Shown here: positions 1 through 13,222 of the stretch, piece after piece | Numbering within the stretch: the first letter of the stretch is position 1 | Layout of the letters: each line of letters opens with the position of its first letter | Origin: a virus | Taxonomy: Duplodnaviria; Heunggongvirae; Uroviricota; Caudoviricetes | Reading direction: 5' to 3' (one strand) | Length of the DNA stretch: 13,222 nucleotides | IMG/VR virus record: IMGVR_UViG_2654588181_000002 | Span: 1-13,222 of that record | Notes under the pieces: model-generated | What the model was told of the DNA's origin: nothing | The model's database searches: none | The model's input: only the letters and a program-made list of their open reading frames with translations | Program-made: the position numbers and the translations under genes

Positions 1-315
1 GATAATGGTTCATGCTACCGGGCTAATGAAACACGGCAGTTTGCCCGGATGTTGGGGCTTGAACCGAAGAACACGGCGGTGCGGAGTCCGGAGAGTAACG
101 GCATAGCAGAGAGCTTCGTGAAAACGATAAAGCGTGACTACATCAGTATCATGCCTAAACCAGACGGGTTAACGGCAGCAAAGAACCTTGCAGAGGCGTT
201 CGAGCATTATAACGAATGGCATCCGCATAGTGCACTGGGTTATCGCTCGCCACGGGAATATCTGCGGCAGCAGGCCAGTAATGGGTTAAGTGATAACAGG
301 TGTCTGGAAATATAG
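1..315 (+). CDS. insD: IS2 OrfB/InsD-type transposase, C-terminal fragment (5' end outside window)
   Basis: Translation from position 1: [104 protein letters not shown]. Recognised from memory as the IS2 InsD C-terminus. The ORF track lists only the internal Met at 49. Confidence 0.8.
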
Positions 316-326
316 GGGCAAATCCA
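1..326 (+). mobile_element. IS2-like (IS3 family) insertion sequence, 3' portion only; the outer terminal inverted repeat appears to be missing
   Basis: Frame 1 is open from position 1 to TAG 313-315 and encodes the C-terminus of an IS3-family DDE transposase (...[17 protein letters not shown]...). After GGGCAAATCCA (316-326) the sequence becomes AT-rich and unrelated to the IS2 terminal repeat as I recall it (no ...TTAAGTGATA...GGGGGCCAGTCTA). Confidence 0.7.
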
Positions 327-443
327 TTTAGAGCTATATTCTAGAGTATATGAGATACTATAAAGTTGAAGGAGCTATCATTAGAAAAACCATATGCTGC
401 TATAATTAGATGTCTCGCTTTTCATCCAATAACGAATTTTCTC

Positions 444-851
444 TTATAGATTGCTCTCTGGTTTTTTCGGCCACTCTGTATTTTTTATATCAACACGCAT
501 CAATAGTGCGCGATATTTTTTCCATGCCAGTAACAGTTTCGTTTCATCATCTGTTGCCATATCTAAATCAACCGCATCCTGAAGCGGTGCTATTACATTC
601 GTTGCCTCTGCTATCAGTGCAGATTTCTTTTCATTATTTATTAAGGCTAATTGTTCTGGTGTTGGAGAAGGACGGTCAACAATGACAGGGTGACCATTCT
701 CACCACAGGTAATCATTTTTGTTACACTCTGCGAATTAATCAGTGTTTTCCACTCTGATTCCGAGATTTCCACTGCATCATCAGGAATATTGGTGCCGTG
801 AAATTCAGTCGAATAAAATCCGTTTGTCGATGCAGAATAAAAATATGACAT
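444..851 (-). CDS. phage tail fibre assembly protein (Tfa family chaperone)
   Basis: C-terminal region ...IAPLQDAVDLDMATDDETKLLLAWKKYRALLMRVDIKNTEWPKKPE is the characteristic Tfa C-terminal domain. Start placed at the ATG at 849-851 (MSYFYSASTNGFY...) rather than ORF-track 947, because the upstream extension overlaps the tail-fibre gene in another frame. The upstream gene stops at 856-858. Confidence 0.8.
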   Translation of the reverse strand: MSYFYSASTNGFYSTEFHGTNIPDDAVEISESEWKTLINSQSVTKMITCGENGHPVIVDRPSPTPEQLALINNEKKSALIAEATNVIAPLQDAVDLDMATDDETKLLLAWKKYRALLMRVDIKNTEWPKKPESNL

Positions 852-855
852 TTCG

Positions 856-1506
856 TTAATATCCCATTGCAATGTAATACGCATCAGCAGATGAACCATA
901 TCCTGAACCGGGCGACACTGTAATATCAAATCCAGTGTTATGGACATTTGTCGCCGATACAGTCGGCTGCCCTGACGCGCCAGTAACGTTCAATGTAACT
1001 GTGACAGCAAGGACTCTTGAGAATGTCATCGGGAACCTCATCCCGTATGTTGAAGATACATTAGGGGAGCCATTCAACTGACCGCACTGTAAAATTAATC
1101 CAGACGGAAATTTTTGCGCAGCAGCCGTTGCGGTATTACTTGACGCGAACAGGCTCATATCAGGTATCTGATTCGCCCCTGTACCTACATTCCTTTTAGC
1201 CGCTTCTCCCAAACCAAGGTTTTCGAGAGCCGTTTGCACAGTGCCATCCGATTTGATATCGCCAAACGGATTCTTGCGGCTTAACAACAGCGCACGAAGC
1301 GCGGTAAGCAGCTGGTCATGCCGCCCCTTCTCCAGGCTGGCACCGGATGCCTCCACCACGCTGCAAAGCTCCTCCTGCAACATGTCAAAGTAGTCATCAT
1401 CCAGATCGGTGGCAGGTGTGCCGGTCTGGGGGTTACCACGGGTAAAACCGTTCTTACCCGCGCCGAACTTATCCTTCTGCGCGGTTTTGGTGTCTATACG
1501 ATGCAT
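856..1506 (-). CDS. phage tail fibre protein (short receptor-binding type, Stf-like)
   Basis: 216 aa. N-terminus [55 protein letters not shown]... and a Gly/Ser/Thr-rich C-terminus resemble short side-tail-fibre proteins of E. coli defective prophages (memory-based). It is immediately followed by a Tfa gene, the canonical stf-tfa arrangement. Confidence 0.6.
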
Positions 1507-1808
1507 GGATTACTCCGGATACCCCCTAGTGAATCTCCTGCACCATCAAGATGAAGGAGATAGATATTACTTGAGTTACCTTTTTCACCTTTCCGGGTGA
1601 CTTTTTTTACCAGCCCGGAATCACAAAGGGCCGCAATATGATTCATCACAGAACGTTTGCTAATCTCGCACTGGTCAGCAATATGCTGGTAGCTGGGCCA
1701 GCACTCACCCTGATCGCTGGCATTATCAGCCAGCTTGATCAGAACCAGTTTTCGCAATGGATTACCCACTCGAATTTTCATCGCTTTAACCATCAGCTCC
1801 ATACTCAT
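1494..1808 (-). CDS. small winged-helix/HTH DNA-binding protein (phage replication-initiator N-terminal-like, possibly truncated)
   Basis: 104 aa. Motif ...[47 protein letters not shown]... looks like the HTH N-terminal domain of phage replisome-organiser proteins. ATGA start/stop overlap with the upstream gene (1805-1808). The 3' end overlaps the tail-fibre start by 13 nt. Confidence 0.55.
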
Positions 1809-2041
1809 GCTGCACCTCCGAGATGCTTCATGTTTTTTCCGGAGCGAAAGGCTATAAGCGGCATACTGACGCGGTAATTACGGCCCAGCGGTTCACAAAT
1901 CACCTTCTGACATTCACGGTCAACCAGGCTGACACGTAGAACATGCCCTGCTGGCGTGGTGTACCACTGCCCAACTGTGGGTGTTGATATTTTTTTACGC
2001 TGAAATAAACGGTAAATGTTGAGGAGCAACGGATTAAGCAT
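1805..2041 (-). CDS. hypothetical small protein (78 aa)
   Basis: ORF whose start overlaps the upstream stop (ATG 2039-2041, upstream TAA 2034-2036) and whose stop overlaps the next start (ATGA at 1805-1808), suggesting translational coupling within one operon. No family recognised. Confidence 0.4.
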   Translation of the reverse strand: MLNPLLLNIYRLFQRKKISTPTVGQWYTTPAGHVLRVSLVDRECQKVICEPLGRNYRVSMPLIAFRSGKNMKHLGGAA

Positions 2042-2870
2042 GACGATGCCCTCCGCTGATATTCAGGAGACGGTGAATATGAAAATTAGCCTTATCCGCC
2101 AGACGAATACGTTCAGCTTGCAAGTTAAGAAGGGTTTCTACCAGAACCTGATGTGCCTGCGGATCCGAAAGAGTTACCTTGCGCAGAGCACGTAGTGCAG
2201 CTGTTACATAACTGAGTTTATGTAAGTCTTCATCATTCAGACGAGTGAGGGCTGGGACAGTAGCCATGATGGCAGCCTCCTTGATCGGTGAAATACTTCC
2301 ACCACCGGAAACGCCAATTTCGCTGGTGGTGAACTGAACGGGGTTGGCGTAACCGGTGATCAAGGAAACCGGCGCATCTTTCGATGCCCCCGCCCAGCCC
2401 ACCATAACTTTGATGTGAGCAAATGCGGACGATAAAAAAGACGCTGGCGCGTCATATATCGCCTTGATCAATTCCAGGACGCCAATCCCGGCACCCGCTT
2501 TATAAGGTGCCTGAACAGTGTAACGTCCCGGAATGGCAGAATCAATGTGCTGGTGGTCCTTCACACTCAACAAAATCACGCCTGAATTTCCACAAAGGGC
2601 TAAAGCACTCATGCGGGTAGTCTTTGCGAAGATAGATAACGCGCTGTGTTTCTGGCTCCCAACGAATAACATGAACATAAAGTCCTCTTCCGTCACGAAA
2701 CCAGCGGTTAAGTTCCTGCACAACTCGCCCCCCACAGTCAGGTAAAGTTCTCTGTGGTTACTTACAGCCAGGAGATTTGGTAATCTGCATTCATGCCGTA
2801 ACAACAGGTGTTCAGCGACGCTGACCACCAGCTGTTGCGACAAACGGTTATTTGCCGTTAAACTGTTCAT
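2034..2870 (-). CDS. hypothetical protein (278 aa) in the lambdoid replication-gene position; function unknown
   Basis: Long ORF with ATGA overlap to the upstream CII-like gene (2867-2870). No Walker A/P-loop, no N-terminal HTH and no other motif I can assign. Confidence 0.6.
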   Translation of the reverse strand: MNSLTANNRLSQQLVVSVAEHLLLRHECRLPNLLAVSNHRELYLTVGGELCRNLTAGFVTEEDFMFMLFVGSQKHSALSIFAKTTRMSALALCGNSGVILLSVKDHQHIDSAIPGRYTVQAPYKAGAGIGVLELIKAIYDAPASFLSSAFAHIKVMVGWAGASKDAPVSLITGYANPVQFTTSEIGVSGGGSISPIKEAAIMATVPALTRLNDEDLHKLSYVTAALRALRKVTLSDPQAHQVLVETLLNLQAERIRLADKANFHIHRLLNISGGHRHA

Positions 2871-3436
2871 GCGTTAGTTTCTCCACAACCAGAAGCAATC
2901 GACGCCACGACGCCCGGAGCTGCACACTCGCGGGCGTCATTACTTTCTGAAATGCAAAAGATTTTGTAGACCAGTGCTGCATGCTCCTGCAGCTTCGAAA
3001 TTGAGAGATACAGCTCGTCGTTAATTGCTGTCTTCTCATGCGGTTCCACTACACCGTCTTCGATTGCTGAACGAATCTGTTTTGAATAACTGCCGATCTG
3101 TTCAATGACTTCCAGCAGACGCTGGTTAATATCGGCGTTGTCCACATCCTCGACGTCAGGAAGAGACACAAAGACGCCATTTGCAGACTGCGCCACAGCG
3201 TCAGCAATGAAGTGAGTTCCACCAGCACGTTGCAAAATCATTGCCCATCCCAGCGGGAAAATCTGATCGCCATCGGCACGAAGGCGGTTAAATAATGCGT
3301 TCTCTGTTACATCCAGCCAGTCAGCTGCTTCAGCGTAACCACCCGGCAACTTTGCGATAGTTTTTCTGACAGCTTTCACGTACCACTCAGGCTGTTTTTC
3401 TACTTTCCAGTGATGCTTACCCACGGTTAGCCTCAT
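2867..3436 (-). CDS. phage CII-like regulatory protein (YmfL/YdaT-like)
   Basis: 189 aa, immediately downstream of the Cro-like gene on the same strand, in the cII position of a lambdoid immunity region. Resembles the e14 YmfL / Rac YdaT group (memory-based). No obvious Shine-Dalgarno upstream of the ATG at 3434-3436. Confidence 0.6.
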   Translation of the reverse strand: MRLTVGKHHWKVEKQPEWYVKAVRKTIAKLPGGYAEAADWLDVTENALFNRLRADGDQIFPLGWAMILQRAGGTHFIADAVAQSANGVFVSLPDVEDVDNADINQRLLEVIEQIGSYSKQIRSAIEDGVVEPHEKTAINDELYLSISKLQEHAALVYKIFCISESNDARECAAPGVVASIASGCGETNA

Positions 3437-3467
3437 CGTTCTGTGGTTAAAAATTGAAAGTGTTCTG

Positions 3468-3668
3468 CTAATCTTTCGGATAGATATCCGGTCTTAAGTC
3501 AGATTTCGTAATTGCACCTGACGTGCATTGCTCAAGTTTTTTAGCCAGCACAAAACTGGCTTTTTTATAGCCATTGAAAACCAGCCGTAAGTAGCCAGGT
3601 GTTGAGCCAACTTTTCCGGCCAACTCGCCCTGCTGTTCTTTGGTTAAAGAGTCCCAATACGCTTTCAT
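3468..3668 (-). CDS. Cro-like HTH regulator (YdaS/CroE-like)
   Basis: 66-aa product MKAYWDSLTKEQQGELAGKVGSTPGYLRLVFNGYKKASFVLAKKLEQCTSGAITKSDLRPDIYPKD, divergent from the CI-like gene. GGAGG lies 10 nt upstream of the chosen ATG (3666-3668). The longer ORF-track version (to 3971) would overlap the repressor gene and is rejected. Confidence 0.7.
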   Translation of the reverse strand: MKAYWDSLTKEQQGELAGKVGSTPGYLRLVFNGYKKASFVLAKKLEQCTSGAITKSDLRPDIYPKD

Positions 3669-3670
3669 AC

Positions 3671-3758
3671 AATATGTACCTCCGGTGTACATATTACATG
3701 ATTGAAATGAACCTTCAAGATACTTGTACCTTAACGGTACAAGAGTTTTAATTTCGTT
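3671..3758. promoter_or_regulatory. divergent immunity-switch control region: two inverted-repeat operators plus candidate pR (minus) and pRM (plus) promoters
   Basis: Operator 1 is AATATGTAC-N7-GTACATATT (3671-3695, perfect 9-bp arms). Operator 2 is CTTGTACC-TTAAC-GGTACAAG (3723-3743, perfect 8-bp arms). Candidate pR on minus strand: -35 TTGAAG (3719..3714), 17-bp spacer, -10 TAATAT (3696..3691), overlapping operator 1. Candidate pRM on plus strand: -35 TTGTAC (3724-3729), 17-bp spacer, -10 TTTAAT (3747-3752), ending about 7 nt before the repressor ATG. Confidence 0.6.
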
Positions 3759-4433
3759 ATGAAAACAATCCATGACATCCGGCGGTCTAACGCCAGAAAA
3801 CTGAGAGATGGTGTTGGCGGGAATTCTTCCTTTGCCACTATGATTGATCGCGAGCCAACCCAGACCAGCAGGTTTATGGGAGATGGTGCTACTAAAAATA
3901 TCGGTGACAGCATGGCACGACACATCGAAAAATGTTTCGACCTGCCTGTCGGATGGCTCGATCAAGAACACCAGACAACGAACATCACAAAAAAACCTGA
4001 TGTTTCAATCACTAATAAACAAATCACATTAGTCCCTGTCATATCATGGGTACAGGCCGGAGCATGGAAAGAAGTTGGATATTCTGAGGTTGATTTGAGC
4101 ACAGCAGAAACGTATCCCTGCCCTGTACCCTGTGGGGAAATGACTTATATCTTGCGGGTGATAGGTGATTCAATGATTGATGAGTACCGCCCGGGAGACA
4201 TGATTTTTGTCGATCCTGAAGTACCTGCCTGCCACGGTGACGACGTTATTGCATTGATGCACGATACAGGTGAAACCACCTTCAAAAGGTTGATAGAAGA
4301 TGGGACACAGCGTTATCTCAAAGCGTTAAACCCAAACTGGCCTGAGCCTTACATTAAGATCAACGGTAATTGCTCTATAATTGGTACAGTGATTTTCTCA
4401 GGAAAACCAAGAAGATACAAAATCAAAGCCTAA
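3759..4433 (+). CDS. CI-like prophage repressor (HTH + LexA-like S24 autopeptidase domain; CohE-like)
   Basis: 224 aa with an N-terminal HTH region and a C-terminal S24-type domain (VIGDSM... and FKRL Ser/Lys dyad context). Divergent from the Cro-like gene, and no Shine-Dalgarno before the ATG, consistent with a leaderless pRM transcript. Confidence 0.9.
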   Translation: MKTIHDIRRSNARKLRDGVGGNSSFATMIDREPTQTSRFMGDGATKNIGDSMARHIEKCFDLPVGWLDQEHQTTNITKKPDVSITNKQITLVPVISWVQAGAWKEVGYSEVDLSTAETYPCPVPCGEMTYILRVIGDSMIDEYRPGDMIFVDPEVPACHGDDVIALMHDTGETTFKRLIEDGTQRYLKALNPNWPEPYIKINGNCSIIGTVIFSGKPRRYKIKA

Positions 4434-4444
4434 TCAATGTTTAT

Positions 4445-4468
4445 GAACCTGCTTCGGCAGGTTTTTTT
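4445..4468 (+). terminator. intrinsic terminator downstream of the repressor gene
   Basis: ACCTGC-TTCG-GCAGGT hairpin (4447-4462, UUCG tetraloop) followed by a run of seven T (4462-4468), 12 nt after the repressor stop. Confidence 0.75.
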
Positions 4469-4472
4469 ATAC

Positions 4473-4505
4473 TTGACAATGTACCTTTGAGATACATAAT
4501 GTACC
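4473..4505 (+). promoter_or_regulatory. candidate early-left promoter (pL-like) with repressor half-sites
   Basis: -35 TTGACA (4473-4478), 16-bp spacer, -10 CATAAT (4495-4500). The ATGTACC motif occurs twice (4480-4486 and 4499-5505 region, second copy at 4499-4505), sharing the GTAC core of the operators at 3671-3743. Confidence 0.6.
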
Positions 4506-4582
4506 CAAGCGAAACAACGAACAGGCAGGACGCCCACGAAGTAGCCGCCTGGGGCATATGAAGTCCAGGATGATTCGTTAGC

Positions 4583-4608
4583 AACAAAAAAGCGCCTACA
4601 GGACGCTT
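4583..4608 (-). terminator. candidate intrinsic terminator on the minus strand, downstream of the 4845-5279 gene
   Basis: Minus strand reads AAGCGTC-CTGTA-GGCGCTT followed by TTTTGTTGC (plus coordinates 4590-4608 for the hairpin, A-run 4586-4591). It lies about 240 nt beyond the minus-strand gene's stop and inside the 5' leader of the plus-strand 68-aa gene. Confidence 0.45.
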
Positions 4609-4666
4609 AGCTCTTTAACAATCTGGTCCCCATCAACAAGTAACTGATAACTTGAGGAGATGTGAA

Positions 4667-4873
4667 ATGCACAAAACAGAACCCAAAATCGTCGCGCCTG
4701 GCTACACAGATGAGGAAATTTATGAGTGGATGACAAAGAAGCTGGCAGCTATAAACCAGCTTCGTGAAGTGCTGTCTTATCGACAGGAAACAATAGACTC
4801 CTTAAAAAAACTGGATCAGGAAATCACGGTTTTATCACAGGATGTTACTTTAGATATTGTGCAGACAAATTAG
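4667..4873 (+). CDS. hypothetical small acidic, predicted coiled-coil protein (68 aa), first gene after pL
   Basis: ATG at 4667 preceded by GAGGAG (4655-4660); the ORF-track 4652 start would be a TTG. Product MHKTEPKIVAPGYTDEEIYEWMTKKLAAINQLREVLSYRQETIDSLKKLDQEITVLSQDVTLDIVQTN. Not N-like (not Arg-rich). The 3' end overlaps the convergent minus-strand gene by 29 nt. Confidence 0.5.
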   Translation: MHKTEPKIVAPGYTDEEIYEWMTKKLAAINQLREVLSYRQETIDSLKKLDQEITVLSQDVTLDIVQTN

Positions 4874-5279
4874 GATCCCATTCATTTTCGTCAAAATCAT
4901 CAAAGTGATGAATTTGTGATCTCCAGTCTCGATAATCTAAAAATTTCTGGGCGGTTACGCTTATTTTATCAAGTGTGAGTTCATCCTGAATTGAAAGAAG
5001 AAGTTCATCAAATTTCATCTCATTAATCTGTTTTGGCATCCAGTGATGCTTCATCAGAATAAGGTGAACCAGAGCCTTTTTCCCATTCAACTGATTATAG
5101 GGAGTGCCGAATTTCTTCCGGTGCTCATGTAAGACAAGGTCCAAAAGAGTAAGTAATGTTGCCCTTGATTCAACTTTGCTTATTTCGACTGATGACACTA
5201 CCCCACTGATTTCAATGCCCCGATACTTTCCAACATTTTCACAGTGGGATTTGTACAGCGTATAGATATTACCGGACAT
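4845..5279 (-). CDS. hypothetical protein (144 aa), AT-rich antisense 'moron' gene; function unknown
   Basis: Clean 144-codon ORF opposite to all neighbouring early-left genes, visibly more AT-rich than its flanks, with an AGGA-like RBS upstream of the ATG (5277-5279) and its own candidate terminator. No family recognised. Confidence 0.6.
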   Translation of the reverse strand: MSGNIYTLYKSHCENVGKYRGIEISGVVSSVEISKVESRATLLTLLDLVLHEHRKKFGTPYNQLNGKKALVHLILMKHHWMPKQINEMKFDELLLSIQDELTLDKISVTAQKFLDYRDWRSQIHHFDDFDENEWDPNLSAQYLK

Positions 5280-5294
5280 TTCTTTTCCTTTTGC

Positions 5295-5343
5295 GTTGTT
5301 GGGGATAACCAGATTAACCGAATCCTTGTTGTTGGGGAATAAC
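5295..5343. repeat. two direct copies of GTTGTTGGGGA(A)TAAC, 33 bp apart, just upstream of the 4845-5279 gene
   Basis: 5295-5309 GTTGTTGGGGATAAC and 5328-5343 GTTGTTGGGGAATAAC. Position fits a regulator binding site or promoter element for the minus-strand gene. Confidence 0.4.
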
Positions 5344-5605
5344 TAGGTCCACCTCGCCTGATGTGGCTAAAAGCAGGCACATAACAGCTAAGTATTTTCA
5401 ACCAGAGAGAATCCTTAGCGTTGTGGTGAATGCGGCTCAGCGCACGCGGGTTAAGGTTGAGGCTGACAGTCGACCTTCTGTGGATACCCACCCGCCTGGT
5501 GTGCAACCTTCGCCAGGCACCGGGAGGCACCCGGCACCACAACTTTATGCTGTGTGTAGTCTTGGCGGTACCAGCTTGTACCCTTGCTTCCGGCTGGTAC
5601 CGTCC

Positions 5606-5704
5606 TTTTTACAAAACAGAGAAGAGCATCACCGGACGACGGGCTCATAACCCAATCCATCCGGGCGGCAGTCACCGCAGGTGTTCTTCTCTGTTTTGTG
5701 GAGA
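5606..5704. other. long imperfect palindrome / stem-loop within a GC-rich non-coding block
   Basis: Perfect 14-bp inverted repeat ACAAAACAGAGAAG (5611-5624) / CTTCTCTGTTTTGT (5686-5699), extendable with wobbles to about 20 bp, enclosing a ~49-nt GC-rich loop. No flanking U-run on either strand, so not a classical terminator. Confidence 0.4.
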
Positions 5705-5747
5705 AACTAACCGACCTTGCAGGGTCGATATGATGAGGAGCAGCAAA

Positions 5748-6110
5748 ATGGCTAGCGAACGCAGTACTGATGTGCAGGCATTTATCGGGGAGCTGGACGG
5801 CGGCGTATTTGAAACCAAAATCGGCGCAGTTCTCAGTGAAGTCGCTTCCGGTGTGATGAACACGAAAACCAAAGGTAAGGTCTCGCTCAACCTAGAAATC
5901 GAACCGTTTGATGAGAACCGAGTGAAAATCAAACACAAACTCTCATATGTTCGCCCGACTAACCGCGGGAAAATTTCCGAAGAAGACACCACCGAAACGC
6001 CGATGTATGTCAATCGCGGTGGTCGCCTGACTATTCTGCAGGAAGACCAGGGACAGTTGCTGACTCTTGCCGGTGAACCTGACGGAAAACTCCGCGCAGC
6101 AGGTCGTTAA
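5748..6110 (+). CDS. YfdP-like prophage protein (120 aa), function unknown
   Basis: Start at ATG 5748 (MASERSTDVQAFIGELDGG...) preceded by GAGGAG (5735-5740). The ORF-track extension back to 5430 translates to Arg/Cys/His-rich sequence typical of GC-rich non-coding DNA and is rejected. First gene of a block recalled as the CPS-53 yfdPQRST-like cluster. Confidence 0.65.
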   Translation: MASERSTDVQAFIGELDGGVFETKIGAVLSEVASGVMNTKTKGKVSLNLEIEPFDENRVKIKHKLSYVRPTNRGKISEEDTTETPMYVNRGGRLTILQEDQGQLLTLAGEPDGKLRAAGR

Positions 6111-6175
6111 TATCGTTTTTAATTAACTGATTATTTATCTCATCACTGAATATCTTTATATAGTGAGGACTTATT

Positions 6176-7000
6176 ATGTCTCAGAACTTAGACGCAACCG
6201 CAATTAATCAAATCCATGCCCTTATTTCTGCTCAGGGTGTTAATGAAATTATCAGTAAGATTGGTGCCGATGCTGTGGCATTGCCTGAGAATTTCCGCAT
6301 TCATGATCTGGAAAAATTTAATTTAAATCGCTTCCGTTTCCGTGGTGCGCTTTCCACTGCCAGCATCGATGATTTTACCCGTTATTCTAAAGATCTTGCA
6401 GATGAAGGCACCCGCTGCTTTATCGATGCTGATAATATGCGTGCCGTCAGTGTGCTTAACCTAGGTACTATTGATGAACCAGGTCACGCAGATAACACCG
6501 CCACACTCAAACTGAAAAAGACAGCACCGTTCTCTGCTCTGTTGTCTGTTAACGGCGAGCGTAACTCCCAGAAGTCACTAGCAGAATGGATTGAAGACTG
6601 GGCCGACTATCTTGTGGGCTTTGATGCTAATGGTGACGCTATTCAGGCAACAAAAGCGGCTGCGGCTGTCCGTAAAATCACGATTGAAGCAAACCAGACC
6701 GCTGATTTTGAAGATAATGACTTCAGCGGCAAACGCTCCCTGATGGAGTCTGTCGAAGCGAAGACCAAAGACATTATGCCAGTGGCATTTGAATTTAAAT
6801 GCGTTCCGTTTGAAGGTCTGAAAGAACGTCCGTTTAAATTACGCCTCAGTATTATCACTGGCGATCGTCCTGTACTGGTTCTGCGCATTATTCAGCTGGA
6901 GGCGGTGCAGGAAGAAATGGCTAACGAATTTCGTGATCTGCTTGTTGAGAAATTCAAGGACAGCAAAGTAGAAACCTTTATTGGTACTTTCACCGCCTGA
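6176..7000 (+). CDS. YfdQ-like prophage protein (DUF2303-type), 274 aa
   Basis: ATG 6176 with GAGGA (6165-6169) upstream. Product [30 protein letters not shown]... recalled as YfdQ-family. Confidence 0.75.
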
Positions 7001-7012
7001 TTTCATTACTGC

Positions 7013-7034
7013 AAATGCCCCTGCGGGGGCATTT
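7013..7034 (+). other. perfect 9-bp hairpin between the yfdQ-like and yfdR-like genes
   Basis: AAATGCCCC-TGCG-GGGGCATTT (stem 7013-7021 / 7026-7034). The only T residues are inside the stem, so it is a weak terminator at best; possibly an mRNA stability or processing element. Confidence 0.35.
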
Positions 7035-7127
7035 ATGGAAACGTAATTTACTCAATAATCGCCGGATGGTGAGGGATTCTTTTTACCAGAATTCAGCGCG
7101 GTGCAGCGCATATACGTGGAGAACAAA

Positions 7128-7664
7128 ATGTCATTTATTAAAACTTTTTCCGGGAAGCATTTTTATTATGACAGGATAAATAAAGACGACATCGATATTA
7201 ACGATATCGCGGTTTCCCTTTCAAATATCTGTCGCTTTGCCGGTCATCTTTCGCACTTCTACAGCGTCGCCCAACATGCGGTTCTTTGCAGCCAGCTGGT
7301 GCCGCAGGAATTTGCTTTTGAAGCGTTAATGCATGATGCAACAGAAGCGTATTGCCAGGACATTCCCGCACCACTGAAACGCCTTCTTCCTGACTATAAA
7401 CAAATGGAAGAAAAAATAGACGCCGTAATCCGTGAGAAATACGGGTTACCCCCAGTTATGAGTACGCCCGTGAAATATGCCGATCTCATCATGCTGGCAA
7501 CCGAACGCCGCGATCTCGGGCTTGATGATGGCTCTTTCTGGCCTGTACTGGAAGGTATCCCGGCAACAGAGATGTTCAACGTGATTCCACTGGCACCGGG
7601 CCATGCCTACGGGATGTTTATGGAACGCTTTAACGAGTTATCGGAGTTACGCAAATGCGCATGA
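7128..7664 (+). CDS. HD-domain phosphohydrolase (YfdR-like)
   Basis: 178 aa. H...HD metal-binding signature (...AGHLSHFYSVAQHAV... and ...ALMHDATEAY...). ATG 7128 preceded by GGAG (7117-7120); the ORF-track GTG at 7101 is rejected. Stop overlaps the next gene's start. Confidence 0.85.
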   Translation: MSFIKTFSGKHFYYDRINKDDIDINDIAVSLSNICRFAGHLSHFYSVAQHAVLCSQLVPQEFAFEALMHDATEAYCQDIPAPLKRLLPDYKQMEEKIDAVIREKYGLPPVMSTPVKYADLIMLATERRDLGLDDGSFWPVLEGIPATEMFNVIPLAPGHAYGMFMERFNELSELRKCA

Positions 7665-8017
7665 ATGTTTTCGAAATGGAAGGGTTTCTTCGTGGGAGAT
7701 GTGTACCGCGAGATCTGAAAGTAAATGAAACAGATGCTGAATACCTGGTGCGTAAATTCGATGCGCTTGAAGCTAAATGTGCAGCACAGGAAAACAAAGT
7801 AATACCAGTGTCAACTGAACTGCCACCAGCAAATGAAAGTGTTTTGTTATTCGATGCTAACGGAGAAGGCTGGCTAATTGGCTGGCGTTCTCTCTGGTAC
7901 ACCTGGGGACAAAAAGAAACCGGAGAATGGCAGTGGACATTTCAGGTCGGGGACCTTGAAAACGTCAATATCACTCACTGGGCAGTAATGCCAAAAGCAC
8001 CGGAGGCTGGAGCATAA
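7655..8017 (+). CDS. DUF551-like phage protein (YfdS-like)
   Basis: 120 aa, Trp-rich C-terminal half (...GWLIGWRSLWYTWGQKETGEWQW...) typical of DUF551. Start overlaps the previous stop (7655-7664); the stop overlaps the next start (8017). Confidence 0.7.
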   Translation: MRMNVFEMEGFLRGRCVPRDLKVNETDAEYLVRKFDALEAKCAAQENKVIPVSTELPPANESVLLFDANGEGWLIGWRSLWYTWGQKETGEWQWTFQVGDLENVNITHWAVMPKAPEAGA

Positions 8018-8322
8018 TGACCACTTTTACCGACAAAGAACTGATTAAAGAAATTAAAGAGCGTATCAGCAGCCTTGACGTGCGAGACGATATTGAGCGC
8101 CGTGCTTATGAAATCGCACTCCTATATCTGGAAGTAGAACCAGATGAACGCGAAGCTTATGAATTATTCATGGAAAAGCGTTTCGGTGACTTAGTAGATC
8201 GTCGGAGAGCAAAAAACGGCAATAACGAATACATGGCATGGGATATGACTCTCGGTTGGATCGTCTGGCAGCAACGAGCTGGTATCCATTTTTCAACAAT
8301 GTCACAGCAAGAGGTGAAATAA
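8017..8322 (+). CDS. hypothetical phage protein (YfdT-like), 101 aa
   Basis: Translationally coupled at both ends (ATG within ATAATG at 8017; TAATG at 8320-8324). Assigned as the last gene of the yfdQRST-like cluster by position and size only. Confidence 0.55.
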   Translation: MTTFTDKELIKEIKERISSLDVRDDIERRAYEIALLYLEVEPDEREAYELFMEKRFGDLVDRRRAKNGNNEYMAWDMTLGWIVWQQRAGIHFSTMSQQEVK

Positions 8323-8672
8323 TGGAGCCATACAGCCTCACACTCGATGAGGCCTGTCATTTTCTCAAGATATCCAGACCGACTGCCATTAACTGGATAC
8401 GCACAGGGCGTCTTCAGGCAACACGCAAAGATCCCACTAAGAATAAATCTCCTTACCTCACAACACGACAAGCCTGCATTGCGGCTCTTCAGTCTCCGCT
8501 GCATACTGTCCAGGTGAGCGCGGGTGATGGCATAACAGAGGAAAGAAAATGTCACTCTTCCGCAGAGGTGAAATATGGTACGCCAGTTTCACATTGCCGA
8601 ACGGTAAAAGATTTAAACAGTCTCTTGGAACAAAGGACAAAAGGCAGGCGACAGAACTCCATGACAAGCTAA
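8322..8672 (+). CDS. AlpA/Xis-type excisionase / DNA-binding regulator
   Basis: N-terminus [38 protein letters not shown]... is the AlpA-family HTH. ATG 8322 with GAGG (8311-8314) upstream. The ORF runs 116 codons and its last 124 nt overlap the integrase start in another frame, so the true C-terminus is uncertain. Confidence 0.7.
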
Positions 8673-9712
8673 AGGCTGAAGCATGGCGGGTCAGCAAACT
8701 TGGTGAAATACCTGATATAACGTTCGAGGAAGCGTGTGTCAGGTGGCTTGAAGAGAAAGCACATAAAAAATCACTGGACGATGACAAAAGCCGGATCGGA
8801 TTCTGGCTTCAACATTTCGCAGGAATGCAACTAAGAGACATTACTGAATCAAAAATTTATTCAGCAATGCAGAAAATGACGAACCGGCGTCATGAGGAAA
8901 ACTGGAAACTCAGGGCAGAAGCATGCAGAAAAAAAGGGAAACCTGTTCCAGAATACACGCCAAAACCAGCGTCCGTTGCAACGAAGGCTACGCATCTTTC
9001 ATTTATAAAGGCCCTACTAAGAGCCGCAGAGCGTGAATGGAAAATGCTGGATAAGGCACCAATTATTAAAGTGCCTCAACCAAAGAATAAACGGATCCGC
9101 TGGCTGGAGCCCCATGAAGCACAAAGGCTGATTGATGAATGTCCGGAGCCATTAAAGTCTGTTGTTGAATTTGCACTGGCAACAGGCTTAAGACGCTCGA
9201 ACATCATCAACCTTGAATGGCAACAAATAGATATGCAGCGCCGGGTGGCATGGATAAACCCGGAAGAGAGTAAATCAAACCGCGCAATTGGCGTTGCGCT
9301 GAATGATACTGCATGTCGCGTATTGAAAAAACAAATCGGGAATCATCACCGTTGGGTATTTGTGTACAAGGAAAGCTGTACCAAACCAGACGGAACGAAA
9401 GCGCCAACAGTAAGGAAGATGCGGTATGACGCAAACACAGCCTGGAAAGCGGCGCTGAGACGGGCTGGTATTGATGATTTCAGATTTCACGACTTGAGAC
9501 ACACCTGGGCAAGTTGGCTGGTTCAAGCCGGAGTCCCGTTGTCAGTGTTACAGGAAATGGGAGGCTGGGAGTCTATCGAAATGGTTCGTCGATATGCTCA
9601 CCTTGCACCTAATCACCTTACCGAACACGCACGGCAAATAGACTCGATCCTGAACCCATCGGTCCCAAATTTGTCCCAGTCAAAAAATAAGGAAGGTACT
9701 AATGATGTGTAA
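8549..9712 (+). CDS. tyrosine recombinase, phage integrase (e14 IntE-like)
   Basis: 387 aa. N-terminus [34 protein letters not shown] and C-terminal catalytic region ...[42 protein letters not shown] (R..H..R..Y). Stops 14 nt before the 3' end of the tRNA. Confidence 0.95.
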
Positions 9713-9725
9713 CTTATTGATTTTA

Positions 9726-9801
9726 ATGGTGCCGATAATAGGAGTCGAACCTACGACCTTCGCATTACGAATGCGCTGCTCTACCAACTGAGCTATATCG
9801 G
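9726..9801 (-). tRNA. thrW: tRNA-Thr (anticodon CGU)
   Basis: Minus strand reads GCCGATATAGCTCAGTTGGTAGAGCAGCGCATTCGTAATGCGAAGGTCGTAGGTTCGACTCCTATTATCGGCACCA: 7-bp acceptor stem, anticodon loop UUCGUAA, T-loop GGTTCGA, encoded CCA. Sits between proA and the integrase, as expected for a thrW-integrated island. Confidence 0.97.
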
Positions 9802-9854
9802 CCCTGAAAGGACATGTTCACGAACGTGAATCACGGTGGACAAGGTTAAAACTA

Positions 9855-9911
9855 ACCGGGCGATGCGTCAATGGCCTTGTGAATCAAATGGCTACTTTTG
9901 CATCACCCGGT
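9855..9911. terminator. hairpin between proA and thrW; candidate proBA terminator (T-runs on both sides)
   Basis: 12-bp arms ACCGGGCGATGC (9855-9866) / GCATCACCCGGT (9900-9911), with one wobble on the minus strand, flanked by TTTTATTT on plus (9911-9918) and TAGTTTTAA on minus. The 33-nt loop is long for a simple terminator. Confidence 0.4.
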
Positions 9912-9916
9912 TTTAT

Positions 9917-11170
9917 TTACGCACGAATGGTGTAATCACCAATGCCGATCCACTTGTAAGTGGTCAGTGCTTCCAGCCCCATTGGGCCACGCGCGTGGAG
10001 TTTTTGTGTGCTTACCGCCACTTCCGCACCCAGACCAAACTGGCCGCCGTCGGTAAAACGCGTAGAGGCGTTAACGTAAACAGCGGACGAATCCACTTCG
10101 TTAACAAAACGCTGGGCGTTGCGCATATCGCGGGTCAGGATCGCATCGGAGTGTTGTGTGCCGTGTTCACGAATATGGGCGATGGCATCGTCAAGATCGC
10201 TGACGATTTTGACGTTCAAATCTAATGACAGAAACTCATCGTCATACTCTTCGGCTTTAACAGCAACCACCTTCGCAGGGCCTGCCTGCAACTGCGCCAG
10301 TGCAGCTGCATCTGCGTGTAATGTCACGCCGCTTTCCGCCATTTGTTTGCTTAATGCGGGCAGGAAGCTATCGGCGATGTTTTTATTCACCAGCAACGTT
10401 TCAACCGTATTACATGTGCTCGGACGCTGAGTTTTCGCGTTGACGATCACTTTTAATGCTTCAGCGATCTCTACACTTTCATCAACGTAAATATGGCATA
10501 CGCCTATACCACCTGTGATCACCGGGATTGTCGACTGTTCACGGCACAGTTTATGCAAACCAGCGCCACCACGCGGGATCAGCATGTCGATGTATTTATC
10601 CATACGCAGCATTTCACTGACCAGCGCACGGTCAGGATTATCAATCGCCTGCACGGCACCCGCCGGTAAGCCGCAGGATTTCAGGGCGTCCTGAATCACC
10701 GCCACCGTTGCAGCGTTAGTGCGACACGTTTCTTTGCCACCGCGCAGGATCACCGCATTACCGGTTTTCAGGCACAGCGAAGCGACATCAACCGTCACGT
10801 TCGGGCGCGCTTCATAAATCACGCCAATAACCCCCAGCGGTACGCGACGACGCTCAAGACGCAGGCCGCTGTCCAGTACGCTGCCATCGATTACCTGCCC
10901 CACCGGATCGGCGAGGTTACACACCTGGCGCACATCATCGGCAATGCCTTTCAGCCGTGCGGGCGTCAGTGCCAGACGGTCAAGCATCGCTTCGCCAAGG
11001 CCATTGGCACGCGCGTCAGCAACATCCTGGGCGTTAGCGTTGAGGATGATTTCGCTTTGTGCTTCCAGTTCATCGGCGATTTTTTCCAGCACGCGATTTT
11101 TTTCGCGGCTGGAGAGTTGCGCTAATTTATACGAGGCTTGCTTCGCGGCAATGCCCATTTGTTCCAGCAT
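9917..11170 (-). CDS. proA: gamma-glutamyl phosphate reductase
   Basis: 417-aa product [58 protein letters not shown]..., recognised as E. coli ProA. GGAG sits 7 nt upstream of the ATG, 11 nt after the proB stop. Confidence 0.98.
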
Positions 11171-11181
11171 CAGCCTGCTCC

Positions 11182-12285
11182 TTAACGGGTAATCATGTCA
11201 TCACGGTGAACGGCAACCGGGCCGTATTCATATCCCAGTATTGCATCAATTTCTTGCGAGTGGTGCCCGGCAATACGGCGTAATGCATCGCTGTTGTAAC
11301 GACTGACGCCGTGGGCGATATCGCGACCTTCGAGGTTGCAAATGCGGATGACTTCACCACGCGAGAAATTGCCAGTCACGCTTTTAATGCCTTTCGGCAA
11401 CAGGGAGCTGCCGCGTTCAAGAATGGCGGCAGTTGCCCCTTCATCTACCGTGATTTCACCCGCCGGCGGCGCACCGAAAATCCAGCGTTTACGGTTTTCA
11501 AGCGGAGTCGCCTGGGCATGGAACAGCGTACCGACGGAAATGCCTTCCATCACATCACCAATAACGCCCGGCTTGCTGCCCGCGGCAATAATGGTGTCGA
11601 TACCCGCACGGCAAGCCACGTCAGCGGCCTGCAATTTGGTACTCATGCCGCCAGTTCCGAGGCCTGAAACGCTGTCACCGGCAATCGCGCGCAGTGCGTC
11701 ATCAATGCCGTAAACATCTTTAATCAGTTCTGCCTGCGGATTGCTGCGCGGGTCAGCGGTATACAAACCTTTTTGATCGGTCAGCAGCAACAGTTTATCG
11801 GCACCCGCCAGAATCGCCGCCAGCGCAGAAAGGTTATCGTTATCGCCGACTTTAATCTCTGCCGTAGCGACAGCATCGTTCTCATTGATTACCGGAACGA
11901 TATTGTTATCGAGCAACGCACGCAGGGTGTCGCGGGCGTTCAGGAAGCGTTCACGGTCTTCCATATCAGCACGGGTCAGCAGCATTTGCCCGACGTGAAT
12001 GCCATAAATCGAAAACAGCTGTTCCCACAGTTGAATCAGTCGACTCTGCCCTACCGCTGCCAGCAGTTGTTTCGAGGCGATAGTCGCTGGCAGTTCCGGG
12101 TAACCCAGGTGCTCACGTCCGGCGGCGATCGCGCCCGACGTCACAATAACAATCCGATGCCCGGCGGCATGTAACTGCGCGCACTGGCGAACAAGTTCAA
12201 CGATATGGGCACGGTTCAGACGGCGCGATCCGCCTGTTAGCACACTGGTGCCGAGTTTTACCACCAGCGTCTGGCTGTCACTCAT
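11182..12285 (-). CDS. proB: glutamate 5-kinase
   Basis: Product [66 protein letters not shown]..., recognised as E. coli ProB. Start set at ATG 12283-12285 (367 aa) rather than the ORF-track 12372, whose 29-codon extension is not part of ProB. Confidence 0.97.
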
Positions 12286-12473
12286 GATTCTCTGCCATTC
12301 AATTTTAGGAAAAATGATATCAAACGAACGTTTTAGCAGGACTGTCGTCGGTTGCCAACCATCTGCGAGCAAAGCATGGCGTTTTGTTGCGCGGGATCAG
12401 CAAGCCTAGCGGCAGTTGTTTACGCTTTTATTACAGATTTAATAAATTACCACATTTTAAGAATATTATTAAT

Positions 12474-12491
12474 CTGTAATATATCTTTAAC
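12474..12491 (+). promoter_or_regulatory. Pho box (PhoB binding site) of the phoE promoter
   Basis: CTGTAAT-ATAT-CTTTAAC, direct 7-bp repeats with a 4-bp spacer, about 80 bp upstream of the phoE ATG. A second Pho-box-like element in reverse orientation lies near 12431-12445 (TTACAGATTTAATAA). Confidence 0.5.
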
Positions 12492-12572
12492 AATCTCAGG
12501 TTAAAAACTTTCCTGTTTTCAACGGGGCTCTCCCGCTGAATATTCGCGCGTTAATTAAAATCAGGAATGAAA

Positions 12573-12627
12573 ATGAAAAAGAGCACTCTGGCATTAGTGG
12601 TGATGGGCATTGTGGCATCTGCATCTG
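12573..12627 (+). pseudogene. phoE: phoE 5' fragment (signal-peptide codons 1-18), interrupted by IS1
   Basis: ATG 12573 encodes MKKSTLALVVMGIVASAS, the PhoE porin signal peptide, then runs directly into the IS1 left end at 12628. Divergent from proB as in E. coli. Confidence 0.85.
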
Positions 12628-12682
12628 GGTGATGCTGCCAACTTACTGATTTAGTGTATGATGGTGTTTTTGAGGTGCTCCA

Positions 12683-12958
12683 GTGGCTTCTGTTTCTATC
12701 AGCTGTCCCTCCTGTTCAGCTACTGACGGGGTGGTGCGTAACGGCAAAAGCACCGCCGGACATCAGCGCTATCTCTGCTCTCACTGCCGTAAAACATGGC
12801 AACTGCAGTTCACTTACACCGCTTCTCAACCCGGTACGCACCAGAAAATCATTGATATGGCCATGAATGGCGTTGGATGCCGGGCAACCGCACGCATTAT
12901 GGGCGTTAGCCTCAACACGATTTTACGCCACTTAAAAAACTCAGGCCGCAGTCGGTAA
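12683..12958 (+). CDS. insA: IS1 InsA (transposition inhibitor / N-terminal part of the InsAB' transposase)
   Basis: 91-aa product [91 protein letters not shown] with a zinc-finger-like CxxC...CxxC N-terminus. Confidence 0.95.
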
Positions 12959-13222
12959 CCTCGCGCATACAGCCGGGCAGTGACGTCATCGTCTGCGCGG
13001 AAATGGACGAACAGTGGGGATACGTCGGGGCTAAATCGCGCCAGCGCTGGCTGTTTTACGCGTATGACAGGCTCCGGAAGACGGTTGTTGCGCACGTATT
13101 CGGTGAACGCACTATGGCGACGCTGGGGCGTCTTATGAGCCTGCTGTCACCCTTTGACGTGGTGATATGGATGACGGATGGCTGGCCGCTGTATGAATCC
13201 CGCCTGAAGGGAAAGCTGCACG
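12934..13222 (+). CDS. insB: IS1 insB reading frame (partial; expressed as InsAB' by -1 frameshift at the A6C slip site)
   Basis: A6C motif TTAAAAAAC at 12932-12940. The -1 frame after it reads [96 protein letters not shown] to the window end. In this copy the insB frame has a TAG at 12907-12909, upstream of the slip site. Confidence 0.8.

Follow-up and report, generated by a model that had tools for sequence, protein, structure and literature searches.

Where does the prophage that lies between thrW and this IS2 copy end, and by what events did it lose the genes between its early region and its tail fibre? The window, by which we mean the whole stretch of DNA analysed here (13,222 bp), opens inside an IS2 element. 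A sequence-only reading of it proposed two rearrangements, an internal deletion and a second, IS2-associated deletion. Our analysis bears out the first and refutes the second. The element is very likely a cryptic serotype-converting prophage of the SfI/SfV type (Mu-like tail, lambdoid early region), situated at thrW beside proA, that underwent one deletion and into which a complete IS2 subsequently transposed.

The window was identified by exact look-up of a 104-aa ORF as the entire contig FNIS01000058.1 of draft assembly GCA_900103855.1, whose source strain has the BioSample number SAMN05216485. The host label Shigella sonnei is that of the NCBI database record for the proteins of this assembly and has no other source. 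The GC content of the window is 48.2%. Positions 1–9772 contain most of the defective prophage, and proA and proB lie beyond thrW. The features are as follows, L018 being a locus on a second contig of the assembly, FNIS01000022.1, and L001 a locus of an E. coli genome.

1–326, plus strand: right-hand 326 bp of IS2 (IS2 positions 1006–1331); the left cut is the contig end only
1–315, plus strand: 3' part of insD/orfB (Pfam rve_3), stop codon TAG at 313–315
286–326: right inverted repeat (IRR) of IS2, complete, 41 bp, 40/41 match to the IRR of K-12 IS2A
327–331: TTTAG, right copy of the 5-bp IS2 target-site duplication; left copy at L018 11638–11642
327–443: AT-rich gtrI–tfa intergenic spacer, tfa side of IS2, 117 bp, 30.8% GC
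444–947, minus strand: tail fibre assembly gene tfa (SfV orf22 equivalent), 167 aa, Caudo_TAP E = 6e-27
856–1506, minus strand: short tail fibre gene, full-length (SfV orf21 equivalent), 216 aa, Gp53-like_C
1494–1808, minus strand: truncated replication gene orf39', 104 aa, HTH_36/DnaD_N
1510–1521, minus strand: last 12 nt (3 codons and stop) of the baseplate gene orf20/ymfQ (Mu gp48-like), transferred from L001 ymfQ 10186–10770
1520–1521: deletion joint, a TA dinucleotide common to both parents (2-bp microhomology)
1805–2041, minus strand: orf38, first listed gene of the retained early rightward operon (operon span 1805–3668)
2034–2870, minus strand: orf37, Ash-family, same operon
2867–3424, minus strand: orf36/YmfL, CII-like, same operon
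3468–3668, minus strand: cro, same operon
3759–4433, plus strand: cI repressor, LexA/S24-type, 224 aa, Peptidase_S24 E = 1.5e-26 (SfV cI, 675 nt)
4667–8322: early leftward region, with a 68-aa ORF, an ECs1072-family gene (4845–5279, minus strand) and homologues of yfdP, yfdQ, yfdR, yfdS and yfdT (plus strand), based on gene calls and the annotation of loci L004 and L021
8238–8672, plus strand: xis, from gene calls and SfV comparison
8549–9712, plus strand: tyrosine integrase gene int, 387 aa, from gene calls and SfV comparison
9727–9802, minus strand: thrW, tRNA-Thr(CGT), found by ARAGORN; its 3' 46 nt (9727–9772) are the att core on the attR side

No head, tail-shaft, terminase or lysis genes were found in the element, the rest of which is colinear with the SfV early genes from orf38 to int. 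The ORFs and the SfV colinearity agree with the earlier observation that such genes are missing from the interval between the early region and the left edge. In length the short fibre gene equals SfV orf21 and its counterparts in intact E. coli relatives. The 167 aa given for tfa are those of the longest ORF, other gene calls starting at 884 or 899; SfV orf22 is 504 nt long. As first described, tfa is followed by an AT-rich spacer and then by IS2. The spacer had been put at about 115 bp and measures 117 bp. In L001, and in the Logan contig L007 that is described below, it runs on into the gtr side without a break.

At each end the window stops inside a multicopy IS element. The left one is IS2, and the right one (12628–13222) is an IS1 inserted 54 nt into phoE. 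Multicopy IS elements are the usual break points of short-read assemblies, and their presence at both contig ends indicates that the assembly broke there. The apparent end of the prophage at a "broken" IS2 is only the end of a draft contig and no biological breakpoint.

To characterize the IS2 copy, IS2A (1,331 bp) from the annotated E. coli K-12 record was used as the reference. Window positions 1–326 align without gaps to IS2A 1006–1331 with 96.9% identity, up to and including the terminal base of the element. The sequence-only reading had correctly placed the 3' end of the transposase gene at 1–315 and the point at which homology ceases, 11 bp past the stop codon, and had concluded that the outer end and the terminal inverted repeat were missing. 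The reference IS2 likewise ends 11 bp past its stop codon. IS2 has imperfect inverted repeats of 41 and 42 bp (PMC3299598). Since the stop codon of the transposase gene falls inside the 41-bp right repeat, a sequence that stops 11 bp after it is the normal end of a complete IS2. The repeat is present in the window, reads ...GGGGCAAATCCA at its end, and finishes on the last IS2 base at 326; a complete right end, placed by the reading at 316–443, is what it had itself named as evidence against its model.

The remainder of the prophage was found on FNIS01000022.1 (79,690 bp), which was located through an exact 506-aa Gtr protein recorded from the same assembly. The order at the end of this contig is ecpD, ecpE, ykgJ, yagU, paoABCD, a LysR pseudogene, an att core, gtrA, gtrB and the 506-aa gene, after which come a 121-bp spacer and IS2 bases 1–278. 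The product of the 506-aa gene shares 99.6% identity with GtrI of phage SfI. GtrA, GtrB and GtrI are encoded at L018 8719–11521, next to att and at the opposite end of the element from int and xis. The published 46-bp att core of SfI, SfII, SfV and SfX (PMC3636060) has one exact match in the window, inside thrW, which agrees with the thrW integration proposed at the outset. It also has one exact match in L018 (8472–8517), in the same orientation, between the LysR pseudogene and gtrA. This is the second att site that the sequence-only reading had suggested seeking beyond the window. The prophage does not end at IS2 but goes on for 3.2 kb past it to the second core. The core-to-core length is 13,948 bp, one IS2 included, and the element order is attL-gtrA-gtrB-gtrI-tfa-short fibre-orf39'-orf38-orf37-orf36-cro-cI-early-left genes-xis-int-attR/thrW.

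The left end of IS2 is also complete. Its inverted repeat (IRL; L018 11643–11684 on FNIS01000022.1, outside the window) matches K-12 at 42/42 positions. Ungapped comparison of IRL with IRR gives 15/45, the two repeats differing by one indel; a gapped alignment and the K-12 termini were used. On FNIS01000022.1 the junction reads ...CCCTCATTTAG and then IRL, with IS2 starting TAGACTGGCCCCC. In the window, IRR is followed by TTTAGAGC (in the longer form, ...GGGGCAAATCCA then TTTAGAGCTAT). As a control, IS2A of K-12 was found to have ATTAC on both flanks. The empty site, with a single TTTAG, reads CCCTCATTTAGAGC (also given as CATTTAGAGC; junction context ...CCCTCATTTAGAGCTAT) and is carried by Logan contig SRR27723771_161 (L007, identical with L019). 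This contig is 100% identical to the window over 8,034 bp (325–8358) and to L018 over 3,155 bp, and beyond tfa it runs on to the 506-aa gene and gtrB, no IS2 intervening. The same TTTAG on both sides, together with the empty site, shows that IS2 entered by simple insertion, duplicated 5 bp of target and removed nothing. Its target was the non-coding spacer that separates gtrI from tfa, two convergent genes. A contig of SRR4218895 ends 28 bp into IS2 at this site.

Of the 1,331-bp element, in which orfA and orfB are joined by a frameshift, two parts were assembled, 1–278 (orfA N-terminus, HTH_Tnp_1) and 1006–1331 (orfB C-terminus, rve_3), and the central 727 bp are unassembled through repeat collapse. 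Mismatches to K-12 IS2A number 10/326 at the right end and 12/278 at the left end (~3–4% divergence). The matching duplication and the empty site suggest that the two contigs are linked through a single 1,331-bp IS2. The IS2/tfa junction had no exact match in a collection with one genome for each species, the source strain not among them, and it is absent from complete E. coli RefSeq genomes.

It is improbable that a simple IS2 insertion was followed by IS2–IS2 recombination, an inversion or translocation separating gtrABI-attL from tfa-...-int-attR. IS-mediated inversions are common in Shigella and this genome is IS-rich, as the IS1 in phoE at the other contig end illustrates. A later inversion would keep both junction sequences, and because the assembly breaks in IS2 the adjacency of gtrI and tfa is not read directly. 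Nothing argues positively for such an event, however; a single insertion is the most economical explanation, and both flanks are 100% identical to one contiguous contig with the empty site. The idea that an IS2-associated deletion carried off the IS2 terminus and whatever of the prophage lay beyond it has very little left in its favour. It follows naturally from the window alone, where homology halts 11 bp past the stop codon and no prophage lies to the left. Against it stand the complete IRR, which ends where the reference ends, and the recovery from the same assembly of gtrI-gtrB-gtrA, the attL core and an IS2 left end bearing the same TTTAG; the empty site, moreover, exists. Simple insertion of a complete IS2 therefore remains the preferred reading.

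The internal deletion was examined by comparison with genomes that retain one or other side of it. E. coli genomes match either window 325–1521 (tfa, fibre gene and ymfQ 3' end; L001) or 1520–12627 (early region to proB; L004), and in a three-way alignment of the window, L001/L005 and L004 the parent switches at the TA at 1520–1521. The joint is spanned by 0/5,426 complete E. coli RefSeq genomes, which were used as parental references only. Window position 1520 corresponds to SfV base 28593, within orf39 (replication protein, 28305–29123), and position 1521 to SfV base 16656, 12 nt short of the orf20 end. The contiguous loss in prophage order is 25,136 bp in SfV coordinates and 25,193 bp relative to the intact thrW prophage of E. 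coli UPEC-245U. The proposal that a deletion fused the early region to the fibre module is thus confirmed, and the comparison with intact thrW phages recommended in the sequence-only reading allowed the deleted segment to be mapped on both SfV and UPEC-245U.

The Logan contig SRR27723771_161 has the same deletion joint as the window and lacks the IS2. Because the joint occurs in a sample without IS2, the deletion is real rather than an artefact of assembly, and is older than the IS2 insertion. That the joint is an assembly chimera, the strain really carrying an intact prophage, can be dismissed almost entirely: tfa and fibre sequences are repeated among prophages, with several copies in many E. 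coli genomes, and can mislead assemblers, but this joint sits in unique sequence (orf39 / ymfQ 3' end) rather than in the repeated tfa, recurs, flanked by 8 kb of sequence that is 100% identical, in a Logan assembly made independently from another run, and yields a 104-aa fusion protein for which exact look-up found an exact match in 3 contigs.

The deletion accounts for the gene arrangement at the joint. orf39' consists of codons 1–96 of a 272-aa protein, 8 foreign codons (IRSNPCIV) and a stop codon. Its residues 1–96 are those of SfV orf39 except for one substitution (D63 for E), after which the two diverge; full-length orf39 is present in SfV and UPEC-245U. The fibre ORF overlaps this HTH ORF by 13 nt (856–1506 versus 1494–1808), as had been reported from the sequence. 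The overlap stands, but the HTH gene is not the intact early gene it was taken for, being an orf39 stump of 96/272 codons with the 8 foreign codons attached. The deletion created the overlap incidentally, reading continuing over the joint until a stop codon occurs by chance. Of the late region upstream of the fibre gene, only the final 12 nt of orf20/ymfQ are left. A designed mini-element (satellite or tailocin) was considered and ruled out, as both deletion end-points cut within genes. E. coli YZ_2_2 has an independent deletion of the same type, in which an orf39 stump is fused to a baseplate J fragment.

The UPEC-245U prophage has all of the missing modules. Its counterpart of the lost segment contains PerC-like, LexA-like, RusA, KilA-N, DUF968 and DUF1133 genes; holins, endolysin, Rz1 and an HNH endonuclease; terminase, portal, protease and capsid genes; and connector, sheath, tube, tape measure and baseplate genes. 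A single illegitimate-recombination event at the 2-bp TA microhomology deleted ~25.1 kb contiguous in prophage order. The lost span begins at orf39 codon 97, takes in dam, rusA, late control, lysis, cos, terminase, head, sheath/tube, tape measure and baseplate, and stops 12 nt short of the orf20/ymfQ end. Later, a complete IS2 transposed into the gtrI–tfa spacer, duplicating TTTAG and deleting nothing. The biological weight of these events is small, and their order is fixed, with the deletion first and IS2 second. The practical lesson is that where a repeat marks a window edge, the break may be the end of a draft contig and not a biological breakpoint.

The gene content suggests what the remnant can still do. 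With orf39 cut it presumably cannot replicate, and it should likewise be unable to lyse the host or package DNA. Full-length cI, cro, int, xis and gtrABI and both att cores are retained. The remnant may still confer repressor immunity, glucosylate a suitable O antigen by means of the gtr genes, and excise. The O antigen of S. sonnei itself is not known as a substrate of GtrI. Such remnants may plausibly persist because the lethal lytic functions are gone. The locus is a clean example of a microhomology-mediated deletion that strips all lethal phage functions at once while sparing the immunity, integration and O-antigen-modification genes.

The fibre gene and tfa now lie directly downstream of, and co-oriented with, the early rightward operon (cro-orf36-orf37-orf38-orf39'), and the fibre start codon overlaps the orf39' stop region. 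We regard it as highly doubtful, if conceivable from this arrangement, that the remnant could express the fibre/chaperone pair on SOS induction, the products being donated to co-resident Mu-tail-type prophages or blocking receptors. If this were true, the independent deletions in K-12 CPS-53 and E. coli YZ_2_2 could reflect selection that keeps the fibre-tfa-gtr end. A promoter/terminator scan of 300–4500 returned 5 promoter-like sites versus 7.2 in shuffled sequences, hence no excess that would serve fibre and tfa.

The tail fibre module was also inspected for signs of an invertible segment. No serine invertase/resolvase domain was found in the ORFs of 1–4433 or among the gene calls for the rest of the window, and the remnant has no second fibre/tfa set. 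The search for crossover sites in 300–2100 gave only one 15-nt inverted pair at 93% and one 14-nt palindrome. In this lineage there is neither an invertase nor a convincing pair of inverted crossover sites, in keeping with the initial view that an invertible fibre segment is not supported. The intact thrW relative in UPEC-245U carries pinE and an inverted second fibre/tfa set. Unlike the e14-type Pin system, the tfa gene of the remnant adjoins the gtr cassette and not pin.

In Shigella and E. coli, IS insertions and defective prophages that carry gtr genes at tRNA loci are textbook material. Nothing in the remnant departs from known kinds, and its element type is already known. The closest phages are SfV and SfIV, to which 84–91% of window 327–9800 aligns with 97–99% identity. 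The early suggestion of an e14-like relationship is upheld, the element being related to e14 and SfV. With e14 the ymfQ-short fibre-tfa module and the ymfK/ymfT/ymfL early genes are homologous, judged by the RefSeq names on relatives. An e14 integrated at icd, suggested by a 417-aa ORF and the ymf names, was ruled out because the ORF is proA and the tRNA gene is thrW. The IS2 copy resembles IS2A of K-12 (IS3 family) in its termini, its orfA/orfB fragments and its 5-bp target duplication.

SfV, SfIV and SfI of S. flexneri integrate at thrW, have a Mu-like tail and carry gtrABX by attP, and the remnant has their gene order. The order common to SfV and the remnant is orf39-orf38-orf37-orf36-cro-cI...xis-int-att-gtrA-gtrB-gtrX-tfa-fibre. 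At both its ends the remnant carries a copy of the 46-bp att core, with exactly the sequence found in SfI, SfII, SfV and SfX. Compared with SfV-type phages, the remnant lacks 25.1 kb, from the 3' two-thirds of orf39 through the baseplate gene orf20, and has an IS2 between gtrI and tfa. Its virion, lysis and replication modules are incomplete, which makes it a defective derivative and not a functional temperate phage. On the attL side its chromosomal flank is yagP'/paoD, which is E. coli-like, whereas the corresponding flank in S. flexneri was reported as yaiC (PMC3306764).

Two known cryptic prophages are of the same kind. According to the literature, the gtrI cluster of S. flexneri serotype 1 strains lies in a cryptic prophage at proA (PMC4924310), and in this respect the remnant is alike, with gtrI in a defective prophage at thrW-proA. 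It differs from the S. flexneri gtrI prophage in its host label, here S. sonnei, and in its E. coli-like attL flank. CPS-53 (KpLE1) of K-12 keeps int, gtrA/B/S (yfdGHI), tfa (yfdK), the fibre gene (yfdL), an orf39-like stump (yfdO), yfdP-yfdT and xis (torI), and has no head, tail, lysis or packaging genes. It differs from the remnant in its integration site (argW, not thrW), in having no IS2 and no immunity region, and in its deletion end-points; its fibre gene is a pseudogene, and it retains yfdN and the methyltransferase gene yfdM.

E. coli YZ_2_2 carries a deletion of the same kind as that in the window, and the two arose independently. An orf39-like HTH gene in YZ_2_2 is truncated at about codon 41, where it adjoins a baseplate J fragment, and the remnant keeps ymfQ, the fibre gene and tfa. 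Two att cores (3680–3725 and 19076–19121), a second integrase and an IS3 also lie in this locus (L002). The features described here are as follows.

L002 (E. coli YZ_2_2, NZ_CM146015.1), 11034–11157: deletion of the same kind
Window, 4580–5348: segment with no SfV alignment, a gap between BLAST pieces
Window, 12574–13222: phoE interrupted by IS1
L018 (contig FNIS01000022.1, same assembly as the window), 10001–11521: gtrA-gtrB-gtrI
L005 (E. coli UPEC-245U), 11368–13144: pinE region at the position of the gtr cassette

The assembly reaches approximately 300 bp into IS2 from either side. Both sequenced ends are 3–4% divergent from K-12 IS2A, with 10/326 mismatches in the right end (window 1–326) and 12/278 in the left end (L018 11643–11920). 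This copy may be a divergent variant relative to the other IS2 copies of the genome.

The segment lacking SfV alignment contains a 68-aa ORF and, on the opposite strand, an ECs1072-family gene, and is 99.7% identical to the UPEC-245U prophage. Lying between cI and yfdP, it resembles a 'moron'-like mosaic replacement. At the right contig end, IS1 is inserted 54 nt into phoE, with its left end (GGTGATGCTGCC) at 12628. With the gene interrupted in this way and the contig terminating inside IS1, phoE is probably inactivated in the source strain.

gtrA-gtrB-gtrI is present in a genome labelled Shigella sonnei. GtrI of L018 is 99.6% identical to GtrI of S. flexneri phage SfI. Because the known substrate of GtrI is the O-antigen backbone of S. 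flexneri, the cassette may be functionless in this host, or the species label may be worth checking. The attL-side flank in L018 is the E. coli-like yagP'/paoD, whereas yaiC is the flank reported for S. flexneri (PMC3306764).

Where the gtr cassette would sit, the intact thrW prophage of UPEC-245U has pinE together with a second, inverted fibre/tfa set, as well as an AraC regulator gene and a GIY-YIG gene, but it is otherwise nearly identical to the window prophage. The tfa-distal region is thus an exchangeable module within this phage group.

What the first reader, a model, noticed from the sequence alone, without database searches (positions are those of the whole stretch)
327..9725. Mosaic e14-like / CPS-53-like prophage integrated at thrW with the integrase next to the tRNA
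The integrase, the AlpA-type xis and the immunity trio (224-aa CI-like, 66-aa Cro-like, 189-aa CII/YmfL-like) resemble the e14 element as I remember it, whereas the early-left block resembles the yfdPQRST cluster of CPS-53. The integrase stop is 14 nt from the 3' end of tRNA-Thr(CGU), so the att core should be the tRNA 3' end. e14 itself integrates in icd, so this integrase would have a different site specificity despite the similar N-terminus. The second att copy is not in the window.
Basis: partly seen in the sequence, partly recalled or inferred. Interest (0 to 1): 0.4.

Follow-up and report, generated by a model that had tools for sequence, protein, structure and literature searches.

The report
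Decayed SfI/SfV-type prophage at thrW
This is an ordinary, already described kind of element: a decayed O-antigen-modifying (serotype-converting) Shigella/E. coli prophage of the SfI/SfV group. It sits in the threonine tRNA gene thrW, has lost about 25 kb of replication, lysis and virion genes, and carries an IS2 insertion.

Summary
The sequence features are real. thrW (tRNA-Thr CGU) lies at 9727-9802 (-), and a 387-aa integrase ends 14 nt from its 3' end.

- The cI/cro/CII-like trio is 97-100% identical to e14 YmfK/T/L.
- The early-left block is 94-99% identical to CPS-53 YfdPQRST.
- The att core is the tRNA 3' part (46 bp, 9727-9772).
- The second att copy lies outside the window.

It was wrong on the integrase and excisionase. 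Neither resembles e14 IntE/XisE (pairwise E = 0.18). The integrase is 100% identical to SfIV Int, 99% to SfI, 98% to SfV and 90% to P22 Int, so its thrW specificity is already known.

The element is a remnant. About 25 kb is deleted, fusing the replication gene to the tail-fibre gene at 1520/1521.

The window is a whole draft contig. Another contig of the same assembly carries gtrI-gtrB-gtrA and a second perfect 46-bp core. The two contigs join across one IS2 with a 5-bp target duplication, giving an island of about 13.9 kb.

Verdict: already known and of low interest.

Side finding: the 278-aa "Ash" ORF looks like a mis-called ORF covering an isrK/C4 antisense-RNA switch.

The parts
1..326 (+). 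Right end of IS2 (C-terminus of OrfB at 49-315). The contig starts inside the IS.
   Evidence: Window 1-233 is 97.9% identical to K-12 IS2A and extrapolates to the IS2A end at 326. Plasmid records annotate the matching DNA as an IS3-family transposase.
327..331 (.). 5-bp IS2 target-site duplication, TTTAG
   Evidence: The same TTTAG precedes the IS2 left end on contig FNIS01000022.1 (L030 11638-11642). The uninterrupted sequence is present in sister contig L004.
444..947 (-). Tail-fibre assembly protein (called as 444-899, 151 aa)
   Evidence: Pfam Caudo_TAP. 100% aa identity to SfI and 92% to SfV.
856..1506 (-). Short tail-fibre protein, complete at 216 aa
   Evidence: Pfam Gp53-like_C. 99.5% aa identity to SfI gp23 and 93% to SfV orf21.
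1520..1521 (.). Internal deletion junction. It joins SfV coordinate 16656 (just upstream of the tail-fibre gene) to 28593 (inside replication gene orf39). About 25.1 kb is missing relative to SfV.
   Evidence: blastn of the window against SfV. There is a 2-bp microhomology (TA). The endpoint lies in a run of TAGTGAAT..TGCAC repeats in orf39.
1494..1808 (-). Truncated replication gene: the N-terminal ~96-100 aa of SfV orf39 fused to 4-8 junction-encoded residues, 104 aa in all
   Evidence: 96% identity over 100 aa to SfV orf39. Pfam HTH_36 / DnaD_N.
1805..2041 (-). orf38 homologue (78 aa, function unknown)
   Evidence: 91% identity to SfV orf38. dN/dS 0.15-0.30.
2034..2267 (-). 77-aa ORF, probably the real coding part of the 278-aa 'Ash' ORF (2034-2870). 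A Shine-Dalgarno sequence AAGGAGG lies 8 nt upstream of its ATG.
   Evidence: dN/dS is 0.08-0.34 for this ORF, against about 1 for the upstream parts of the long ORF.
2278..2286 (-). Downstream target complementary to the C4 loop, overlapping the Shine-Dalgarno sequence of the 77-aa ORF
   Evidence: GATCAAGGA in the window; GTTATCGGA in the second allele, changing together with the C4 loop.
2322..2409 (-). C4-type antisense RNA gene
   Evidence: Rfam RF01695, 82.3 bits against a gathering score of 45, full length. All 27 pairs are kept in all 3 sequence variants.
2434..2510 (-). isrK-type RNA with an intrinsic terminator. Its linker (2462-2470) is complementary to the C4 loop.
   Evidence: Rfam RF01394, 64.2 bits against a gathering score of 50. 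Terminator at 2453-2440. The linker co-varies with the C4 loop.
2542..2721 (-). DUF4222 small ORF (59 aa), in a different frame from the 278-aa ORF
   Evidence: Pfam DUF4222. dN/dS 0-0.24. RefSeq annotates this ORF in the E. coli relative.
2867..3436 (-). CII-like regulator (YmfL homologue; 185 aa from 3424 or 189 aa from 3436)
   Evidence: Pfam Phage_CP76. 97.4% identity to e14 YmfL and 89.9% to SfV orf36.
3468..3668 (-). Cro-like repressor (YmfT homologue, 66 aa)
   Evidence: 98.5% identity to e14 YmfT and 100% to SfV Cro. Gene call.
3674..3743 (.). Divergent promoter/operator region with two TGTAC-N9-GTACA palindromes (3674-3692 and 3723-3743)
   Evidence: Read directly from the sequence. 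The SfV record annotates a putative operator region at the same place.
3759..4433 (+). CI repressor with a LexA-like S24 autocleavage domain (224 aa)
   Evidence: Pfam Peptidase_S24. 100% identity to e14 YmfK and 99.6% to SfV CI.
4580..5348 (.). Segment absent from SfV and e14. It holds a 68-aa ORF (4667-4873, +) and a 144-aa ECs1072-family ORF (4845-5279, -). It looks like a moron (a non-essential accessory gene insert) of unknown function.
   Evidence: Gap in the blastn matches to SfV and e14. phrog_1744 and phrog_5286, both of unknown function. No PADLOC hit.
5748..8322 (+). Early-left block: yfdP (5748-6110), yfdQ (6176-7000), yfdR 5'-deoxynucleotidase (7128-7664), yfdS (7655-8017), yfdT (8017-8322)
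   Evidence: 94-99% aa identity to CPS-53 YfdP-T and 98-100% to SfV orf32-28. 96.4% DNA identity to CPS-53 over 2647 bp.
8322..8672 (+). Excisionase (116 aa from 8322; the longest ORF starts at 8238)
   Evidence: Pfam HTH_17. 98.6% identity to SfV Xis, 94% to SfI and 85.7% to P22 Xis. No hit to e14 XisE.
8549..9712 (+). Tyrosine integrase, 387 aa, intact
   Evidence: The Pfam Phage_integrase domain is matched over its full length. 100% identity to SfIV, 99.2% to SfI, 98.5% to SfV and 89.9% to P22 Int. No similarity to e14 IntE.
9727..9772 (.). 46-bp att core at the int-proximal junction, equal to positions 31-76 of thrW
   Evidence: Exact match to the published SfI/SfII/SfV/SfX/P22 core. Phage homology ends exactly at 9772. 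Perfect second copies lie on L030 in the same assembly and on L009 in the E. coli relative.
9727..9802 (-). thrW, tRNA-Thr(CGU), intact
   Evidence: ARAGORN. Rfam tRNA, 71.8 bits.

Best explanation
Window 327-9772 is the int-proximal part of a cryptic prophage of the SfI/SfV group. These are the serotype-converting, thrW-integrating myoviruses of Shigella flexneri and E. coli; e14 and CPS-53 of K-12 are decayed mosaic relatives.

How it got there (inferred): a P22-type tyrosine integrase recombined the 46-bp attP core with the identical 3' part of thrW. This left an intact tRNA gene next to int, and a second core copy beyond gtrA at the far end.

How it decayed (shown): about 25 kb was then lost by an illegitimate deletion. 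The loss covers most of the replication gene, the Nin region (the lambda-type block of small genes between the replication and late genes), Q, lysis, cos, terminase, head and tail genes. The deletion fused codon ~96-100 of the replication gene to the DNA just upstream of the short tail-fibre gene. An IS2 later inserted between the tail-fibre assembly gene and gtrI.

What remains (shown): int, xis, the yfdPQRST early-left genes, the cI/cro/cII-like switch with its operators, an isrK/C4 RNA module, tail fibre and TAP. On the neighbouring contig are gtrI-gtrB-gtrA and the second core.

What it can still do (inferred):
- It cannot make virions.
- It probably still confers repressor immunity against SfV/SfIV/e14-type phages.
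- It could still glucosylate a suitable O antigen through GtrABI.
- It could be excised by Int and Xis between the two perfect cores after the SOS DNA-damage response cleaves CI.
For: - Identity: 97-99% DNA identity to SfV, SfIV, SfII and SfI over the corresponding segments.
- Integrase: 98.5-100% identical to SfV, SfI and SfIV Int and 89.9% to P22 Int.
- att core: the published 46-bp core is present exactly at 9727-9772, and phage homology stops there.
- Site specificity: the literature states that SfI, SfII, SfIV, SfV and SfX integrate in thrW next to proA, with gtrABC, attP, int and xis in this order (PMC3636060; PMC3851460). P22 also uses thrW (PMC2629481).
- Deletion junction: mapped against SfV and shared by a 100%-identical sister contig.
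- Far end: in the same assembly, contig FNIS01000022.1 carries paoD, the 46-bp core, gtrA, gtrB, gtrI and the IS2 left end. It shows the same TTTAG duplication as window 327-331.
- GtrI: the sister-contig GtrI is 99.6% identical to SfI GtrI, and that exact protein sequence is also encoded on contig FNIS01000022.1 of this assembly.
- Intact relative: an E. coli prophage of about 39 kb occupies the same site between two perfect cores.
- Precedent: cryptic SfI prophages carrying gtrI at the proA locus are described in PMC5596473.
Against: - Nothing in the data contradicts the identification.
- Contiguity of the two contigs across IS2 is inferred from matching IS2 ends, matching orientation, the 5-bp duplication and the uninterrupted sister contig. 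It was not read directly.
- Activity of Int, Xis, CI and GtrI is inferred only from intact ORFs and near-identity to characterised proteins.
- The late end is SfI-like (99% identity, against 93% to SfV). The early region is SfV/SfIV-like, whereas phage SfI itself has a lambda-like early region. The parent phage therefore is not any single sequenced phage.
Confidence: 0.95

Rival explanations
1. One reading: an e14-type integrase and AlpA-type xis whose site specificity has diverged from icd to thrW despite a similar N-terminus.
For: Only the immunity genes, and part of the tail-fibre gene, are e14-like.
Against: - BLASTP of Int against e14 IntE gives E = 0.18, and tblastn finds no hit to IntE or XisE.
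- IntE has a lambda-type Arm-DNA-bind_1 domain and XisE is Pfam Exc. The window's Xis is HTH_17.
- The integrase is 90-100% identical to integrases with known thrW specificity.
Confidence: 0.01
2. A complete, inducible temperate phage whose remaining genes simply lie outside the window.
For: The window is a draft contig that ends in IS copies. int, xis and the immunity genes are intact.
Against: - The replication gene is fused directly to the tail-fibre gene inside the window.
- The other side of the IS2 runs gtrI, gtrB, gtrA, core, then the chromosomal gene paoD. There is no room for head, tail, lysis or terminase genes.
Confidence: 0.01
3. The remnant did not come from one mosaic phage. It arose from two prophages in tandem at thrW: an SfI-type one supplying tail fibre, TAP and gtrI, and an SfV/SfIV-type one supplying int through the replication gene. 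One deletion then removed everything between them, including the internal att site.
For: - The late end is closest to SfI and the early region to SfV/SfIV, while phage SfI has a lambda-like early region.
- Complete genomes carrying this TAP and gtrI show tandem int fragments and IS-scrambled remnants at the same locus.
Against: - Phages of this group are freely mosaic, so a single parent with this combination is equally plausible.
- Int here is 99.2% identical to SfI Int as well.
- The data cannot separate the two histories.
Confidence: 0.3
4. A satellite-like island that keeps int, xis and immunity and is mobilised by a helper SfV-like phage.
For: Its small size (about 13.9 kb), intact int and xis, perfect att repeats, and retained tail-fibre and TAP genes.
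Against: - The cos/terminase region is within the deleted segment.
- There are no capsid-remodelling or packaging-redirecting genes.
- The deletion variant was found on only three contigs, from this assembly and two read sets. Relatives show many different decay patterns, which is typical of random decay.
Confidence: 0.03

Closest known systems
Shigella flexneri serotype-converting phages SfV, SfIV, SfII and SfI, and the cryptic SfI prophage carrying gtrI at proA-thrW (SHI-O island)
   Same: - The same integration site and 46-bp core.
- Int and Xis are 98-100% identical.
- The early-left block, cI/cro and orf36-39 are as in SfV and SfIV.
- Tail fibre, TAP and GtrI are as in SfI.
- gtrABC lies next to att at the end opposite int.
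   Different: - About 25 kb of replication, late-regulation, lysis and morphogenesis genes are deleted.
- An IS2 lies between TAP and gtrI.
- A 769-bp segment with an ECs1072-family gene replaces 523 bp of SfV.
- It combines an SfI-type late end with an SfV-type early region.
- The source labels the host Shigella sonnei, not S. flexneri.
Salmonella phage P22 Int/Xis and its thrW attachment site
   Same: 89.9% Int identity and 85.7% Xis identity. The 46-bp core in thrW is identical.
   Different: The rest of the element is unrelated to P22. The DNA identity of about 80% is confined to int-xis.
E. coli K-12 cryptic prophage e14
   Same: - cI, cro and the cII-like gene are 97-100% identical, with 98% DNA identity over 1.7 kb.
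- Part of the tail-fibre gene is 96-97% identical.
- e14 too is a remnant whose replication gene is fused to a late gene (ymfN).
   Different: - e14 sits in icd and uses a lambda-type Int and Xis with no similarity to those here.
- It has no yfdPQRST block.
- It has no gtr genes.
E. coli K-12 cryptic prophage CPS-53 (KpLE1)
   Same: yfdP-Q-R-S-T are 94-99% identical, with 96.4% DNA identity over 2.6 kb. CPS-53 also carries a gtrABC-type cluster (yfdGHI) and tail-fibre fragments.
   Different: It integrates at argW with an unrelated IntS and the recombination directionality factor TorI. It has a different gene order and no cI/cro module.
P1/P7 immI (c4 antisense RNA, icd, ant) and the Gifsy-1 isrK locus
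   Same: - Rfam C4 and isrK hits above the gathering scores.
- The C4 loop is complementary to one upstream site and to one downstream site that covers the Shine-Dalgarno sequence of a small ORF.
- Loop and targets co-vary between two alleles (PMC4825925).
   Different: What follows is a 77-aa ORF, orf38 and the replication gene, not an antirepressor. Function was not tested.

Membership tests
SfI/SfV-group serotype-converting prophage (thrW-integrating) | Integration in thrW next to proA through the 46-bp core ATTCGTAATGCGAAGGTCGTAGGTTCGACTCCTATTATCGGCACCA | tested here: met
   Exact core at 9727-9772 inside thrW, with proA at 9917-11170. The core sequence is as given in PMC3636060.
SfI/SfV-group serotype-converting prophage (thrW-integrating) | Int and Xis of the SfI/SfII/SfIV/SfV type, next to att | tested here: met
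   Int is 100% identical to SfIV, 99.2% to SfI and 98.5% to SfV. Xis is 98.6% identical to SfV.
SfI/SfV-group serotype-converting prophage (thrW-integrating) | gtrA-gtrB-gtr(type) cluster next to the att site at the end opposite int | tested here: met
   Not in the window. It is on contig FNIS01000022.1 of the same assembly, in the order core, gtrA, gtrB, gtrI, IS2, joined to the window by matching IS2 ends and the TTTAG duplication.
SfI/SfV-group serotype-converting prophage (thrW-integrating) | Complete virion module (HK97-type head, Mu-type contractile tail, cos and terminase) together with replication and lysis genes | tested here: not met
   SfV coordinates 28594-37074 and 1-16655 are absent. 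Only the tail-fibre and TAP genes remain. This is a remnant of such a phage, not a functional member.
SfI/SfV-group serotype-converting prophage (thrW-integrating) | Type I glucosylation of the O antigen | not testable with these tools
   The GtrI ORF is intact and 99.6% identical to SfI GtrI. No phenotype is available.
P22-type thrW-specific tyrosine integrase | Full-length similarity to P22 Int, a complete catalytic domain, and an identical core site | tested here: met
   89.9% identity over 387 aa. Pfam Phage_integrase matched over positions 1-171 of 172. Identical core.
e14 element | Integration in icd by IntE and XisE | tested here: not met
   The site is thrW. There is no similarity to IntE or XisE. 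The Pfam architectures differ.
e14 element | YmfK/YmfT/YmfL immunity module | tested here: met
   100 / 98.5 / 97.4% aa identity. 98% DNA identity over window 2857-4582.
CPS-53 (KpLE1) | Integration at argW by IntS, with TorI as the directionality factor | tested here: not met
   No hit to IntS or TorI. Only 46 aa of the xis-upstream ORF match ypdJ.
CPS-53 (KpLE1) | yfdPQRST early block | tested here: met
   94-99% aa identity.
C4 antisense RNA (Rfam RF01695) / P1 immI-type control | The C4 fold, with a loop complementary to target sites on the same transcript, one of them at a ribosome-binding site | tested here: met
   82.3 bits against a gathering score of 45. All 27 pairs are kept. Targets lie at 2462-2470 and 2278-2286, and both co-vary with the loop in the second allele.
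C4 antisense RNA (Rfam RF01695) / P1 immI-type control | Control of a downstream antirepressor (icd-ant) | tested here: not met
   Downstream lie a 77-aa ORF with no Pfam match, orf38 and the replication gene. It may work like immI, but it is not the icd-ant operon.

The most novel reading that the evidence does not exclude
The 278-aa 'Ash family' / 'transcriptional regulator' ORF is SfV orf37. It is matched by Pfam Phage_ASH and by several PHROG families. This reading says it is not a protein. Instead it is a P1-immI / P4-CI-like RNA switch made of an isrK-type leader, a C4-type antisense RNA, and a target at the Shine-Dalgarno sequence of a 77-aa ORF. The switch would gate the orf38-replication operon and exist in at least two exchangeable specificity alleles. 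In the remnant it would still be expressed, giving a second, RNA-based layer of exclusion against incoming SfV-like phages.
Probability: 0.5. Interest if true: 0.35.

Novelty: already known. Interest (0 to 1): 0.12.

Why it matters
The finding matters little in itself. thrW-integrated SfI/SfV-type prophages and their decayed gtr-carrying remnants are textbook features of Shigella and E. coli genomes, and the thrW specificity of this integrase is established.

Three useful by-products came out of the check:
- The annotation is corrected. The element is an SfI/SfV remnant with a P22-type integrase, not an e14-type integrase.
- The island is reconstructed in full, about 13.9 kb across two draft contigs.
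- The widely propagated 'Ash family protein' annotation in these phages probably covers an antisense-RNA control module. This bears on how the immunity and replication control of this phage group are annotated.

Tried and rejected
- My own recollection that e14 IntE resembles P22 Int was wrong.
- The J. Bacteriol. papers on strain Y53 (PMC103612) and on SfV (PMC134923), and the BMC paper on e14, are not held. What they say about orf37 and about e14/KpLE1 similarity could not be checked.
- The cluster representative P0001 led only to other genomes.
- A first exact look-up failed because I trimmed the start codon instead of the stop codon on the minus strand. The corrected one search gave P0076, which led to the second contig. 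The same trimming slip slightly shortened some queries, without effect on the results.
- PADLOC found no defence-system match for any early gene or for the ECs1072-family gene. PHROGs gave only 'unknown function' for most of them.
- No partial att copy or other meaningful repeat was found inside the window.
- The promoter scan found no more sites than expected by chance.
- The ymfL control for the codon-position test could not be aligned collinearly in the IMG/VR loci.

Full report
**Observation**

The window holds one tRNA gene, tRNA-Thr(CGT), at 9727-9802 on the minus strand. A 387-aa ORF at 8549-9712 (+) ends 14 nt from the tRNA 3' end. To the right lie proA (9917-11170, -) and proB (-). 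Next comes the start of phoE, cut after 55 nt by an IS1 that begins at 12628. To the left, bases 1-326 are the right end of IS2. The window is the whole of draft contig FNIS01000058.1 of assembly GCA_900103855.1. Its proteins are labelled Shigella sonnei by the source.

**What it is**

Megablast against phage records gives SfV, SfIV, SfII and SfI as the closest phages. Against SfV the window falls into three blocks:
- 401-1521 matches SfV 17776-16656 (tail-fibre assembly and short tail-fibre genes, 93%).
- 1520-4579 matches SfV 28593-25540 (96%).
- 5349-9772 matches SfV 25016-20592 (98.8%).

Homology to SfV and SfI stops exactly at 9772. In the SfI record that position is the outer end of the annotated 46-bp attP core. 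The core published for SfI, SfII, SfV, SfX and P22 (PMC3636060) occurs once in the window, at 9727-9772. This corresponds to positions 31-76 of thrW.

**Integrase and excisionase**

The integrase is 100% identical to SfIV Int, 99.2% to SfI, 98.5% to SfV and 89.9% to P22 Int. Xis (116 aa from 8322; Pfam HTH_17) is 98.6% identical to SfV Xis and 85.7% to P22 Xis. Neither protein resembles e14 IntE or XisE:
- tblastn finds nothing.
- Pairwise BLASTP gives E = 0.18.
- IntE carries a lambda-type arm-binding domain, and XisE is a lambda-type 'Exc' protein.

Use of thrW by this integrase group is documented (PMC3636060, PMC3851460 and PMC2629481). There is therefore no altered specificity to explain.

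**The e14 and CPS-53 resemblances are real**

CI, Cro and the CII-like protein are 100, 98.5 and 97.4% identical to e14 YmfK, YmfT and YmfL. YfdP-T are 94-99% identical to those of CPS-53, and the DNA identities are 98% and 96.4%. SfV and SfIV carry the same modules. The better description is that e14, CPS-53 and this element are all mosaics drawn from the SfV-like gene pool.

**It is a remnant**

At 1520/1521, SfV coordinate 16656 is joined to 28593. This removes about 25.1 kb: most of replication gene orf39, the regulatory and Nin-type genes, Q, the lysis genes, cos, terminase, and the head, tail and baseplate genes. The junction shows a 2-bp microhomology. It lies within repeated TAGTGAAT..TGCAC motifs of orf39, which look like origin iterons; that reading is inference. 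The result is a 104-aa fusion ORF at 1494-1808.

**The other end of the element**

That fusion protein occurs on only two further contigs. One is Logan contig L004. It is 100% identical to window 325-8358 and continues TAP, gtrI, gtrB, gtrA. It ends with 30 bp of the att core. Its 506-aa protein is 99.6% identical to SfI GtrI.

An exact look-up of that protein led to contig FNIS01000022.1 of the same assembly as the window. It reads ecpD/E ... paoABCD, a lysR fragment, a perfect 46-bp core, gtrA, gtrB, gtrI, 121 bp, then the left end of IS2. The flank there ends in TTTAG, and the window's flank begins with TTTAG. The uninterrupted sister contig has a single TTTAG at this point. One IS2 therefore inserted between gtrI and TAP.

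From core to core the island measures 3171 + 1331 + 9446 = 13,948 bp.

An E. coli relative (UPEC-245U) has an intact prophage of about 39 kb at the same site between two perfect cores. It has this same early region but an e14-like pin/tail-fibre end instead of gtr. Other complete genomes show still more scrambled, IS-rich and partly tandem remnants. Cryptic SfI prophages carrying gtrI at proA are described in the literature (PMC5596473).

**Mechanism**

Shown:
- The identity and completeness of int, xis, cI and cro.
- The operator palindromes.
- The gtr genes and both att cores.
- The absence of all genes needed for replication, lysis and virion assembly.

Inferred from the families:
- CI represses the divergent early promoters and gives immunity to homoimmune phages.
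- RecA-stimulated autocleavage (the S24 domain) would derepress the leftward operon that ends in xis-int.
- Int and Xis could then excise the 13.9-kb island, restoring thrW and removing gtrI.
- GtrA, GtrB and GtrI could glucosylate a suitable O antigen.
- No phage can be produced.

**Origin**

The late end is SfI-like, and the early region is SfV/SfIV-like. Either a single mosaic parent suffered an internal deletion, or a deletion fused two tandem prophages. The data do not decide between these.

**Side finding**

Rfam places a C4 antisense RNA (2322-2409, 82 bits) and an isrK RNA (2434-2510, 64 bits, with its terminator) on the minus strand. Both lie inside the 278-aa ORF 2034-2870 (SfV orf37, Pfam Phage_ASH). 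The Pfam match (aa 116-209) lies directly on the two RNAs.

In 80 IMG/VR relatives the long ORF stays open, but it shows no third-position bias and a dN/dS of 0.8-1.65. For comparison, the values are:
- 0-0.3 for orf38 and the replication gene.
- 0-0.24 for the overlapping DUF4222 ORF.
- 0.08-0.34 for its last 77 codons.

Two alleles differ mainly in the C4 loop (CCTTGATCA against CCGATAACG). The complementary sequences change with it at both sites. One is upstream in the isrK linker (2462-2470). The other is downstream (2278-2286), where it overlaps an AAGGAGG Shine-Dalgarno sequence 8 nt before the ATG at 2267.

This is the layout of P1 c4-icd (recalled, not checked here) and is related to the Gifsy-1 isrK locus (PMC4825925). 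It suggests RNA control of the 77-aa ORF, orf38 and the replication operon. It also suggests that the 'Ash' ORF is largely an annotation artefact. The SfV GenBank record already labels orf37 'immunity region', so part of this may be known. I could not read that paper.

**Verdict**

The element is a known kind of cryptic prophage, so interest is low.

Noticed in passing
window 2034-2870 (-), with RNAs at 2322-2409 and 2434-2510: The 278-aa 'Ash family' ORF contains Rfam C4 and isrK RNA genes. Its dN/dS is about 1, while a 77-aa ORF at its 3' end and a DUF4222 ORF in another frame show purifying selection. The C4 loop and two complementary targets, one at the Shine-Dalgarno sequence of the 77-aa ORF, co-vary between two alleles in 80 related loci.
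   Followed up: partly
window 12573-12627 / 12628-13222: phoE is cut after 55 nt (codon 19) by an IS1 that is 98.8% identical to K-12 IS1A. Related complete genomes instead have a different IS1 variant in the proB-phoE intergenic region.
   Followed up: partly
L030 (contig FNIS01000022.1) 8719-11521, and source names: The assembly is labelled Shigella sonnei, yet it carries an intact gtrA-gtrB-gtrI cluster typical of S. flexneri serotype 1. From my own knowledge, the S. sonnei O antigen is not the known substrate of GtrI. The cluster may therefore be a silent relic, or the strain label may be wrong.
   Followed up: no
window 1521-1560; SfV (L002) 28553-28633: The deletion endpoint lies in a run of three TAGTGAAT..TGCAC repeats inside the replication gene, which are possibly origin iterons. 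e14 likewise has its replication gene fused to a late gene (ymfN/oweE-aaaE). This hints that the region is deletion-prone.
   Followed up: no
window 4580-5348: A 769-bp segment downstream of cI replaces 523 bp of SfV. It carries a 68-aa ORF and a 144-aa ECs1072-family ORF on the opposite strand, flanked by terminator-like hairpins. It looks like a moron of unknown function, with no PADLOC match.
   Followed up: partly
L020 and L025 (complete chromosomes CP026871.1 and LR213452.1), about 7300-19600: These genomes carry the same TAP and gtrI but with several int fragments, IS copies and yfdS/yfdT/xis pieces in series. This indicates tandem, IS-scrambled thrW prophage remnants.
   Followed up: no
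window 5430-6110: A 226-aa ORF results from an in-frame upstream extension of yfdP (the real start is probably 5748). RefSeq marks the upstream part as a frameshifted hypothetical gene in the E. coli relative. That upstream part is 90% identical in DNA to the e14 ymfH region.
   Followed up: no

Follow-up and report, generated by a model that had tools for sequence, protein, structure and literature searches.

What occupies the place of the replication genes in this prophage? The window, the whole 13,222-nt stretch of viral DNA analysed here (IMG/VR record IMGVR_UViG_2654588181_000002), carries on its minus strand four consecutive ORFs, which were confirmed with lengths of 189 aa, 278 aa (2034-2870), 78 aa and 104 aa (1494-1808). 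A preliminary description read them as a CII-like gene, a 278-aa unknown protein, a 78-aa protein and a short HTH protein, and proposed either a different replication or anti-host module or an initiator truncated upon loss of the late region.

Positions 1494 to 3436 correspond to the early-right (PR) operon of a lambdoid prophage of the SfV/e14 type, which is located at thrW-proA. We consider it highly probable (about 0.85) that this operon lacks about 25 kb, that an isrK/C4 RNA switch lies inside a spurious 278-codon frame and that the initiator has been cut to 96 codons. In the proposed arrangement, transcription would run from ymfL through the DUF4222 gene, the RNA module, the 77-aa ORF and the 78-aa gene to the remnant of an O-like initiator (Table 1). 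Within the RNA module it would pass the promoter-like element, isrK (a1, b1 and terminator), C4 (a' and b') and finally a2 and b2.

Table 1 Features of the early-right operon and of the adjoining tail-fibre gene, in window coordinates
Feature	Position	Strand	Basis or remark
ymfL, CII-like regulator gene	2867..3436	(-)	189 aa as longest ORF; 185 aa per PGAP
Spacer (codons 2-50 in the frame of the 278-codon ORF)	2722..2866	(-)	unannotated by PGAP in relatives
DUF4222 gene, 59 aa, GTG start, out of frame in the 278-codon ORF	2542..2721	(-)	Pfam, PGAP, dN/dS
Promoter-like element upstream of isrK	2517..2545	(-)	-35 TTGATT 2545-2540, 17-nt spacer, -10 TACACT 2522-2517
isrK-type RNA (P4 seqA / P1 a1b1 equivalent)	2434..2510	(-)	Rfam RF01394
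C4 antisense RNA	2322..2409	(-)	Rfam RF01695
Downstream targets a2 ATTGGCGT (2318-2311) and b2 GATCAAGGAGG (2286-2276)	2276..2318	(-)	read from sequence
Post-C4 ORF, 77 aa, MATVPALTRLNDEDL...	2034..2267	(-)	sole coding-like part of the 278-codon ORF
78-aa gene, SfV orf38 family, own GGAGG Shine-Dalgarno	1805..2041	(-)	PHROG 1153
Initiator N-terminus, first 96 codons (winged-HTH) of a 272-aa O-like initiator	1520..1808	(-)	L001, PHROG, HTH_36
Deletion junction, 8 foreign codons and stop ending the 104-aa ORF	1494..1521	(-)	three-way alignment
gp53-like tail-fibre gene, equivalent to SfV orf21, on the other side of the deletion	856..1506	(-)	Pfam Gp53-like_C E=1e-13; relatives' annotation

Gene order and truncation of the initiator

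The first ORF is CII-like, as the preliminary description had stated. The ymfL product matches Pfam Phage_CP76 (E=1.2e-13), PHROG 101 'CII-like transcriptional activator' (E=1e-70) and the NCBIfam model YmfL (167 bits, cut-off 90). The prophage also encodes a LexA-like CI repressor, ymfK (Peptidase_S24), and a Cro-like gene. The RNA module is complete in the window, as are the immunity genes.

The order of CII-like YmfL, 278-codon ORF, 78-aa ORF and a 272-aa initiator was also found in SfV (orf36-39), Ayreon and 2H10. A 2.8-kb segment of the intact relative L001, comprising the operon and the full initiator, is 94-96% identical to SfV, 2H10 and Ayreon, and most of the operon region is present in 448 E. 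coli genomes. We take SfV to be a viable phage, and Ayreon and 2H10 to be phages by the status of their records. Provided that this is accepted, the full-length organisation occurs in replication-proficient relatives, a finding that the preliminary description itself had named as speaking against its proposal. Instead of a different replication or anti-host module, the standard early-right region of SfV-type phages is present. The locus is ordinary and has largely been described before.

The 104-aa ORF is chimeric. Codons 1-96 belong to the initiator and are identical to L001 (8471-9289) as far as the junction, while sequence immediately preceding the tail-fibre gene supplied the final 8 codons and the stop. 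Three-way alignment with the intact initiator and the intact ymfQ-tail fibre junction placed the deletion junction at 1521/1520, with a TA microhomology, and megablast homology stops at 1520 and 1521. Relative to SfV, the deletion spans about 25.1 kb; it begins at codon 97 of orf39 and stops 13 nt short of orf21. The second alternative of the preliminary description was correct: the short HTH protein is the N-terminus of a longer initiator, since a 272-aa initiator occupies the same position in intact relatives, and the truncation accompanied the loss of the late region.

The 104-aa ORF matches HTH_36 (E=4.6e-12) and DnaD_N (E=1e-5). Its full-length 272-aa relative falls into PHROG 270 'replication initiation protein' (E=1e-88), and the C-terminal half of the full initiator matches DnaD-like and primosomal PHROGs. 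The initiator shows 24 synonymous and 7 non-synonymous changes, with variable sites distributed 6/3/21 over the three codon positions. With 96 of 272 codons left, a complete initiator including the C-terminal domain is absent from the window. Iteron-like direct repeats lie inside the intact initiator gene (L001 8855-9029), of which the first copy alone survives in the window. Because the C-terminal domain and most of these repeats are deleted, the replication function is, as judged from the sequence, dead in the window. A P-loop or P-family (DnaC-type) loader was found after the initiator neither in the window nor in the intact relatives, in agreement with the preliminary description. The genes that follow the initiator in the intact relatives are those for a PerC-like protein, a protein with a LexA DNA-binding domain, RusA, KilA-N, DUF968 and Q.

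Content of the 278-codon open frame

The supposed 278-aa unknown protein appears from its sequence to be an open frame that runs over the DUF4222 gene, the RNA module and the 77-aa ORF. Its parts are 50 unconstrained codons, the overlap with DUF4222, isrK, C4 and 77 coding-like codons. Two RNA genes scoring above the Rfam gathering thresholds and an out-of-frame DUF4222 gene are thus contained in it, and coding-like behaviour is restricted to the last 77 codons. In the spacer, the alignment to e14 is confined to the first 14 nt and indels are present; among SfV-type haplotypes, 3 synonymous and 15 non-synonymous changes were counted there in the frame of the long ORF.

The DUF4222 gene (PF13973) scored 51.1 bits against a cut-off of 27 and is annotated by PGAP in relatives. 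Its frame has a dN/dS of 0.06-0.25 where dS is unsaturated, which indicates purifying selection, compared to 0.8-3.1 for the long frame over the same overlap. The product is 64% identical to the e14 copy, which lies at the same position as an ORF embedded in e14 ymfM, and structure prediction yielded a small SH3/KOW-like beta-barrel (pLDDT 85). The product of the 278-codon ORF and e14 YmfM share 33% identity over 91 residues (E=8e-8, pairwise), located where the DUF4222 frame constrains the DNA; the dN/dS of the YmfM frame is about 1 or higher (0.8-3.1). Which of the two overlapping e14 ymfM frames corresponds to SfiC is doubtful. The SfiC block of Z-ring formation is known only from e14 clones, which contain both frames.

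Both isrK and C4 lie on the coding strand inside the 278-codon ORF, and 15 further alleles carry the pair. The isrK RNA (RF01394, a family of Hfq-binding RNAs) reached 64.2 bits, the gathering score being 50. It contains the target sites a1 (ATTGGCGT, 2486-2479) and b1 (GATCAAGG, 2469-2462), and the terminator scan detected an intrinsic terminator with a stem at 2453-2440 and a T-run at 2439-2434 (T6). Three hairpins are predicted, with compensatory changes in 7 of 15 pairs across the 16 alleles. The promoter-like element ends 6 nt from the 5' end of isrK and matches 8 of 12 consensus positions, which is below the generic scan threshold. Its -35/N17/-10 arrangement stands at the same distance in 16/16 alleles; the stand-alone alleles come close to the consensus. 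From these features, the element may function as a promoter.

The C4 RNA (RF01695) gave a full-length match (model positions 1-87) of 82.3 bits, the gathering score being 45. Its fold consists of a long closing helix and two hairpins. Over the 16 alleles, pairing holds in 99.8% of cells, with compensatory change at 12 of 27 pairs; none of 500 shuffles reached this value, and slid controls were paired in 34-49% of cells. The site b' (CCUUGAUC, 2365-2358) is situated in the loop of hairpin 2, followed by a' (ACGCCAA, 2350-2344). The downstream site b2 contains the Shine-Dalgarno sequence GGAGG, which stands 8 nt ahead of the start codon ATG (2267).

The pairing sites covary three ways. The 16 alleles have 15 different b loops, each with b1 and b2 sites that fit it, and the number of distinct a segments is 9. 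Duplexes of b' with its two targets have cognate means of -13.0 and -12.2 kcal/mol, compared to -6.7 and -6.5 kcal/mol for non-cognate combinations (b'-b2: -13.0 vs -6.7), and the cognate b1 is the best partner of b' in 16/16 alleles. The advantage of cognate pairing is about 6 kcal/mol for b'-b1, b'-b2 and a'-a1; the contrast is weak for a'-a2 (-9.9 vs -8.3). C4 loops that covary with the isrK targets and with a downstream pair covering the Shine-Dalgarno sequence correspond to the immI design of P1.

The 77-aa ORF behind C4 (11 synonymous and 13 non-synonymous changes) sits where sister alleles have an Ant/Rha antirepressor. The ORF that starts at the ATG after b2 is of the Ant/Rha type in 12 of the 16 alleles, of the SfV 77-aa type in three others and a truncated 120-aa Rha-like ORF in the last. 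A 78-aa query from one codon upstream (2270-2037) yielded no Pfam or NCBIfam match. The 78-aa gene belongs to PHROG 1153 (function unknown, E=1.5e-40); only 41 clusters were obtained for it, all enterobacterial, and it precedes the initiator in all five annotated lambdoid relatives that carry the module in the early operon. Its variable sites are distributed 10/7/18 over the codon positions. The model of its product combines an N-terminal helix with an SH3/KOW-like barrel (pLDDT 79), and its comparison with the PDB gave no significant match.

The C4 RNA of P1 is processed by RNase P and acts with Rho-dependent polarity. By analogy with P1, C4 would be cut out of read-through transcripts, after which a' and b' would pair with a2 and b2. 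This pairing would block ribosome entry at the 77-aa ORF and, through polarity, less of the 78-aa product and of the initiator would be made. By analogy with Gifsy-1 and P4, the a1/b1 copy in isrK could compete for C4 and thereby set a threshold. Control of replication by C4 hinges on the assumed polarity, because the 78-aa gene and the initiator have strong Shine-Dalgarno sequences of their own. The precedents differ in sign: C4 is a repressor in P1, while in Gifsy-1 translation is activated by IsrK acting in trans.

A wider proposal can be put forward tentatively, and we regard it as somewhat more doubtful than probable. The SOS-inducible division inhibitor SfiC of e14-type prophages, now equated with the 112-aa YmfM, may be the 59-aa DUF4222 barrel, the YmfM and 'Ash' frames being unconstrained. 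The SfV-type switch would gate the 77-aa ORF and the initiator, not an antirepressor, and the long frame would perhaps be kept open so that translation from ymfL overrides the switch.

Alternative readings of the open frame

The 278-codon ORF could be a genuine regulatory protein of the Ash family, as in the labels of SfV orf37, PHROGs ('transcriptional regulator') and partly PGAP, with the RNA matches as a secondary feature. Pfam, PHROGs and PGAP treat the region as protein: residues 117-210 match Phage_ASH (PF10554) with 67.9 bits against a cut-off of 26, PHROG 3960 is matched with E=3e-110, and the start of the ORF overlaps ymfL. The frame is also free of stops in 57/57 SfV-type haplotypes and in 9/9 alleles from PR operons. 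However, protein-level constraint is missing from the 'Ash' stretch. In the RNA region, 7 changes are synonymous and 31 non-synonymous, variability is lowest at the third codon position (18/17/8), and the substitutions are compensatory for RNA helices and intermolecular pairing; over the DUF4222 overlap, the dN/dS of this frame is about 1 or higher. The homologous stretch of 7/7 stand-alone alleles contains 2-4 in-frame stops, so that the Phage_ASH stretch is interrupted in 7 of 16 alleles. The limits of the 'domain' (2522-2241) coincide with the promoter-like element, isrK, C4 and b2, and distant 'Ash' homologues share only residues of about 104-210, which is the RNA region. In phage ZX5, an annotated 37-aa 'ash family protein' was placed on top of C4, and no related solved structure was found. 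A real Ash protein is therefore improbable, and the 'Ash' protein family is likely to be spurious. The name given to it in Pfam derives from P4.

The open long frame would still allow the RNA module to be translated. A dual use, compatible with the main reading, is unlikely but deserves more weight than an Ash protein. In the PR context, ribosomes coming from the ATGA at ymfL would translate the spacer, isrK and C4 and melt the isrK terminator and the C4 fold; the frame would therefore matter as a regulatory leader and its amino-acid sequence would not. The distribution of stops between PR-context and stand-alone alleles fits this, despite divergence of the RNA region to about 70% identity. 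In e14, too, a frame of 112 codons runs on without a stop from this ATGA through a non-homologous spacer that differs in length by 30 nt, a multiple of three, and expression of anrP in Gifsy-1 needs translation of orf45 across the equivalent region (PMC4825925). Against it, the chance level for the variable loops alone, about 1%, is a rough estimate and not a formal test, PGAP leaves the spacer without annotation, and openness was possibly inherited by descent because the nine PR-context alleles are related. Far less credible is the maintained, non-canonical replication or anti-host module of CII-like, 278-aa, 78-aa and short HTH proteins, working as it stands in the window. The absence of a P/DnaC-like loader from the window and intact relatives would suit it, as would the short overlaps at three junctions (ATGA at 2867-2870, 8 nt at 2034-2041 and ATGA at 1805-1808). 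Four coupled junctions had been claimed; the fourth, between the 104-aa ORF and the tail-fibre gene (1494-1506), is a by-product of the deletion and not maintained. Since the 278-codon ORF runs over an RNA module and an out-of-frame gene, the argument from coupling was built on a wrong gene model. The short HTH ORF is a deletion product with a foreign end, most iteron-like repeats of the initiator gene are gone, and SfV, Ayreon and 2H10 have the same genes with a full initiator.

Comparison with known systems

The composite reading, an SfV/e14-type PR operon with an embedded isrK/C4 switch, can be compared to several described systems. The immI region of P1 and P7 (c4, icd, ant) likewise has a C4 RNA on the same strand as its targets, with a'/b' complementary to one upstream (a1b1) and one downstream copy (a2b2), and b2 spanning the ribosome-binding site of the ORF that comes first downstream. 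Heteroimmunity in P1 and P7 is based on loops that vary between alleles together with their targets (for c4 function, see PMC12197685). In contrast, the module of the window is part of a lambdoid PR operon, with a CII-like gene before it and a replication initiator after it, and the 77-aa ORF takes the place of icd and the antirepressor gene ant.

In the isrK-orf45-anrP region of Gifsy-1 (Salmonella), IsrK has been described as analogous and structurally homologous to P4 seqA, and STnc1160 is a stable RNA made further downstream (PMC4825925). For orf45, the nucleotide sequence is conserved and the amino-acid sequence is variable (PMC12197685). Shared with the window are an isrK RNA with its own promoter (in the window, a promoter-like element) and a leaky intrinsic terminator, STnc1160 at the position of C4, and RNA pairing that controls (in the window, would control) the ribosome-binding site of the downstream ORF. 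The Gifsy-1 module precedes the antirepressor-like AnrP, which turns on antQ, whereas the 77-aa ORF, the 78-aa gene and a replication gene follow in the window. The satellite phage P4 (CI RNA, seqA, seqC) also has an antisense RNA, processed in P4 and presumably in the window, flanked by complementary sites on the same transcript, before replication genes. There, CI causes transcription to terminate prematurely and is the sole immunity factor, whereas the prophage of the window adds ymfK and the Cro-like gene.

The early-right region of Shigella phage SfV, orf36-orf39 (U82619), has the same gene order, 95.7% identity to the 2.8-kb segment of the relative and 99.6% identity in the RNA region; its orf37 was labelled 'immunity region' by the depositors. 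It differs from the window in its full 272-aa orf39 initiator and in all the late genes. The e14 element of E. coli K-12 (ymfL, ymfM/SfiC, oweE) has the same CII-like gene, an ATGA-coupled open frame and an embedded DUF4222 ORF, and its O-like initiator is deletion-truncated as well. The isrK/C4 module was looked for in e14 and is absent, as are the 77-aa ORF and the 78-aa gene; DUF4222 abuts the initiator, whose sequence type differs (38% identity over 55 residues). With lambda O/P, the SfV-type phages share an initiator with an N-terminal winged HTH and iteron-like direct repeats in the middle of the gene. They differ in that neither a P/DnaC-type loader nor a DnaB-type helicase follows the initiator, and in three extra elements between cII and the initiator, namely DUF4222, the RNA module with the 77-aa ORF, and the 78-aa gene.

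Early operon, initiator and deletion junction

The window holds a decayed lambdoid prophage that adjoins tRNA-Thr(CGU) and proA/proB, and IS sequences are found on both sides of this remnant. On the minus strand, a Cro-like gene is followed by the four ORFs under study, namely ymfL, a 278-codon open frame (ORF278), a 78-aa ORF and a 104-aa ORF, and then directly by a gp53-like tail-fibre gene and a tail-fibre assembly gene. The coordinates of the four ORFs and three of their overlaps (ATGA, 8 nt and ATGA) match the preliminary description. The whole window was not found in any single complete E. coli genome of the collection searched, and the host may belong to an IS-rich group, for example Shigella. 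By megablast, the stretch 1400-3600 is mostly present in 448 complete E. coli genomes, with the homology always starting at window position 1520.

Features of the window and of the RNA module within ORF278
Feature	Position	Strand	Sequence, score or remark
IS3-family fragment	1-315		3' end of transposase, beside tail-fibre assembly gene
104-aa ORF	1494-1808	-	truncated initiator
78-aa ORF	1805-2041	-
ORF278	2034-2870	-
77-aa post-C4 ORF (SfV type)	2267-2034	-	starts at post-b2 ATG
b2	2286-2276		GATCAAGGAGG
a2	2318-2311		ATTGGCGT
C4 antisense RNA, RF01695	2409-2322	-	inside ORF278; Rfam 82.3 bits (gathering 45)
a', segment after C4 hairpin 2	2350-2344		ACGCCAA
b', loop of C4 hairpin 2	2365-2358		CCUUGAUC
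isrK RNA, RF01394	2510-2434	-	inside ORF278; Rfam 64.2 bits (gathering 50)
b1, in isrK	2469-2462		GATCAAGG
a1, loop of isrK hairpin 2	2486-2479		ATTGGCGT
Promoter-like element	2517-2545	-	TTGATT/TACACT; alignment of 16 alleles
DUF4222 frame	2721-2542		59 aa, other frame than ORF278
ymfL	2867-3436	-
Cro-like gene	3468-3971	-	167 aa, GTG start, in mechanical ORF list
ymfK, LexA-like CI repressor	3759-4433	+	Peptidase_S24
226-aa ORF	5430-6110
tRNA-Thr(CGU)	9727-9802
IS1	from about 12602 (12602-13222)		at phoE

In an intact relative from strain 20A24 (L001), the gene order is ymfT, ymfL, DUF4222, 'ash', the 78-aa gene and a gene for a 272-aa HTH protein, followed by PerC-like, LexA-DBD-like, RusA, KilA-N, DUF968, Q and lysis genes. 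The 2.8-kb segment of L001 with the operon and the full initiator shares 95.7% identity with SfV (orf36-orf39), 95.1% with 2H10 and 94.5% with Ayreon, the latter two deposited as phage genomes and Ayreon with E. coli K12 as host. Segments of this type also occur in Stx2c phages, cdtI and mEp460. For two ORFs, the window differs from the annotation of the relatives. The Cro-like gene is represented there by its last 66 aa only (ymfT, YdaS-family HTH); the extra N-terminal stretch in the window extends over the operator and partly into ymfK, which is encoded on the opposite strand. The 226-aa ORF covers a frameshifted hypothetical gene (PGAP) and yfdP of the relatives; its first half may be spurious, or the frameshift may have been repaired.

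The operon had been described as non-canonical, possibly a different replication or anti-host module. This description was to be given up if inducible relatives able to replicate proved to be organised identically over the full length. Such an organisation is present in SfV, a viable temperate phage, as well as in 2H10 and Ayreon, and neither part of the description is upheld: the region is a standard SfV-type early operon beheaded by a deletion and therefore offers no new replication biology. A P/DnaC-type loader is indeed missing, as had been pointed out; this is also true of SfV-type phages and is a known property of the group. Overall, the region belongs to known kinds, an SfV early region and a C4/isrK antisense switch.

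The suggestion that the short HTH protein is the N-terminus of a longer initiator, truncated when the late region was lost, is borne out by the 272-aa relatives and by the junction mapped in the alignment. The 272-aa protein was assigned to PHROG 270 'replication initiation protein' (E=1e-88), with matches to DnaD-like/primosomal PHROGs in the C-terminal half. The N-terminus resembles HTH_36/DnaD_N; a sequence search of the full initiator against PDB chains gave no meaningful match. In a three-way alignment, the break falls after ...CTAGGGGGTA, from where the window continues as the sequence that the relatives carry 13 nt before the tail-fibre ATG. Hence, codons 1-96 of the 104-aa ORF are authentic initiator sequence, while codons 97-104 (IRSNPCIV) and the stop codon are foreign. 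Both sides of the junction have TA in common, and reciprocal homology stops at 1520 and 1521. On SfV coordinates, the missing DNA begins at orf39 codon 97, includes Q and the genes for lysis, head and tail, and stops where orf20 ends, about 8.5 + 16.7 = 25.1 kb of 37.1 kb.

The intact initiator gene features a cluster of direct repeats mid-gene (L001 8855-9029), located in a low-complexity linker and consisting of GGTGCAGGAGATTCAC-type copies about 21-45 nt apart and three GAACCAGTCA copies, of which direct repeats the window keeps only the first copy. Lambda-type initiators carry iterons mid-gene, the same place as the SfV-type repeats, and these iteron-like repeats are probably the origin.

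Independent deletions were observed to have one end inside the O-like initiator, at codon 96 with a tail-fibre gene following in the window and at codon 40 with baseplate J following in strain YZ_2_2 (L002 7107-7226). In the e14 element of E. coli K-12, oweE (L085 6171-6404) retains 78 initiator codons joined to terminase. The pattern suggests that replication was lost repeatedly and the immunity region kept.

Overlapping frames and the SfiC assignment

ORF278 is not one gene. In relatives, PGAP breaks it up, with a DUF4222 gene of 59 aa read in a different frame, a 145-nt gap and a 181-aa 'ash family protein'. Against Pfam PF13973, the DUF4222 frame scores 51 bits (cut-off 27). Within the ORF278 frame itself, the N-terminal 91 residues are weakly similar to YmfM of e14 (33% identity), the first 50 codons do not align with e14 past 'MNSLT', and searches with ORF278 against PDB chains yielded no meaningful match by sequence (Rab27 and keratinase at E>0.04 with the ORF278 and initiator queries).

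After ymfL, e14 has the 112-aa gene ymfM and an O-like gene in truncated form. The ymfM gene (L085 5823-6181), the counterpart of window 2542-2870, holds an out-of-frame 59-aa DUF4222 ORF (L085 6002-6181) that is preceded by a strong Shine-Dalgarno sequence (AAGGAG) and is 64% identical to the window copy. The codon test on close SfV-type haplotypes was too shallow for DUF4222 and YmfM, and pairwise dN/dS values between diverged alleles (window, L079, L087, L088 and e14) were used. These values range from 0.06 to 0.25 for the DUF4222 frame and from 0.8 to 3.1 for the ORF278 frame, and the conserved core differs from e14 only at sites that are synonymous for DUF4222. Judged from these substitution patterns, it is the DUF4222 frame that is under purifying selection, and not that of YmfM.

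Expression of ymfM causes filamentation, and the gene was equated with SfiC, the SOS-inducible division inhibitor of e14, in 2020 (bioRxiv 10.1101/2020.11.19.390815). The published filamentation clones carry both frames, since 53 of the 59 DUF4222 codons are present in the pBAD24 ymfM construct and all 59 in library clone D1-8E; frame-specific mutants are not described in that work. A literature search retrieved no functional paper that mentions DUF4222. The identity of the SfiC gene accordingly rests on clones that also hold the better-conserved DUF4222 frame, and we estimate a chance of about one in three that the inhibitor is the DUF4222 product and not YmfM.

The family of the 78-aa protein is narrow (41 clusters) and enterobacterial, and the gene is always positioned just before this initiator type. 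The structural model of the protein consists of a helix and an SH3/KOW-like barrel without a significant structural neighbour. Paralogy with DUF4222 was considered (pairwise BLAST E=0.017) but rejected upon profile-profile comparison (probability 0.6%, E=0.1). Both proteins are modelled as small SH3/KOW-like barrels that share their top PDB matches, none of them significant, and fold searches with either model found no match at E<=0.001; the predicted structures suggest a common fold class only. Neither for the 78-aa ORF nor for YmfM or the 77-aa post-C4 ORF were Pfam or NCBIfam families found, even at E<=10.

RNA genes under the 'Ash' label

The 'Ash' part of ORF278 coincides with RNA genes. 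The limits of the Phage_ASH match in Pfam (residues 117-210, window 2522-2241) enclose precisely the promoter-like element, isrK, C4, the target sites after them and the opening codons of the ORF that follows. In a search of 1.8 billion representative proteins, distant 'Ash' homologues were found to have only residues ~104-210 in common; many start a few residues before this stretch, and the C-termini after it are unrelated and often Rha/Ant-like. The annotation of phage ZX5 places a 37-aa 'ash family protein' directly over C4 (L094 1599-1712).

Codon changes in SfV-type haplotypes were counted feature by feature, with ymfL lacking a usable set. Over the RNA stretch, the ORF278 frame shows 7 synonymous and 31 non-synonymous changes (18/17/8 by codon position, the third being least variable), compared to 24 and 7 (6/3/21) in the initiator N-terminus. 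The counts are 11 and 13 for the last 77 codons of ORF278 and 17 and 20 for the 78-aa gene.

The isrK and C4 pair was identified in 15 further alleles from phage records, including Stx1, Stx2 and Stx2c phages, VT2-Sakai, ArgO145, cdtI, mEp460, Salmonella 118970_sal3, a Klebsiella prophage, the epsilon15-like ZX5 and Tyrion, APSE-2 and Hafnia Meifeng; it is absent from e14. RF03163 ('a1, b1 targets of C4') was also reported by Rfam in VT2-Sakai and phi315. In the Rfam structure of C4, 99.8% of cells are paired in the 16 sequences and both sides have changed in 12 of 27 pairs; none of 500 shuffles scored as high, and slid partners gave 34-49% pairing. The isrK RNA folds into three hairpins, the last of which is an intrinsic terminator, with compensatory change in 7 of 15 pairs. 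All 16 alleles feature the promoter-like element upstream of isrK (-35, 17 nt, -10, then 6-7 nt to the isrK 5' end), which is near consensus in the stand-alone alleles, i.e. those outside a PR operon. It was missed by a generic promoter scan and revealed by the alignment of the 16 alleles alone. The DUF4222 stop codon of the window falls within its -35 hexamer.

Taken together, the Pfam, PGAP and PHROG 'Ash family protein' or 'transcriptional regulator' appears to be translated isrK and C4 RNA genes and target sites. Thousands of enterobacterial prophage ORFs (2111 matches) carry the label, and annotators and surveys of defence systems or regulators should take 'Ash' as an RNA module.

The ORF278 frame, in which the post-C4 ATG also lies, stays open over isrK and C4 in PR-operon alleles despite the lack of amino-acid constraint. 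In the comparison of window 2268-2870 and loci L079, L086-L089, L095 and L099, no stops through isrK and C4 were present in any of the nine PR-operon alleles, and usually none back to the ymfL stop; each of the seven stand-alone alleles has 2-4 stops. The frame is likewise uninterrupted in e14, where the spacer is non-homologous and longer by 30 nt. The open frame may reflect inheritance by descent together with chance, or regulatory translation from ymfL through the module.

Allelic pairing and the proposed switch

The complementary C4 segments a' and b' match target sites upstream (a1 and b1) and downstream (a2 and b2). Site b2 is located 8 nt upstream of the ATG at 2267, and the Shine-Dalgarno sequence for this start falls within it. 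The 16 alleles have 15 distinct b loops and 9 distinct a segments, each with its own matching targets. Mean duplex energies of cognate pairs and of pairs between different alleles are -13.0 and -6.7 kcal/mol for b'-b2, -12.2 and -6.5 kcal/mol for b'-b1 and -14.3 and -8.4 kcal/mol for a'-a1, whereas the contrast is weak for a'-a2 (-9.9 and -8.3 kcal/mol). In 16 of 16 cases, the own isrK was the best binder of the C4 b loop and no foreign isrK equalled it. The structure and pairing of C4 and isrK are under selection.

The ORF starting at the post-b2 ATG encodes an Ant/Rha antirepressor of 181-257 aa in 12 of 16 alleles; in SfV-type alleles, including the window, it is the 77-aa ORF, with the 78-aa gene and the initiator next in order, both having a GGAGG of their own. 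Transcripts from PR and/or the isrK promoter-like element would end in part at the isrK terminator, and read-through would yield C4, which would mask b2. Translation of the 77-aa ORF would then be prevented and downstream expression might be lowered, with isrK as a putative competitor. Fifteen pairing specificities in 16 phages, Stx phages among them, predict RNA-based cross-immunity groups among lambdoid and Stx prophages, and a remnant such as that of the window could still act in trans on incoming phages with the same allele.

The a1b1, c4 and a2b2 layout of the window is the same as that of the P1/P7 immI operon, which in P1 involves icd coupling, RNase P processing and Rho polarity. The c4 RNA of P1/P7 acts by blocking the ribosome-binding site that precedes the antirepressor, and it is the determinant of heteroimmunity (PMC12197685). 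The isrK-orf45-anrP region of Gifsy-1 likewise has this layout; there, IsrK resembles P4 seqA and a stable RNA, STnc1160, is located downstream (PMC4825925).

What the first reader, a model, noticed from the sequence alone, without database searches (positions are those of the whole stretch)
3671..4505. Immunity switch looks intact: GTAC-core operators, leaderless repressor mRNA and a strong pL-like promoter
Two perfect inverted repeats sit between the divergent Cro-like and CI-like genes, overlapping the candidate pR -10 and pRM -35 elements. The repressor ATG has no Shine-Dalgarno and lies about 7 nt after the predicted -10, as for lambda cI from pRM. Downstream of the repressor there is a textbook terminator and then a near-consensus promoter carrying two more ATGTACC half-sites. 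The repressor has an S24 autopeptidase domain, so the remnant may still respond to SOS signals and derepress its cargo even though it cannot form particles.
Basis: partly seen in the sequence, partly recalled or inferred. Interest (0 to 1): 0.4.

Follow-up and report, generated by a model that had tools for sequence, protein, structure and literature searches.

The report
Known e14/SfV-type phage immunity switch

Summary
Window 3400-4516 is the cI/cro immunity module of Shigella phages SfIV and SfV and of the E. coli K-12 e14 element (ymfK/cohE and ymfT/croE), at 98-99% DNA identity. The repressor protein is 100% identical to that of isolated phages, and 2168 of 5426 complete E. coli genomes have a match.

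I find five 17-bp operators of the form TGTAC-N7-GTACA. The other two interleave with the TTGACA-16-CATAAT pL promoter just after the cI terminator.

Half-sites, promoter hexamers and the -10-to-ATG geometry are kept in relatives down to 52% repressor identity, while the operator spacers vary.

The leaderless start has been mapped experimentally for e14 ymfK (leader length 0). The window is identical to e14 there except for one base at -15.

The S24 domain keeps the Ala-Gly cleavage site, Ser138 and Lys176. Published K-12 data show e14 genes co-induced with SOS genes.

Repressor binding and cleavage were not tested for this copy. Interest is low.

The parts
3468..3668 (-). cro-like gene (66 aa; ortholog of e14 ymfT/croE and SfV cro)
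   Evidence: ORF. PHROG 35 transcriptional repressor, E = 3e-15. Pfam YdaS_toxin/HTH_3 weak hits. Annotated cro or ymfT in matching records.
3675..3691 (.). OR1 operator, TGTACCTCCGGTGTACA (the perfect palindrome extends to 3672-3694). It covers the last base of the pR -10, the predicted pR start and the cro Shine-Dalgarno sequence, whose complement CCTCC forms the spacer.
   Evidence: Half-sites are invariant and the spacer variable in SfV, Hafnia, Edwardsiella, Serratia, Providencia and Salinicola relatives.
3691..3718 (-). Predicted pR: -35 TTGAAG (3718-3713), 16-nt spacer, -10 TAATAT (3696-3691). The predicted start is near 3684, giving a leader of about 17 nt carrying GGAGG.
   Evidence: Read from the sequence. 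Only 8/12, so not significant by score. The same positions read TTGAAG/TTGCAG-16-CATAAT in Serratia, Edwardsiella and Providencia. No start-site data found.
3708..3724 (.). OR2, a degenerate operator, TGAACCTTCAAGATACT. Its centre is 43 bp upstream of the cI start. Its spacer contains the pR -35.
   Evidence: 3 mismatches to the motif. 16 of 20 positions are identical to OL1 with flanks. Conserved in all relatives; the left half is a full TGTACC in Providencia and Salinicola.
3725..3741 (.). OR3 operator, TGTACCTTAACGGTACA (perfect palindrome 3723-3743). Its left half is the pRM -35.
   Evidence: Conservation.
3724..3759 (+). pRM: -35 TTGTAC (3724-3729), 17-nt spacer, -10 TTTAAT (3747-3752). 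Transcription start = A of the cI ATG (3759), giving a leaderless mRNA.
   Evidence: Geometry. The start site was mapped in e14 ymfK with leader 0 (PMC4681348 Table S3). The window is identical to e14 except at 3744. A -10 lies 6-7 nt before the ATG in all relatives.
3759..4433 (+). CI-type repressor (224 aa; ortholog of e14 CohE/YmfK; 100% identical to SfIV cI). N-terminal helical DNA-binding domain 1-~70, linker, cleavage site Ala100-Gly101, S24 domain with Ser138 and Lys176.
4445..4471 (+). Intrinsic terminator of the cI transcript (8-bp stem, UUCG loop, T7)
   Evidence: Annotated as a terminator in the SfV and Ayreon records.
4473..4500 (+). pL-like promoter, TTGACA-16-CATAAT
   Evidence: Annotated as a promoter in phage Ayreon. 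Conserved in Hafnia, Edwardsiella, Serratia and Providencia.
4480..4496 (.). OL1 operator, TGTACCTTTGAGATACA, filling the pL spacer
   Evidence: It is a perfect palindrome in Edwardsiella and Providencia.
4500..4516 (.). OL2 operator, TGTACCCAAGCGAAACA, covering the pL start region. Its right end coincides with the mosaic boundary of the immunity module.
   Evidence: The Edwardsiella version is TGTACTTATAAGATACA. Matches in Ayreon, 2H10, cdtI and the Stx2c phages end at query 1117 = window 4516.

Best explanation
This is a lambda-type bistable immunity switch of the e14/SfV specificity.

Lysogenic state (inferred). Dimers of the 224-aa repressor bind 17-bp operators of the form TGTAC-N7-GTACA.
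- At OR, occupancy of OR1 blocks pR at its -10, start site and cro ribosome-binding site. Occupancy of OR2 blocks the pR -35.
- OR2 is centred at -43 from the cI start, the position from which lambda CI activates pRM. OR3 lies over the pRM -35 and can shut cI off, whether bound by excess repressor or by Cro.
- cI is transcribed from pRM as a leaderless mRNA that begins at the A of its ATG, and transcription stops at the hairpin at 4445-4471.
- Immediately downstream, OL1 and OL2 sit in the spacer and at the start of a strong pL. This silences the leftward operon (small ORFs, YfdQ/YfdR-like genes, xis, int).

Induction (inferred). After DNA damage, RecA filaments stimulate self-cleavage of the repressor at Ala100-Gly101 by the Ser138/Lys176 dyad. 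pR and pL are then freed, and Cro binds the same operators to lock cI off.

Shown: the sequence anatomy, its non-randomness and its conservation; the identity with e14/SfV/SfIV; the intact catalytic residues; and, in the literature for e14, the leaderless start and co-induction with SOS genes.

Inferred: actual binding, the order of operator affinities, activation from OR2, cleavage, and the behaviour of Cro.
For: - Identity with a known module. SfIV matches at 98.8% over the whole query, SfV at 98.2% and K-12-like e14 at 98.5%. The repressor is 100% identical to SfIV, Ayreon and PhiR29/PhiR49 cI. The OR region is identical to e14 across 3640-3743.
- Operators are non-random.
- Conservation. 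Half-sites, the pR and pRM hexamer positions, the -10-to-ATG distance and pL/OL1 are kept in Hafnia (80% aa), Serratia (76%), Edwardsiella (74%) and Providencia (60%). Salinicola (52%) keeps the OR features but has no pL/OL, since a zeta-toxin gene follows its repressor gene. Operator spacers vary freely.
- Repressor domains. Ala-Gly, Ser and Lys align with lambda cI A111-G112, S149 and K192. Gln99, Ala100, Ser138 and Lys176 are at least 90% conserved across 35 family members; Gly101 falls just below that. The AlphaFold model (pLDDT 79.5) best matches the lambda repressor cleavage-site/C-terminal fragment, then LexA and UmuD; the N-terminal helices match SPC32H Rep.
- Related operator core. 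The Rep homolog's own operator regions carry TTACC-N5-GGTAA palindromes, the same xTACC-N5-GGTAx core.
- Literature on e14. The ymfK start site has leader 0. SOS-type co-induction of ymfJ, xisE and ymfL is reported. The YmfT iModulon groups e14 genes with sulA and recN. cohE is listed as Keio-essential.
- Module boundary. It ends exactly at the end of OL2.
Against: - No binding, cleavage or transcript data exist for this copy.
- pR and pRM score only 8/12 and are statistically unremarkable as hexamer matches.
- No start site for pR or pL was found in the supplement searched.
- OR2 has 3 mismatches, and such matches are at chance frequency window-wide (31 found against 38 expected). It is supported only by position and conservation.
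- Unlike lambda, the perfect palindromes are OR1 and OR3. OR2 and OR3 abut, with centres 17 bp apart, so lambda's affinity order and pairwise cooperativity cannot simply be transferred.
- The N-terminal domain is invisible to Pfam.
- A second regulatory layer (C4/isrK-like RNAs) sits in the pR operon and could modify induction.
Confidence: 0.83

Rival explanations
1. The switch is present in sequence but no longer operates in this remnant. It would be silent, or uncoupled from SOS, with expression of the flanking genes governed by other factors such as H-NS, the neighbouring IS elements or the convergent ECs1072-family gene.
For: The prophage is heavily deleted. The O-like replication gene is truncated at about 1500 and joined to tail-fibre fragments and an IS. 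No expression data exist for this strain.
Against: All parts are intact and essentially identical to those of isolated phages and of e14. e14 is itself a defective remnant, and its genes still co-induce with SOS genes; its repressor gene is also listed as essential.
Confidence: 0.08
2. Induction works mainly through an antirepressor or antisense-RNA circuit rather than repressor autocleavage. This would resemble the SPC32H Rep/Ant system and the P1 immI (C4) or Gifsy-1 isrK systems.
For: The N-terminal domain's closest solved relative is SPC32H Rep, which is inactivated by an antirepressor. The pR operon carries strong Rfam hits to C4 antisense RNA (82 bits) and isrK (64 bits).
Against: The C-terminal domain here is a complete S24 autopeptidase, with cleavage site and dyad, and differs from Rep's C-terminal domain. 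No antirepressor-family gene (ANT or Rha) was found in the window. The C4/isrK elements lie downstream of pR, so they are expressed only after derepression. In the K-12-like e14 locus examined, ymfL is followed by a DUF4222 gene rather than the Ash/'immunity region' ORF, and e14 genes still co-induce with SOS genes.
Confidence: 0.07
3. The inverted repeats act as RNA hairpins (terminator or attenuator) rather than protein-binding operators.
For: IR2 followed by AGTTTTAATT was flagged as terminator-like. It folds at -12.7 kcal/mol, z -3.75.
Against: IR2 lies upstream of the mapped cI start and upstream of the pR -35, so neither mRNA contains it. The same half-site recurs at OR2, OL1 and OL2, where the arms are imperfect and no comparable hairpin forms. 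Across relatives the arms are invariant rather than showing compensatory changes.
Confidence: 0.02

Closest known systems
e14 prophage immunity region of E. coli K-12: CohE (YmfK) repressor, CroE (YmfT), ymfJ-side promoter
   Same: 98.5% DNA identity. The OR sequence is identical across 3640-3743. The terminator, pL and OL1 are the same. ymfK mRNA has been mapped as leaderless. e14 is also a defective remnant whose genes are induced together with SOS genes.
   Different: There is one base difference at -15 of pRM (3744) and one in the OL2 spacer (4511). The genes beyond 4582 differ, and so does the chromosomal site (thrW-proA here). The window carries an Ash/C4/isrK segment in the pR operon.
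cI-cro immunity region of Shigella serotype-converting phages SfIV and SfV (also Ayreon, 2H10, cdtI and the Stx2c phages)
   Same: Repressor protein 99.6-100% identical. The gene order is the same. SfV's record annotates the same 69 bp as a 'putative operator region' and the same terminator. Ayreon's record annotates the terminator and promoter. The window as a whole is an SfV/SfIV-like prophage at thrW.
   Different: In SfV and Ayreon the OR1 right half is ATACA, so the palindrome is imperfect. The window copy is a deletion remnant.
Bacteriophage lambda CI/Cro switch (OR1-3, OL, pRM/pR/pL, leaderless cI, RecA-stimulated cleavage)
   Same: Divergent genes, a tripartite OR, an operator centred near -42/-43 of pRM, leaderless cI, pL downstream of cI with its own operators, and an S24 C-terminal domain that aligns with lambda's including A-G, Ser and Lys.
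   Different: The DNA-binding domain and operator sequence are unrelated. There are two OL sites rather than three. No rex genes are present. OR2 is the degenerate site and abuts OR3 (centres 17 bp apart; OR1-OR2 33 bp). OR1 overlaps the cro Shine-Dalgarno sequence.
Rep repressor of Salmonella phage SPC32H (PDB 5D50)
   Same: Homologous N-terminal DNA-binding domain (phmmer E = 4.7e-4 over residues 1-75). Its operator regions carry 17-bp palindromes with the same xTACC-N5-GGTAx core.
   Different: The window protein's C-terminal half is an S24 autopeptidase whose solved relatives are lambda cI, LexA and UmuD, whereas only residues 1-76 match Rep.

Membership tests
Lambda-type CI/Cro immunity switch with SOS-cleavable repressor | Divergently transcribed repressor and cro genes separated by a short operator/promoter region | tested here: met
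   cro 3668->3468 and cI 3759->4433, with a 90-bp gap.
Lambda-type CI/Cro immunity switch with SOS-cleavable repressor | Repressor with an N-terminal helical DNA-binding domain and a C-terminal S24 domain carrying an Ala-Gly cleavage site and a Ser/Lys dyad | tested here: met
   PF00717, E = 1.5e-26. A100-G101, S138 and K176 align with lambda cI. Q99, A100, S138 and K176 are conserved in at least 90% of the family. Foldseek top hits are lambda cI, LexA and UmuD. The N-terminal domain is a four-helix bundle homologous to SPC32H Rep, although Pfam does not see it.
Lambda-type CI/Cro immunity switch with SOS-cleavable repressor | Several copies of one palindromic operator overlapping pR and pRM | tested here: met
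   OR1, OR2 and OR3 at 3675, 3708 and 3725. Motif enrichment, inverted-repeat statistics and conservation in six lineages. Protein binding itself was not tested.
Lambda-type CI/Cro immunity switch with SOS-cleavable repressor | A second operator cluster on a leftward early promoter downstream of cI | tested here: met
   pL 4473-4500 with OL1 and OL2.
Lambda-type CI/Cro immunity switch with SOS-cleavable repressor | Leaderless cI mRNA from the maintenance promoter | tested here: met
   The geometry is verified and conserved. The start was mapped at the ATG in the e14 ortholog (PMC4681348). It has not been mapped in this strain.
Lambda-type CI/Cro immunity switch with SOS-cleavable repressor | RecA-stimulated autocleavage leading to derepression | not testable with these tools
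   Only indirect evidence: catalytic residues are intact and e14 genes co-induce with SOS genes in the literature.
Lambda-type CI/Cro immunity switch with SOS-cleavable repressor | Cro binds the same operators with a different preference order | not testable with these tools
   Cro is an HTH protein of the YdaS/PHROG 35 type. No binding data.
e14 / SfV / SfIV immunity specificity group | Same repressor protein and same operator sequences | tested here: met
   Repressor 100% identical to SfIV, Ayreon and PhiR29/49, and 99.6% to SfV. OR is identical to e14, and OL1 and pL are identical.
LexA-regulated (SOS box) promoter | CTGT-N8-ACAG box at the promoter | tested here: not met
   The repeats are TGTAC-N7-GTACA, i.e. 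TGT-N11-ACA spacing. There is no CTGT-N8-ACAG box in 3660-3760 or 4470-4520.
SPC32H Rep-type antirepressor-controlled repressor | Rep-type C-terminal oligomerisation domain without S24 peptidase | tested here: not met
   Only residues 1-76 match Rep. Residues 93-217 are S24.

The most novel reading that the evidence does not exclude
The operator geometry of this widespread repressor family has never been dissected biochemically as far as I could find, and it may implement a logic different from lambda's. The geometry is conserved down to 52% repressor identity. OR1 and OR3 are perfect palindromes, while a degenerate OR2 directly abuts OR3 (centres 17 bp apart, about 1.6 helical turns) and lies 33 bp from OR1. 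The cro ribosome-binding site is embedded in the OR1 spacer. One possibility is mutually exclusive occupancy of OR2 and OR3, with OR1-OR2 cooperativity across three helical turns. That would sharpen the change from pRM activation to pRM repression.
Probability: 0.12. Interest if true: 0.3.

Novelty: already known. Interest (0 to 1): 0.1.

Why it matters
The finding adds little new. It shows that an SfV/SfIV-like prophage remnant at thrW-proA has kept a complete, apparently functional SOS-responsive switch. That switch could still drive xis/int and the early genes after DNA damage, as e14 does in K-12.

The practical value lies in annotation:
- The repressor start at 3759 is correct and leaderless. 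Gene callers mis-start the orthologs in other phage records.
- The five operator sites give a usable motif (TGTAC-N7-GTACA) for recognising this immunity type, which occurs in about 40% of complete E. coli genomes.

Tried and rejected
- The primary descriptions of e14 (Mehta et al. 2004, PMC331406) and SfV (Allison et al. 2002) could not be read because the library does not hold them. What those papers say about operators therefore comes only from the SfV GenBank feature table.
- I searched the Romero et al. supplement for pR and pL start sites near e14 coordinates and found none. These promoters are expected to be repressed in a lysogen.
- A literature search for CohE/CroE with word-start matching returned only irrelevant papers. 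The whole-word search found no binding study.
- Pfam on the N-terminal 92 aa gave nothing even at E <= 10. The DNA-binding domain was established instead through PDB sequence hits, PHROGs and a structure model.
- LexA-box reading rejected because the spacing is wrong.
- RNA-hairpin/terminator reading of IR2 rejected because IR2 is not transcribed in either mRNA and its arms are invariant.
- Promoter scoring cannot support pR or pRM.
- The hairpin at 4590-4608 is not a boxB-like element. It is no more stable than shuffles as plus-strand RNA (z = -0.06), and it reads as a minus-strand terminator.
- The boxA-like 12-mer is absent from the other eight loci.
Full report
**What is in the sequence**

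The window carries a cro-like gene (3668->3468, minus strand) and a 224-aa repressor gene (3759-4433, plus strand), 90 bp apart.

- ATATGTAC-N7-GTACATAT at 3672-3694.
- CTTGTACC-N5-GGTACAAG at 3723-3743.

Both are instances of one 17-bp motif, TGTAC-N7-GTACA. With at most 1 mismatch, this motif occurs three times in 13.2 kb (3675, 3725, 4480). The expected number is 0.27, and none of 200 shuffles reached three. Two perfect 8-bp-arm repeats in a fixed 90-bp interval never occurred in 300 shuffles.

Downstream of the repressor gene:
- A hairpin terminator at 4445-4464 plus a T-run, with a UUCG loop, dG -11.6 kcal/mol and z -3.6.
- Nine bases later, TTGACA-16-CATAAT at 4473-4500, an 11/12 match.
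- ATGTACC at 4479 and 4499 heads two 19-nt direct repeats spaced 20 bp apart. These are full operators: OL1 TGTACCTTTGAGATACA and OL2 TGTACCCAAGCGAAACA.

A third site lies at 3708-3724 (AATGAACCTTCAAGATACTT with flanks). It matches OL1 with flanks at 16 of 20 positions, abuts OR3, and is centred 43 bp upstream of the cI ATG.

On the minus strand, TTGAAG (3718-3713), a 16-nt spacer and TAATAT (3696-3691) give a plausible pR.
- Its -35 sits in the spacer of this middle site.
- Its last -10 base is the first base of OR1's right half-site (3687-3691).
- The OR1 spacer CCTCC is the complement of the cro Shine-Dalgarno sequence GGAGG.

On the plus strand, TTGTAC (3724-3729, the left half of OR3), a 17-nt spacer and TTTAAT (3747-3752) give pRM. 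The ATG begins 7 nt after the -10.

A caveat applies to both. pR and pRM match only 8/12 positions, and such matches are as common as in shuffled sequence (242 found, 256 expected). An 11/12 promoter also turns up somewhere in 22% of shuffled windows. The promoter calls therefore have to rest on other evidence.

**Identity of the module**

Window 3400-4700 matches:
- Shigella phage SfIV at 98.8% over its whole length.
- SfV at 98.2%.
- Phages PhiR29/49, Ayreon, 2H10, cdtI and a dozen Stx2c phages at 96-99%.

It has a match in 2168 of 5426 complete E. coli genomes. There the genes are annotated ymfK (LexA family), ymfT and ymfL, which are the names used for the K-12 e14 element.

The repressor protein is 100% identical to that of SfIV, Ayreon and PhiR29/49.

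Existing records already annotate the parts. SfV's GenBank record marks the stretch equivalent to window 3674-3742 as a 'putative operator region' and marks the terminator after cI. Ayreon's record marks the terminator and the promoter.

Matches in Ayreon, 2H10, cdtI and the Stx2c phages end at window 4516, which is exactly the last base of OL2. The exchangeable immunity module thus runs from the cro side to the end of OL2.

**Comparative test of the operators and promoters**

I took repressor homologs at decreasing identity:

| Relative | Repressor identity |
|---|---|
| Hafnia phage yong2 | 80% |
| Serratia prophage | 76% |
| Edwardsiella phage EPP-1 | 74% |
| Providencia prophage | 60% |
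| Salinicola prophage | 52% |

All of them keep:
- OR1 as (T/G)GTACCTCC-N3-RTACA.
- The degenerate OR2 abutting OR3. Its left half becomes the full TGTACC in Providencia and Salinicola.
- OR3 as TGTAmC...GTACA.
- A pR-like TTGNNG-16/17-NANNAT ending at the OR1 half-site. Serratia reaches 9/12 with TTGAAG-16-CATAAT, and Edwardsiella and Providencia read TTGCAG-16-CATAAT.
- A TnTAAT- or TAAATT-type -10 placed 6-7 nt before the repressor ATG.

Where a left operon follows the repressor gene, they also keep TTGACw-16-CATAAT with OL1 between the hexamers. In Salinicola a zeta-toxin gene follows the repressor gene and there is no pL/OL. Operator spacers vary freely while half-sites do not (alignments A2 and A3). 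This is the pattern expected of protein-binding sites and promoters, not of RNA hairpins.

**The leaderless start**

- The ORF cannot start upstream of 3759.
- The N-terminus MKTIxxIRR is conserved in the family and in SPC32H Rep.
- No Shine-Dalgarno sequence precedes the ATG.
- Romero et al. 2014 mapped transcription starts in E. coli K-12 and list ymfK (e14) among only five leaderless mRNAs, with the start site on the first base of the gene (leader 0; PMC4681348, Fig. 2 and Table S3).
- The window is identical to e14 from 3640 to 3743 and differs only at 3744, which is position -15.

**The repressor**

- Pfam sees only Peptidase_S24 at residues 93-212.
- Against PDB sequences, the C-terminal half aligns with lambda cI. 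VQA100-G101 aligns on lambda's VQAG cleavage site, GDS138M on GNS149M, and FK176R on FK192K.
- In a 35-member family alignment, Q99, A100, S138 and K176 are at least 90% conserved.
- An AlphaFold model (pLDDT 79.5) best matches the lambda repressor fragment that contains the cleavage site (36% identity), then LexA and UmuD.
- The N-terminal 75 residues are invisible to Pfam even at E <= 10. They are homologous to the DNA-binding domain of phage SPC32H Rep (PDB 5D50, E = 4.7e-4) and model as a four-helix bundle.
- SPC32H's own repressor-flanking regions are full of TTACC-N5-GGTAA palindromes. These share the xTACC-N5-GGTAx core with the operators here, which fits a shared mode of recognition.

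**SOS responsiveness of a remnant**

The window is a deletion remnant of an SfV/SfIV-like prophage at thrW next to proA:
- tRNA-Thr lies at 9727-9802 and int at 8549-9712.
- Collinearity with complete prophage-bearing chromosomes starts at 1520.
- The O-like replication gene is cut to 104 aa and joined to tail-fibre fragments and an IS.

e14 is the published precedent for a defective element with this same switch:
- Its ymfJ, xisE and ymfL genes cluster with SOS genes (PMC2634741).
- The 'YmfT iModulon' groups e14 genes with sulA and recN (PMC12132413).
- The sfiC/ymfM division inhibitor is SOS-inducible but not LexA-controlled, and has been attributed to CohE control (bioRxiv 10.1101/2020.11.19.390815).
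- cohE is on the Keio list of essential genes (PMC5992433).

It remains untested for this copy.

**Mechanism and differences from lambda**

The best-supported mechanism is a lambda-type switch. The repressor at OR1 and OR2 blocks pR. The OR2 position (-43) suits activation of pRM. OR3 sits over the pRM -35 for shut-off by Cro or by excess repressor. OL1 and OL2 block pL. RecA-stimulated cleavage at A100-G101 releases both promoters.

Differences from lambda:
- The DNA-binding domain and the operator sequence are unrelated.
- There are only two OL sites.
- The degenerate site is the middle one, and it abuts OR3. The OR2-OR3 centres are 17 bp apart and the OR1-OR2 centres 33 bp apart.
- OR1 covers the cro ribosome-binding site.

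Affinity order and cooperativity therefore cannot be read across from lambda, and I found no biochemical study of them.

**Rivals**

- RNA hairpins: rejected. IR2 is not inside either transcript, and its arms are invariant rather than covarying.
- LexA boxes: rejected on spacing.
- Induction through an antirepressor: possible as an additional layer, given the Rep-like N-terminal domain and the C4/isrK hits. However, no Ant/Rha-family protein was seen in the window and the S24 domain is complete.
- A silent relic: cannot be excluded without expression data, but every part is intact.

**Verdict**

The novelty class is 'already known', because this is the e14/SfV/SfIV immunity type. Interest is low.

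Noticed in passing
window 2322-2409 (-) and 2434-2510 (-): Strong Rfam hits to C4 antisense RNA (RF01695, 82 bits) and isrK (RF01394, 64 bits). Both lie inside the 278-aa ORF 2034-2870, which Pfam calls 'Ash family' and SfV annotates as 'immunity region'. The Ash domain (aa 117-210, about nt 2240-2522) overlaps both RNA genes, so that part of the ORF and protein family may be a translation of RNA-coding DNA. This looks like a second, RNA-based regulatory layer (P1 immI / Gifsy-1 isrK type) in the pR operon.
   Followed up: partly
window 4610-4621 (+): An exact 12-mer, GCTCTTTAACAA. I recall this as the rrn-type boxA antitermination sequence. It sits in the roughly 160-nt leader between pL and the first pL ORF (4667-4873). 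With at most 1 mismatch the expected count is 0.09, and 17 of 200 shuffles had a match. It is absent from the eight other loci fetched. No arginine-rich N-like protein is evident. It could be a nutL-like site or chance.
   Followed up: partly
window 4590-4608 and 4738-4763 (- strand); gene 4845-5279 (-): An ECs1072-family gene lies convergent to pL transcription. Two minus-strand terminator-like hairpins follow it, the first inside the 68-aa plus-strand ORF 4667-4873. It looks like a moron-type insertion in the pL operon. How pL transcription passes it is unclear.
   Followed up: no
window about 1494-1520, 1-315 and 12683-12958: There is a deletion joint. The O-like replication initiator is truncated to 104 aa (1494-1808, -) and abuts a tail-fibre C-terminal fragment (856-1506, -) and a tail-fibre assembly gene (444-947, -). 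An IS transposase end lies at 49-315, and an IS1 insA-like ORF lies at 12683-12958 beyond proB. No head, tail-shaft, lysis or Q genes lie in between.
   Followed up: partly
L004 1318-1875 (Hafnia phage yong2) and L005 1135-1869 (Edwardsiella phage EPP-1): The deposited repressor CDS starts look wrong in both records. One is too short, starting 117 nt inside the gene. The other is too long, starting inside the operator region. The conserved MKT... start at about 1201 in both loci, which has no Shine-Dalgarno sequence, fits the leaderless geometry.
   Followed up: partly
L009 570-650 and 1350-1510 (Salmonella phage SPC32H): The regions flanking the Rep repressor gene carry repeated TTACC-N5-GGTAA palindromes. 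These share the TACC-N5-GGTA core with the operators of the window's repressor, whose N-terminal domain is homologous to Rep.
   Followed up: partly
P0001 (homolog, 224 aa) residues about 100-122: One database homolog is 90% identical overall but diverges completely across the cleavage-site region (QGRDTFLLCSNQPQNIQLLSMLR) and then returns to identity. This looks like a double frameshift or a sequencing artefact, which would give a non-cleavable repressor.
   Followed up: no
L004 2067-2140: Hafnia phage yong2 carries a tRNA-Gly(CCC) gene in its pL leader, at the position where the window has the boxA-like sequence.
   Followed up: no

What the first reader, a model, noticed from the sequence alone, without database searches (positions are those of the whole stretch)
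5295..5343. Direct repeats GTTGTTGGGGA(A)TAAC upstream of the antisense gene
Two near-identical 15-16-bp copies lie 33 bp apart (about three helical turns), 16-60 bp upstream of the minus-strand gene's start codon. This is the geometry expected for a dimeric or tandem-binding regulator controlling that gene independently of the prophage repressor, whose operators have a different GTAC-core motif.
Basis: seen in the sequence. Interest (0 to 1): 0.35.

Follow-up and report, generated by a model that had tools for sequence, protein, structure and literature searches.

The report
Junction of a swappable prophage gene slot
The two repeats are real, but rather than a private switch for the gene beside them they are the conserved right-hand edge of a portable slot that lets SfV/e14-type prophages carry different backwards-facing cargo genes, and they most likely base-pair with a distant inverted copy next to a ribosomal-RNA-type antitermination signal (boxA).

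Summary
The repeats are at the stated coordinates (5295-5309, 5328-5343, 33 bp apart). Within this window alone they are weak evidence: an 11-nt close repeat occurs somewhere in 14% of shuffles. Comparison with related loci makes them real. They are conserved in more than 50 distinct versions of the junction, including Buttiauxella and Kluyvera.

They do not follow the ECs1072-family gene. The same junction sits upstream of at least 7 unrelated minus-strand cargo genes.

An inverted third copy lies at 4620-4640. It directly follows a minus-strand terminator hairpin and an exact rrn/T7-type boxA (GCTCTTTAACAAT, + strand), about 100 nt downstream of the likely PL promoter. Left arm and copy 1 co-vary between cargo types. 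In one divergent module the left arm matches copy 2 instead. Wobble pairs favour the + strand.

Best reading (about 0.45): in the early-left (+) transcript the repeats are the distal strands of a long-range helix closing off the antisense cargo, laid out like the boxA plus 16S processing stem of rRNA operons. On the minus strand they overlap the only conserved, weak promoter candidate for the cargo gene.

No evidence supports a protein operator pair. No RNA ends, cleavage or binding were tested.

The parts
4473..4516 (+). Likely early-left promoter (PL-like) TTGACA-16-CATAAT, overlapped by two operator-like ATGTAC-N7-(G/A)TACAT sites
   Evidence: One search gives an 11/12 consensus match. The palindromes resemble those between cI and cro at 3674-3745. 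The promoter role is inferred from consensus only.
4513..4579 (+). Conserved leader shared by all relatives, including phages with other immunity regions; left limit of the variable region
   Evidence: homology of SfV, e14, SfII, mEp460 and ST64B ends at 4577-4582.
4584..4608 (-). Intrinsic terminator of the minus-strand cargo gene (stem 4590-4608; the U-run is the A-run 4584-4589 on the + strand)
   Evidence: The hairpin is more stable on the minus strand in 32 of 35 distinct variants, mean -12.2 against -7.9 kcal/mol.
4610..4622 (+). boxA (GCTCTTTA) plus spacer (ACAAT), identical to the rrn antiterminator; the 18-mer GCTCTTTAACAATCTGGT is also identical to phage T7 nt 813-830
   Evidence: unique in the window, 0.09 expected. 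(PMC2724277): the rrn oligo is CACugcucuuuaacaauuua. Searches show the rrn leader. One search shows T7. The element is present in 65 of 65 distinct minus-cargo inserts and absent from plus-cargo relatives.
4620..4640 (.). Left arm: inverted copy of the repeat (AATCTGGTCCCCATCAACAAG)
   Evidence: (I3, I4). In the MFE of the 914-nt + RNA it pairs with 5295-5315 through 17 bp.
4667..4873 (+). Small + strand ORF (68 aa, phrog_1744) inside the cassette, converging on the cargo gene and overlapping it by 29 nt
   Evidence: SD GAGGAG lies 7 nt upstream of the ATG.
4845..5279 (-). Cargo gene of this cassette: ECs1072-family phage-associated protein (144 aa), function unknown
   Evidence: NF033230, 157.8 bits; phrog_5286. 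No Pfam or PADLOC hit.
5295..5315 (.). Copy 1 of the finding plus CCAGATT: the right arm of the inverted repeat. On the minus strand it is the start of the cargo 5' leader.
   Evidence: It varies with cargo type and co-varies with the left arm.
5311..5339 (-). Only sigma-70-like candidate on the minus strand that is conserved in position: -35 TTCCCC (5339-5334), 17 nt, -10 TAATCT (5316-5311)
   Evidence: best-scoring site at the same position in 39 of 40 distinct modules. It is weak (5.7 bits). Some variants have TATAAT (9.3 bits). The stricter scan did not report it.
5320..5349 (.). Copy 2 of the finding with its flanks (GAATCCTTGTTGTTGGGGAATAACTAGGTC): the constant part of the junction. Position 5349 is the recurrent mosaic breakpoint.
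   Evidence: breakpoint at 5349; 97% or more conserved. It is 13/14 complementary to 4627-4640 (I4).
5349..5386 (+). Conserved tail of the junction, with two interleaved short helices possible (CCAC 5349-5352 with GTGG 5363-5366; GCCTG 5356-5360 with CAGGC 5374-5378)
   Evidence: One compensatory change was seen (CUAC/GUAG in L227). The structure is not established.
5390..5613 (+). STnc100/PasD-family small-RNA-like element ending in an intrinsic terminator (stem 5566-5602). It contains a degenerate third repeat copy at 5409-5431.
   Evidence: 43.4 bits, E 9.4e-08, below the gathering score of 47; D5, D6, I10; for the family.

Best explanation
The repeats are the right-hand junction of a portable slot for backwards-facing cargo genes (morons) inside the early-left operon of SfV/SfIV/e14-type prophages.

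Layout of the slot, left to right on the + strand:
- a hairpin that terminates the minus-strand cargo transcript;
- an rrn/T7-type boxA that can only act in the + strand RNA made from PL;
- a left arm;
- the cargo;
- a right arm (copy 1 plus CCAGATT);
- copy 2;
- a short conserved tail.

Proposed mechanism. When PL fires, RNA polymerase must cross roughly 1.2 kb of mostly untranslated RNA, part of it antisense, before it reaches yfdP. boxA recruits NusB/S10 and the other Nus factors, which protect against Rho as they do in rRNA operons. The arm that starts at the end of boxA then pairs with copy 1, or alternatively with copy 2, as soon as that sequence is transcribed. This closes a 17-20 bp long-range helix that loops out the antisense cargo. 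The helix is a possible RNase III site, as for 16S rRNA.

On the other strand the same DNA carries the only conserved, weak promoter candidate and the C/A-rich 5' leader of the cargo gene. That could explain why copy 2 and the fixed spacing are conserved.

Shown here: the anatomy, its conservation, the co-variation, the boxA identity and the rrn-like layout. Inferred: promoter use, Nus and Rho involvement, helix formation in vivo, the strand on which pairing matters, and any cleavage.
For: 1. Portability. SfV, e14, SfII, mEp460 and another E. coli prophage share the window only up to about 4579 and from 5349 onwards. PhiR29_1 and L010 keep 4580-4626 and 5295 onwards but carry other genes. At least 7 unrelated cargo families were found, all on the minus strand.

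2. boxA. The sequence is an exact GCTCTTTAACAAT, the rrn boxA plus spacer (PMC2724277). The 18-mer is identical in the T7 early leader. It is present in 65 of 65 distinct minus-cargo inserts and absent from plus-cargo relatives.

3. The inverted repeat is kept in every cargo type, with type-specific arms: ATGACT in type C, GTAACCCTC in type E, AACAACAATTA in type F1 and AATCTGAATACC in L140. Own arms match better than arms from other types (permutation p = 0.005). On 40 distinct arm pairs, 81% of cells are paired against 76.1 +/- 0.8 in shuffles. Fifteen of 22 pairs change on both sides against 9.9 +/- 1.2, and 0 of 500 shuffles reach the observed values. Sliding the register drops pairing to 28-48%.

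4. In L191 both GTTGTTGGGG motifs are replaced, yet the inner left arm matches copy 2 at 10 of 11 positions.

5. Strand bias. The arms are more stable as + RNA in 31 of 39 distinct pairs, while the neighbouring hairpin is more stable as minus RNA in 32 of 35. Paired cells are 81.0% on the + strand against 76.5% on the minus strand.

6. MFE folds of the full-length RNA close the long-range helix in the window and in most cargo types.

7. rrn has the same layout. boxA is at 2001-2013, the 5' arm starts at 2014, and its partner lies just after 16S. In unrelated viral contigs the same boxA 18-mer is also followed by an arm whose perfect 18-bp partner lies about 310 nt downstream (L235).
Against: - There is no transcript, 5'-end, cleavage or binding data for either strand.
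- The strand bias is confounded. The right arm is nearly invariant and the left arm is C/A-rich, so transitions in the left arm give + strand G-U pairs by composition.
- The helix is predicted on both strands.
- Co-variation could come from gene conversion between the arms or from shared ancestry. The tool's shuffle control does not remove relatedness.
- The outer 7 nt of the left arm (AATCTGG) are conserved in T7, where no such distal partner was looked for or seen, so they may be constrained as boxA spacer rather than as helix.
- The helix model does not explain why copy 2 is so strongly conserved; the promoter reading does that better.
- e14 carries a minus-strand gene (ymfI) in this region without boxA.
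- Relatives with + strand cargo still have about 400 nt of untranslated RNA and an intrinsic terminator (5566-5610) upstream of yfdP without any boxA. boxA is therefore not the family's general answer to termination.
Confidence: 0.45

Rival explanations
1. Cargo promoter and leader only. The repeats matter as DNA and as 5' leader on the minus strand. Copy 2 carries the -35 (TTCCCC), CCAGATTA carries the -10 (TAATCT), and copy 1 is the initial transcribed, C/A-rich (AAC AAC AAG, Hfq-type ARN) leader that promotes translation. The inverted copy on the left is then a by-product.
For: - The best sigma-70-like site lies at the same place in 39 of 40 distinct modules. It improves to TATAAT or TATTAT in some variants.
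- Two invariant blocks are separated by a variable spacer of fixed length, 16-17 nt.
- ECs1072 mRNA is detectable in a lysogen (microarray, PMC2241611).
Against: - The match is poor (6 of 12; 5.7 bits) and the stricter scan did not report it.
- This reading does not explain why the distant left arm changes in step with copy 1 at positions that would lie at or upstream of the predicted transcription start (types C and E, L140).
- It does not explain L191.
Confidence: 0.2
2. Pairing within the minus-strand cargo mRNA. The C/A-rich 5' leader (the reverse complement of copies 1 and 2) pairs with the G/U-rich 3' UTR just upstream of the terminator. The result is either protection or translational control through 5'-3' end pairing, or a 3'-UTR-derived Hfq-type small RNA whose seed targets its own leader.
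For: - The helix is also in the MFE of the minus RNA.
- The 3' arm lies between the stop codon and the terminator in every cargo type.
- A G/U-rich stretch, then an A/U-rich stretch, a hairpin and a U-tail resemble 3'-UTR small RNAs. This comparison is from my own knowledge.
- The co-variation fits this reading equally well (76.5% paired, 15 pairs with changes on both sides).
Against: - It needs a transcription start upstream of 5316 (5343 if copy 2 takes part), and no promoter candidate exists there.
- Non-Watson-Crick positions favour the + strand (against 92).
- It leaves the exact boxA on the other strand as a coincidence of position.
Confidence: 0.15
3. The two direct repeats are operators for a dimeric or tandem-binding protein that represses or activates the cargo promoter independently of CI.
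For: - There are two conserved copies three helical turns apart that overlap the -35 and +1 regions of the candidate promoter.
- In L227 both copies carry the same G-to-T change. That could be co-evolution with a factor, or gene conversion.
Against: - No regulator travels with the module. Cargo, immunity region and host genus all vary.
- The motif is not found elsewhere in representative genomes.
- Types C and E and L191 lack one or both motifs but keep complementarity with the left arm.
- The motif shows no resemblance to the CI operators.
Confidence: 0.1
4. No function of their own. The repeats and their inverted copy are conserved linker sequences at a recombination hotspot, homology anchors through which cassettes are exchanged. 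They are kept alike by gene conversion or recent spread.
For: - Mosaic breakpoints fall exactly at the arms and at 5349.
- Most sampled modules are closely related enterobacterial prophages.
Against: - The junction stays 82-89% identical in Buttiauxella and Kluyvera while the flanks diverge.
- The spacer between the blocks varies while the blocks do not.
- Arms of quite different sequence remain complementary.
- Tests for mobile-element or invertible-segment features fail. There is no consistent target duplication, all cargo has one orientation, and no recombinase is present.
Confidence: 0.1

Closest known systems
rRNA operon leader: boxB hairpin, boxA, boxC and the long-range RNase III stem flanking 16S rRNA
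   Same: - The boxA plus spacer sequence is identical (GCUCUUUAACAAU).
- A hairpin lies just upstream.
- The 5' strand of a long-range inverted repeat starts at the end of boxA, and its partner follows a long untranslated RNA (searches compared).
- Nus factors are reported to loop the RNA between boxA and the polymerase (PMC5725501).
   Different: - The enclosed RNA here is the antisense of a protein-coding cargo gene (about 650 nt), not a structural RNA.
- The helix is shorter (17-20 bp against 48 nt arms).
- There are two tandem candidate 3' partners.
- The upstream hairpin is optimised for the opposite strand, where it acts as a terminator.
- Nothing is known about Nus binding or RNase III cleavage at this site.
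Phage nut sites and the T7 early leader (boxA followed by an RNase III site)
   Same: - boxA lies about 100 nt downstream of an early promoter.
- The 18-mer is identical to T7 nt 813-830.
- From my own knowledge, lambda nutL is followed by an RNase III-processed leader and T7 boxA precedes the R0.3 site.
   Different: - No N-like protein or boxB next to boxA was identified.
- boxA here belongs to the swappable cassette, not to the phage backbone. Relatives with + strand cargo lack it.
Morons (promoter, gene, terminator units in lambdoid prophages)
   Same: - A single accessory gene of unknown function lies between repressor and early genes, with its own terminator.
- It is expressed in the lysogen.
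- Unrelated genes are exchanged at the same site.
   Different: Standardised junctions are shared by unrelated cargo. They include a boxA on the opposite strand and co-varying inverted arms. As far as I could find, this is not part of the moron concept.
Tandem operator sites of a transcription factor
   Same: Two similar 15-21 bp sites lie on the same helical face and overlap a candidate promoter.
   Different: There is no cognate regulator and no regulon. The sequence is replaceable as long as complementarity with a distant inverted copy is kept.
5'-3' UTR pairing and 3'-UTR-derived small RNAs (icaR in S. aureus; DapZ/CpxQ-type small RNAs), cited from my own knowledge
   Same: A C/A-rich leader is complementary to a G/U-rich stretch just upstream of the mRNA's own terminator.
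   Different: This requires a transcription start upstream of the repeats, for which no candidate was found. The wobble bias points to the other strand.

Membership tests
boxA / Nus-factor antitermination element (rrn type) | boxA consensus UGCUCUUUA followed by the spacer ACAAU | tested here: met
   4610-4622 reads GCTCTTTAACAAT. That is 8 of 9 in boxA (first base A instead of U) and 5 of 5 in the spacer. See (PMC2724277). The 18-mer is identical in T7.
boxA / Nus-factor antitermination element (rrn type) | Located in the sense orientation in the leader of a long transcription unit, downstream of its promoter | tested here: inconclusive
   A consensus promoter (11/12) with operator-like sites lies at 4473-4516 on the same strand, about 100 nt upstream. 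No transcript data were available.
boxA / Nus-factor antitermination element (rrn type) | Binds NusB-S10 and suppresses Rho-dependent termination | not testable with these tools
   This needs binding assays, or reporter assays with nusB/nusE mutants and bicyclomycin.
Long-range processing helix (16S rRNA type, RNase III substrate) | Two complementary segments flank a long RNA, with the 5' strand next to boxA | tested here: met
   4620-4637 pairs with 5295-5315 through 17 bp in the MFE. The helix is kept in most cargo types. The rrn layout was verified.
Long-range processing helix (16S rRNA type, RNase III substrate) | Complementarity maintained through compensatory change | tested here: met
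   15 of 22 pairs change on both sides and 0 of 500 shuffles reach the observed values. Caveats: the sequences are related, and the inner arm was aligned without gaps.
Long-range processing helix (16S rRNA type, RNase III substrate) | Cleaved by RNase III in vivo | not testable with these tools
   This needs 5'/3' end mapping in rnc+ and rnc- lysogens after induction.
Operator pair of a DNA-binding regulator | Repeated site overlapping or next to the regulated promoter | tested here: inconclusive
   The repeats overlap the only candidate promoter, which is weak. The promoter itself is unverified.
Operator pair of a DNA-binding regulator | A cognate regulator encoded nearby or conserved with the site | tested here: not met
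   The module occurs with unrelated cargo, different immunity regions and different genera, and no shared protein-coding gene sits inside it.
Operator pair of a DNA-binding regulator | Site sequence conserved as such, and further sites elsewhere (a regulon) | tested here: not met
   Types C and E and L191 replace the motif but keep complementarity. The copy 2 19-mer is found only in this module among species-representative genomes.
Moron (autonomous promoter, gene, terminator) | Own terminator downstream of the gene | tested here: met
   A minus-strand hairpin plus U-run lies at 4608-4584. It is favoured on the minus strand in 32 of 35 variants.
Moron (autonomous promoter, gene, terminator) | Own promoter | tested here: inconclusive
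   Only the weak TTCCCC-17-TAATCT candidate was found. Expression in a lysogen has been reported.
Invertible segment or transposable element with terminal inverted repeats | Both orientations seen in a population; a recombinase or transposase; target-site duplication | tested here: not met
   All cargo genes are on the minus strand relative to boxA. No recombinase lies in the cassette. The flanking AAC/AAC is not kept in the TATA variants.
Integron attC site | Core sites GTTRRRY / RYYYAAC | tested here: not met
   GTTGTTG and GGATAAC do not fit the core consensus (read directly; the consensus is from my own knowledge).

The most novel reading that the evidence does not exclude
Temperate enterobacterial phages use a standard, self-contained adaptor to carry antisense cargo genes inside an essential early operon. 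The adaptor supplies:
- a terminator for the cargo;
- on the opposite strand, an rRNA-operon-type boxA that makes the host operon's polymerase resistant to Rho across the untranslated antisense stretch;
- a co-evolving closing helix, with two alternative distal strands (the finding's repeats), that loops out or excises the antisense RNA.

This would be the rRNA transcription and processing logic co-opted as plug-and-play insulation for accessory or defence genes.
Probability: 0.3. Interest if true: 0.75.

Novelty: new variant of a known kind. Interest (0 to 1): 0.55.

Why it matters
Prophage accessory genes between the repressor and the early genes are a major source of superinfection-exclusion, defence and virulence functions. 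How they are inserted without crippling the operon they interrupt is rarely considered.

A standard junction pair gives three things:
- A sequence signature, hairpin-GCTCTTTAACAATCTGG ... CCAGATTA-N13-GTTGTTGGGGAATA, for finding new cargo genes. At least 7 unrelated families of unknown function turned up in a few hundred loci.
- A concrete and testable case of boxA/Nus use outside rRNA, nut sites, suhB and CRISPR leaders.
- A natural system for testing whether Nus complexes promote long-range RNA helix formation on a non-ribosomal RNA.

The module is common. About half of complete E. coli genomes match parts of this region. About 400 of 5426 carry this ECs1072 version almost in full.

Tried and rejected
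- Rfam at gathering score finds nothing at the repeats. At relaxed threshold it finds only the neighbouring STnc100-like element.
- AgvB-type anti-sRNA idea (a C/A-rich GcvB mimic): Rfam holds AgvB (RF02702) and gave no hit. The supplements of the EHEC Hfq-CRAC and RNase E-CLASH papers hold no entry for ECs1070-1073.
- Literature search for the motif returned only unrelated primers. 'ECs1072' gave one microarray table.
- Shared 5' UTR hypothesis (both convergent genes carrying the same leader): rejected. Cargo types B, C and F have no + strand ORF after the left arm, yet keep the arm.
- Invertible switch, transposon ends and integron attC: rejected (see the membership table).
- An outer helix between CAACAAAAAAG (4582-4592) and copy 2: rejected, because that left segment is not conserved in divergent modules.
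- Sigma-54, sigma-32 and sigma-E readings of the junction were checked by eye. None is conserved across variants, so they were dropped.
- A + strand promoter for the STnc100-like RNA in 5350-5389: no convincing -10/-35.
- Using wobble pairs to assign the strand: suggestive but confounded by arm composition and by the near-invariance of the right arm.
- Pfam and PADLOC searches of cargo proteins gave no significant families.
Full report
**Observation.** GTTGTTGGGGATAAC is at 5295-5309 and GTTGTTGGGGAATAAC at 5328-5343, with starts 33 bp apart. They lie upstream of the ATG (5279) of the minus-strand ORF 4845-5279. As a within-window observation this is weak. The 15-mer with up to 3 mismatches occurs twice against 0.38 expected, with 14 of 200 shuffles reaching two. 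An exact 11-nt direct repeat within 12-60 nt turns up somewhere in 14% of shuffled windows. What makes the repeats real is comparison with other loci, described below.

**Context.** The window is the immunity and early-left end of an SfV/SfIV/e14-type prophage integrated at tRNA-Thr(CGU), next to proA and proB. The map is as follows:
- cro-like ymfT at about 3467-3667 (-) and the cI-like S24 repressor at 3759-4433 (+);
- the repressor's terminator at 4445-4464;
- a near-consensus + strand promoter at 4473-4500, overlapped by ATGTAC-N7-GTACAT-type palindromes like those between cI and cro, which I read as PL/OL;
- a small + ORF at 4667-4873 (phrog_1744);
- the ECs1072-family gene at 4845-5279 (-);
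- 470 bp without a convincing ORF;
- yfdP (5748-6110), yfdQ, yfdR, yfdS, yfdT, xis and int, all on the + strand.

The minus-strand gene therefore sits backwards inside the early-left transcription unit.

**The repeats belong to a swappable slot, not to the gene.** About half of complete E. coli genomes match parts of 4434-5750, but only about 400 of 5426 match it almost in full. Piecewise comparison shows two nested sets of breakpoints. SfV, e14, SfII, mEp460 and another prophage share the window only up to about 4579 and again from 5349, and they carry mainly + strand genes in between. PhiR29_1 and L010 share 4580-4626 and 5295 (or 5276) onwards, but carry different minus-strand genes.

A scan of viral contigs with the right-hand anchor gave 114 loci with both anchors, falling into about ten insert sizes. 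All inserts with a minus-strand gene begin with AGCAACAAAAAAGCGCCCTACAGGACGCTTAGCTCTTTAACAATCTGG. They end with ...CCAGATTAACCGAATCCTTGTTGTTGGGGAATAACCAGGTCC.

The genes between these ends fall into five families with no detectable similarity to one another. Further scans raised this to at least seven. They include an ECs1072 family, a coiled-coil plus zinc-ribbon family, a signal-peptide family, two kinds of membrane protein and others. None has a Pfam or PADLOC assignment.

The copy 2 19-mer was searched in one genome per bacterial species. It was found in Escherichia, Shigella, Buttiauxella and Kluyvera, always in this module. In the non-Escherichia cases only about 90 bp (5295-5386) remain similar to the window. 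Across 57 distinct right junctions the blocks CCAGATTA and GTTGTTGGGGAATA are 97% or more conserved. The 13-16 nt between them and the gene-proximal side vary.

**A third, inverted copy.** The repeat finder reported that 4620-4640 (AATCTGGTCCCCATCAACAAG) is the inverted complement of copy 1 plus its 3' flank (GTTGTTGGGGATAACCAGATT). It is also 13/14 complementary to copy 2 (I3 and I4).

Every cargo type has such an inverted repeat at the two ends of the cargo, and the arms differ between types while staying complementary:
- AATCTGGATATCCACAACA against TGTTGGGGATATCCAGATT in type B;
- AATCTGGATGACT against AGTCATCCAGATT in type C, which has no GTTGTTGGGG at copy 1;
- GTAACCCTC against GAGGGTTAC in type E;
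- AACAACAATTA on both sides in type F1;
- AATCTGAATACC against GGTATTCAGATT in L140.

A left arm matches its own right arm better than the right arms of other types (permutation p = 0.005). On an ungapped alignment of 40 distinct arm pairs, 81.0% of cells form standard pairs, against 76.1 +/- 0.8 after shuffling partners. Fifteen of 22 pairs show changes on both sides, against 9.9 +/- 1.2. In both cases 0 of 500 shuffles reach the observed value. Sliding the register by 1-3 columns drops pairing to 28-48%.

In L191 both GTTGTTGGGG motifs are replaced. The outer arm still pairs with the copy 1 position through 14 bp, and the inner left arm (TTTTACTACAG) matches the copy 2 position (CTGTAGTGAAA) at 10 of 11 positions. 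Both of the finding's repeats therefore behave as partners of the distant left arm. This is hard to reconcile with a fixed protein-binding site.

**boxA.** Immediately to the left of the left arm, the + strand reads GCTCTTTAACAAT (4610-4622). This is the rrn boxA (UGCUCUUUA) plus its spacer (ACAAU), as given in PMC2724277. The rrn leader I recalled from memory matches all E. coli genomes, at a median of 7 places per genome. The 18-mer GCTCTTTAACAATCTGGT is also identical to nt 813-830 of phage T7, in the early leader downstream of promoters A1-A3. The same 18-mer occurs in many unrelated viral contigs.

Within this phage family, boxA is present in all 65 distinct inserts whose longest ORF is on the minus strand. 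It is absent from the inserts with + strand cargo and from SfV, e14, ST64B, mEp460, SfII and cdtI in this region. Some modules have a different hairpin upstream of boxA but keep boxA and the arms (L140, L151, L182).

The hairpin between the A-run and boxA is a terminator for the minus strand. It is more stable on the minus strand in 32 of 35 distinct variants. The left junction is therefore read on both strands: as a terminator for the cargo, and as boxA for the operon it interrupts.

**Comparison with rRNA operons.** In an E. coli rrn operon, boxA is at 2001-2013 of locus L253. The 5' arm of the inverted repeat that flanks 16S starts at 2014, and its partner lies just after 16S. The prophage module has the same order: hairpin, boxA, 5' arm starting at the end of boxA, about 650 nt of RNA, and then the 3' arm (copy 1), followed 13 nt later by a second candidate partner (copy 2).

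MFE folds of the 914-nt + RNA pair 4620-4637 with 5295-5315. Most other cargo types also close the helix, once with copy 2. Nus complexes are reported to hold boxA RNA at the polymerase and so form a loop (PMC5725501). The RNase III stem of 16S is textbook knowledge. In at least one unrelated viral contig (L235) the same boxA 18-mer is followed by an arm whose perfect 18-bp partner lies about 310 nt downstream, beyond the first ORF.

**Which strand?** For perfectly complementary arms the duplex is the same on either strand. Only non-Watson-Crick positions can discriminate. The arms are more stable as + RNA in 31 of 39 distinct pairs, mean -25.3 against -22.4 kcal/mol. Paired cells are 81.0% on the + strand and 76.5% on the minus strand, because many left arms have U where the right arm has G. 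The neighbouring terminator hairpin shows the opposite bias, which serves as an internal control.

This favours the PL (+) transcript but does not prove it. The right arm hardly varies, and the left arm is rich in C and A, so transitions in the left arm give + strand wobbles by composition alone.

**The other strand.** A position-weight scan of the minus strand of 40 distinct junctions puts the best sigma-70-like site at the same place in 39 of them. The -35 is TTCCCC (5339-5334, inside copy 2), followed by 17 nt and then a -10 of TAATCT (5316-5311, the complement of CCAGATTA). Some variants have TATAAT or TATTAT at that position. The match is weak, and the stricter scan did not report it.

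If this site is used, transcription would start inside copy 1. That would give a C/A-rich leader (CCCCAACAAC...AAGGAAAAGAA-AUG). It would also explain the conservation of copy 2 and the fixed spacing better than the helix model does. ECs1072 mRNA is detectable in an O157 lysogen. I therefore regard the junction as probably dual-coded.

**Downstream.** 5390-5613 (+) matches the prophage small-RNA family STnc100 just below the gathering score (43.4 bits against 47; E 9.4e-08), a family recently linked to PasD. Its 3' end is the hairpin 5566-5602 plus a T-run. Its 5' part contains a degenerate third direct copy of the repeat (GAATCCTTAGCGTTGTGGTGAAT, 5409-5431), which in the family model pairs with CACCACAAC further downstream.

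**Verdict.**
- The operator interpretation is not supported, apart from its general point that this is a control region independent of CI.
- The best-supported explanation (about 0.45) is that the repeats are the distal strands of a boxA-adjacent long-range helix in the early-left RNA, within a portable slot for antisense cargo, and that they overlap the cargo's weak promoter and leader on the other strand.
- The rivals are: promoter and leader only (0.2), 5'-3' pairing within the cargo mRNA (0.15), a protein operator pair (0.1), and recombination linkers without function (0.1).
- All functional steps remain inferred: promoter use, Nus binding, Rho protection, helix formation and cleavage.

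I found no description of this module in the searchable literature. I class it as a new variant of known kinds: boxA/Nus antitermination, rrn-type closing helix, and moron.

Noticed in passing
window 4610-4622 (+): An exact rrn-type boxA plus spacer (GCTCTTTAACAAT) lies about 100 nt downstream of the PL-like promoter. The 18-mer is identical to phage T7 nt 813-830. It is present only in relatives that carry minus-strand cargo.
   Followed up: yes
window 5390-5613 (+): An STnc100/PasD-family small-RNA-like element scores just below Rfam's gathering score (43.4 against 47 bits). Its terminator stem (5566-5602) is the 'GTAC' cluster that looked like operators. The region 5551-5605 also gives a faint DicF-like match (E 0.26).
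   Followed up: partly
window 5349-5378 (+): The conserved tail of the junction can form two interleaved short helices (CCAC/GTGG and GCCTG/CAGGC) with an A-rich connecting loop, an H-type pseudoknot topology. One compensatory change was seen (CUAC/GUAG in L227), along with mixed one-sided changes. The structure is not established.
   Followed up: partly
window 5611-5699: A 25-nt inverted repeat (84% complementary, 39 nt between the arms) lies right after the small-RNA terminator and upstream of yfdP. It is unexplained.
   Followed up: no
window 2322-2510 (-): A C4 antisense RNA (82.3 bits) and isrK (64.2 bits) lie in tandem, a P1/P7-type immI-like antirepressor control region. They fall inside the mechanically called 278-aa ORF 2034-2870, whose N-terminal part is therefore probably not coding. 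The same pair accompanies the module in L140 and L179.
   Followed up: no
window 4667-4873 (+) and 4845-5279 (-): The small + ORF (68 aa, phrog_1744, strong SD) converges on the ECs1072-family gene and overlaps its 3' end by 29 nt. Other ECs1072-type cassettes (L153) also pair a small + ORF with the minus-strand gene, and e14 has a similar ymfJ/ymfI pair. This may be a two-gene unit expressed from opposite promoters.
   Followed up: partly
window 4646-4669 and 5727-5750: The ribosome-binding regions of the small + ORF and of yfdP are alike (GATAACTTGAGGAGATGTGAAATG and GATATGATGAGGAGCAGCAAAATG; 71% over 24 nt).
   Followed up: no
window 49-315 and 12683-12958: An IS3-family transposase C-terminal fragment lies at the left edge, next to tail-fibre and tail-fibre-assembly remnants (444-1506). 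An IS1 InsA-like ORF lies beyond proB. The prophage looks truncated to its immunity and early-left end.
   Followed up: no
loci L216, L230, L235 (viral contigs): In unrelated phages the same boxA 18-mer is followed by an arm whose inverted partner lies about 310-730 nt downstream, beyond the first ORF (a perfect 18 bp in L235). L216 has two such boxA copies 389 nt apart. These may be boxA-adjacent processing helices in other phage early operons.
   Followed up: partly
loci L012-L251 (cargo genes between the junctions): At least seven unrelated small proteins of unknown function occupy the slot. They include a coiled-coil plus zinc-ribbon family (22 distinct sequences), a two-transmembrane family, a signal-peptide family with a faint LprI-like match, and a four-transmembrane protein. 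None matches Pfam or PADLOC significantly.
   Followed up: partly

Follow-up and report, generated by a model that had tools for sequence, protein, structure and literature searches.

A candidate leader RNA in an early-left prophage operon joins an STnc100-type pseudoknotted domain to a DicF-type module

Introduction

The window analysed here is a stretch of 13,222 nucleotides of tailed-phage DNA (IMG/VR record IMGVR_UViG_2654588181_000002). Between an antisense gene of the ECs1072 family and a yfdP-like gene, it contains a block of about 400 nucleotides (5344–5747) that raises a simple question: what is encoded there, if anything? In present annotations, copies of this block are either left blank or entered as ymfH, as a hypothetical protein or as a frameshifted pseudogene. 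A preliminary description, based on the letters of the window, saw a GC-rich, self-complementary, non-coding segment and proposed a structured non-coding RNA from one strand or the other, an element for processing or antitermination, or a site that acts as DNA.

In the following, we describe the block as a chain of RNA modules. With a probability of roughly 0.6, it is the untranslated plus-strand leader of the yfdP-yfdQ part of an early-left (PL-type) operon. Recognizing the block as RNA would remove a phantom gene from the e14 prophage of Escherichia coli K-12 and give many prophages, e14 among them, a second sRNA of the DicF family whose conserved seed differs. The comparison also shows that the well-studied K-12 dicF-dicB spacer holds a conserved pseudoknotted domain homologous to STnc100/PasD, which suggests a structural explanation for the long-known 72-nt DicF made by RNase III and provides a K-12-based, genetically tractable handle on a domain found in many copies in the prophages of EHEC, EPEC and Salmonella.

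Results

Composition, folding and strand

The compositional part of the preliminary description holds. The GC content of the block is 54.5%, compared with 38.3% in the 500 nucleotides to its left, 46% to its right and 48% in the whole window, and its three prominent stem pairs had been placed exactly: GCCTGG (5494–5499) with CCAGGC (5513–5518), GCGGTACCAGC (5565–5575) with GCTGGTACCGT (5593–5603), and a perfect 14-mer (5611–5624 with 5686–5699). The strong self-complementarity is equally evident from folding, as the plus strand of 5344–5760 reaches −177.5 kcal/mol (z = −6.67), with none of 100 shuffled sequences folding as well. The proposal of a structured non-coding RNA is thereby strongly supported, and its strand can be named: in the shuffle comparison, the z-score of the minus strand is −3.12, half as strong, and pairing of the helices is maintained in homologs by G-U wobbles, whose minus-strand counterparts would be mismatched A-C. 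We therefore assign the structure to the plus strand (Table 1).

Table 1. Features of the block and of its upstream context, in window coordinates.
Feature	Position	Strand	Basis
PL-like early-left promoter, TTGACA-16-CATAAT	4473–4500	+	11/12 consensus match
Hairpin (4590–4608), then presumed rrn-type boxA GCTCTTTAACAA (4610–4621), in PL leader	4590–4621	+	sequence; context
Upstream hairpin GCCUG...CAGGC	5356–5378	+	read from sequence
Hairpin P0, GCUAAG (5387–5392)/CUUAGC (5414–5419), abutting P1	5387–5419	+	MFE fold
"Type II" pseudoknotted core, STnc100 superfamily, ~125 nt	5420–5543	+	Rfam STnc100 match, covariation
P1	5420–5428/5535–5543	+	core domain helix
P2 hairpin	within 5431–5444	+	core domain
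P3	5448–5451/5490–5493	+	core domain
Pseudoknot, AAGGUUG with CAACCUU (P5 loop)	5453–5459/5504–5510	+	permutation test
P5	5494–5501/5511–5518	+	core domain
P6, CCGGG-AGGCA-CCCGG	5520–5534	+	core domain
Single-stranded linker with seed UGCUGUGUGUAGUC (5548–5561)	5544–5563	+	conservation
DicF-type intrinsic terminator: 12-bp stem GGCGGUACCAGC/GCUGGUACCGUC, 17-nt loop, C + UUUUU	5564–5610	+	
Long hairpin, 23–25-bp closing helix including the terminator U-run; candidate RNase III site	5606–5705	+	
Two small inner hairpins of the long hairpin	5632–5664 and 5665–5678	+	
Small hairpin CGACC-UUGCAG-GGUCG	5712–5727	+	sequence
Shine-Dalgarno GAGGAG (5735–5740) and yfdP ATG (5748–5750)	5735–5750	+	sequence; PGAP yfdP start = 5748

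This assignment bears on the idea that the block serves the minus strand, as leader or promoter of the antisense gene, or that it acts as DNA, as a repressor or recombinase site with a GTAC core. A promoter for the antisense gene, whose start is at 5279, must lie within 5280–5420, TTGTTGGGGA(A)T repeats occupy 5290–5340, and the partly symmetric helices let the minus strand fold as well. However, no promoter-like site was found on the minus strand within 5280–5800, and the antisense genes upstream of related blocks vary or are absent (ymfI/ymfJ in e14, none in ST64B, another gene in ECSC054, ydfC/dicF in Qin). Nor does the supposed operator core recur, as homologous terminators read GGTATC, GGCATC or GGCACC; the GGTACC and GTAC motifs are letters of stems, not copies of an operator. 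Because GTAC is not conserved among homologs and the plus strand is favored, both forms of this idea appear very improbable. Even less credible is translation of the block, be it into a YmfH-like protein or into an N-terminal extension of YfdP. The statement that there is no credible ORF calls for some qualification: a frame of 226 codons (5430–6110) is open and shared with yfdP, and the corresponding sequence carries the name ymfH in e14, is a ‘frameshifted hypothetical’ pseudogene according to PGAP and is listed as hypothetical in several phage records. The evidence nonetheless argues against coding: the ORF matches no Pfam or NCBIfam family, its product is rich in Arg, Cys, His and Pro, and no Shine-Dalgarno sequence precedes position 5430. 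Variable sites are distributed over codon positions 1/2/3 as 11/13/19, with no concentration at the third; frame-breaking indels (+1, −8 nt) occur in four of 25 close variants, and the frame is not kept in the ST64B, type III and Qin homologs. The sequence constraints on the block are fully explained by base pairing.

Upstream context

The PL-like promoter immediately follows the terminator of ymfK, a cI-like gene (3759–4433; Peptidase_S24), and it is probably here that the transcript of the block originates. The 12-mer GCTCTTTAACAA in its leader, which we take to be a boxA by its likeness to the rrn consensus, is also found in 25 related loci that we retrieved. Closer to the core, the stem of the hairpin at 5356–5378 is kept in a variant with an altered loop (loci L027/L038), and P0 covaries, reading GAUAAGAG/CUCUUAUC in ST64B. 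Degenerate copies of the 5′ motif of P1 are also seen just upstream. A sequence scan found no promoter immediately 5′ of the core domain, so an sRNA from this locus would be expected only on induction.

The pseudoknotted core domain

In an Rfam scan, a check that the preliminary description had proposed, the block matches both STnc100 and DicF, but each below its gathering threshold. The STnc100 match (RF02076) scores 43.4 bits against a gathering score of 47, with E-values of 5.7e-8 in a search of 851 nt and 8.8e-7 in one of the whole window; the DicF match (RF00039) scores 19.4 bits (E 0.16) against 48, compared with 28.5 for the e14 copy and 76.7 for K-12 DicF. The reservation that the block might turn out to be a decayed gene or a known repeat family thus applies by half: it belongs with known RNA families, STnc100/PasD and DicF, as a divergent, sub-threshold variant.

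The compensatory changes for which the preliminary description had suggested to look are present. Across 33 distinct homologs, the six helices of the core are kept, with 88.9% of cells paired versus 69.6% in shuffled data and a covariation score of 0.415 versus 0.135 (0/500 shuffles); 32 pairs are altered on both sides, and many pairs are G-U. For these counts, helices 3–5 were located by a search in each sequence, so their 100% pairing holds by construction, and what counts for them are the shuffle and permutation controls alone. P1, P2 and P6 are recovered by RNAalifold on an unbiased MAFFT alignment. P1 comprises 9 bp in the window, with 4 more beyond an internal loop, while two registers of P2 (UGCG/CGCA and GCGGC/GC-CGC) fit alike and are indistinguishable because the region is invariant. 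The pseudoknot partners covary as well (AAGGUUG/CAACCUU, AAGGCUGG/UCAGCCUU, GAACUGGCA/UGUCAGUUC, GGCAAA/UUUGCC, AGACUGACA/UGUCAGUCU and CAGUUAA/UUAACUG): in type II cores, cognate partners have a mean score of 16.8, as compared to 11.7 ± 0.96 for permuted ones, a value reached in none of 20000 permutations. This pairing joins the strand 3′ of P2 to the loop of the hairpin that precedes P6; it is outside the Rfam model and is found here in both type I and type II elements.

Distribution and core types

The block is present in 2861 of 5426 complete E. coli genomes, about half. Its domain fills the dicF-dicB spacer of the K-12 prophage Qin, underlies the ‘ymfH’ ORF of e14, and is also found in SfV, ST64B, phiES15 and P1-like phages; sub-threshold STnc100 matches were obtained for phiES15 (40.6 bits), RCS47 (38.3), ST64B (35.1), Qin (34.4) and e14 (29.2). 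In K-12 and in loci L136, L163-165 and L198, it is located between an exact DicF and dicB; in Qin, this places it 3′ of the DicF terminator, with the ribosome-binding site of dicB following directly. A 15-mer search of genome contigs gave almost only chance matches in unrelated phyla, and L237-L316, with the exception of L265, were excluded.

The domain is always found downstream of a repressor gene, heading early-left genes that differ between phages: yfdPQ, xis-int (e14), kil-gam (phiES15) or dicB (Qin). Three interchangeable cores occupy one fixed P1 frame. Type I is that of STnc100/PasD, type II is shared by the window, Qin, e14 and P1-like phages, and type III is found in ECSC054 and mEp460 between identical flanks. 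The P2 and P6 loops of type III contain sequences complementary to each other, GCUGAU and AUCAGC. No covarying protein partner was found, since loci with the same core differ in their neighbor genes and loci with different cores share them. An Rfam scan of the whole window found no second copy on the PR side; a 19.8-bit match at 6992–7171 (E~1) was judged to be due to chance.

The type I relatives have other surroundings. Their usual neighbors are stx2B, a methylase and TerB, and they are described from the late region near stx, nanS-p and holin genes (PMC12370729; 10.64898/2026.05.13.724894). A terminator follows within 160 nt in 46 of 58 type I elements and in 14 of 35 unique type II elements, and the mean promoter score is 6.8 for type I versus 4.5 for type II. 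We considered and rejected the idea that type I is the RNA between the late promoter pR′ and tR′, as a Q-like gene lies directly upstream in only 3 of ~95 cases. In the literature searched, we found no link between the domain in the dicF-dicB spacer and STnc100/PasD; the 2026 Pas preprint does not mention DicF, and the literature on ymfH does not mention an RNA.

The DicF-like module

Behind the core, a DicF-family module, consisting of the seed and a DicF-type terminator, spans 5549–5610. The seed UGCUGUGUGUAGUC is conserved in E. coli, Salmonella ST64B, Cronobacter phiES15 and loci L187, L139 and L172, while the adjacent terminator sequences differ. Its complement was not found elsewhere in the window, and neither this search nor the ftsZ comparison below yielded a target. 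The preliminary description had held that no stem is followed by a U-run and that the stems are not simple terminators. This was an oversight: the stem at 5564–5603 is followed by C-C-TTTTT (5604–5610), and the second statement falls with the first because one of the stems is an intrinsic terminator of the DicF type. An alignment with K-12 DicF has UUGGCGGUAYCAG...CCGYCCUUUUU in common, and the window has the DicF hairpin-terminator UUGGCGGUAUCAG...CCGCCCUUUUU within a repressor-controlled early-left (dicB-type) operon. Loci L139, L172 and L165 are intermediates, and L139 and L172 encode DicF-like RNAs with the seed of the window. DicF pairs with the mRNAs of ftsZ, xylR, pykA and manX; against the start region of ftsZ, however, neither the window RNA nor true DicF gives duplex energies that exceed those of shuffles, so that these energies are uninformative.

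The downstream helix

The long hairpin that includes the terminator U-run folds on its own at −51 kcal/mol (z = −8.56). Its stem is kept in e14 and ST64B with exchanges of G-C for A-U and G-U/C-G swaps, and comparison with these two also shows the inner hairpin to be substituted by other complementary sequences. The suggestion of a processing element is plausible by analogy with DicF. RNase III may cleave the long hairpin; in K-12, the 3′ end of the 72-nt DicF made by RNase III would lie inside the closing helix of the homologous domain, a placement that combines the sequence of the K-12 locus with the data of PMC9438474 and PMC5069750. The locus is absent from the data of the RNase III mapping paper. 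At 9 bp, P1 of the window is short for RNase III, so that the proposal draws on the downstream helix and on the analogy.

Discussion

Proposed mechanism

The likeliest role of the block is that of a PL-transcribed leader that releases a DicF-like, trans-acting sRNA on induction. Inactivation of the LexA-like repressor (ymfK) would allow the PL-like promoter to fire, and RNA polymerase would pass the antisense moron, transcribe the pseudoknotted domain and then produce the conserved single-stranded seed and the terminator. Termination there would define the 3′ end of the sRNA. The product could be an RNA of ~190 nt comprising domain, seed and terminator, in the layout of STnc100, or alternatively a DicF-like RNA of ~60 nt, generated by an RNase E cut in the AU-rich linker; together with Hfq, either would regulate host mRNAs in trans. 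Polymerases that read through would form the 23–25-bp helix, which swallows the U-run; a cut by RNase III in this helix would release the sRNA, trim the yfdP message and set its 5′ end. In Qin, the 72-nt DicF may likewise result from an RNase III cut in the long helix that closes the domain. DicF binds Hfq and has a 5′ end made by RNase E and an alternative 3′ end made by RNase III (PMC9438474; PMC5069750). These two papers, which both cite Faubladier 1990, provide the precedent for a scheme that combines termination with RNase E and RNase III.

As a working guess, the core serves as a structural module at the 5′ side, where it would define and shield the 5′ end of what follows, either an sRNA seed or the ribosome-binding site of an mRNA. 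It probably does something more specific, because simple 5′ protection needs no 125-nt pseudoknot with invariant loops.

Alternative roles of the core

What this more specific activity might be leads to other readings. One of them, in line with the earlier suggestion of an antitermination element, is a cis-acting processive antiterminator analogous to put of HK022, in which the nascent domain binds RNA polymerase and enables it to pass the intrinsic terminator just behind it, and later ones too, so that the early-left genes would be expressed without an N protein; put needs no phage proteins (PMC9378689). The position downstream of PL and just 5′ of an intrinsic terminator that the early-left genes must pass would suit this role, as would the strong 8-bp GC stem with 7 U that precedes kil-gam in phiES15. 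An N-like protein was not seen, the first PL ORF being acidic and without a family, and the invariant loops suggest binding to a conserved host machine. Yet putL and putR (read from NC_002166) show no sequence or structure similarity to the domain, and HK022 has both of them, whereas the PR-side operon of the window has no second copy. In Qin, moreover, the domain sits past the DicF terminator, the PL leader already has the rrn-type boxA, and type I relatives have a promoter of their own and, behind them, a terminator whose efficiency is evident from the abundance of STnc100 and PasD as discrete sRNAs. We therefore consider antitermination unlikely.

Somewhat easier to entertain, if still doubtful, is that the core is a specific binding platform, a decoy or a catalytic RNA to which the sRNA and leader features are secondary. 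It might, at a similarly low probability, titrate a host RNA-binding protein or defense factor as a sponge, sense a ligand, or set its own 5′ end by cleaving itself as a ribozyme. Lambdoid, Qin-like and P1-like phages have the same invariant ends and loops (GGUGAAU..., ACCGGGAGGCACCCGGCACC) around a covarying interior, and the cores can be exchanged within the fixed P1 frame. A functional RNA part always follows the domain, be it the seed of an sRNA or, 25–45 nt downstream, the ribosome-binding site of an mRNA, and the lack of any conserved neighboring protein points to a host partner. On the other hand, the domain matches no riboswitch or ribozyme in Rfam, no ligand or partner can be named, and part of the sequence conservation could stem from hot spots of recombination in mosaic phages. 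Taken further, and with the same reserve, the 125-nt core could represent a previously unrecognized class of phage RNA domain with an activity of its own, controlling the RNA 3′ of itself. Speculatively, this class would comprise at least three core ‘alleles’ (I, II and III) in a fixed P1 frame with invariant junction and loop nucleotides and a covarying pseudoknot. Its members might bind RNA polymerase, the ribosome (via a conserved GGAGG), Hfq, an RNase or a defense factor, or cleave themselves, a conjecture we put forward tentatively. If true, the sRNA readings of STnc100, PasD and DicF would describe only the tail of the molecule.

Comparison with known systems

Returning to the leader that releases a DicF-like sRNA, its parts can be compared with four known systems. 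Like put of HK022, the block is a structured RNA that lies 5′ of terminators in the early-left operon of a lambdoid phage lacking N; however, put is adjacent to PL while the domain is ~900 nt from it, and relatives of the domain are efficiently terminated.

Helices processed by RNase III are well known from phage early transcripts, as in the lambda N-leader and sib and in T7 R1.1. The block resembles these sites in having long perfect helices beside a gene start in an early polycistronic transcript, with 23–25 bp in the long hairpin and 15–19 bp in P1 of Qin-like copies. The lambda and T7 sites are plain hairpins, however, whereas the helix of Qin closes a conserved pseudoknotted domain.

With the cell-division sRNA DicF, whose ectopic expression gives a filamentation or growth phenotype, the block shares the homologous hairpin-terminator UUGGCGGUA(U/C)CAG...CCG(C/U)CCUUUUU, the location in an early-left operon that a lambdoid prophage keeps under repressor control (dicBF in Qin), and the physical linkage to the structured domain, with a long helix following at once. 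They differ in their 5′ seeds, UGCUGUGUGUAGUC here and UUUCUGGUGACGU in DicF, and in the hairpin loop, which in DicF pairs with ftsZ. Furthermore, the domain is 5′ of the sRNA here but 3′ of DicF in Qin.

STnc100 and PasD, finally, are abundant discrete prophage sRNAs of Salmonella and pathogenic E. coli (10.64898/2026.05.13.724894). The P2 region reads AAUGCGGCUNAGCGCACGCG here and AAUCCCCCUNNGCGGAGGGGCG in STnc100, and the block is found in an early-left operon behind a repressor gene, between the cI-like gene and yfdP, without the promoter of its own that type I elements have (TTGACN-18-TAAnTT, ending 7 nt upstream). Nevertheless, the architecture and invariant ends of the core are those of the 5′ two-thirds of these sRNAs. 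The window aligns over the full STnc100 model (1–206), and an exact 22-mer, CACCGGGAGGCACCCGGCACCA, is common to it and more than 120 viral contigs. The closing helix UGGUG/CACCA, the ‘AAU’ junction and a P6 of the same sequence just 5′ of the closing strand are shared, the P5-loop pseudoknot is present in canonical type I elements too (0/5000 permutations), and in both the domain is followed by a single-stranded linker and then by an intrinsic terminator.

Genomic context and coding potential

The GC-rich segment at 5344-5747 (hereafter the block) stands out from its surroundings much as the preliminary description had it, with 54.5% GC against 38% in the left flank, which is the low-GC antisense gene, and 46% in the right flank, and the three stem pairs reported there are present at the positions stated. 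The strong self-complementarity is likewise borne out: the + strand of 5344-5760 folds at -177.5 kcal/mol (z -6.67 against dinucleotide shuffles), the - strand with z -3.12. Frequent G-U pairs in the conserved helices establish + as the strand of the RNA.

The gene order around the block, taken from the PGAP annotation of an identical chromosome and from our own scans (see table), places the block in an early-left, PL-type operon. The leader 12-mer, an exact boxA of the rrn type, is present in 25 fetched related loci; together with the promoter and the leader hairpin, it suggests that this operon may undergo N-independent antitermination by Nus factors. ATGTAC repeats lie on both sides of the promoter. 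Homologous blocks precede yfdP-like genes in SfV, SfII, SfIV, mEp460 and ST64B, xisE-intE in e14 and kil-gam in phiES15, and 2861 of 5426 complete E. coli genomes contain a match. In several phages (L043, L112, L128, L171, L174 and L212), yfdP-yfdQ are absent, the leader is joined at GGAGAAACTAACCG straight to sequence resembling window 7015-7090, and a different GC hairpin, CCCCTACGGGGG, takes the place of CGACCTTGCAGGGTCG; compared with window 5700-5715, this is a mosaic junction.

Features of the early-left region and of the block
Feature	Position	Strand	Remark
ymfT		-	cro-like
ymfK	3759-4433	+	LexA-like repressor (cI-like gene), Peptidase_S24
ymfK terminator	4445-4464
Promoter	4473-4500		near-consensus, TTGACA-16-CATAAT
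PL-leader hairpin	4590-4608
12-mer GCTCTTTAACAA	4610-4621		leader, after hairpin
68-codon ORF			between boxA leader and antisense gene
Antisense gene	4845-5279	-	ECs1072 family, NF033230
P1	5420-5428 / 5535-5543	+	closing helix
P2	within 5431-5444	+	invariant hairpin
P3	5448-5451 / 5490-5493	+
P5	5494-5501 / 5511-5518	+	8 bp
Pseudoknot	5453-5459 / 5504-5510		AAGGUUG with CAACCUU; 3' partner inside 9-nt P5 loop
P6	5520-5534	+
Module C hairpin domain	5606-5705	+	-51 kcal/mol, z -8.56
Short hairpin	5712-5727
GAGGAG	5735-5740
yfdP	ATG at 5748		directly after block, followed by yfdQ (DUF2303)

The preliminary description saw no credible ORF here. An open frame does exist (5430-6110, in frame with yfdP), and the homologous stretch is annotated as a frameshifted pseudogene by PGAP and as ymfH in the K-12 annotation of e14; that coding is improbable still holds. 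The 106-codon translation has no match in Pfam or NCBIfam, and in 25 close variants codon positions 1, 2 and 3 have 11, 13 and 19 variable sites. In four of these 25, a +1 insertion in the U-run or an 8-nt deletion breaks the frame, with the downstream sequence still conserved, and the frame is not kept in the ST64B, Qin, P1-like and type III homologues. We regard the block as probably non-coding, and ymfH of e14 as probably not a protein.

Elsewhere in the window, two Rfam families score above their gathering thresholds at 2322-2523 (-), C4 antisense RNA with 82.3 bits and isrK with 64.2 bits, and c4-a1b1 gives a weak target match alongside. This lambdoid prophage thus contains an antisense immunity and antirepressor module of the P1/P7 type, and the C4-isrK pair is also found in ST64B. 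A tRNA-Thr(CGU) at 9727-9802 (-) probably represents a thrW-type attachment site and marks the end of the prophage; next in the PGAP annotation come a gene with a Panacea domain and a truncated dusA-like fragment. IS009 has a sub-threshold Rfam match at 481-657 (-; 41.9 bits, GA 117).

Evidence for a pseudoknotted STnc100-like domain

The segment 5390-5613 can be aligned to the entire Rfam model STnc100, scoring 43.4 bits (E 5.7e-8) against a gathering score of 47, and the Rfam E-values for the block rest on such sub-threshold matches. A second match at 6992-7171 (+; 19.8 bits, E about 1) looks like chance. The exact 22-mer CACCGGGAGGCACCCGGCACCA occurs in more than 120 viral contigs, representing 23 sequence clusters, in all of which it flanks a hypervariable middle on the 3' side and (U)GUGGUGAAU does so on the 5' side. 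This 5' motif is followed by AAUCCCCCUNNGCGGAGGGGCG in type I, the Rfam STnc100 family proper, and by AAUGCGGCUNAGCGCACGCG in type II, the form of the window. Type I elements have a promoter (TTGACN-18-TAAnTT) ending 7 nt upstream and, in 46 of 58 unique copies, a terminator downstream; no adjacent promoter was found at type II elements.

Scanning for the type II 5' motif yielded 98 copies (36-45 unique sequences), from which the helices of module A (5420-5543) were read. In the window, P1 comprises 9 bp plus 4 beyond an internal loop, and the GCCTGG/CCAGGC stem noticed earlier proved to be P5. The pseudoknot partners covary among type II sequences, for example as AAGGCUGG/UCAGCCUU, GAACUGGCA/UGUCAGUUC, GGCAAA/UUUGCC, AGACUGACA/UGUCAGUCU, CAGUUAA/UUAACUG and GCGGUUA/UAACCGU. 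Pairs were tabulated for 33 distinct sequences (N-padded, variable P4 insert excised, imported gap-free through MAFFT); the shared descent of these sequences makes cell counts overstate independent events, and the structure-fitted nature of the table is compensated in part by permutation controls and unbiased RNAalifold. The table had 88.9% paired cells against 69.6% in shuffles, 32 pairs changed on both sides and a covariation score of 0.415 against 0.135 (0/500); slid structures were 35-41% paired. Since helices 3-5 had been placed by per-sequence search, we added a fairer control by repeating the search on non-cognate partners: cognate type II pseudoknots scored 16.8 on average, permuted partners 11.7+-0.96 (0/20000). 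On an ordinary MAFFT alignment, RNAalifold independently recovered P1, a P2 hairpin and P6, with compensatory changes in P1 and P6 (in P6, G-C to U-A in six sequences). Type I also has a P5-loop pseudoknot (15.6 against 11.8+-0.45, 0/5000). The window domain therefore has its architecture in common with STnc100, beyond a borderline score.

A third type of core occurs in E. coli ECSC054 (L004 3078-3209) and phage mEp460 (L360 2360-2492), within P1 and flanks identical to those of the window. This core forms a hairpin-loop pseudoknot of its own (UUGCGG/CCGCAA), its P2 and P6 loops are complementary (GCUGAU / AUCAGC), and an Rfam search with it gave no match. Different cores in identical surroundings amount to cassette exchange between types II and III inside a fixed frame.

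Type I loci (L007-L126) are promoter-domain-terminator units, in some cases a tandem pair with a spacing of 220-510 bp. Genes for nanS-p esterase and holin lie downstream of them; upstream are stx2B (at about 105 nt), a DNA methylase gene or TerB-like genes, and Q is rarely the immediate neighbour on that side. The type II copy of the P1-like phage RCS47 (L357 3004-3160) lies upstream of the ban operon, with a compensatory GCGGUG/CACCGC in P1, 25 nt before the Shine-Dalgarno and ATG of an unannotated membrane-like ORF of ~78 codons; the 5' 31 nt recur in P1-like and SSU5-like phage-plasmids in PLSDB. Upstream of the domain in the window, the sequence forming the 5' strand of P1 has two degenerate copies, GAATCCTTGTTGTTGGGGAAT (5320-5340) and TTTGCGTTGTTGGGGAT (5290-5306), similar to GAATCCTTAGCGTTGTGGTGAAT (5409-5431), which may be recombination scars or promoter/operator repeats for the antisense gene.

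A DicF-like module and a long helix

The earlier statement that no stem is followed by a U-run does not hold for module B (5544-5610): its stem at 5564-5603 runs directly into CC-UUUUU (5604-5610) and is thus an intrinsic terminator. The link to DicF emerged from comparing the flanks of all type I and II elements. In one locus group, a type II domain is preceded by DicF, identical to that of K-12 and complete with terminator, and followed by the start codon of dicB. In K-12 MG1655 itself, an unannotated copy (Qin, L359 1946-2090; MG1655 1649445-1649589) fills the dicF-dicB spacer, where an STnc100 match of 34.4 bits (E 1.5e-5) adjoins DicF at 76.7 bits. K-12 carries a second unannotated copy, slightly decayed, in e14 (L002 3043-3390), under the annotated ymfH, which also spans a DicF-like module (28.5 bits with the DicF model; the window copy scores 19.4).

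In the lambdoid group (window, ST64B, phiES15, L187, L235), a conserved linker, ...UGCUGUGUGUAGUC(U)U, connects the domain to a downstream intrinsic terminator that varies in sequence between phages; at L139 and L172, DicF-like RNAs located 5' of a type II domain carry exactly this linker's seed. Aligned with K-12 DicF, the modules have UUGGCGGUA(U/C)CAG...CCG(C/U)CCUUUUU in common and differ in the 5' part. From this alignment and the DicF-model scores, we conclude that 5549-5610 is a predicted sRNA module of the DicF family carrying an alternative seed. Phages of Escherichia, Salmonella and Cronobacter keep this seed and replace the terminator stems, the pattern that would be expected of a trans-acting seed.

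Module C, previously described as a long imperfect palindrome, is a hairpin domain whose closing helix of 23-25 bp takes in the terminator's own U-run. The helix is kept in e14, ST64B and other homologues with a G-C to A-U change and G-U/C-G swaps, and its inner hairpin is swapped for other self-complementary sequences (GCGG..CCGC, CUGUG..CACAG, GCUGU..ACAGC). According to reviews and the 2016 DicF study (PMC9438474, PMC5069750), which cite Faubladier et al. 1990, DicF has two 3' ends: termination gives a 53-nt form, and an RNase III cut of the full-length transcript gives a 72-nt form. The K-12 P1 is a 17-bp helix (AAUUUUGUGAUGUGGUG/CACUGCAUCACAAAAUU) starting a few bases after the DicF U-run, and we infer that the 72-nt end, 19 bases past the DicF 3' end, falls within its 5' strand. 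Qin-like copies have a P1 of 15-19 bp with compensatory changes, for instance a perfect 17 bp with GUAAUG/CAUUAC in L236; in the window, where P1 is short, it is module C that supplies the helix immediately 3' of the terminator. K-12 Qin and the window share a design in which a long helix comes straight after an sRNA terminator, which suggests that RNase III may free the sRNA from read-through transcripts and trim the downstream message.

Possible role and relation to known RNAs

Across contexts, a functional RNA part always follows closely on the 3' side of the domain. In type I and in type II of the lambdoid group it is an sRNA seed and terminator; elsewhere (dicB in Qin, the small membrane ORF of RCS47 and further small genes) it is the ribosome-binding site of an mRNA, at a distance of 25-45 nt. 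A search around copies of the domain for conserved neighbouring proteins found none. We consider the block to be a leader that would yield a DicF-type sRNA and be processed, with a probability of roughly 0.6. The core is treated as a 5' structural or protective module to which no specific activity is assigned; that it represents a distinct new class of functional RNA seems unlikely. A put-like antiterminator would fit the PL position and the strong terminator in phiES15, but these are outweighed by the efficient termination of the type I relatives, the location of the Qin copy after a terminator and the lack of a second copy on the PR side in a search of the window; we hold such a role to be quite improbable and chose the leader with a DicF-type sRNA instead.

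In the literature searched, we found no mention of the P5-loop pseudoknot common to both types, the occurrence of the domain between dicF and dicB of K-12 and beneath ymfH of e14, its physical linkage to DicF-type modules, their alternative conserved seed or the type II/III cassette swap. A 2026 preprint on Pas links PasD to STnc100 and never mentions DicF (10.64898/2026.05.13.724894). The block is not categorically new, but a divergent, sub-threshold form of two families already described, STnc100/PasD and DicF, fused in one leader.

Follow-up and report, generated by a model that had tools for sequence, protein, structure and literature searches.

A near-identical copy of the Escherichia coli K-12 yfdQ-yfdR-yfdS-yfdT cluster in a defective SfIV/SfV-type prophage at thrW

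In Escherichia coli K-12, multicopy supply of yfdQ and yfdR together with yfdS or yfdT inhibits chromosomal initiation (Noguchi & Katayama 2016, PMC4776307). Purified YfdR binds DnaA domain I directly in a Phe46-dependent manner and is a moderate competitor of both DiaA and DnaB in DnaA binding, and extracts were inhibitory to oriC replication in vitro; YfdQ, YfdS and YfdT showed no tight binding to YfdR or DnaA (PMC4776307). The effect, obtained with multicopy supply from pBR322, is mild, with generation times almost unchanged. Neither initiation nor hydroxyurea resistance changed when yfdQRST was deleted, and the authors grant that the effect may be an artefact of over-expression (PMC4776307). 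Noguchi & Katayama themselves also pointed out the homologues in phage SfV (PMC4776307). The initial annotation had stated that overexpression inhibits initiation and that YfdR interacts with DnaA, and both statements are accurate.

The cryptic prophage CPS-53 (KpLE1) of K-12 (b2359-b2363) harbours the same five genes, yfdP-T, as the window, the whole stretch of 13,222 nucleotides analysed here (IMG/VR virus record IMGVR_UViG_2654588181_000002). Gene order and lengths (120, 274, 178, 120, and 101 aa) are the same, as are the 127-nt spacer between yfdQ and yfdR, the hairpin within it, and the overlaps. However, CPS-53 sits at argW with intS/torI, whereas the window's copy lies at thrW with SfIV/SfV-type xis and int. 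The similarity between the window and K-12 is confined to positions 5729-8375, and K-12 lacks the upstream repressor and PL region that the window has. In the Shigella serotype-converting phages SfIV (gp30-gp34) and SfV (orf28-orf31) the cluster DNA is 99.7% and 99.3% identical to that of the window, respectively, and the attachment neighbourhood, with int adjoining thrW, is also shared. Nevertheless, SfIV and SfV are complete viable phages, whereas the window's copy is deleted and IS-flanked.

The host element is an SfIV/SfV-type serotype-converting prophage, integrated at tRNA-Thr (thrW) adjoining proA. Window positions 2857-9772 match the SfIV early region through int (99.2% identity), and positions 488-1521 match SfIV tail-fibre genes (97.3% identity). 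Most replication, lysis, and structural (late) genes were lost by an internal deletion, and the prophage copy is therefore defective. On one side of the deletion lies a DnaD/HTH_36 replication gene (1494-1808) in truncated form and on the other a short tail-fibre gene (856-1506), everything between them being gone, and IS elements or fragments flank the prophage. As a whole, we consider it likely that positions 6176-8322 hold an intact orthologous yfdQRST set in the distal part of a PL-type early-left operon of this defective prophage at thrW, controlled by its repressor and inhibiting initiation at raised dosage. The following features were found from yfdQ to the attachment site:

6176-7000, + strand: yfdQ, 274 aa, DUF2303 (Pfam PF10065, 2e-92; PHROG 210; 99.3% protein identity to YfdQ of K-12 CPS-53)
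7013-7034, + strand: stem-loop of 9 bp, AAATGCCCC-TGCG-GGGGCATTT, in the yfdQ-yfdR spacer (RNA fold)
7128-7664, + strand: yfdR, 178 aa, HD-domain 5'-deoxynucleotidase homologue (97.8% to K-12; PDB 2gz4, 3.3e-14; PHROG 318)
7655-8017, + strand: yfdS, 120 aa, C-terminal DUF551 (95.8% to K-12; PF04448; PHROG 583)
8017-8322, + strand: yfdT, 101 aa, without Pfam family (94.1% to K-12; PHROG 660)
8322-8672, + strand: excisionase gene xis, HTH_17 (Pfam HTH_17, 1.6e-8; PHROG 2907 excisionase, 1.1e-50), predicted to be translationally coupled with yfdT
8549-9712, + strand: tyrosine integrase, SfIV/SfV type (Pfam Phage_integrase, 3.2e-48; SfIV gp28)
9727-9802, - strand: tRNA-Thr(CGU) thrW, prophage attachment site adjoining proA (ARAGORN; Rfam tRNA; RefSeq context)

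Positions 6176 and 8322 coincide with the first base of yfdQ and the last base of the yfdT stop codon, and the four ORFs in this interval are all on the + strand. The cluster, first described as yfdQ-R-S-T-like, is a true orthologous copy: pairwise alignment to K-12 YfdQ, YfdR, YfdS, and YfdT, in which low similarity would speak against this assignment, gave 94-99% protein identity. Identical DNA in RefSeq carries the labels yfdQ, yfdR, phage protein/yfdS, and yfdT, and these labels together with the identity to K-12 place the assignment far beyond chance. The yfdQRST DNA is 96.4% identical to that of K-12, without indels. All four ORFs are full length and free of frameshifts, so the orthologues of the gene set that acts in K-12 (yfdQ and yfdR with yfdS or yfdT) are present. 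Values of dN/dS against K-12 were 0.04-0.14 for yfdP, yfdQ, yfdR, yfdS, and yfdT, which corresponds to purifying selection on all five genes.

YfdQ belongs to DUF2303 (309.7 bits, cut-off 26.6), with residues 7-272 covering profile positions 2-269 of 269. YfdS reaches the DUF551 profile marginally (22.2 bits, cut-off 22.0) with residues 50-117. The gene yfdT holds a mosaic breakpoint relative to Stx2c phages, at which the match stops (query position 1945). The redundancy of YfdS and YfdT in the K-12 experiments could have been accounted for if the two were paralogues, but this was rejected (BLASTP E 0.76).

YfdR possesses the HD signature at H50 (SVAQH), H69-D70 (LMHDATE), and D119 (KYAD), in addition to E73 and D78. 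These residues align with those of the HD protein Atu1052 (PDB 2gz4), which places YfdR in the HD superfamily, and H69, D70, E73, D78, and D119 are the same in both proteins when YfdR is aligned to E. coli YfbR. The HD-domain phosphohydrolase proposed earlier in the cluster is thereby supported by both alignments. The four substitutions relative to K-12 YfdR (R16K, D23V, Q92R, E170D) leave H50, H69, D70, E73, D78, and D119 unchanged. YfdR matches PHROG 318, 'deoxyribonucleoside 5' monophosphate phosphatase', with 2.7e-110, but misses the YfbR family cut-offs (Pfam PF12917, 25.2 bits versus 25.9; NCBIfam NF003009 equivalog, 20.5 versus 122). YfbR, a dCMP phosphohydrolase and HD-domain 5'-deoxynucleotidase (PDB 2paq), and Atu1052 have the H...HD...D metal-binding signature and the equivalents of E73/D78 in common with YfdR, although YfdR is only ~26% identical to YfbR. 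Judged by its sequence, the HD protein of the window is a YfdR orthologue and not a YfbR equivalog. K-12 YfdR is a weak 5'-deoxynucleotidase of low affinity, according to work cited in PMC4776307.

The genes yfdR, yfdS, yfdT, and xis are, as predicted from their junctions, translationally coupled. The start of yfdR was set at ATG 7128, as in K-12 and RefSeq; the longest ORF starts at an in-frame GTG at 7101. The overlap of yfdR and yfdS is 10 nt (ATG 7655, TGA 7662-7664), one base is common to yfdS and yfdT (TAATG, 8015-8019) and one to yfdT and xis (TAATG, 8320-8324), and a GGAG/GAGG Shine-Dalgarno motif lies 5' of each start. Three of four junctions had been described as overlapping or sharing codons, which is true only if yfdT/xis is counted, because yfdQ and yfdR do not overlap and are separated by 127 nt (stop at 7000, ATG 7128). 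The hairpin in this gap is identical in K-12, and a Klebsiella prophage has a hairpin at the equivalent place with different stem bases. Its possible roles are those of a weak terminator, of an RNA 3'-end, or of a hairpin for processing; it was not called as a terminator, since it failed the T-tail rule of the terminator scan.

Upstream of yfdQ, the following features were found:

3468-3668, - strand: cro-like gene, divergent from the repressor gene
3675-3741, no strand assigned: divergent promoter/operator region between the cro-like and repressor genes, with two 17-bp palindromic sites TGTAC-N8-TACA (3675-3691, 3725-3741)
3759-4433, + strand: cI-type prophage repressor, YmfK-like LexA family, S24 peptidase (Pfam Peptidase_S24, 1.5e-26; RefSeq 'ymfK: LexA family protein' in matching genomes)
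4445-4464, + strand: terminator-like hairpin with T-run directly 3' of the repressor gene (scan: 8-bp stem, then TTTTTATACTT)
4473-4500, + strand: PL-type promoter candidate TTGACA-16-CATAAT (11/12 matches), with a third operator-like site (4480-4496) in its spacer, facing yfdP-yfdQRST-xis-int
4845-5279, - strand: convergent ECs1072-family gene, between the PL-like promoter and yfdP
5390-5613, + strand: STnc100/PasD-like prophage sRNA element upstream of yfdP, sub-threshold (Rfam RF02076, 43.4 bits versus gathering 47; E 3e-8; full-length model match)
5748-6110, + strand: yfdP, 120 aa (PHROG 204, 1.2e-49), always adjoining yfdQ

The order is thus repressor, terminator, PL-like promoter with operator, a small ORF, the convergent ECs1072-family gene, the STnc100-like element, yfdP, yfdQ, hairpin, yfdR, yfdS, yfdT, xis, int, and tRNA-Thr. 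At sequence level this corresponds to a lambdoid early-left (PL) operon, with a repressor, operator repeats shared by the PR/PRM region and the promoter, and a xis-int end. A pattern search of the window found TGTAC-N8-TACA at 3675, 3725, and 4480 only (chance expectation 0.06), and the operator-like sites were also picked up as repeat families D2/D3. We infer that the element at 4473-4500 functions as a promoter. The repressor sequence shows an AG cleavage-site motif, the GDSM serine, and a downstream lysine, and 100% identical copies of it are present in many IMG/VR prophages.

In the GC-richer stretch 5290-5750, no PHROG match was found for + strand ORFs, and one - strand ORF matches PHROG 3651, of unknown function. 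The STnc100-like RNA is a better account of this stretch than a protein, albeit below threshold. The STnc100 family has been described as prophage-borne (bioRxiv 10.64898/2026.05.13.724894).

The intact LexA-like repressor and the strong upstream PL-type promoter candidate bearing its operator motif make SOS derepression plausible, and the proposal that derepression could switch the cluster on fits this arrangement. During lysogeny, the S24 repressor would hold the operon off; its self-cleavage, stimulated by RecA upon DNA damage, or its loss would allow the cluster to be transcribed with xis and int. By analogy with the K-12 orthologues, YfdR would bind DnaA domain I at Phe46, in partial competition there with DiaA and the DnaB helicase; together with YfdQ and either YfdS or YfdT at raised dosage, initiation at oriC would be delayed and desynchronised. 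Since PL-like transcription must cross the convergent gene at 4845-5279 (- strand) and the hairpin at 7013-7034, yfdR-T need not be expressed once the operon is derepressed. In a live phage, inhibition of initiation would favour phage over host replication, and in this remnant the cluster would be at most an SOS-linked brake on initiation. Host takeover, the role initially suggested for the cluster, is not established as its natural function, given that the multicopy effect is mild, that the deletion is without initiation effect, and that the artefact caveat applies.

The distribution of the genes bears on their natural role. All 70 related IMG/VR loci (70/70) possess yfdP-yfdQ-yfdR, a full YfdS being encoded in 45/70 and a full YfdT in 29/70. 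Distant neighbourhoods were covered by two look-ups of the encoding contigs, in Klebsiella and Xenorhabdus, and in both a gene of the Pfam YfdP family lies beside yfdQ. Klebsiella prophages keep yfdP-Q-R at 58-64% identity despite different downstream genes. When viral contigs were searched with the YfdQ alignment, only 100%-identical copies were obtained, and these served for scoring the variability of neighbours. The evolutionary unit is yfdP-yfdQ-yfdR and not the four-gene set; yfdS and yfdT show mosaic variation and are frequently missing, which is hard to reconcile with a fixed machine of four genes.

Accordingly, yfdP-Q-R may be an early-phage module with its real job elsewhere, in nucleotide pools, HD-hydrolase counter-defence, or a DNA-associated YfdQ assembly. 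DnaA binding would be a side effect of over-supply, and yfdS and yfdT would be unrelated accessories of the exo-xis region. We regard this as rather unlikely, although it agrees with the retention of the triad in the loci above, with the conserved HD catalytic residues and low dN/dS, and with the published deletion result and artefact caveat (PMC4776307). The DUF2303 fold extends to phages that are only remotely related, Gordonia phage Herod among them, and lytic phages of Burkholderia and Vibrio carry it inside replication/repair modules; a target shared across these hosts would hardly be the E. coli DnaA interface. A YfdQ homologue of ~40% identity has also been solved with 36 chains in one entry (PDB 9o7m, 'YfdQ Protein'). 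A literature search found no publication on this entry, which was absent among the Foldseek PDB results for YfdQ. However, the Phe46-dependent binding of purified YfdR to DnaA and the inhibition of oriC replication by extracts (PMC4776307) speak against this reading. In addition, PADLOC detected no defence-system match among yfdP, yfdQ, yfdR, yfdS, yfdT, or their neighbours, the structural search with YfdQ gave no informative relative, and no result points to any specific alternative activity. In a more specific form, also doubtful, the triad, conserved across prophages of Enterobacterales, would be the functional unit, in which a large YfdQ homo-oligomer and the YfdR hydrolase take part in an undescribed early-phage activity (for example, counter-defence by degrading nucleotides or signals, or scaffolding associated with DNA), with DnaA binding secondary. 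If this were true, the hairpin after yfdQ and the upstream STnc100-like element would be regulatory parts of the yfdP-Q-R unit.

Of the 5426 complete E. coli genomes, 3300 (61%) carry the cluster, and defective remnants, K-12 CPS-53 and this window among them, have kept it under purifying selection. This could suggest a host-domesticated stress-tolerance module (H2O2, acid, MMS), kept for the benefit of the bacterium independently of phage biology or DnaA. As cited in PMC4776307, deletions of yfdQ and yfdS raise H2O2 sensitivity and deletion of yfdQ raises MMS sensitivity (Wang et al. 2010, Rooney et al. 2009); these phenotypes are nonetheless weak and come from screens. We consider domestication improbable, since the same genes occur in the viable phage SfIV, with the near-identical cluster, and also in Stx2c and cdtI phages, so that ongoing phage transmission explains both the purifying selection and the prevalence. 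A stress role would moreover be compatible with initiation control and does not exclude it. Finally, the cluster could be an unrecognised phage Rec module in place of exo/bet/gam in the early-left operon. It occupies the place of lambdoid Rec modules, with the immunity region on one side and xis/int on the other, and RecT, exonuclease, and SSB genes neighbour DUF2303 in other phages. This reading is highly improbable and largely refuted, as the fold search with YfdQ showed no similarity to Rad52, RecT, Erf, or Gam, and as the yfdP/yfdQ/yfbR-like trio also occurs in phages with a complete separate Rec module (ArgO145), a recombination role of the trio having been judged unlikely (Genome Res 2025, PMC12315714).

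The cluster is an ordinary near-identical copy of known prophage genes, and it is not novel. The genes and their K-12 orthologues have been published, as have the HD domain, the DnaA interaction, and the SfV homologues, which gives the locus little weight as a discovery. Its practical value lies in annotating the window correctly, as a defective prophage of SfIV/SfV type at thrW, and the comparative data mark yfdP-Q-R as the unit worth studying. Unlike in K-12, the cluster here is still preceded by its own SOS-sensitive repressor and PL-type promoter; therefore this copy, or intact SfIV, is better suited than CPS-53 for asking whether physiological derepression affects initiation.

Under the preferred reading, in which raised dosage of yfdQRST inhibits initiation, YfdR follows the same proposed logic as lambda P and B. 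subtilis SirA, where the initiator is bound and initiation at oriC is lowered. Similar to YfdR, SirA uses the DnaA domain I residue equivalent to Phe46 (PMC4776307). YfdR has no sequence or fold relationship with either protein, and its action in vivo requires YfdQ together with YfdS or YfdT. The DnaA contact of lambda P is with domain III, and lambda P also serves as the helicase loader, whereas YfdR is an HD-domain hydrolase homologue. YfdS differs from Ea22 in its N-terminal part, where the Ead/Ea22 coiled-coil signature is absent. Nonetheless, it has a portable DUF551 C-terminal domain in common with Ea22 variant V2 of lambda and Stx phages, and YfdS and the Ea22 variants occupy the same early-left position before xis and show the same mosaic behaviour.

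The four-gene observation at 6176-8322 was confirmed, and the yfdQRST feature is real and was rightly identified in the initial annotation. The genes and their downstream neighbours are as follows.

6176-7000, +, yfdQ, 274 aa (ORF table and sequence)
7128-7664, +, yfdR, 178 aa when started at the ATG; the longest ORF, 187 aa, opens at an in-frame GTG at 7101
7655-8017, +, yfdS, 120 aa (ORF table and sequence)
8017-8322, +, yfdT, 101 aa (ORF table and sequence)
8322-8672, excisionase ORF (xis), 116 aa; its last 124 nt lie within the longest ORF of the integrase
8549-9712, integrase (int), longest ORF

In the sequence, a GGAG/GAGG ribosome-binding motif lies 5′ of each of the four yfdQRST ORFs. 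Between yfdR and yfdS there is a 10-nt overlap, and a single base (TAATG) is common to yfdS and yfdT, as it is to yfdT and the excisionase gene. The description of three out of four junctions as overlapping stands when the yfdT/xis junction is included (R/S, S/T, T/xis), but not for yfdQ and yfdR, which are separated by a 127-nt spacer. The integrase start is ambiguous, with RefSeq using a TTG 45 nt later and the SfIV annotation the long form.

Alignment with the K-12 MG1655 CPS-53 region from RefSeq bore out the assignment, with identities of 272/274 for YfdQ, 174/178 for YfdR, 115/120 for YfdS and 95/101 for YfdT; the DNA is 96.4% identical across 2147 nt, with zero indels. The cluster is already known and common: of 5426 complete E. 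coli genomes, megablast found it in 3300, the copy number reaching six per genome, and RefSeq labels its genes yfdQ, yfdR (5′-deoxynucleotidase), phage protein/yfdS, and yfdT. In the family searches, YfdQ matched DUF2303 (2e-92) and YfdS was marginally over the cut-off for DUF551, while the Pfam search gave no family match for YfdT. YfdR was slightly under the cut-off for Pfam YfbR-like and far under that of the NCBIfam YfbR equivalog, and matched PHROG 318, 'deoxyribonucleoside 5′ monophosphate phosphatase' (2.7e-110). The HD motifs noticed in the cluster are located in YfdR (H50, H69-D70, D119, plus E73 and D78), where they align to the HD protein Atu1052 (PDB 2gz4, E 3.3e-14) and to E. coli YfbR.

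PDB entry 9o7m, 'YfdQ Protein', is a DUF2303 homologue about 40% identical to YfdQ, with 36 chains in one entry; the literature search did not find the publication behind it, and it was not among the matches of the Foldseek search against PDB. The AlphaFold2 model of YfdQ (pLDDT 77) found no informative relative among solved structures, and among viral models it matched only uncharacterised DUF2303 proteins, some from actinophages. PADLOC gave zero matches.

The window is chromosomal, with proB, proA and tRNA-Thr(CGU) followed by a prophage.

11182-12372, -, proB
9917-11170, -, proA
9727-9802, -, tRNA-Thr(CGU)
1494-1808, DnaD/HTH_36 replication gene, cut to 104 aa and abutting the tail-fibre gene
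856-1506, -, short tail-fibre gene, complete
49-315, +, rve_3 transposase fragment, C-terminal, IS3-family type
12683-12958, IS1 insA
2322-2409, -, C4 antisense RNA (Rfam, 82.3 bits, over threshold)
2434-2510, -, IsrK Hfq-binding sRNA (Rfam, 64.2 bits, over threshold)

The early region of Shigella phage SfIV through int is 99.2% identical to 2857-9772, and its short tail-fibre and tail-fibre-assembly genes are 97.3% identical to 488-1521. All of SfIV's lysis and head genes and most of its tail genes are absent. Together with the cut replication gene and the IS elements, this identifies an SfIV/SfV-type prophage at thrW, with late genes gone by internal deletion and IS elements at its borders. 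The element had been called a remnant prophage, in agreement with these deleted late genes, the 104-aa DnaD/HTH_36 remainder and the bordering IS elements. The deletion junction lies at about 1494-1520, where the replication gene meets the short tail-fibre gene. IS debris occupies both window ends (49-315, +, and 12627-13222), and the right-end IS1 stands where other E. coli have post-proB sequence; this IS load suggests that the host is Shigella-like or an IS-rich E. coli. The C4 and IsrK matches lie within or beside an ash-family ORF (2034-2870) in the early-right region.

Judging from the sequence, the immunity region is intact.

3759-4433, S24/LexA-like repressor, 224 aa, with AG, GDSM and Lys motifs
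3468-3668, cro-like gene, divergent from the repressor gene
2867-3436, CII/CP76-like gene
4445-4464, terminator-like hairpin directly 3′ of the repressor gene
4473-4500, PL-type (early-left operon) promoter candidate, TTGACA-16-CATAAT, near-consensus and the best promoter match of the region
4845-5279, -, ECs1072-family phage-associated gene (PHROG 5286), convergent to the presumed PL operon
5390-5613, +, STnc100-like element (RF02076), full-length but sub-threshold (43.4 bits, E 3e-8, where the gathering score is 47)
7013-7034, +, stable 9-bp hairpin directly 3′ of the yfdQ stop, in the yfdQ-yfdR spacer

The 17-bp palindrome TGTAC-N8-TACA has only three sites in the window (0.06 expected by chance), with 3675 and 3725 in the cro/repressor intergenic region and 4480 in the spacer of the promoter candidate. 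Operator-like sites shared in this way are characteristic of a PL promoter under repressor control, and with an intact repressor they make SOS-dependent derepression of the cluster plausible. The promoter candidate is followed by a 73-aa ORF, the convergent ECs1072-family gene, the STnc100-like element, yfdP, yfdQ, yfdR, yfdS, yfdT, xis and int. The ECs1072-family gene has its own terminator (4608-4590) and occurs in a minority of related loci, which marks it as a moron-like insertion. PL transcripts would have to cross this gene and the hairpin at 7013-7034. This hairpin has the same sequence in K-12, and in a Klebsiella prophage (L086) it occupies the same place with a stem of other bases; it was ruled out as a canonical terminator, being without a proper T-tail. 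The STnc100-like match sits in a GC-richer stretch labelled 'frameshifted hypothetical protein' in RefSeq and covered in the SfIV annotation by a 226-aa ORF (5430-6110) reaching into yfdP. A weak second such match (6992-7171, E 0.32) falls in the yfdQ-yfdR spacer. STnc100 is related to PasD sRNAs of Stx-type prophages (2026 preprint, bioRxiv 10.64898/2026.05.13.724894).

The background given in the initial annotation, in which overexpression of the K-12 genes inhibits initiation and YfdR interacts with DnaA, matches Noguchi & Katayama 2016 (PMC4776307); thus the hypothesis of the initial annotation is the published one, and as physiology it is still a hypothesis. In that study, K-12 yfdQRST was found as a multicopy suppressor of hda-185, with yfdQ and yfdR together with one of yfdS and yfdT as the minimal set and yfdP dispensable. 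Multicopy supply inhibited the over-initiation seen with the mutations hda-185, dnaAcos and seqA; in the wild type, initiation was mildly inhibited and desynchronised. Generation times were almost unaltered. Purified YfdR bound DnaA, strong binding to YfdR or DnaA was not seen for YfdQ, YfdS and YfdT, and extracts inhibited oriC replication in vitro. The authors wrote of this effect that it 'might be an artifact', and found initiation unaffected by yfdQRST deletion; they also proposed a lambda-P-like role in the ancestral phage and mentioned SfV homologues. We consider it probable that the window carries an intact orthologous block, part of a PL-type operon in a defective prophage of the SfIV/SfV type, and that this block would be repressed in the lysogen and, when derepressed or over-supplied, would act like the K-12 genes, its YfdR attaching to DnaA domain I with mild inhibition of initiation. 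The main alternative, that yfdP-Q-R is a conserved triad with a different primary function and a secondary DnaA effect, seems rather unlikely.

Among 70 IMG/VR loci encoding an identical YfdQ, with at least 2 kb of downstream sequence, YfdP and YfdR were present in all 70, full-length YfdS in 45 and full-length YfdT in 29. A Klebsiella prophage retains YfdP-YfdQ-YfdR (60, 58 and 64% identity), the genes after them being unrelated, and a Xenorhabdus prophage retains P-Q with yfdR disrupted. The yfdP/yfdQ/yfbR-like trio is common in lambdoid early-left operons and has been argued not to be a hidden recombination module (Genome Research 2025, PMC12315714). With dN/dS against K-12 of 0.04-0.14, all five yfdP-T genes are kept by selection; ongoing phage transmission is an easy explanation for this.

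In the phage collection, the cluster is 99.7% identical to that of SfIV and 99.3% to that of SfV, and about 97% identical in several Escherichia and Stx2c-converting phages, the Stx2c phage match ending at query position 1945, within yfdT. Relatedness between YfdS and YfdT was not detectable; in their behaviour both resemble the exo-xis region's mosaic DUF551/Ea22-type genes. Similarity to K-12 CPS-53, a cryptic E. coli prophage, extends only across 5729-8375, from yfdP through yfdT, and the excisionase here is unrelated to K-12 TorI.

What the first reader, a model, noticed from the sequence alone, without database searches (positions are those of the whole stretch)
7013..7034. Perfect hairpin inside the yfdQ-yfdR intergenic region
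A 9-bp perfect stem with a 4-nt loop sits 13 nt after the yfdQ-like stop, in the only sizeable intergenic gap of an otherwise tightly coupled operon, and lacks a trailing U-run. It could be a partial attenuator, an mRNA 3'-end stabiliser that sets the ratio of the first gene to the downstream genes, or a processing site.
Basis: seen in the sequence. Interest (0 to 1): 0.2.

Follow-up and report, generated by a model that had tools for sequence, protein, structure and literature searches.

The report
Conserved RNA hairpin after yfdQ
The hairpin just after the prophage gene yfdQ is real and is kept by compensating mutations in related prophages across the enterobacteria; it most likely marks and protects the end of the upstream message, an ordinary kind of element that nobody has annotated.

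Summary
A perfect 9-bp stem with a 4-nt loop lies at 7013-7034, 12 nt after the yfdQ stop codon, with no U-run after it.

Chance could give one such hairpin in a window of this size. Comparison with relatives shows it is selected:
- 62 of 64 distinct yfdQ (DUF2303) loci from Enterobacterales have a strong hairpin at the same place. Only 0.65% of control windows do.
- The nine core pairs form in 333 of 333 cells of a 37-sequence alignment, and five pairs show changes on both sides.
- There are 18 G·U pairs and no A·C pairs, so it is an RNA structure on the + strand, not a DNA palindrome.
- Loops vary freely. It occurs once per locus and matches no Rfam family.
- It travels with yfdQ whatever gene follows.

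Only a short U-stretch (UUU, then A, then U) follows the G+C-rich upper stem, and more distant relatives have none. The best reading is a hairpin that defines and protects the 3' end of the yfdP-yfdQ message: a leaky terminator, a block to exonucleases, or both. This is untested.

It is the first of three conserved stem-loops in the gap. The third belongs to a recurring hairpin motif with a (G/U)UGCAG loop that sits just before ribosome-binding sites. That motif is the more unusual lead.

The parts
6176..7000 (+). yfdQ-family gene (DUF2303), stop codon TGA at 6998-7000. The hairpin travels with its 3' end.
   Evidence: ORF list; Pfam DUF2303 at E=2e-92; RefSeq annotation of a 100%-identical E. 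coli record.
7013..7034 (+). SL1, the hairpin of the finding. 5' arm 7013-7021, loop UGCG 7022-7025, 3' arm 7026-7034. The G+C-rich core GCCCC-UGCG-GGGGC is at 7017-7030.
   Evidence: Covariation in 37 distinct relatives: 333 of 333 cells paired, 5 of 9 pairs with changes on both sides. 18 G·U and 0 A·C pairs. The covariance model hits 6998-7056 at 65.3 bits, the only + strand hit in the window.
7001..7012 (+). 5' strand of a possible weak lower extension of SL1, pairing with 7035-7046. A ribosome stopping at the yfdQ stop codon would cover it (inference).
   Evidence: The lower helix is 80% paired in relatives against 72% in shuffles and 29-49% in slid controls, with modest covariation. In the window itself RNAfold prefers another register and the centroid keeps only the 9-bp core.
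7035..7058 (+). A+U-rich linker after SL1. It holds the family-conserved motif RUGRAAGCGUAAUU and is a candidate single-stranded site for an endonuclease (inference).
   Evidence: Alignments A2 and A3.
7059..7079 (+). SL2 (UCGCC-GGAU-GGUGA, 7059-7072) followed by the conserved GGGAUUC (7073-7079).
   Evidence: 92.5% paired in 32 sequences; UCGCC/GGCGA changes to UUGCC/GGCAA in some relatives.
7096..7109 (+). SL3 (GCGC-GGUGCA-GCGC). The stem varies and the loop (G/U)UGCAG is conserved. It lies 8 nt before the yfdR ribosome-binding site GGAG (7118-7121) and 18 nt before the ATG at 7128.
7128..7664 (+). yfdR (HD-domain 5'-deoxynucleotidase), the first gene after the gap.
5712..5727 (+). A second hairpin with a UGCAG loop (CGACC-UUGCAG-GGUCG), just before the yfdP ribosome-binding site (5736-5741) and ATG (5748). 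It is the left end of the yfdP-yfdQ deletion in phage SKA5 and strain TC_EC10; the right end is inside the 5' arm of SL1 (7017).

Best explanation
SL1 is a conserved stem-loop in the + strand early-left transcript of an SfIV / CPS-53 / ST64B-type prophage. It closes the yfdP-yfdQ message.

Proposed mechanism (inferred, not shown):
1. Some RNA polymerases terminate at the G+C-rich upper stem followed by AUUUAU, so it acts as a weak, leaky intrinsic terminator.
2. Transcripts that read through are cut in the A+U-rich linker downstream.
3. In both cases the stable hairpin then blocks 3'-to-5' exonucleases.

The result would be that the yfdP-yfdQ segment outlasts and out-expresses yfdR and the genes after it. 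The hairpin starts 10-12 nt past the stop codon, so a terminating ribosome would leave it folded.

Shown here: the hairpin exists, it is selected as an RNA structure on the + strand, it is fixed at the yfdQ 3' end, and its U-tract is poor.

Inferred: termination, protection from exonucleases, and the effect on expression ratios.
For: Presence in relatives:
- A hairpin of -12 kcal/mol or better lies within 65 nt after the stop codon in 62 of 64 distinct Enterobacterales sequences. Only 0.65% of 768 control windows from the same loci have one.
- The stem starts 5-12 nt after the stop codon in 59 of 64 sequences.

Selection on structure:
- Core pairs form in 100% of cells, against 38-60% in slid controls.
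- 30 cells have changes on both sides, against 5.2 in shuffles (0 of 500 shuffles reach this).
- 18 G·U and 0 A·C pairs in the core; 64 against 12 in the lower helix.
- Loop length (3-8 nt) and loop sequence are unconstrained. The helix is what is kept, as expected for a terminator or a protective hairpin.

Terminator-like features:
- The two base pairs at the foot of the stem are always A on the 5' side and U on the 3' side (37 of 37). At least UU follows the G+C core in every Enterobacterales sequence read.
- The window's tail score is 2.92. The terminator of the neighbouring STnc100-like RNA scores 3.24 and the cI terminator 4.98.
- The d'Aubenton-Carafa-type discriminant is +8.5 for the window.

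Linkage to yfdQ:
- The hairpin stays with yfdQ when the next gene is not yfdR. That gene can be a pentapeptide-repeat protein, an exonuclease, SSB, or xis-int.
- In Proteus and Providencia only SL1 remains, before the next ribosome-binding site.

Possible need for unequal expression:
- A solved structure of a YfdQ protein (PDB 9o7m) holds 36 copies of the chain. This fits an oligomeric protein needed in larger amounts than the enzymes downstream, but it is weak, indirect evidence.
Against: - The U-tract is poor: 4 U in 8 nt after the G+C core and 1 in 8 after the full stem. The consensus terminator scan did not call the site.
- The discriminant is positive in only 15 of 64 relatives.
- Marinobacter and Pseudomonas relatives have a hairpin after the stop codon but no U-tract. 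Termination therefore cannot be the universally conserved activity.
- The Stx-phage relative TL-2011c has only a weak 6-bp hairpin.
- K-12 Term-seq tables list no 3' end near the yfdQ stop codon. The locus is poorly transcribed there, with a Rho-dependent termination region inside yfdP.
- The conserved sequence after the stem (GUGAAGCGUAAUU), SL2 and SL3 are not explained by a simple 3'-end element.
Confidence: 0.5

Rival explanations
1. SL1 is not a separate 3'-end element. It is the first domain of one composite regulatory RNA of about 125 nt (SL1, linker, SL2 with GGGAUUC, SL3 with the UGCAG loop, ribosome-binding site). This RNA would control translation or stability of whatever gene follows, for instance by binding a phage or host factor. 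Alternatively it could be released as a processed small RNA, as DicF is from the dicB operon of the Qin prophage.
For: - All three stem-loops and several single-stranded stretches are conserved from E. coli to Kosakonia, Erwinia and Mangrovibacter.
- SL2 and SL3 are 92% paired, with changes on both sides in 6 of 10 pairs.
- The same three-part gap precedes genes other than yfdR.
- The SL3-type hairpin recurs before other ribosome-binding sites: 59 hits on the + strand against 0 on the - strand, and 0-1 for ten control pentamers.
Against: - Proteus, Providencia, Xenorhabdus and Morganella keep SL1 but lack SL2 and SL3, so SL1 can stand alone.
- SKA5 keeps SL2, SL3 and yfdR with only half of SL1.
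- No pairing between the domains was found. RNAalifold on the MAFFT alignment gave no joint structure.
- No Rfam family matches.
Confidence: 0.2
2. SL1 with its lower extension is a double-stranded site for RNase III, like the intercistronic sites of phage T7 or the sib/tI retroregulator of phage lambda. Read-through transcripts would form the longer helix, be cut, and lose or gain stability.
For: - The 3' strand of the lower helix lies beyond the terminator-like core, the same layout as lambda sib/tI (own knowledge).
- The minimum-energy extended hairpin has at least 16 pairs in 43 of 64 relatives.
- The lower helix shows some covariation, including U·G changing to G·U at one pair (23 against 9 sequences).
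Against: - No sequence reaches 20 pairs. The window has 15, reached through a different register, and its centroid keeps only the 9-bp core.
- The lower helix is only 80% paired against 72% in shuffles, and the counts of covarying pairs are not significant (113 of 500 shuffles reach them).
- A ribosome stopping at the stop codon would cover the 5' strand (inference).
Confidence: 0.08
3. The feature works at the DNA level. It would be a palindromic protein-binding site, or a cruciform or hotspot that serves as a recombination joint between phage gene modules.
For: - It is a perfect 22-bp palindrome.
- It sits where the downstream genes differ between phages.
- One end of the yfdP-yfdQ deletion in SKA5 and TC_EC10 lies inside its 5' arm, at 7017.
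Against: - 18 G·U pairs and no A·C pairs in the core means the pairing holds on one strand only.
- The stem sequence changes between phages while the pairing is kept, and the loops vary. There is therefore no conserved recognition sequence and too little identity for homologous exchange.
- The operator palindromes of this phage are a different sequence (TGTAC-N7-GTACA) and occur only between cro and cI.
Confidence: 0.04
4. It is a nut-like site (boxA plus a boxB hairpin) that loads an antitermination factor onto RNA polymerase.
For: - The stem GCCCC/GGGGC resembles the stem of lambda boxB (own knowledge).
- Some relatives have UGCUCU, which resembles boxA, just upstream.
- The site lies in the early-left operon.
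Against: - The loop is not conserved in length or sequence.
- The boxA-like stretch is simply the variable 5' strand of the lower helix.
- The covariance model of SL1 found no match elsewhere in the window, including the rightward (- strand) operon.
- The site lies after two genes rather than near a promoter.
Confidence: 0.02
5. It is a chance palindrome with no function.
For: Shuffles of the window give at least one perfect hairpin of 9 bp or more 25% of the time.
Against: The hairpin is conserved with compensatory changes in 37 distinct sequences. It is present in 97% of relatives against 0.65% of control windows.
Confidence: 0.02

Closest known systems
Weak or leaky intrinsic (Rho-independent) terminators inside phage early operons, such as the internal terminators of the lambda PL operon
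   Same: G+C-rich stem with a short loop. An A-tract upstream pairs with U residues downstream. It lies right after a gene in the early-left operon, and genes on the same strand follow it.
   Different: Only UUU, then A, then U follows the core, and the tail score is 2.9 against about 5 for a canonical terminator in the same window. Many relatives score lower and more distant ones have no U-tract. No 3' end has been mapped, and no early antitermination system is known for this phage group.
Intercistronic hairpins that stabilise mRNA (Rhodobacter puf operon; REP elements between E. coli malE and malF; papB-papA)
   Same: A stable hairpin immediately 3' of an upstream gene inside a multi-gene transcript. 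The structure is conserved rather than the sequence. The expected effect is unequal expression of upstream and downstream genes.
   Different: It is a single-copy element tied to one gene family, not a dispersed repeat like REP. Differential stability has not been measured.
Lambda sib/tI retroregulator and the phage T7 RNase III processing sites
   Same: A terminator-like upper stem plus a lower extension whose 3' strand is made only on read-through. It sits between genes in a phage early transcript.
   Different: The helix is too short and too interrupted: at most 19 pairs in relatives, and 9 contiguous pairs in the window.
Lambda boxB (nut site)
   Same: A small G+C-rich hairpin in the early-left operon with a similar stem sequence.
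   Different: The loop is not conserved, there is no boxA, the site is not close to a promoter, and the rightward operon has no second copy.
Rfam STnc100 / PasD-type prophage small RNA
   Same: A copy lies in the same operon at 5390-5613. cmscan gives a weak match across the gap (19.8 bits, E about 0.02).
   Different: The match is far below the gathering score of 47 and is not reproduced in a relative with the consensus form of the gap (11.1 bits, E=2.9).

Membership tests
Intrinsic (Rho-independent) terminator | G+C-rich stem-loop with a 3-8 nt loop | tested here: met
   9-bp stem with 5 G-C pairs and a 4-nt loop, -15 kcal/mol.
Intrinsic (Rho-independent) terminator | U-rich tract (about 5 or more U in 8 nt) directly after the stem | tested here: not met
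   4 of 8 after the G+C core and 1 of 8 after the full stem. Not called by the scan. Tail score 2.92 against 4.98 for the cI terminator. The discriminant is above 0 in only 15 of 64 relatives.
Intrinsic (Rho-independent) terminator | RNA 3' ends at the site | tested here: inconclusive
   K-12 Term-seq tables (PMC7815308) list no 3' end in the region searched around the estimated position of the yfdQ stop codon. The locus is poorly expressed there, with a Rho-dependent region inside yfdP.
Intercistronic mRNA-stabilising hairpin | Stable hairpin directly 3' of an upstream gene within a multi-gene unit, conserved as a structure | tested here: met
Intercistronic mRNA-stabilising hairpin | The upstream RNA segment is more stable or more abundant than the downstream one, and this depends on the hairpin | not testable with these tools
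   Needs RNA half-life measurements and stem mutants.
RNase III processing site (T7 R1.1 or lambda sib type) | About two helical turns (20 bp or more) of mostly continuous duplex | tested here: not met
   The window has 9 contiguous pairs and 15 in the minimum-energy fold. Relatives reach at most 19.
Lambdoid nut site | boxB loop of conserved sequence, plus boxA upstream | tested here: not met
   Loops are 3-8 nt of unrelated sequence. The upstream flank varies as the 5' strand of a helix.
Dispersed palindromic repeats (REP/BIME type) | Many copies per genome or element | tested here: not met
   The covariance model finds one + strand hit per locus, always at the yfdQ stop codon.
Rfam families (STnc100 and all others) | Match at or above the family's gathering score | tested here: not met
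   No hit at gathering level. The best is STnc100 at 19.8 of 47 bits, not reproduced in L128.
UNCG tetraloop hairpin | C(UNCG)G loop, conserved | tested here: inconclusive
   The window has C(UGCG)G and SKA5 has C(UACG)G. Most relatives have other loops, so it is a trait of one lineage and not a defining feature.

The most novel reading that the evidence does not exclude
The yfdQ-yfdR gap is an undescribed cis-regulatory RNA of the early-left operon, with SL1 as its first domain. Its key part is a short hairpin with a variable stem and a conserved (G/U)UGCAG hexaloop. This hairpin is repeated 5-20 nt before the ribosome-binding sites of several early genes (yfdP, yfdR, xis-like genes and others). 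A loop-specific phage or host factor would read it to coordinate translation or stability of those genes. One of them, YfdR, binds DnaA and belongs to a gene cluster whose overexpression inhibits chromosome replication.
Probability: 0.2. Interest if true: 0.6.

Novelty: new member of a known kind. Interest (0 to 1): 0.3.

Why it matters
The element sits in a prophage block that matched in 3013 of 5426 complete E. coli genomes, and related blocks occur across the Enterobacterales. The block includes the yfdQRST cluster; overexpressing that cluster inhibits chromosome replication, and YfdR binds DnaA (PMC4776307).

If the hairpin sets how much of the operon beyond yfdQ is expressed, it is a simple and mutable handle on that cluster. 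It is also a clean, covariation-supported example of a hairpin that sets the expression ratio between genes in a temperate-phage early operon. As a kind of element it is ordinary.

Three by-products may matter more:
- a three-stem-loop intergenic RNA that is not in Rfam;
- a recurring hairpin with a UGCAG loop in front of ribosome-binding sites;
- evidence that yfdP-yfdQ behaves as a cassette bounded by hairpins.

Tried and rejected
- **Rfam.** The gathering-level scan of the window found nothing at the site. E-value scans of the gap gave only a weak STnc100 match (19.8 bits), not reproduced in relative L128. Rejected.
- **Close-relative search.** A viral-contig scan with YfdQ returned only 100%-identical loci and was of no use for covariation. 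It was replaced by a one-genome-per-species scan.
- **RNAalifold on the MAFFT alignment of the whole gap.** It failed, giving 5 trivial pairs, because gaps were misplaced in the stems. Hand-specified structures were used instead.
- **nut site (boxA/boxB).** Rejected: the loops and the upstream flank are not conserved.
- **DNA operator.** Rejected on the G·U against A·C asymmetry. The phage's own operator palindromes differ and lie only between cro and cI.
- **Internal sigma-70 promoter in the gap.** None was found by the scan, and hand inspection found only poor hexamers.
- **Small ORF 7015-7179.** Its ATG lies inside the stem, and relatives with other stems lack that ATG. Rejected.
- **Stop-codon read-through or frameshift stimulator.** The stop codon is mostly UAA followed by U, and no extended frame is conserved. 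Rejected.
- **Masking of the ribosome-binding site by the linker.** The candidate UUCCAU is not conserved. Rejected.
- **Target of the C4-like antisense RNA.** That RNA has no stretch complementary to the UGCAG loops. Rejected.
- **Literature.** Searches for yfdQ/yfdR, DUF2303, STnc100, put RNA, SfIV terminators, GUGCAG and ST64B small RNAs found no description of the hairpin.
- **K-12 Term-seq supplements.** No 3' end at the site, but this is uninformative because the locus is poorly expressed.

Full report
**The observation.** Positions 7013-7034 read AAATGCCCC-TGCG-GGGGCATTT, a perfect 9-bp stem with a 4-nt loop. As RNA it folds at -15.0 kcal/mol, and 0 of 200 shuffles fold as well. The reverse strand folds at -13.2. 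The yfdQ stop codon is at 6998-7000 and the yfdR ATG is at 7128. Twelve bases therefore separate the stop codon from the stem, inside a 127-nt gap. No U-run follows the full stem, and the consensus terminator scan does not call the site. A perfect hairpin of this size is not rare by chance: 0.35 are expected per window, and 25% of shuffles have at least one. The sequence alone does not show that it is functional.

**Context.** The 6100-7700 stretch of the window is 100% identical to E. coli 2013C-4991 and 99.8% identical to Shigella phage SfIV. It comes from a prophage integrated next to tRNA-Thr and proA. On the + strand the order is:
- cI;
- an RNA resembling the small RNA STnc100 (5390-5613);
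- yfdP (5748-6110);
- yfdQ, a DUF2303 protein (6176-7000);
- the gap;
- yfdR, an HD-domain 5'-deoxynucleotidase;
- a DUF551 gene, yfdT, xis and int.

This is the early-left operon. The same block matched in 3013 of 5426 complete E. coli genomes.

**Relatives.** Phages about 66% identical in DNA (ST64B, phiNP, Kp4866-6, Hafnia yong2) have a hairpin at the same place with a different stem sequence. A scan of one genome per species with a YfdQ alignment gave 80 loci. Among 64 distinct Enterobacterales-type sequences:
- 62 have an uninterrupted hairpin of -12 kcal/mol or better within 65 nt after the stop codon (mean -14.9);
- only 0.65% of 768 control windows from the same loci do;
- the stem starts 5-12 nt after the stop codon in 59 of 64;
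- stems are mostly 8-15 bp and loops are 3-8 nt of unrelated sequence.

**Covariation and strand.** In a 37-sequence alignment the nine core pairs form in 333 of 333 cells. Five of the nine pairs show changes on both sides. Thirty cells carry such changes, against 5.2 in shuffles (0 of 500 shuffles reach this). Sliding the 3' partner, a control that keeps the relatedness of the sequences, gives 38-60% pairing. The core holds 18 G·U pairs and no A·C pairs; the lower helix holds 64 against 12. The pairing therefore holds on the + strand only. It is an RNA structure of the operon transcript, not a duplex-DNA palindrome or a - strand RNA.

A weaker lower extension (7001-7012 with 7035-7046) is 80% paired against 72% in shuffles, with modest covariation. 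In the window itself this extension is doubtful.

**Copy number and known families.** A covariance model of the element finds exactly one + strand hit per locus, always at the yfdQ stop codon, and no other copy in the window. No Rfam family matches. A 19.8-bit STnc100 alignment is not reproduced in a relative.

**The rest of the gap.** The gap holds two more conserved stem-loops:
- SL2 (7059-7072), followed by the invariant-like GGGAUUC;
- SL3 (7096-7109), whose stem covaries while its loop (G/U)UGCAG is conserved.

Together they are 92% paired, against 29-67% in slid controls, and six of ten pairs show changes on both sides.

SL3 belongs to a recurring motif: a G+C-rich stem of 4-7 bp with a UGCAG loop, placed 5-20 nt before a ribosome-binding site and start codon. 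It occurs before yfdP (5712-5727), before the gene after the gap, and before xis-like and other genes in relatives. There are 78 hits on the + strand against 4 on the - strand. Fifty-nine + strand hits have a ribosome-binding site and start codon, against none on the - strand. Ten control pentamers give 0-1 such hits.

**What SL1 belongs to.** SL1 stays with yfdQ whatever follows it: yfdR, a pentapeptide-repeat protein, an exonuclease, SSB, or xis-int. Proteus, Providencia and related genera keep SL1 alone, directly before the next ribosome-binding site.

In phage SKA5 and strain TC_EC10, yfdP and yfdQ are missing. The deletion runs from the UGCAG hairpin at 5713-5724 to position 7017 inside the 5' arm of SL1, and leaves a hybrid hairpin GCCCC-UACG-GGGGC. 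SL1 therefore marks the 3' boundary of a yfdP-yfdQ cassette.

**Is it a terminator?** If only the G+C core (7017-7030, -10.5 kcal/mol) is taken as the hairpin, the tail is AUUUAUGG. Its tail score is 2.92. The STnc100-like terminator scores 3.24 and the cI terminator 4.98. A d'Aubenton-Carafa-type discriminant gives +8.5 for the window, but it is positive in only 15 of 64 relatives. These values were computed with current energy parameters, so they are approximate.

Two features fit selection for a short U-tract. The two lowest stem pairs are A on the 5' side and U on the 3' side in 37 of 37 sequences. At least UU follows the core in every Enterobacterales sequence read. Against this, Marinobacter and Pseudomonas relatives have a hairpin after the stop codon with no U-tract, and TL-2011c has only a weak 6-bp hairpin.

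**Experimental data.** The K-12 Term-seq tables of Adams et al. (PMC7815308) list no 3' end near the yfdQ stop codon. They do list a Rho-dependent termination region inside yfdP, so the locus is hardly transcribed under those conditions and the absence says little. The paper on yfdQRST does not discuss transcripts. The SfIV genome paper shows its predicted terminators only in a figure.

**Mechanism.** The best-supported reading (confidence about 0.5) is that SL1 defines and protects the 3' end of the yfdP-yfdQ message. Termination at the G+C core plus short U-stretch would be weak. Read-through RNA would be cut in the A+U-rich linker (7035-7058). In both cases the hairpin would stop 3'-to-5' exonucleases, so the upstream segment outlasts the downstream genes.

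The hairpin begins just beyond the stretch that a terminating ribosome covers (own knowledge of ribosome footprints), so translation of yfdQ would not melt it. A solved YfdQ structure with 36 copies of the chain (9o7m) fits a protein needed in larger amounts, but only indirectly. All steps after 'a conserved + strand RNA hairpin at the yfdQ 3' end' are inference.

The rivals are:
- part of a composite regulatory or processed RNA together with SL2 and SL3 (0.2);
- an RNase III site of the sib or T7 type (0.08; the helix is too short);
- a DNA-level palindrome or recombination joint (0.04; contradicted by the G·U asymmetry);
- a nut site (0.02);
- chance (0.02).

**Comparison with known elements and verdict.** In kind, SL1 is an intercistronic hairpin: a leaky terminator or an mRNA stabiliser. 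These are known from the lambda early operons, the puf operon and malE-malF.
- It fails the U-tract criterion of a canonical intrinsic terminator.
- It fails the helix-length criterion of an RNase III site.
- It lacks the conserved loop and boxA of a nut site.
- It meets the structural criteria of a stabilising hairpin, whose functional criterion cannot be tested here.

It is unannotated, so it counts as a new member of a known kind, of modest interest (0.3). The more unusual lead lies beside it: the three-stem-loop gap and the repeated hairpin with a UGCAG loop before ribosome-binding sites.

Noticed in passing
window 5712-5727 and 7096-7109 (+); relatives L004-L152 at about -1290 to -1267, +47 to +101 and +244 to +1299 relative to the yfdQ stop codon: A recurring hairpin with a variable G+C-rich stem (4-7 bp) and a conserved hexaloop (G/U)UGCAG, 5-20 nt before a ribosome-binding site and start codon. 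It is found only on the early-left (+) strand: 78 hits against 4, and 59 against 0 with a ribosome-binding site and start codon. Ten control pentamers give 0-1. It looks like a loop-specific operator or leader element. No literature was found.
   Followed up: partly
window 7059-7079 (+): SL2 (UCGCC-N4-GGYGA) followed by GGGAUUC, strongly conserved in sequence and structure across genera, with UUGCC/GGCAA covariants. Function unknown. It also precedes genes other than yfdR.
   Followed up: partly
window 5390-5613 (+): An RNA resembling the small RNAs STnc100 and PasD, with its own terminator. It scores 43.4 bits, just under the gathering score of 47 (E=1.3e-7). It overlaps the 5' part of the 226-aa ORF 5430-6110, so the true yfdP start is probably the ATG at 5748. 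The same element occurs in SKA5 (45.2 bits) and ST64B (35.1 bits).
   Followed up: partly
window 5713-7017; L002 (phage SKA5) and L003 (E. coli TC_EC10) about 2500: yfdP-yfdQ is absent from some phages. The deletion ends lie in two hairpins that share about 12 nt of similarity, so the pair behaves as a cassette bounded by hairpins.
   Followed up: yes
window 2322-2409 (-) and 2434-2510 (-): Rfam hits above the gathering score to the C4 antisense RNA (82.3 bits) and the Hfq-binding RNA isrK (64.2 bits), side by side in the rightward operon.
   Followed up: no
window 9730-9802 (-): tRNA-Thr gene next to int (8549-9712), followed by proA and proB. This is the prophage attachment site and the end of the prophage.
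   Followed up: no
window 3671-3695 and 3723-3743: Two palindromes with the half-sites TGTAC-N7-GTACA in the cro-cI intergenic region, likely operators. No further copy occurs in the window, including near the early-left operon.
   Followed up: partly
window 4445-4500 (+): A canonical terminator right after cI (GAACCTGC-TTCG-GCAGGTT followed by a T-run), then a near-consensus promoter-like site (TTGACA, 16 nt, CATAAT; 11 of 12 matches).
   Followed up: no
window 5295-5309 and 5328-5343 (+): A direct repeat, GTTGTTGGGGATAAC and GTTGTTGGGGAATAAC, just upstream of the STnc100-like RNA. It may be a regulator-binding site at the start of the early-left unit (seen).
   Followed up: no
yfdQ protein, window 6176-6997: A solved structure named 'YfdQ Protein' exists (PDB 9o7m, E=1.2e-44) with 36 copies of the chain in one entry. 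This suggests a large homo-oligomer. No paper was found.
   Followed up: partly
E. coli K-12 CPS-53 (MG1655 coordinate 2473888, + strand): Adams et al. 2021 list a Rho-dependent termination region inside the annotated yfdP. It may lie near the K-12 counterpart of the STnc100-like RNA, but coordinates were not mapped to the window.
   Followed up: no
L007 1693-1765 (+), Hafnia phage yong2: A tRNA gene lies between cI and the yfdP-like gene of this relative.
   Followed up: no

Follow-up and report, generated by a model that had tools for sequence, protein, structure and literature searches.

Shigella chromosomes carry between 229 and 348 copies of insertion sequences (ISs), of which IS1 is the commonest in every Shigella species, and the copies vary greatly from strain to strain (PMC7373316). 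The expansion of IS1, IS2, IS4, IS600, and IS911 has given rise to IS-mediated pseudogenes in these genomes (Hawkey et al. 2020, PMC7373316). The gene encoding the phosphoporin PhoE is among those affected, as Supplementary Table 1 of Chung The et al. (2019, PMC6811581) lists a phoE gene disrupted by IS2 in 341 Shigella sonnei isolates of a CenAsiaIII sublineage, and the disrupted gene is described there as stably inherited since about 1996. Porin loss by IS insertion in the Enterobacteriaceae is also represented by IS-disrupted ompC (as cited in PMC10714929). In Escherichia coli 2018-166 (NZ_CP075632.1), an IS1A copy (4193-4960 of the compared locus) precedes the phoE start codon by 5 bp. It is bounded by a clean 9-bp duplication, AGGAATGAA, which takes in the Shine-Dalgarno region, and the 351-amino-acid (aa) phoE open reading frame (ORF) is intact. 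Beyond ompC, there are other classic cases of porin loss by IS insertion in the Enterobacteriaceae. PhoE forms an anion-selective pore, is not expressed in phosphate-replete conditions, and is used as a receptor by PhoE-specific phages, TC45 among them.

The window analyzed here, meaning the whole stretch of 13,222 nucleotides (nt), is the entire contig FNIS01000058.1 of the draft assembly GCA_900103855.1, which is labelled Shigella sonnei. Near its right end, phoE is broken within the signal-peptide region by a copy of IS1. The best explanation is a simple transposition of an iso-IS1 element into the chromosomal phoE gene of an S. sonnei strain, producing a null allele, to which we assign a probability of about 75%. 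The features that define the locus are as follows.

8549-9712: integrase of a lambdoid prophage, now decayed, that is inserted at thrW.
9727-9802: thrW, tRNA-Thr(CGT).
9917-11170: proA, which together with proB and thrW fixes the chromosomal locus.
11182-12285, minus strand: proB, the divergent neighbor of phoE, in the same order as in annotated genomes.
12474-12491, plus strand: Pho-box-like PhoB site CTGTAATATATCTTTAAC, with 3 mismatches to the consensus CTGTCATAWAWCTGTCAY, preceding the phoE ATG by 82 bp.
12573-12627, plus strand: 5' residue of phoE, codons 1 to 18 and the first base of codon 19, the same as in E. coli UPEC-245U and many complete E. coli genomes.
12619-12627, plus strand: predicted 9-bp target site CTGCATCTG, based on the usual IS1 duplication of 9 bp (occasionally 8 bp).
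12628-13222, plus strand: IS1 (iso-IS1, IS1SD-like), positions 1 to 595 of 768, cut by the contig end.

The order of thrW, proA, proB, and the 5' end of phoE is the same as that in E. coli 2018-166 and UPEC-245U, where proA-proB-phoE-crl is annotated. By direct reading of the window, the ATG of phoE lies at 12573 on the plus strand. Alignment with the intact phoE of UPEC-245U shows perfect identity through 12627; past this position, UPEC-245U continues with TACAGGCTGCAGAA, corresponding to PhoE codons 19 to 23 (the signal peptide and the mature N terminus), whereas the window reads GGTGATGCTGCCAACTTACTGAT. The break therefore falls after nucleotide 55 of the coding sequence, a G that is the first base of codon 19 (GTA). 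A preliminary description had placed the IS1 element after codon 18; the interruption of the signal-peptide region is borne out, with the break itself one base later, inside codon 19. The IS1 left inverted repeat (IRL), which that description began at 12628, starts there indeed and matches at 23 of 23 positions; this 23-mer occurs once in the window and in none of 200 shuffled sequences (0.00 expected). The cessation of phoE homology and the beginning of IS1 exactly at the first IRL base are the signature of transposition.

The simple insertion is thus proposed to have placed an IS1SD-like element in the phoE coding sequence so that nucleotide 55 is separated from nucleotide 56, in the same orientation as the gene and 2 to 3 codons ahead of the signal-peptidase site. 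IS1 contributes GG and then TGA to the interrupted reading frame, giving a predicted product of 19 aa, MKKSTLALVVMGIVASASG*, with the TGA located in the IRL. Because translation from the phoE start would end there, within the 21-residue signal peptide, no exported porin is expected from the locus, and the 351-codon ORF of the 16-stranded porin is absent, the frame being only 19 codons long. Judged by its sequence, phoE at this locus is a pseudogene and a predicted null allele, whether it arose by simple insertion or by rearrangement, and phoE in GCA_900103855.1 warrants annotation as such. The gene is essentially single copy in E. coli: a single piece covers at least 80% of it in 5,361 of the 5,426 complete genomes, and the median number of places per genome is 1. 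From the 19-aa ORF and this normally single-copy state, it is reasonable to expect that the strain makes no PhoE. Such a strain should lack the anion-selective pore, PhoE-dependent uptake, and adsorption of PhoE-specific phages.

The phoE signal-peptide codons contain GGTGATG at 12599 to 12605, a motif identical to the initial 7 nt of the IRL. The insertion point follows 23 bp downstream of this motif, and the match may be due to chance. IS1 is reported to insert preferentially near sequences that resemble its ends, a tendency that may account for the motif.

The visible part of the element contains the following features.

12628-12650, plus strand: IS1 left terminal inverted repeat.
12635-12662, plus strand: promoter-like CTGCCA-16-TATGAT (sigma-70-like), overlapping the IRL.
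12683-12958, plus strand: insA, intact, 91 aa with a GTG start, one residue different from the IS1A InsA.
12932-12940, plus strand: A6C slippery site TTAAAAAAC at IS1 position 305, for the programmed -1 frameshift that yields the InsAB' transposase.
12937-13222, plus strand: insB' frame, -1 relative to insA and open to the contig end, with Pfam domain DDE_Tnp_IS1.

Many enterobacterial plasmids carry copies annotated as IS1SD family that share 99.7% identity with the IS1 part, which differs from an IS1A copy at 6 positions over 595 bp. Because IS1 is repeated in the genome, the contig may present a consensus sequence here that combines more than one copy. The CTGCCA-16-TATGAT sequence is located at what we take to be the position of the insA promoter. 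The exact InsA protein of the window is present in public collections under the name IS1 InsA, and it contains the Pfam domains Zn_ribbon_InsA and HTH_Tnp_IS1 (PF03811 and PF12759), both above cut-offs. The conceptual InsAB' fusion is free of stops within the window, differs from that of IS1A by 2 residues, and matches DDE_Tnp_IS1 (PF03400) with an E value of 7e-44 over profile positions 1 to 79 of 131, the C-terminal part lying beyond the contig. As the preliminary description held, the transposase genes run in the same direction as phoE, with insA, the slippery site, and the insB' frame all on the plus strand. The visible part of this IS1 copy is thus apparently functional, as far as its sequence can indicate.

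The region upstream of phoE is unaltered. The 255 nt comprising 200 nt of upstream and 55 nt of coding sequence are base-for-base equal to those of four loci with a 351-aa PhoE, and positions 1 to 248 of the junction query match at 100% in dozens of complete genomes annotated with phosphoporin PhoE. At the sequence level, this upholds the earlier statement that the Pho box and promoter are intact. Matches to the Pho-box consensus number 3 in the whole window, compared with 0.03 expected from shuffled sequences; the two others, each also with 3 mismatches, lie inside the prophage at 4823 to 4840 (minus strand) and 7218 to 7235 (plus strand). Under phosphate limitation, PhoB would still switch on the phoE promoter, and the transcripts would enter IS1. 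The phoE promoter, ribosome-binding site, and start codon lie 55 bp upstream of the co-oriented element, so phosphate starvation could conceivably drive read-through transcription of insA and insAB' from this copy, tying the levels of the transposase and the InsA repressor to the Pho regulon. If this were true, the genome-wide mobility of IS1 in trans would be coupled to the Pho regulon in the strain. The one thing that speaks for such Pho-controlled expression is the geometry, and we consider it very unlikely.

The left junction between phoE and IS1 was searched for in several collections. It was found in none of the 5,426 complete RefSeq E. coli genomes; the single match, of 84% coverage, came from strain 2018-166 and was set aside as the other IS1 insertion, upstream of the ATG. 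The GTDB representative genomes and JGI metagenome contigs likewise gave no match to the left junction. Approximately 30 loci from related strains, which share the same ProB, YfdT, or Ash-family alleles, all carry a 351-aa phoE, and these include strains that share the thrW prophage at over 99.8% identity. Among the relatives found through the YfdT or Ash-family protein, only intact phoE was seen and no disrupted copy. Of the other proteins looked up exactly as a route to the right junction, ProB and a 185-aa prophage protein proved too widespread to be of use, and a chimeric 104-aa prophage ORF led to the source contig FNIS01000058.1 and to nothing longer. With the junction missing from 5,426 genomes and some 30 related loci intact, the insertion appears to be recent and confined to the strain or a narrow sublineage. 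In the literature searched, no report of an IS1 insertion in Shigella phoE corresponding to the nucleotide 55/56 allele was found.

Since the window is a whole contig, the assembly breaks off at 13222, within IS1 at position 595 of 768. The contig stopping in IS1 leaves the right end of the element, the target duplication, and the remaining approximately 1 kb of phoE outside the sequence at hand. On the left, the contig terminates in the right end of an IS2 copy, with an ORF at 49 to 315 encoding the C-terminal part of an rve_3 transposase and a terminal sequence, ...GGGGCAAATCCA / ...TGGAAATATAGGGGCAAATCCA, that finishes at 326. A contig flanked by IS2 and IS1 is the expected product of the short-read assembly of an IS-rich Shigella genome, and the two ends offer an example of how IS copies break up such assemblies. 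If IS1 inserted simply, its unseen right end is most probably followed by the 9-bp duplication CTGCATCTG, with an expected flank of CTGCATCTG-TACAGGCTGCAG, and the right junction would read ...AAGTTGGAGTCATTACC-CTGCATCTG-TACAGGCTGCAGAA...; the rest of phoE is most probably carried by a different contig of GCA_900103855.1.

A different fate of the right side would follow if the IS1 end at 12628 were the remnant of an IS1-mediated rearrangement, such as an adjacent deletion, an inversion, or recombination between IS1 copies. The right end of IS1 would then abut unrelated DNA, with the 3' part of phoE deleted or located elsewhere. The contig stops inside IS1, so that nothing is visible beyond it, and Shigella genomes contain hundreds of IS copies (PMC7373316). 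The same contig has the IS2 end and a prophage that has lost a large internal segment, which mark the region as prone to rearrangement. Searches for the right junction were all negative: a DNA pattern of the junction that allowed a variable duplication length had 0 matches in the genome and metagenome collections, and none of ten guessed edge-partial proteins spanning the IS1 right inverted repeat, the duplication, and phoE was present in the protein collection. However, the collections searched lack the left junction too, so these negative results say little. In addition, simple insertion with a 9-bp duplication is the usual outcome of IS1 transposition and is seen beside phoE in 2018-166. 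S. sonnei assemblies also keep a 3' fragment of phoE from Met41 onward, although its origin is ambiguous. We therefore regard a rearrangement as an unlikely, though not negligible, alternative.

This 3' fragment is a 311-aa protein that begins at Met41, is named S. sonnei PhoE in assemblies of that species, and occurs on 50 contigs. Its allele is that of the closest relative; a fragment of this kind is the ORF expected of a gene caller after any disruption before codon 41. As proof of a simple insertion, it was set aside, since the published IS2 disruption of phoE is an equally possible source and the fragment may belong to that IS2-disrupted lineage. In the public protein collection, many PhoE entries from E. 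coli, S. sonnei, and Shigella boydii assemblies are N-terminally truncated, with lengths of 311, 319, 296, 270, and 129 aa (cluster P0001-P0005, P0010, and P0012-P0014), which suggests that the 5' part of phoE has been disrupted repeatedly within the E. coli/Shigella complex. When the right junction of a simple insertion is modelled, the frame leaving IS1 has a stop 20 codons inside the element, and Met41 has no in-frame ATG, GTG, or TTG ahead of it. With no start codon before Met41, a downstream product would be without a signal peptide, and IS1-driven expression of the downstream remnant was accordingly rejected, for the modelled junction, as a route to a functional porin.

A junction that is not fixed, either as an assembly chimera of phoE reads and a collapsed IS1 repeat or as an insertion present in a subpopulation (e.g., from laboratory passage), is very unlikely. 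In its favor, the contig ends in a multicopy repeat, where assemblers extend by repeat resolution, and IS differences between near-identical isolates are seen in a contig from run SRR27723771 that is without the IS2 junction. Against it, phoE gives way to IS1 precisely where the IS1 terminal repeat starts, unlike in a random chimera, and a de Bruijn assembler needs junction-spanning reads to build a junction.

The rest of the contig provides further observations on the strain. The SRR27723771 contig, a Logan assembly, is 100% identical to window positions 325 to 8358 (8,034 bp), and in place of IS2 it has a 506-aa ORF and a GtrB-like glycosyltransferase gene (PF00535). Its lack of the IS2 junction indicates that a near-identical isolate does not have the IS2 copy of the window, and from its sequence, gtr-like O-antigen modification genes are part of the prophage remnant. 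The prophage at thrW is what a deletion has left behind: homology to the full-length relatives (UPEC-245U, L018, and L023) starts at 1520, placing the junction at 1519/1520. To the left of 1520, there are only a C-terminal fragment of the tail fiber (856 to 1506) and a tail-fiber assembly gene (444 to 899), so the whole set of late genes that separates the tail fiber from the replication gene is gone. The deletion created a chimeric 104-aa helix-turn-helix (HTH) ORF (1494 to 1808), which is found on 3 contigs only in the public collection; this protein (SDP31196.1) is labelled Shigella sonnei by NCBI. Compared with UPEC-245U, the closest complete genome, the window has two gaps, one of 7 bp at 5525 and the other of 1 bp at 4594. 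The 7-bp difference lies in a gene annotated as frameshifted in UPEC-245U, and through it the window gains a 226-aa ORF (5430 to 6110) that reads in frame into yfdP.

Among the known systems, the interrupted phoE compares most directly with the IS pseudogenes of Shigella (PMC7373316), with which it shares the organism label, the element IS1, and the strain- or lineage-specific interruption of an E. coli chromosomal gene; unlike the catalogued cases, the nucleotide 55/56 site is not found in the literature searched or in the 5,426 complete E. coli genomes. The phoE::IS2 allele tabulated for CenAsiaIII (PMC6811581) involves the same gene, the same species, and inactivation by an IS, but the element listed there is IS2 rather than IS1, which makes the two independent events. 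Together, they suggest that PhoE is dispensable and repeatedly lost in the host-restricted S. sonnei. Strain 2018-166 has an independent IS1 insertion at the same locus and in the same orientation, although its copy is an IS1A variant (6 differences over 595 bp) in the phoE leader that spares the ORF, whereas the copy in the window is IS1SD-like and lies within the coding sequence. As in IS-disrupted ompC and the other classic cases, an outer-membrane porin gene is knocked out by an IS; whereas those losses are usually selected by antibiotics or phages, no selective agent is evident for phoE here. The insertion would be one of the hundreds of IS events behind the decay of Shigella genomes and adds one more IS1-made pseudogene to the reductive evolution of S. 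sonnei, with little importance beyond the annotation of the strain. The phoE gene of the window is a standard IS1 pseudogene and an ordinary case of Shigella decay, in which only the specific nucleotide 55/56 allele is unmatched in the literature and genomes searched.

Follow-up and report, generated by a model that had tools for sequence, protein, structure and literature searches.

Introduction

The described elements closest to the one analysed here are IS1SD (iso-IS1d), which is the iso-IS1 of Shigella dysenteriae, IS1B, and the IS1A and IS1R types, which are the K-12 and R100 elements that have been studied by experiment. In IS1, insA has been placed at nt 56-331, the same coordinates that it has in the copy described here, insB is not translated separately, and a frameshift at the A6C heptamer is needed to produce InsAB' (PMC12428005). 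Here we describe an IS1 copy that carries a TAG stop codon in the insB (-1) frame, upstream of this heptamer. We consider it very likely that this is an IS1SD-type element inserted in the signal-peptide region of phoE, with a stop that ribosomes would not read and belonging to a lineage that would be both intact and mobile.

Results

An IS1 copy inserted in phoE

The window, that is, the whole stretch of DNA analysed, is the entire 13,222-bp draft contig FNIS01000058.1 of assembly GCA_900103855.1. Both contig ends lie inside insertion sequences, the 3' end of an IS2 at 1-327 and the 5' part of an IS1 at 12628-13222, and positions in the IS1 are given as the window coordinate minus 12627. The features of this end of the window are the following:

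12573..12627, + strand: 5' end of phoE, 55 nt covering signal-peptide codons 1-18 and 1 nt more, up to the IS1 insertion, MKKSTLALVVMGIVASAS
12628..13222, + strand: left part of IS1, the first 595 bp of the 768-bp element, from the left inverted repeat to the contig end
12683..12958, + strand: insA, GTG start, 91 aa, IS nt 56-331 (from translation and an exact named InsA match)
12877..12909, + strand: vestige of the classical 167-aa insB start, ATG and 10 codons, then TAG, in the -1 frame
12889, + strand: C for the T of IS1SD-type copies, IS nt 262, synonymous in insA (ACC/ACT, Thr), the state of IS1B
12907..12909, + strand: TAG in the -1 frame, IS nt 280-282 (direct reading)
12928, + strand: C for the T of IS1SD-type copies, IS nt 301, synonymous in insA (CGC/CGT, Arg), the state of IS1B
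12934..12940, + strand: A6C slippery heptamer AAAAAAC, intact, IS nt 307-313 (direct reading)
12937..13221, + strand: -1 (B') frame as it would be decoded after the slip, N-terminal part of the DDE domain (conceptual InsAB'; PF03400)

The left end of the IS1 at 12628 reads GGTGATGCTGCC..., as in all aligned copies, and contains the left terminal inverted repeat, which begins GGTGATGCTGCCAACTTACTGAT; from 12628 onward it is identical to the aligned left ends of IS1SD, IS1B and IS1A. InsA showed the domains of a zinc ribbon and helix-turn-helix repressor (PF03811, 74.3 bits; PF12759, 94.4 bits), and the -1 frame is open from 12910 up to the contig end. All the IS1 family features that can be read in the 595 bp, namely the left repeat, the zinc ribbon and helix-turn-helix of insA, and A6C with its -1 frame, are present, and on its sequence the element at 12628-13222 can be assigned to the IS1 family. 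A search for the frameshift element gave no Rfam match in the IS1 region.

Over the 228 bp upstream of the IS1, the window matches annotated phoE of many E. coli with 100% identity, up to the IS1 junction and no further. phoE, which encodes a phosphoporin, is knocked out by the IS1 after nt 55 of its ORF, in signal-peptide codon 19. This phoE::IS1 junction is absent from all 5,426 complete E. coli genomes.

Most of the remaining window belongs to a degraded lambdoid prophage (330-9802), located at tRNA-Thr(CGU) (9727-9802) beside proA and with its integrase at 8549-9712. A deletion in this prophage (856-1808, - strand) has placed the N-terminus of a replication-type HTH_36 gene, a 104-aa ORF at 1494-1808, in fusion next to a tail-fibre gene of 216 aa (856-1506, - strand), and the 104-aa deletion-derived product was found in just three contigs of the whole gene index. 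Additionally, a related Logan contig has two genes at the place of the window's IS2, one of 506 aa and one for a GtrB-like glycosyltransferase (PF00535, 306 aa), which hints that the prophage is the remnant of an O-antigen-modifying phage.

The stop codon and Gly76Ser are one substitution

Direct reading confirmed the stop codon that the original prediction had placed at 12907-12909, nine codons upstream of the A6C slip site. The distance from 12682 to 12907 is 225, or 75 x 3, which puts the TAG in the -1 frame relative to insA. Base 12908 (IS nt 281, G281A) also opens InsA codon 76, which is AGC (Ser) and not GGC (Gly), so the TAG and InsA Gly76Ser are a single shared SNP; the window InsA reads ...GVSLNTIL..., whereas GVGLNTIL is the form found in the most frequent InsA of the protein collection, in agreement with the change that the original prediction had described. 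The TGG (Trp) given there for the canonical element was also borne out, since TGG and Gly76 are found in all eight non-SD isoforms compared, which came from complete E. coli genomes and comprise IS1B, two IS1A, four unnamed types and IS1F (90-99% identical). In the -1 frame, these other isoforms read MPGN..HYGRWPQH through the position of the TAG.

The window element groups with iso-IS1d at the protein level

The window InsA is an exact 91-aa match to the "Insertion element iso-IS1d protein InsA" of the protein collection. At the DNA level, the closest matches among the 5,426 complete E. coli genomes and the PLSDB plasmids were 99.7% identical, with 2 mismatches in 595 nt; they have the same TAG and carry the NCBI label "IS1-like element IS1SD family transposase", with a programmed frameshift. 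Furthermore, Ser76, which entails the TAG, was present in 11 of 11 IS1SD-type copies and in none of the eight other isoforms; in this comparison IS1SD stands for the copies that NCBI labels as IS1SD family (99.0-99.7%), not for the ISfinder reference entry.

The likeness to IS1SD extends to the position of the TAG at IS nt 280-282, to 91 of 91 residues of InsA, to 180 of 180 residues of the conceptual InsAB' and to 593 of 595 nt in the closest copies. The only differences are the T's of IS1SD at IS nt 262 and 301, where the window has C, both of them synonymous. IS1B is identical to the window at 591 of 595 nt and shares C at nt 262 and 301, but it has TGG (Gly76), C265, C298 and T304, and residue 81 of its InsA is Phe, against Leu in the window. 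The IS1A and IS1R types have the same organisation and slip site, are 98.5-99.2% identical overall, and the window is identical to two IS1A copies over IS nt 305-392; they differ in TGG (Gly76), in Ser130 of InsAB' and at nt 262, 265, 281, 301, 444 and, in some copies, others. Taken as a sequence assignment, the window IS1 is best placed at the protein level in the iso-IS1d / IS1SD group, with two IS1B-like synonymous bases in addition. The original prediction had offered an exact known isoform free of unusual changes as the finding that would speak against a variant; at the protein level the element is essentially such an isoform, InsA being that of iso-IS1d, whereas its DNA keeps the two synonymous differences. 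The TAG variant is thus real but long known, and the copy is neither new nor damaged.

Spread and mobility of the TAG type

The TAG type accounted for about 390 of about 74,000 IS1 places (about 0.5%) and was found in 223 of the 5,426 complete E. coli genomes, with a median of one copy per genome having any. About 70% of these E. coli places lie on plasmids. In PLSDB, the TAG type occurred on 245 plasmids, 44 of them from Shigella, including S. dysenteriae and S. boydii, and the others from Escherichia, Salmonella, Klebsiella and other hosts. The rarity of the TAG type in E. coli is compatible with a somewhat lower activity there.

Ten full-length copies encoding the window-type InsA were taken from public assemblies. 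All ten have the TAG, and six, at six different sites, are surrounded by direct target duplications of 8-9 bp, three of these being located in a single 4.68-Mb chromosome (CP026866.1) and identical or 1 nt apart. A named lineage, annotated as intact and inserted at many sites, carries the SNP as a fixed change. The near-identical copies at different sites of CP026866.1 bear the mark of recent spread and, to judge from the target duplications, the TAG-type lineage has moved. It is conceivable that TAG-type copies move with transposase supplied in trans by co-resident TGG-type elements.

One TAG-type copy of CP026866.1 loses register with its sisters at an indel near IS nt 347, and gene calling gives it a -1-frame ORF of 118 aa where the usual length is 125. 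This copy has probably decayed, whereas the others look active.

Why the stop would not affect the transposase

To obtain the conceptual InsAB', frame 0 was translated up to A6C, followed by one base back and then by the -1 frame. The product of the window has 180 aa up to the end of the sequence and is identical to that of two IS1SD-type copies annotated by NCBI as intact; it differs from IS1A only in G76S and S130R and from IS1B only in G76S and F81L. It matched NF033558 (transpos_IS1) with 198.7 bits, the cut-off being 100, and all three IS1 Pfam domains, PF03400 with 149.7 bits over residues 102-180. These matches agree with the earlier expectation that a stop upstream of the slip site should spare the transposase.

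In the mechanism that we propose, InsAB' would be made only by ribosomes that have begun at the insA start and then, on A6C, shift by -1. No ribosome would then decode the -1 frame before nt 307, and a stop at nt 280-282 would be invisible to translation: the TAG would be harmless because ribosomes would change to the -1 frame downstream of it, at nt 307-313 and nowhere else. The 'insB' ATG at nt 250 would be an annotation relic and not a start in use. Stops in the -1 frame at IS nt 25, 97, 112, 163 and 226 are already found in every isoform compared, and the effect of the TAG is that the open -1 frame starts at nt 283 and not at nt 229, still 24 nt upstream of the slip site. In frame 0, which is the one that ribosomes use at this place, G281A gives Gly76Ser, in the helix-turn-helix domain PF12759, and in the -1 frame it turns TGG into TAG. 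Gly76Ser, inside that domain, is the sole change visible to the cell, and by our own reading of the motif residue 76 is the start of the recognition helix. The substitution appears to be functionally tolerated, and the window copy itself may well be active.

An opposite reading would be that the TAG truncates InsB and that this IS1 is a decaying, non-autonomous relic. The classical 167-aa insB ORF, with its ATG at 12877, is indeed cut after 10 codons, and gene callers give TAG-type copies just a 125-aa ORF, MDEQ.... However, the stop lies upstream of the slip site and leaves InsAB' unaffected, the lineage is annotated as intact, near-identical target-duplicated copies are located at several sites of one genome, and a separate translation of insB is denied in the literature (PMC12428005), all of which make a dead copy extremely improbable. 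That the element would be an isoform and not a dead copy had been proposed from the outset, and both the exact iso-IS1d InsA and the target duplications of sister copies at several independent sites point in the same direction.

We also considered that a little free, modulatory InsB could be made from the ATG at nt 250, in which case the TAG type would be a natural knock-out with an altered control of transposition. In favour of this idea, isoforms as little as 90% identical still have the nt-250 ATG and a -1 frame that is open from nt 229, but chance alone would leave 26 codons free of stops in about 29% of cases ((61/64)^26), and this stretch overlaps constrained insA codons. Given, in addition, that no independent InsB has been reported (PMC12428005) and that the TAG type proliferates, we regard a regulatory variant of this kind as most improbable, and a stop that is not read by ribosomes remains our preferred reading.

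The haplotype at the contig end

The two C's set the window apart from its closest relatives, as all ten sister TAG-type copies have T at both IS nt 262 and 301. IS1B and IS1SD differ within nt 1-595 at only six sites (262, 265, 281, 298, 301 and 304), all within 43 bp (window 12889-12931, IS nt 262-304), and at these the window reads B, SD, SD, SD, B, SD. An exact copy of the window IS1 was absent from the 5,426 complete E. coli genomes and from the PLSDB plasmids, where the best matches had 2 mismatches. Similarly, the window's exact 64-mer, or a 47-mer within it, was absent from these genomes, from the PLSDB plasmids and from the JGI metagenomes. A degenerate pattern allowing either state of the stop gave no match in GTDB representative genomes, and a 38-mer around the TAG gave 0 matches in GTDB species-representative genomes. 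Gene conversion between IS1B and IS1SD is an unlikely source of the two C's, since two patches shorter than 6 nt would be needed.

The contig stops at IS nt 595, two bases before a block (597-621) where IS1 types differ, which suggests that the assembler broke where several IS1 types of the source genome diverge; the source genome probably holds several of them. It is conceivable that this exact haplotype, like its junction with phoE, exists only as a consensus made during assembly. If reads of an IS1B-type and an IS1SD-type copy had been mixed, the copy in phoE might lack this exact combination of bases and possibly the TAG as well. The position of the break, the presence of IS elements at both ends of a contig that is the whole of the window, the alternation of B and SD states, which conversion could explain only with two such short patches, and the absence of the exact haplotype from the genome, plasmid and metagenome collections searched are all in line with a mixed assembly. 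On the other hand, the six sites span no more than 43 bp, and only haplotypes already present in the reads can come out of a de Bruijn assembler when k is above 43. The pattern is accounted for just as well by two separate T-to-C transitions, or by an intermediate between IS1B and IS1SD in the ancestry of the element; moreover, the TAG lineage is itself real in finished genomes regardless. On balance we consider an assembly artefact unlikely, though much less so than the readings weighed above. Two independent transitions, an IS1B-IS1SD intermediate and an assembly consensus of mixed reads are all conceivable origins of the two C's, whereas the existence and intactness of the TAG-type IS1 are independent of how the window was assembled.

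A combined reading was also weighed, in which the TAG would knock out a separately initiated InsB, or frameshifts occurring before nt 280, and C262 and C301 would mark a real, unrecorded intermediate between IS1B and IS1SD. We hold this to be very improbable; if it were true, the InsB knock-out would give the iso-IS1d lineage another balance between inhibitor and transposase than that of canonical IS1.

Discussion

For annotation pipelines and insertion sequence scanners, our analysis means that IS1SD-type copies should not be flagged as pseudogenes on account of the TAG. In addition, where the contigs of a draft assembly end in insertion sequences, the terminal sequence should be treated as possibly composite.

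For the IS1 family, the finding serves as a reminder that the 167-aa InsB ORF of older records is not a translated unit, and its biological weight is otherwise very small. IS1 copies with a stop inside the InsB ORF have been propagated repeatedly in nature, which gives independent support to the frameshift model of InsAB' synthesis.
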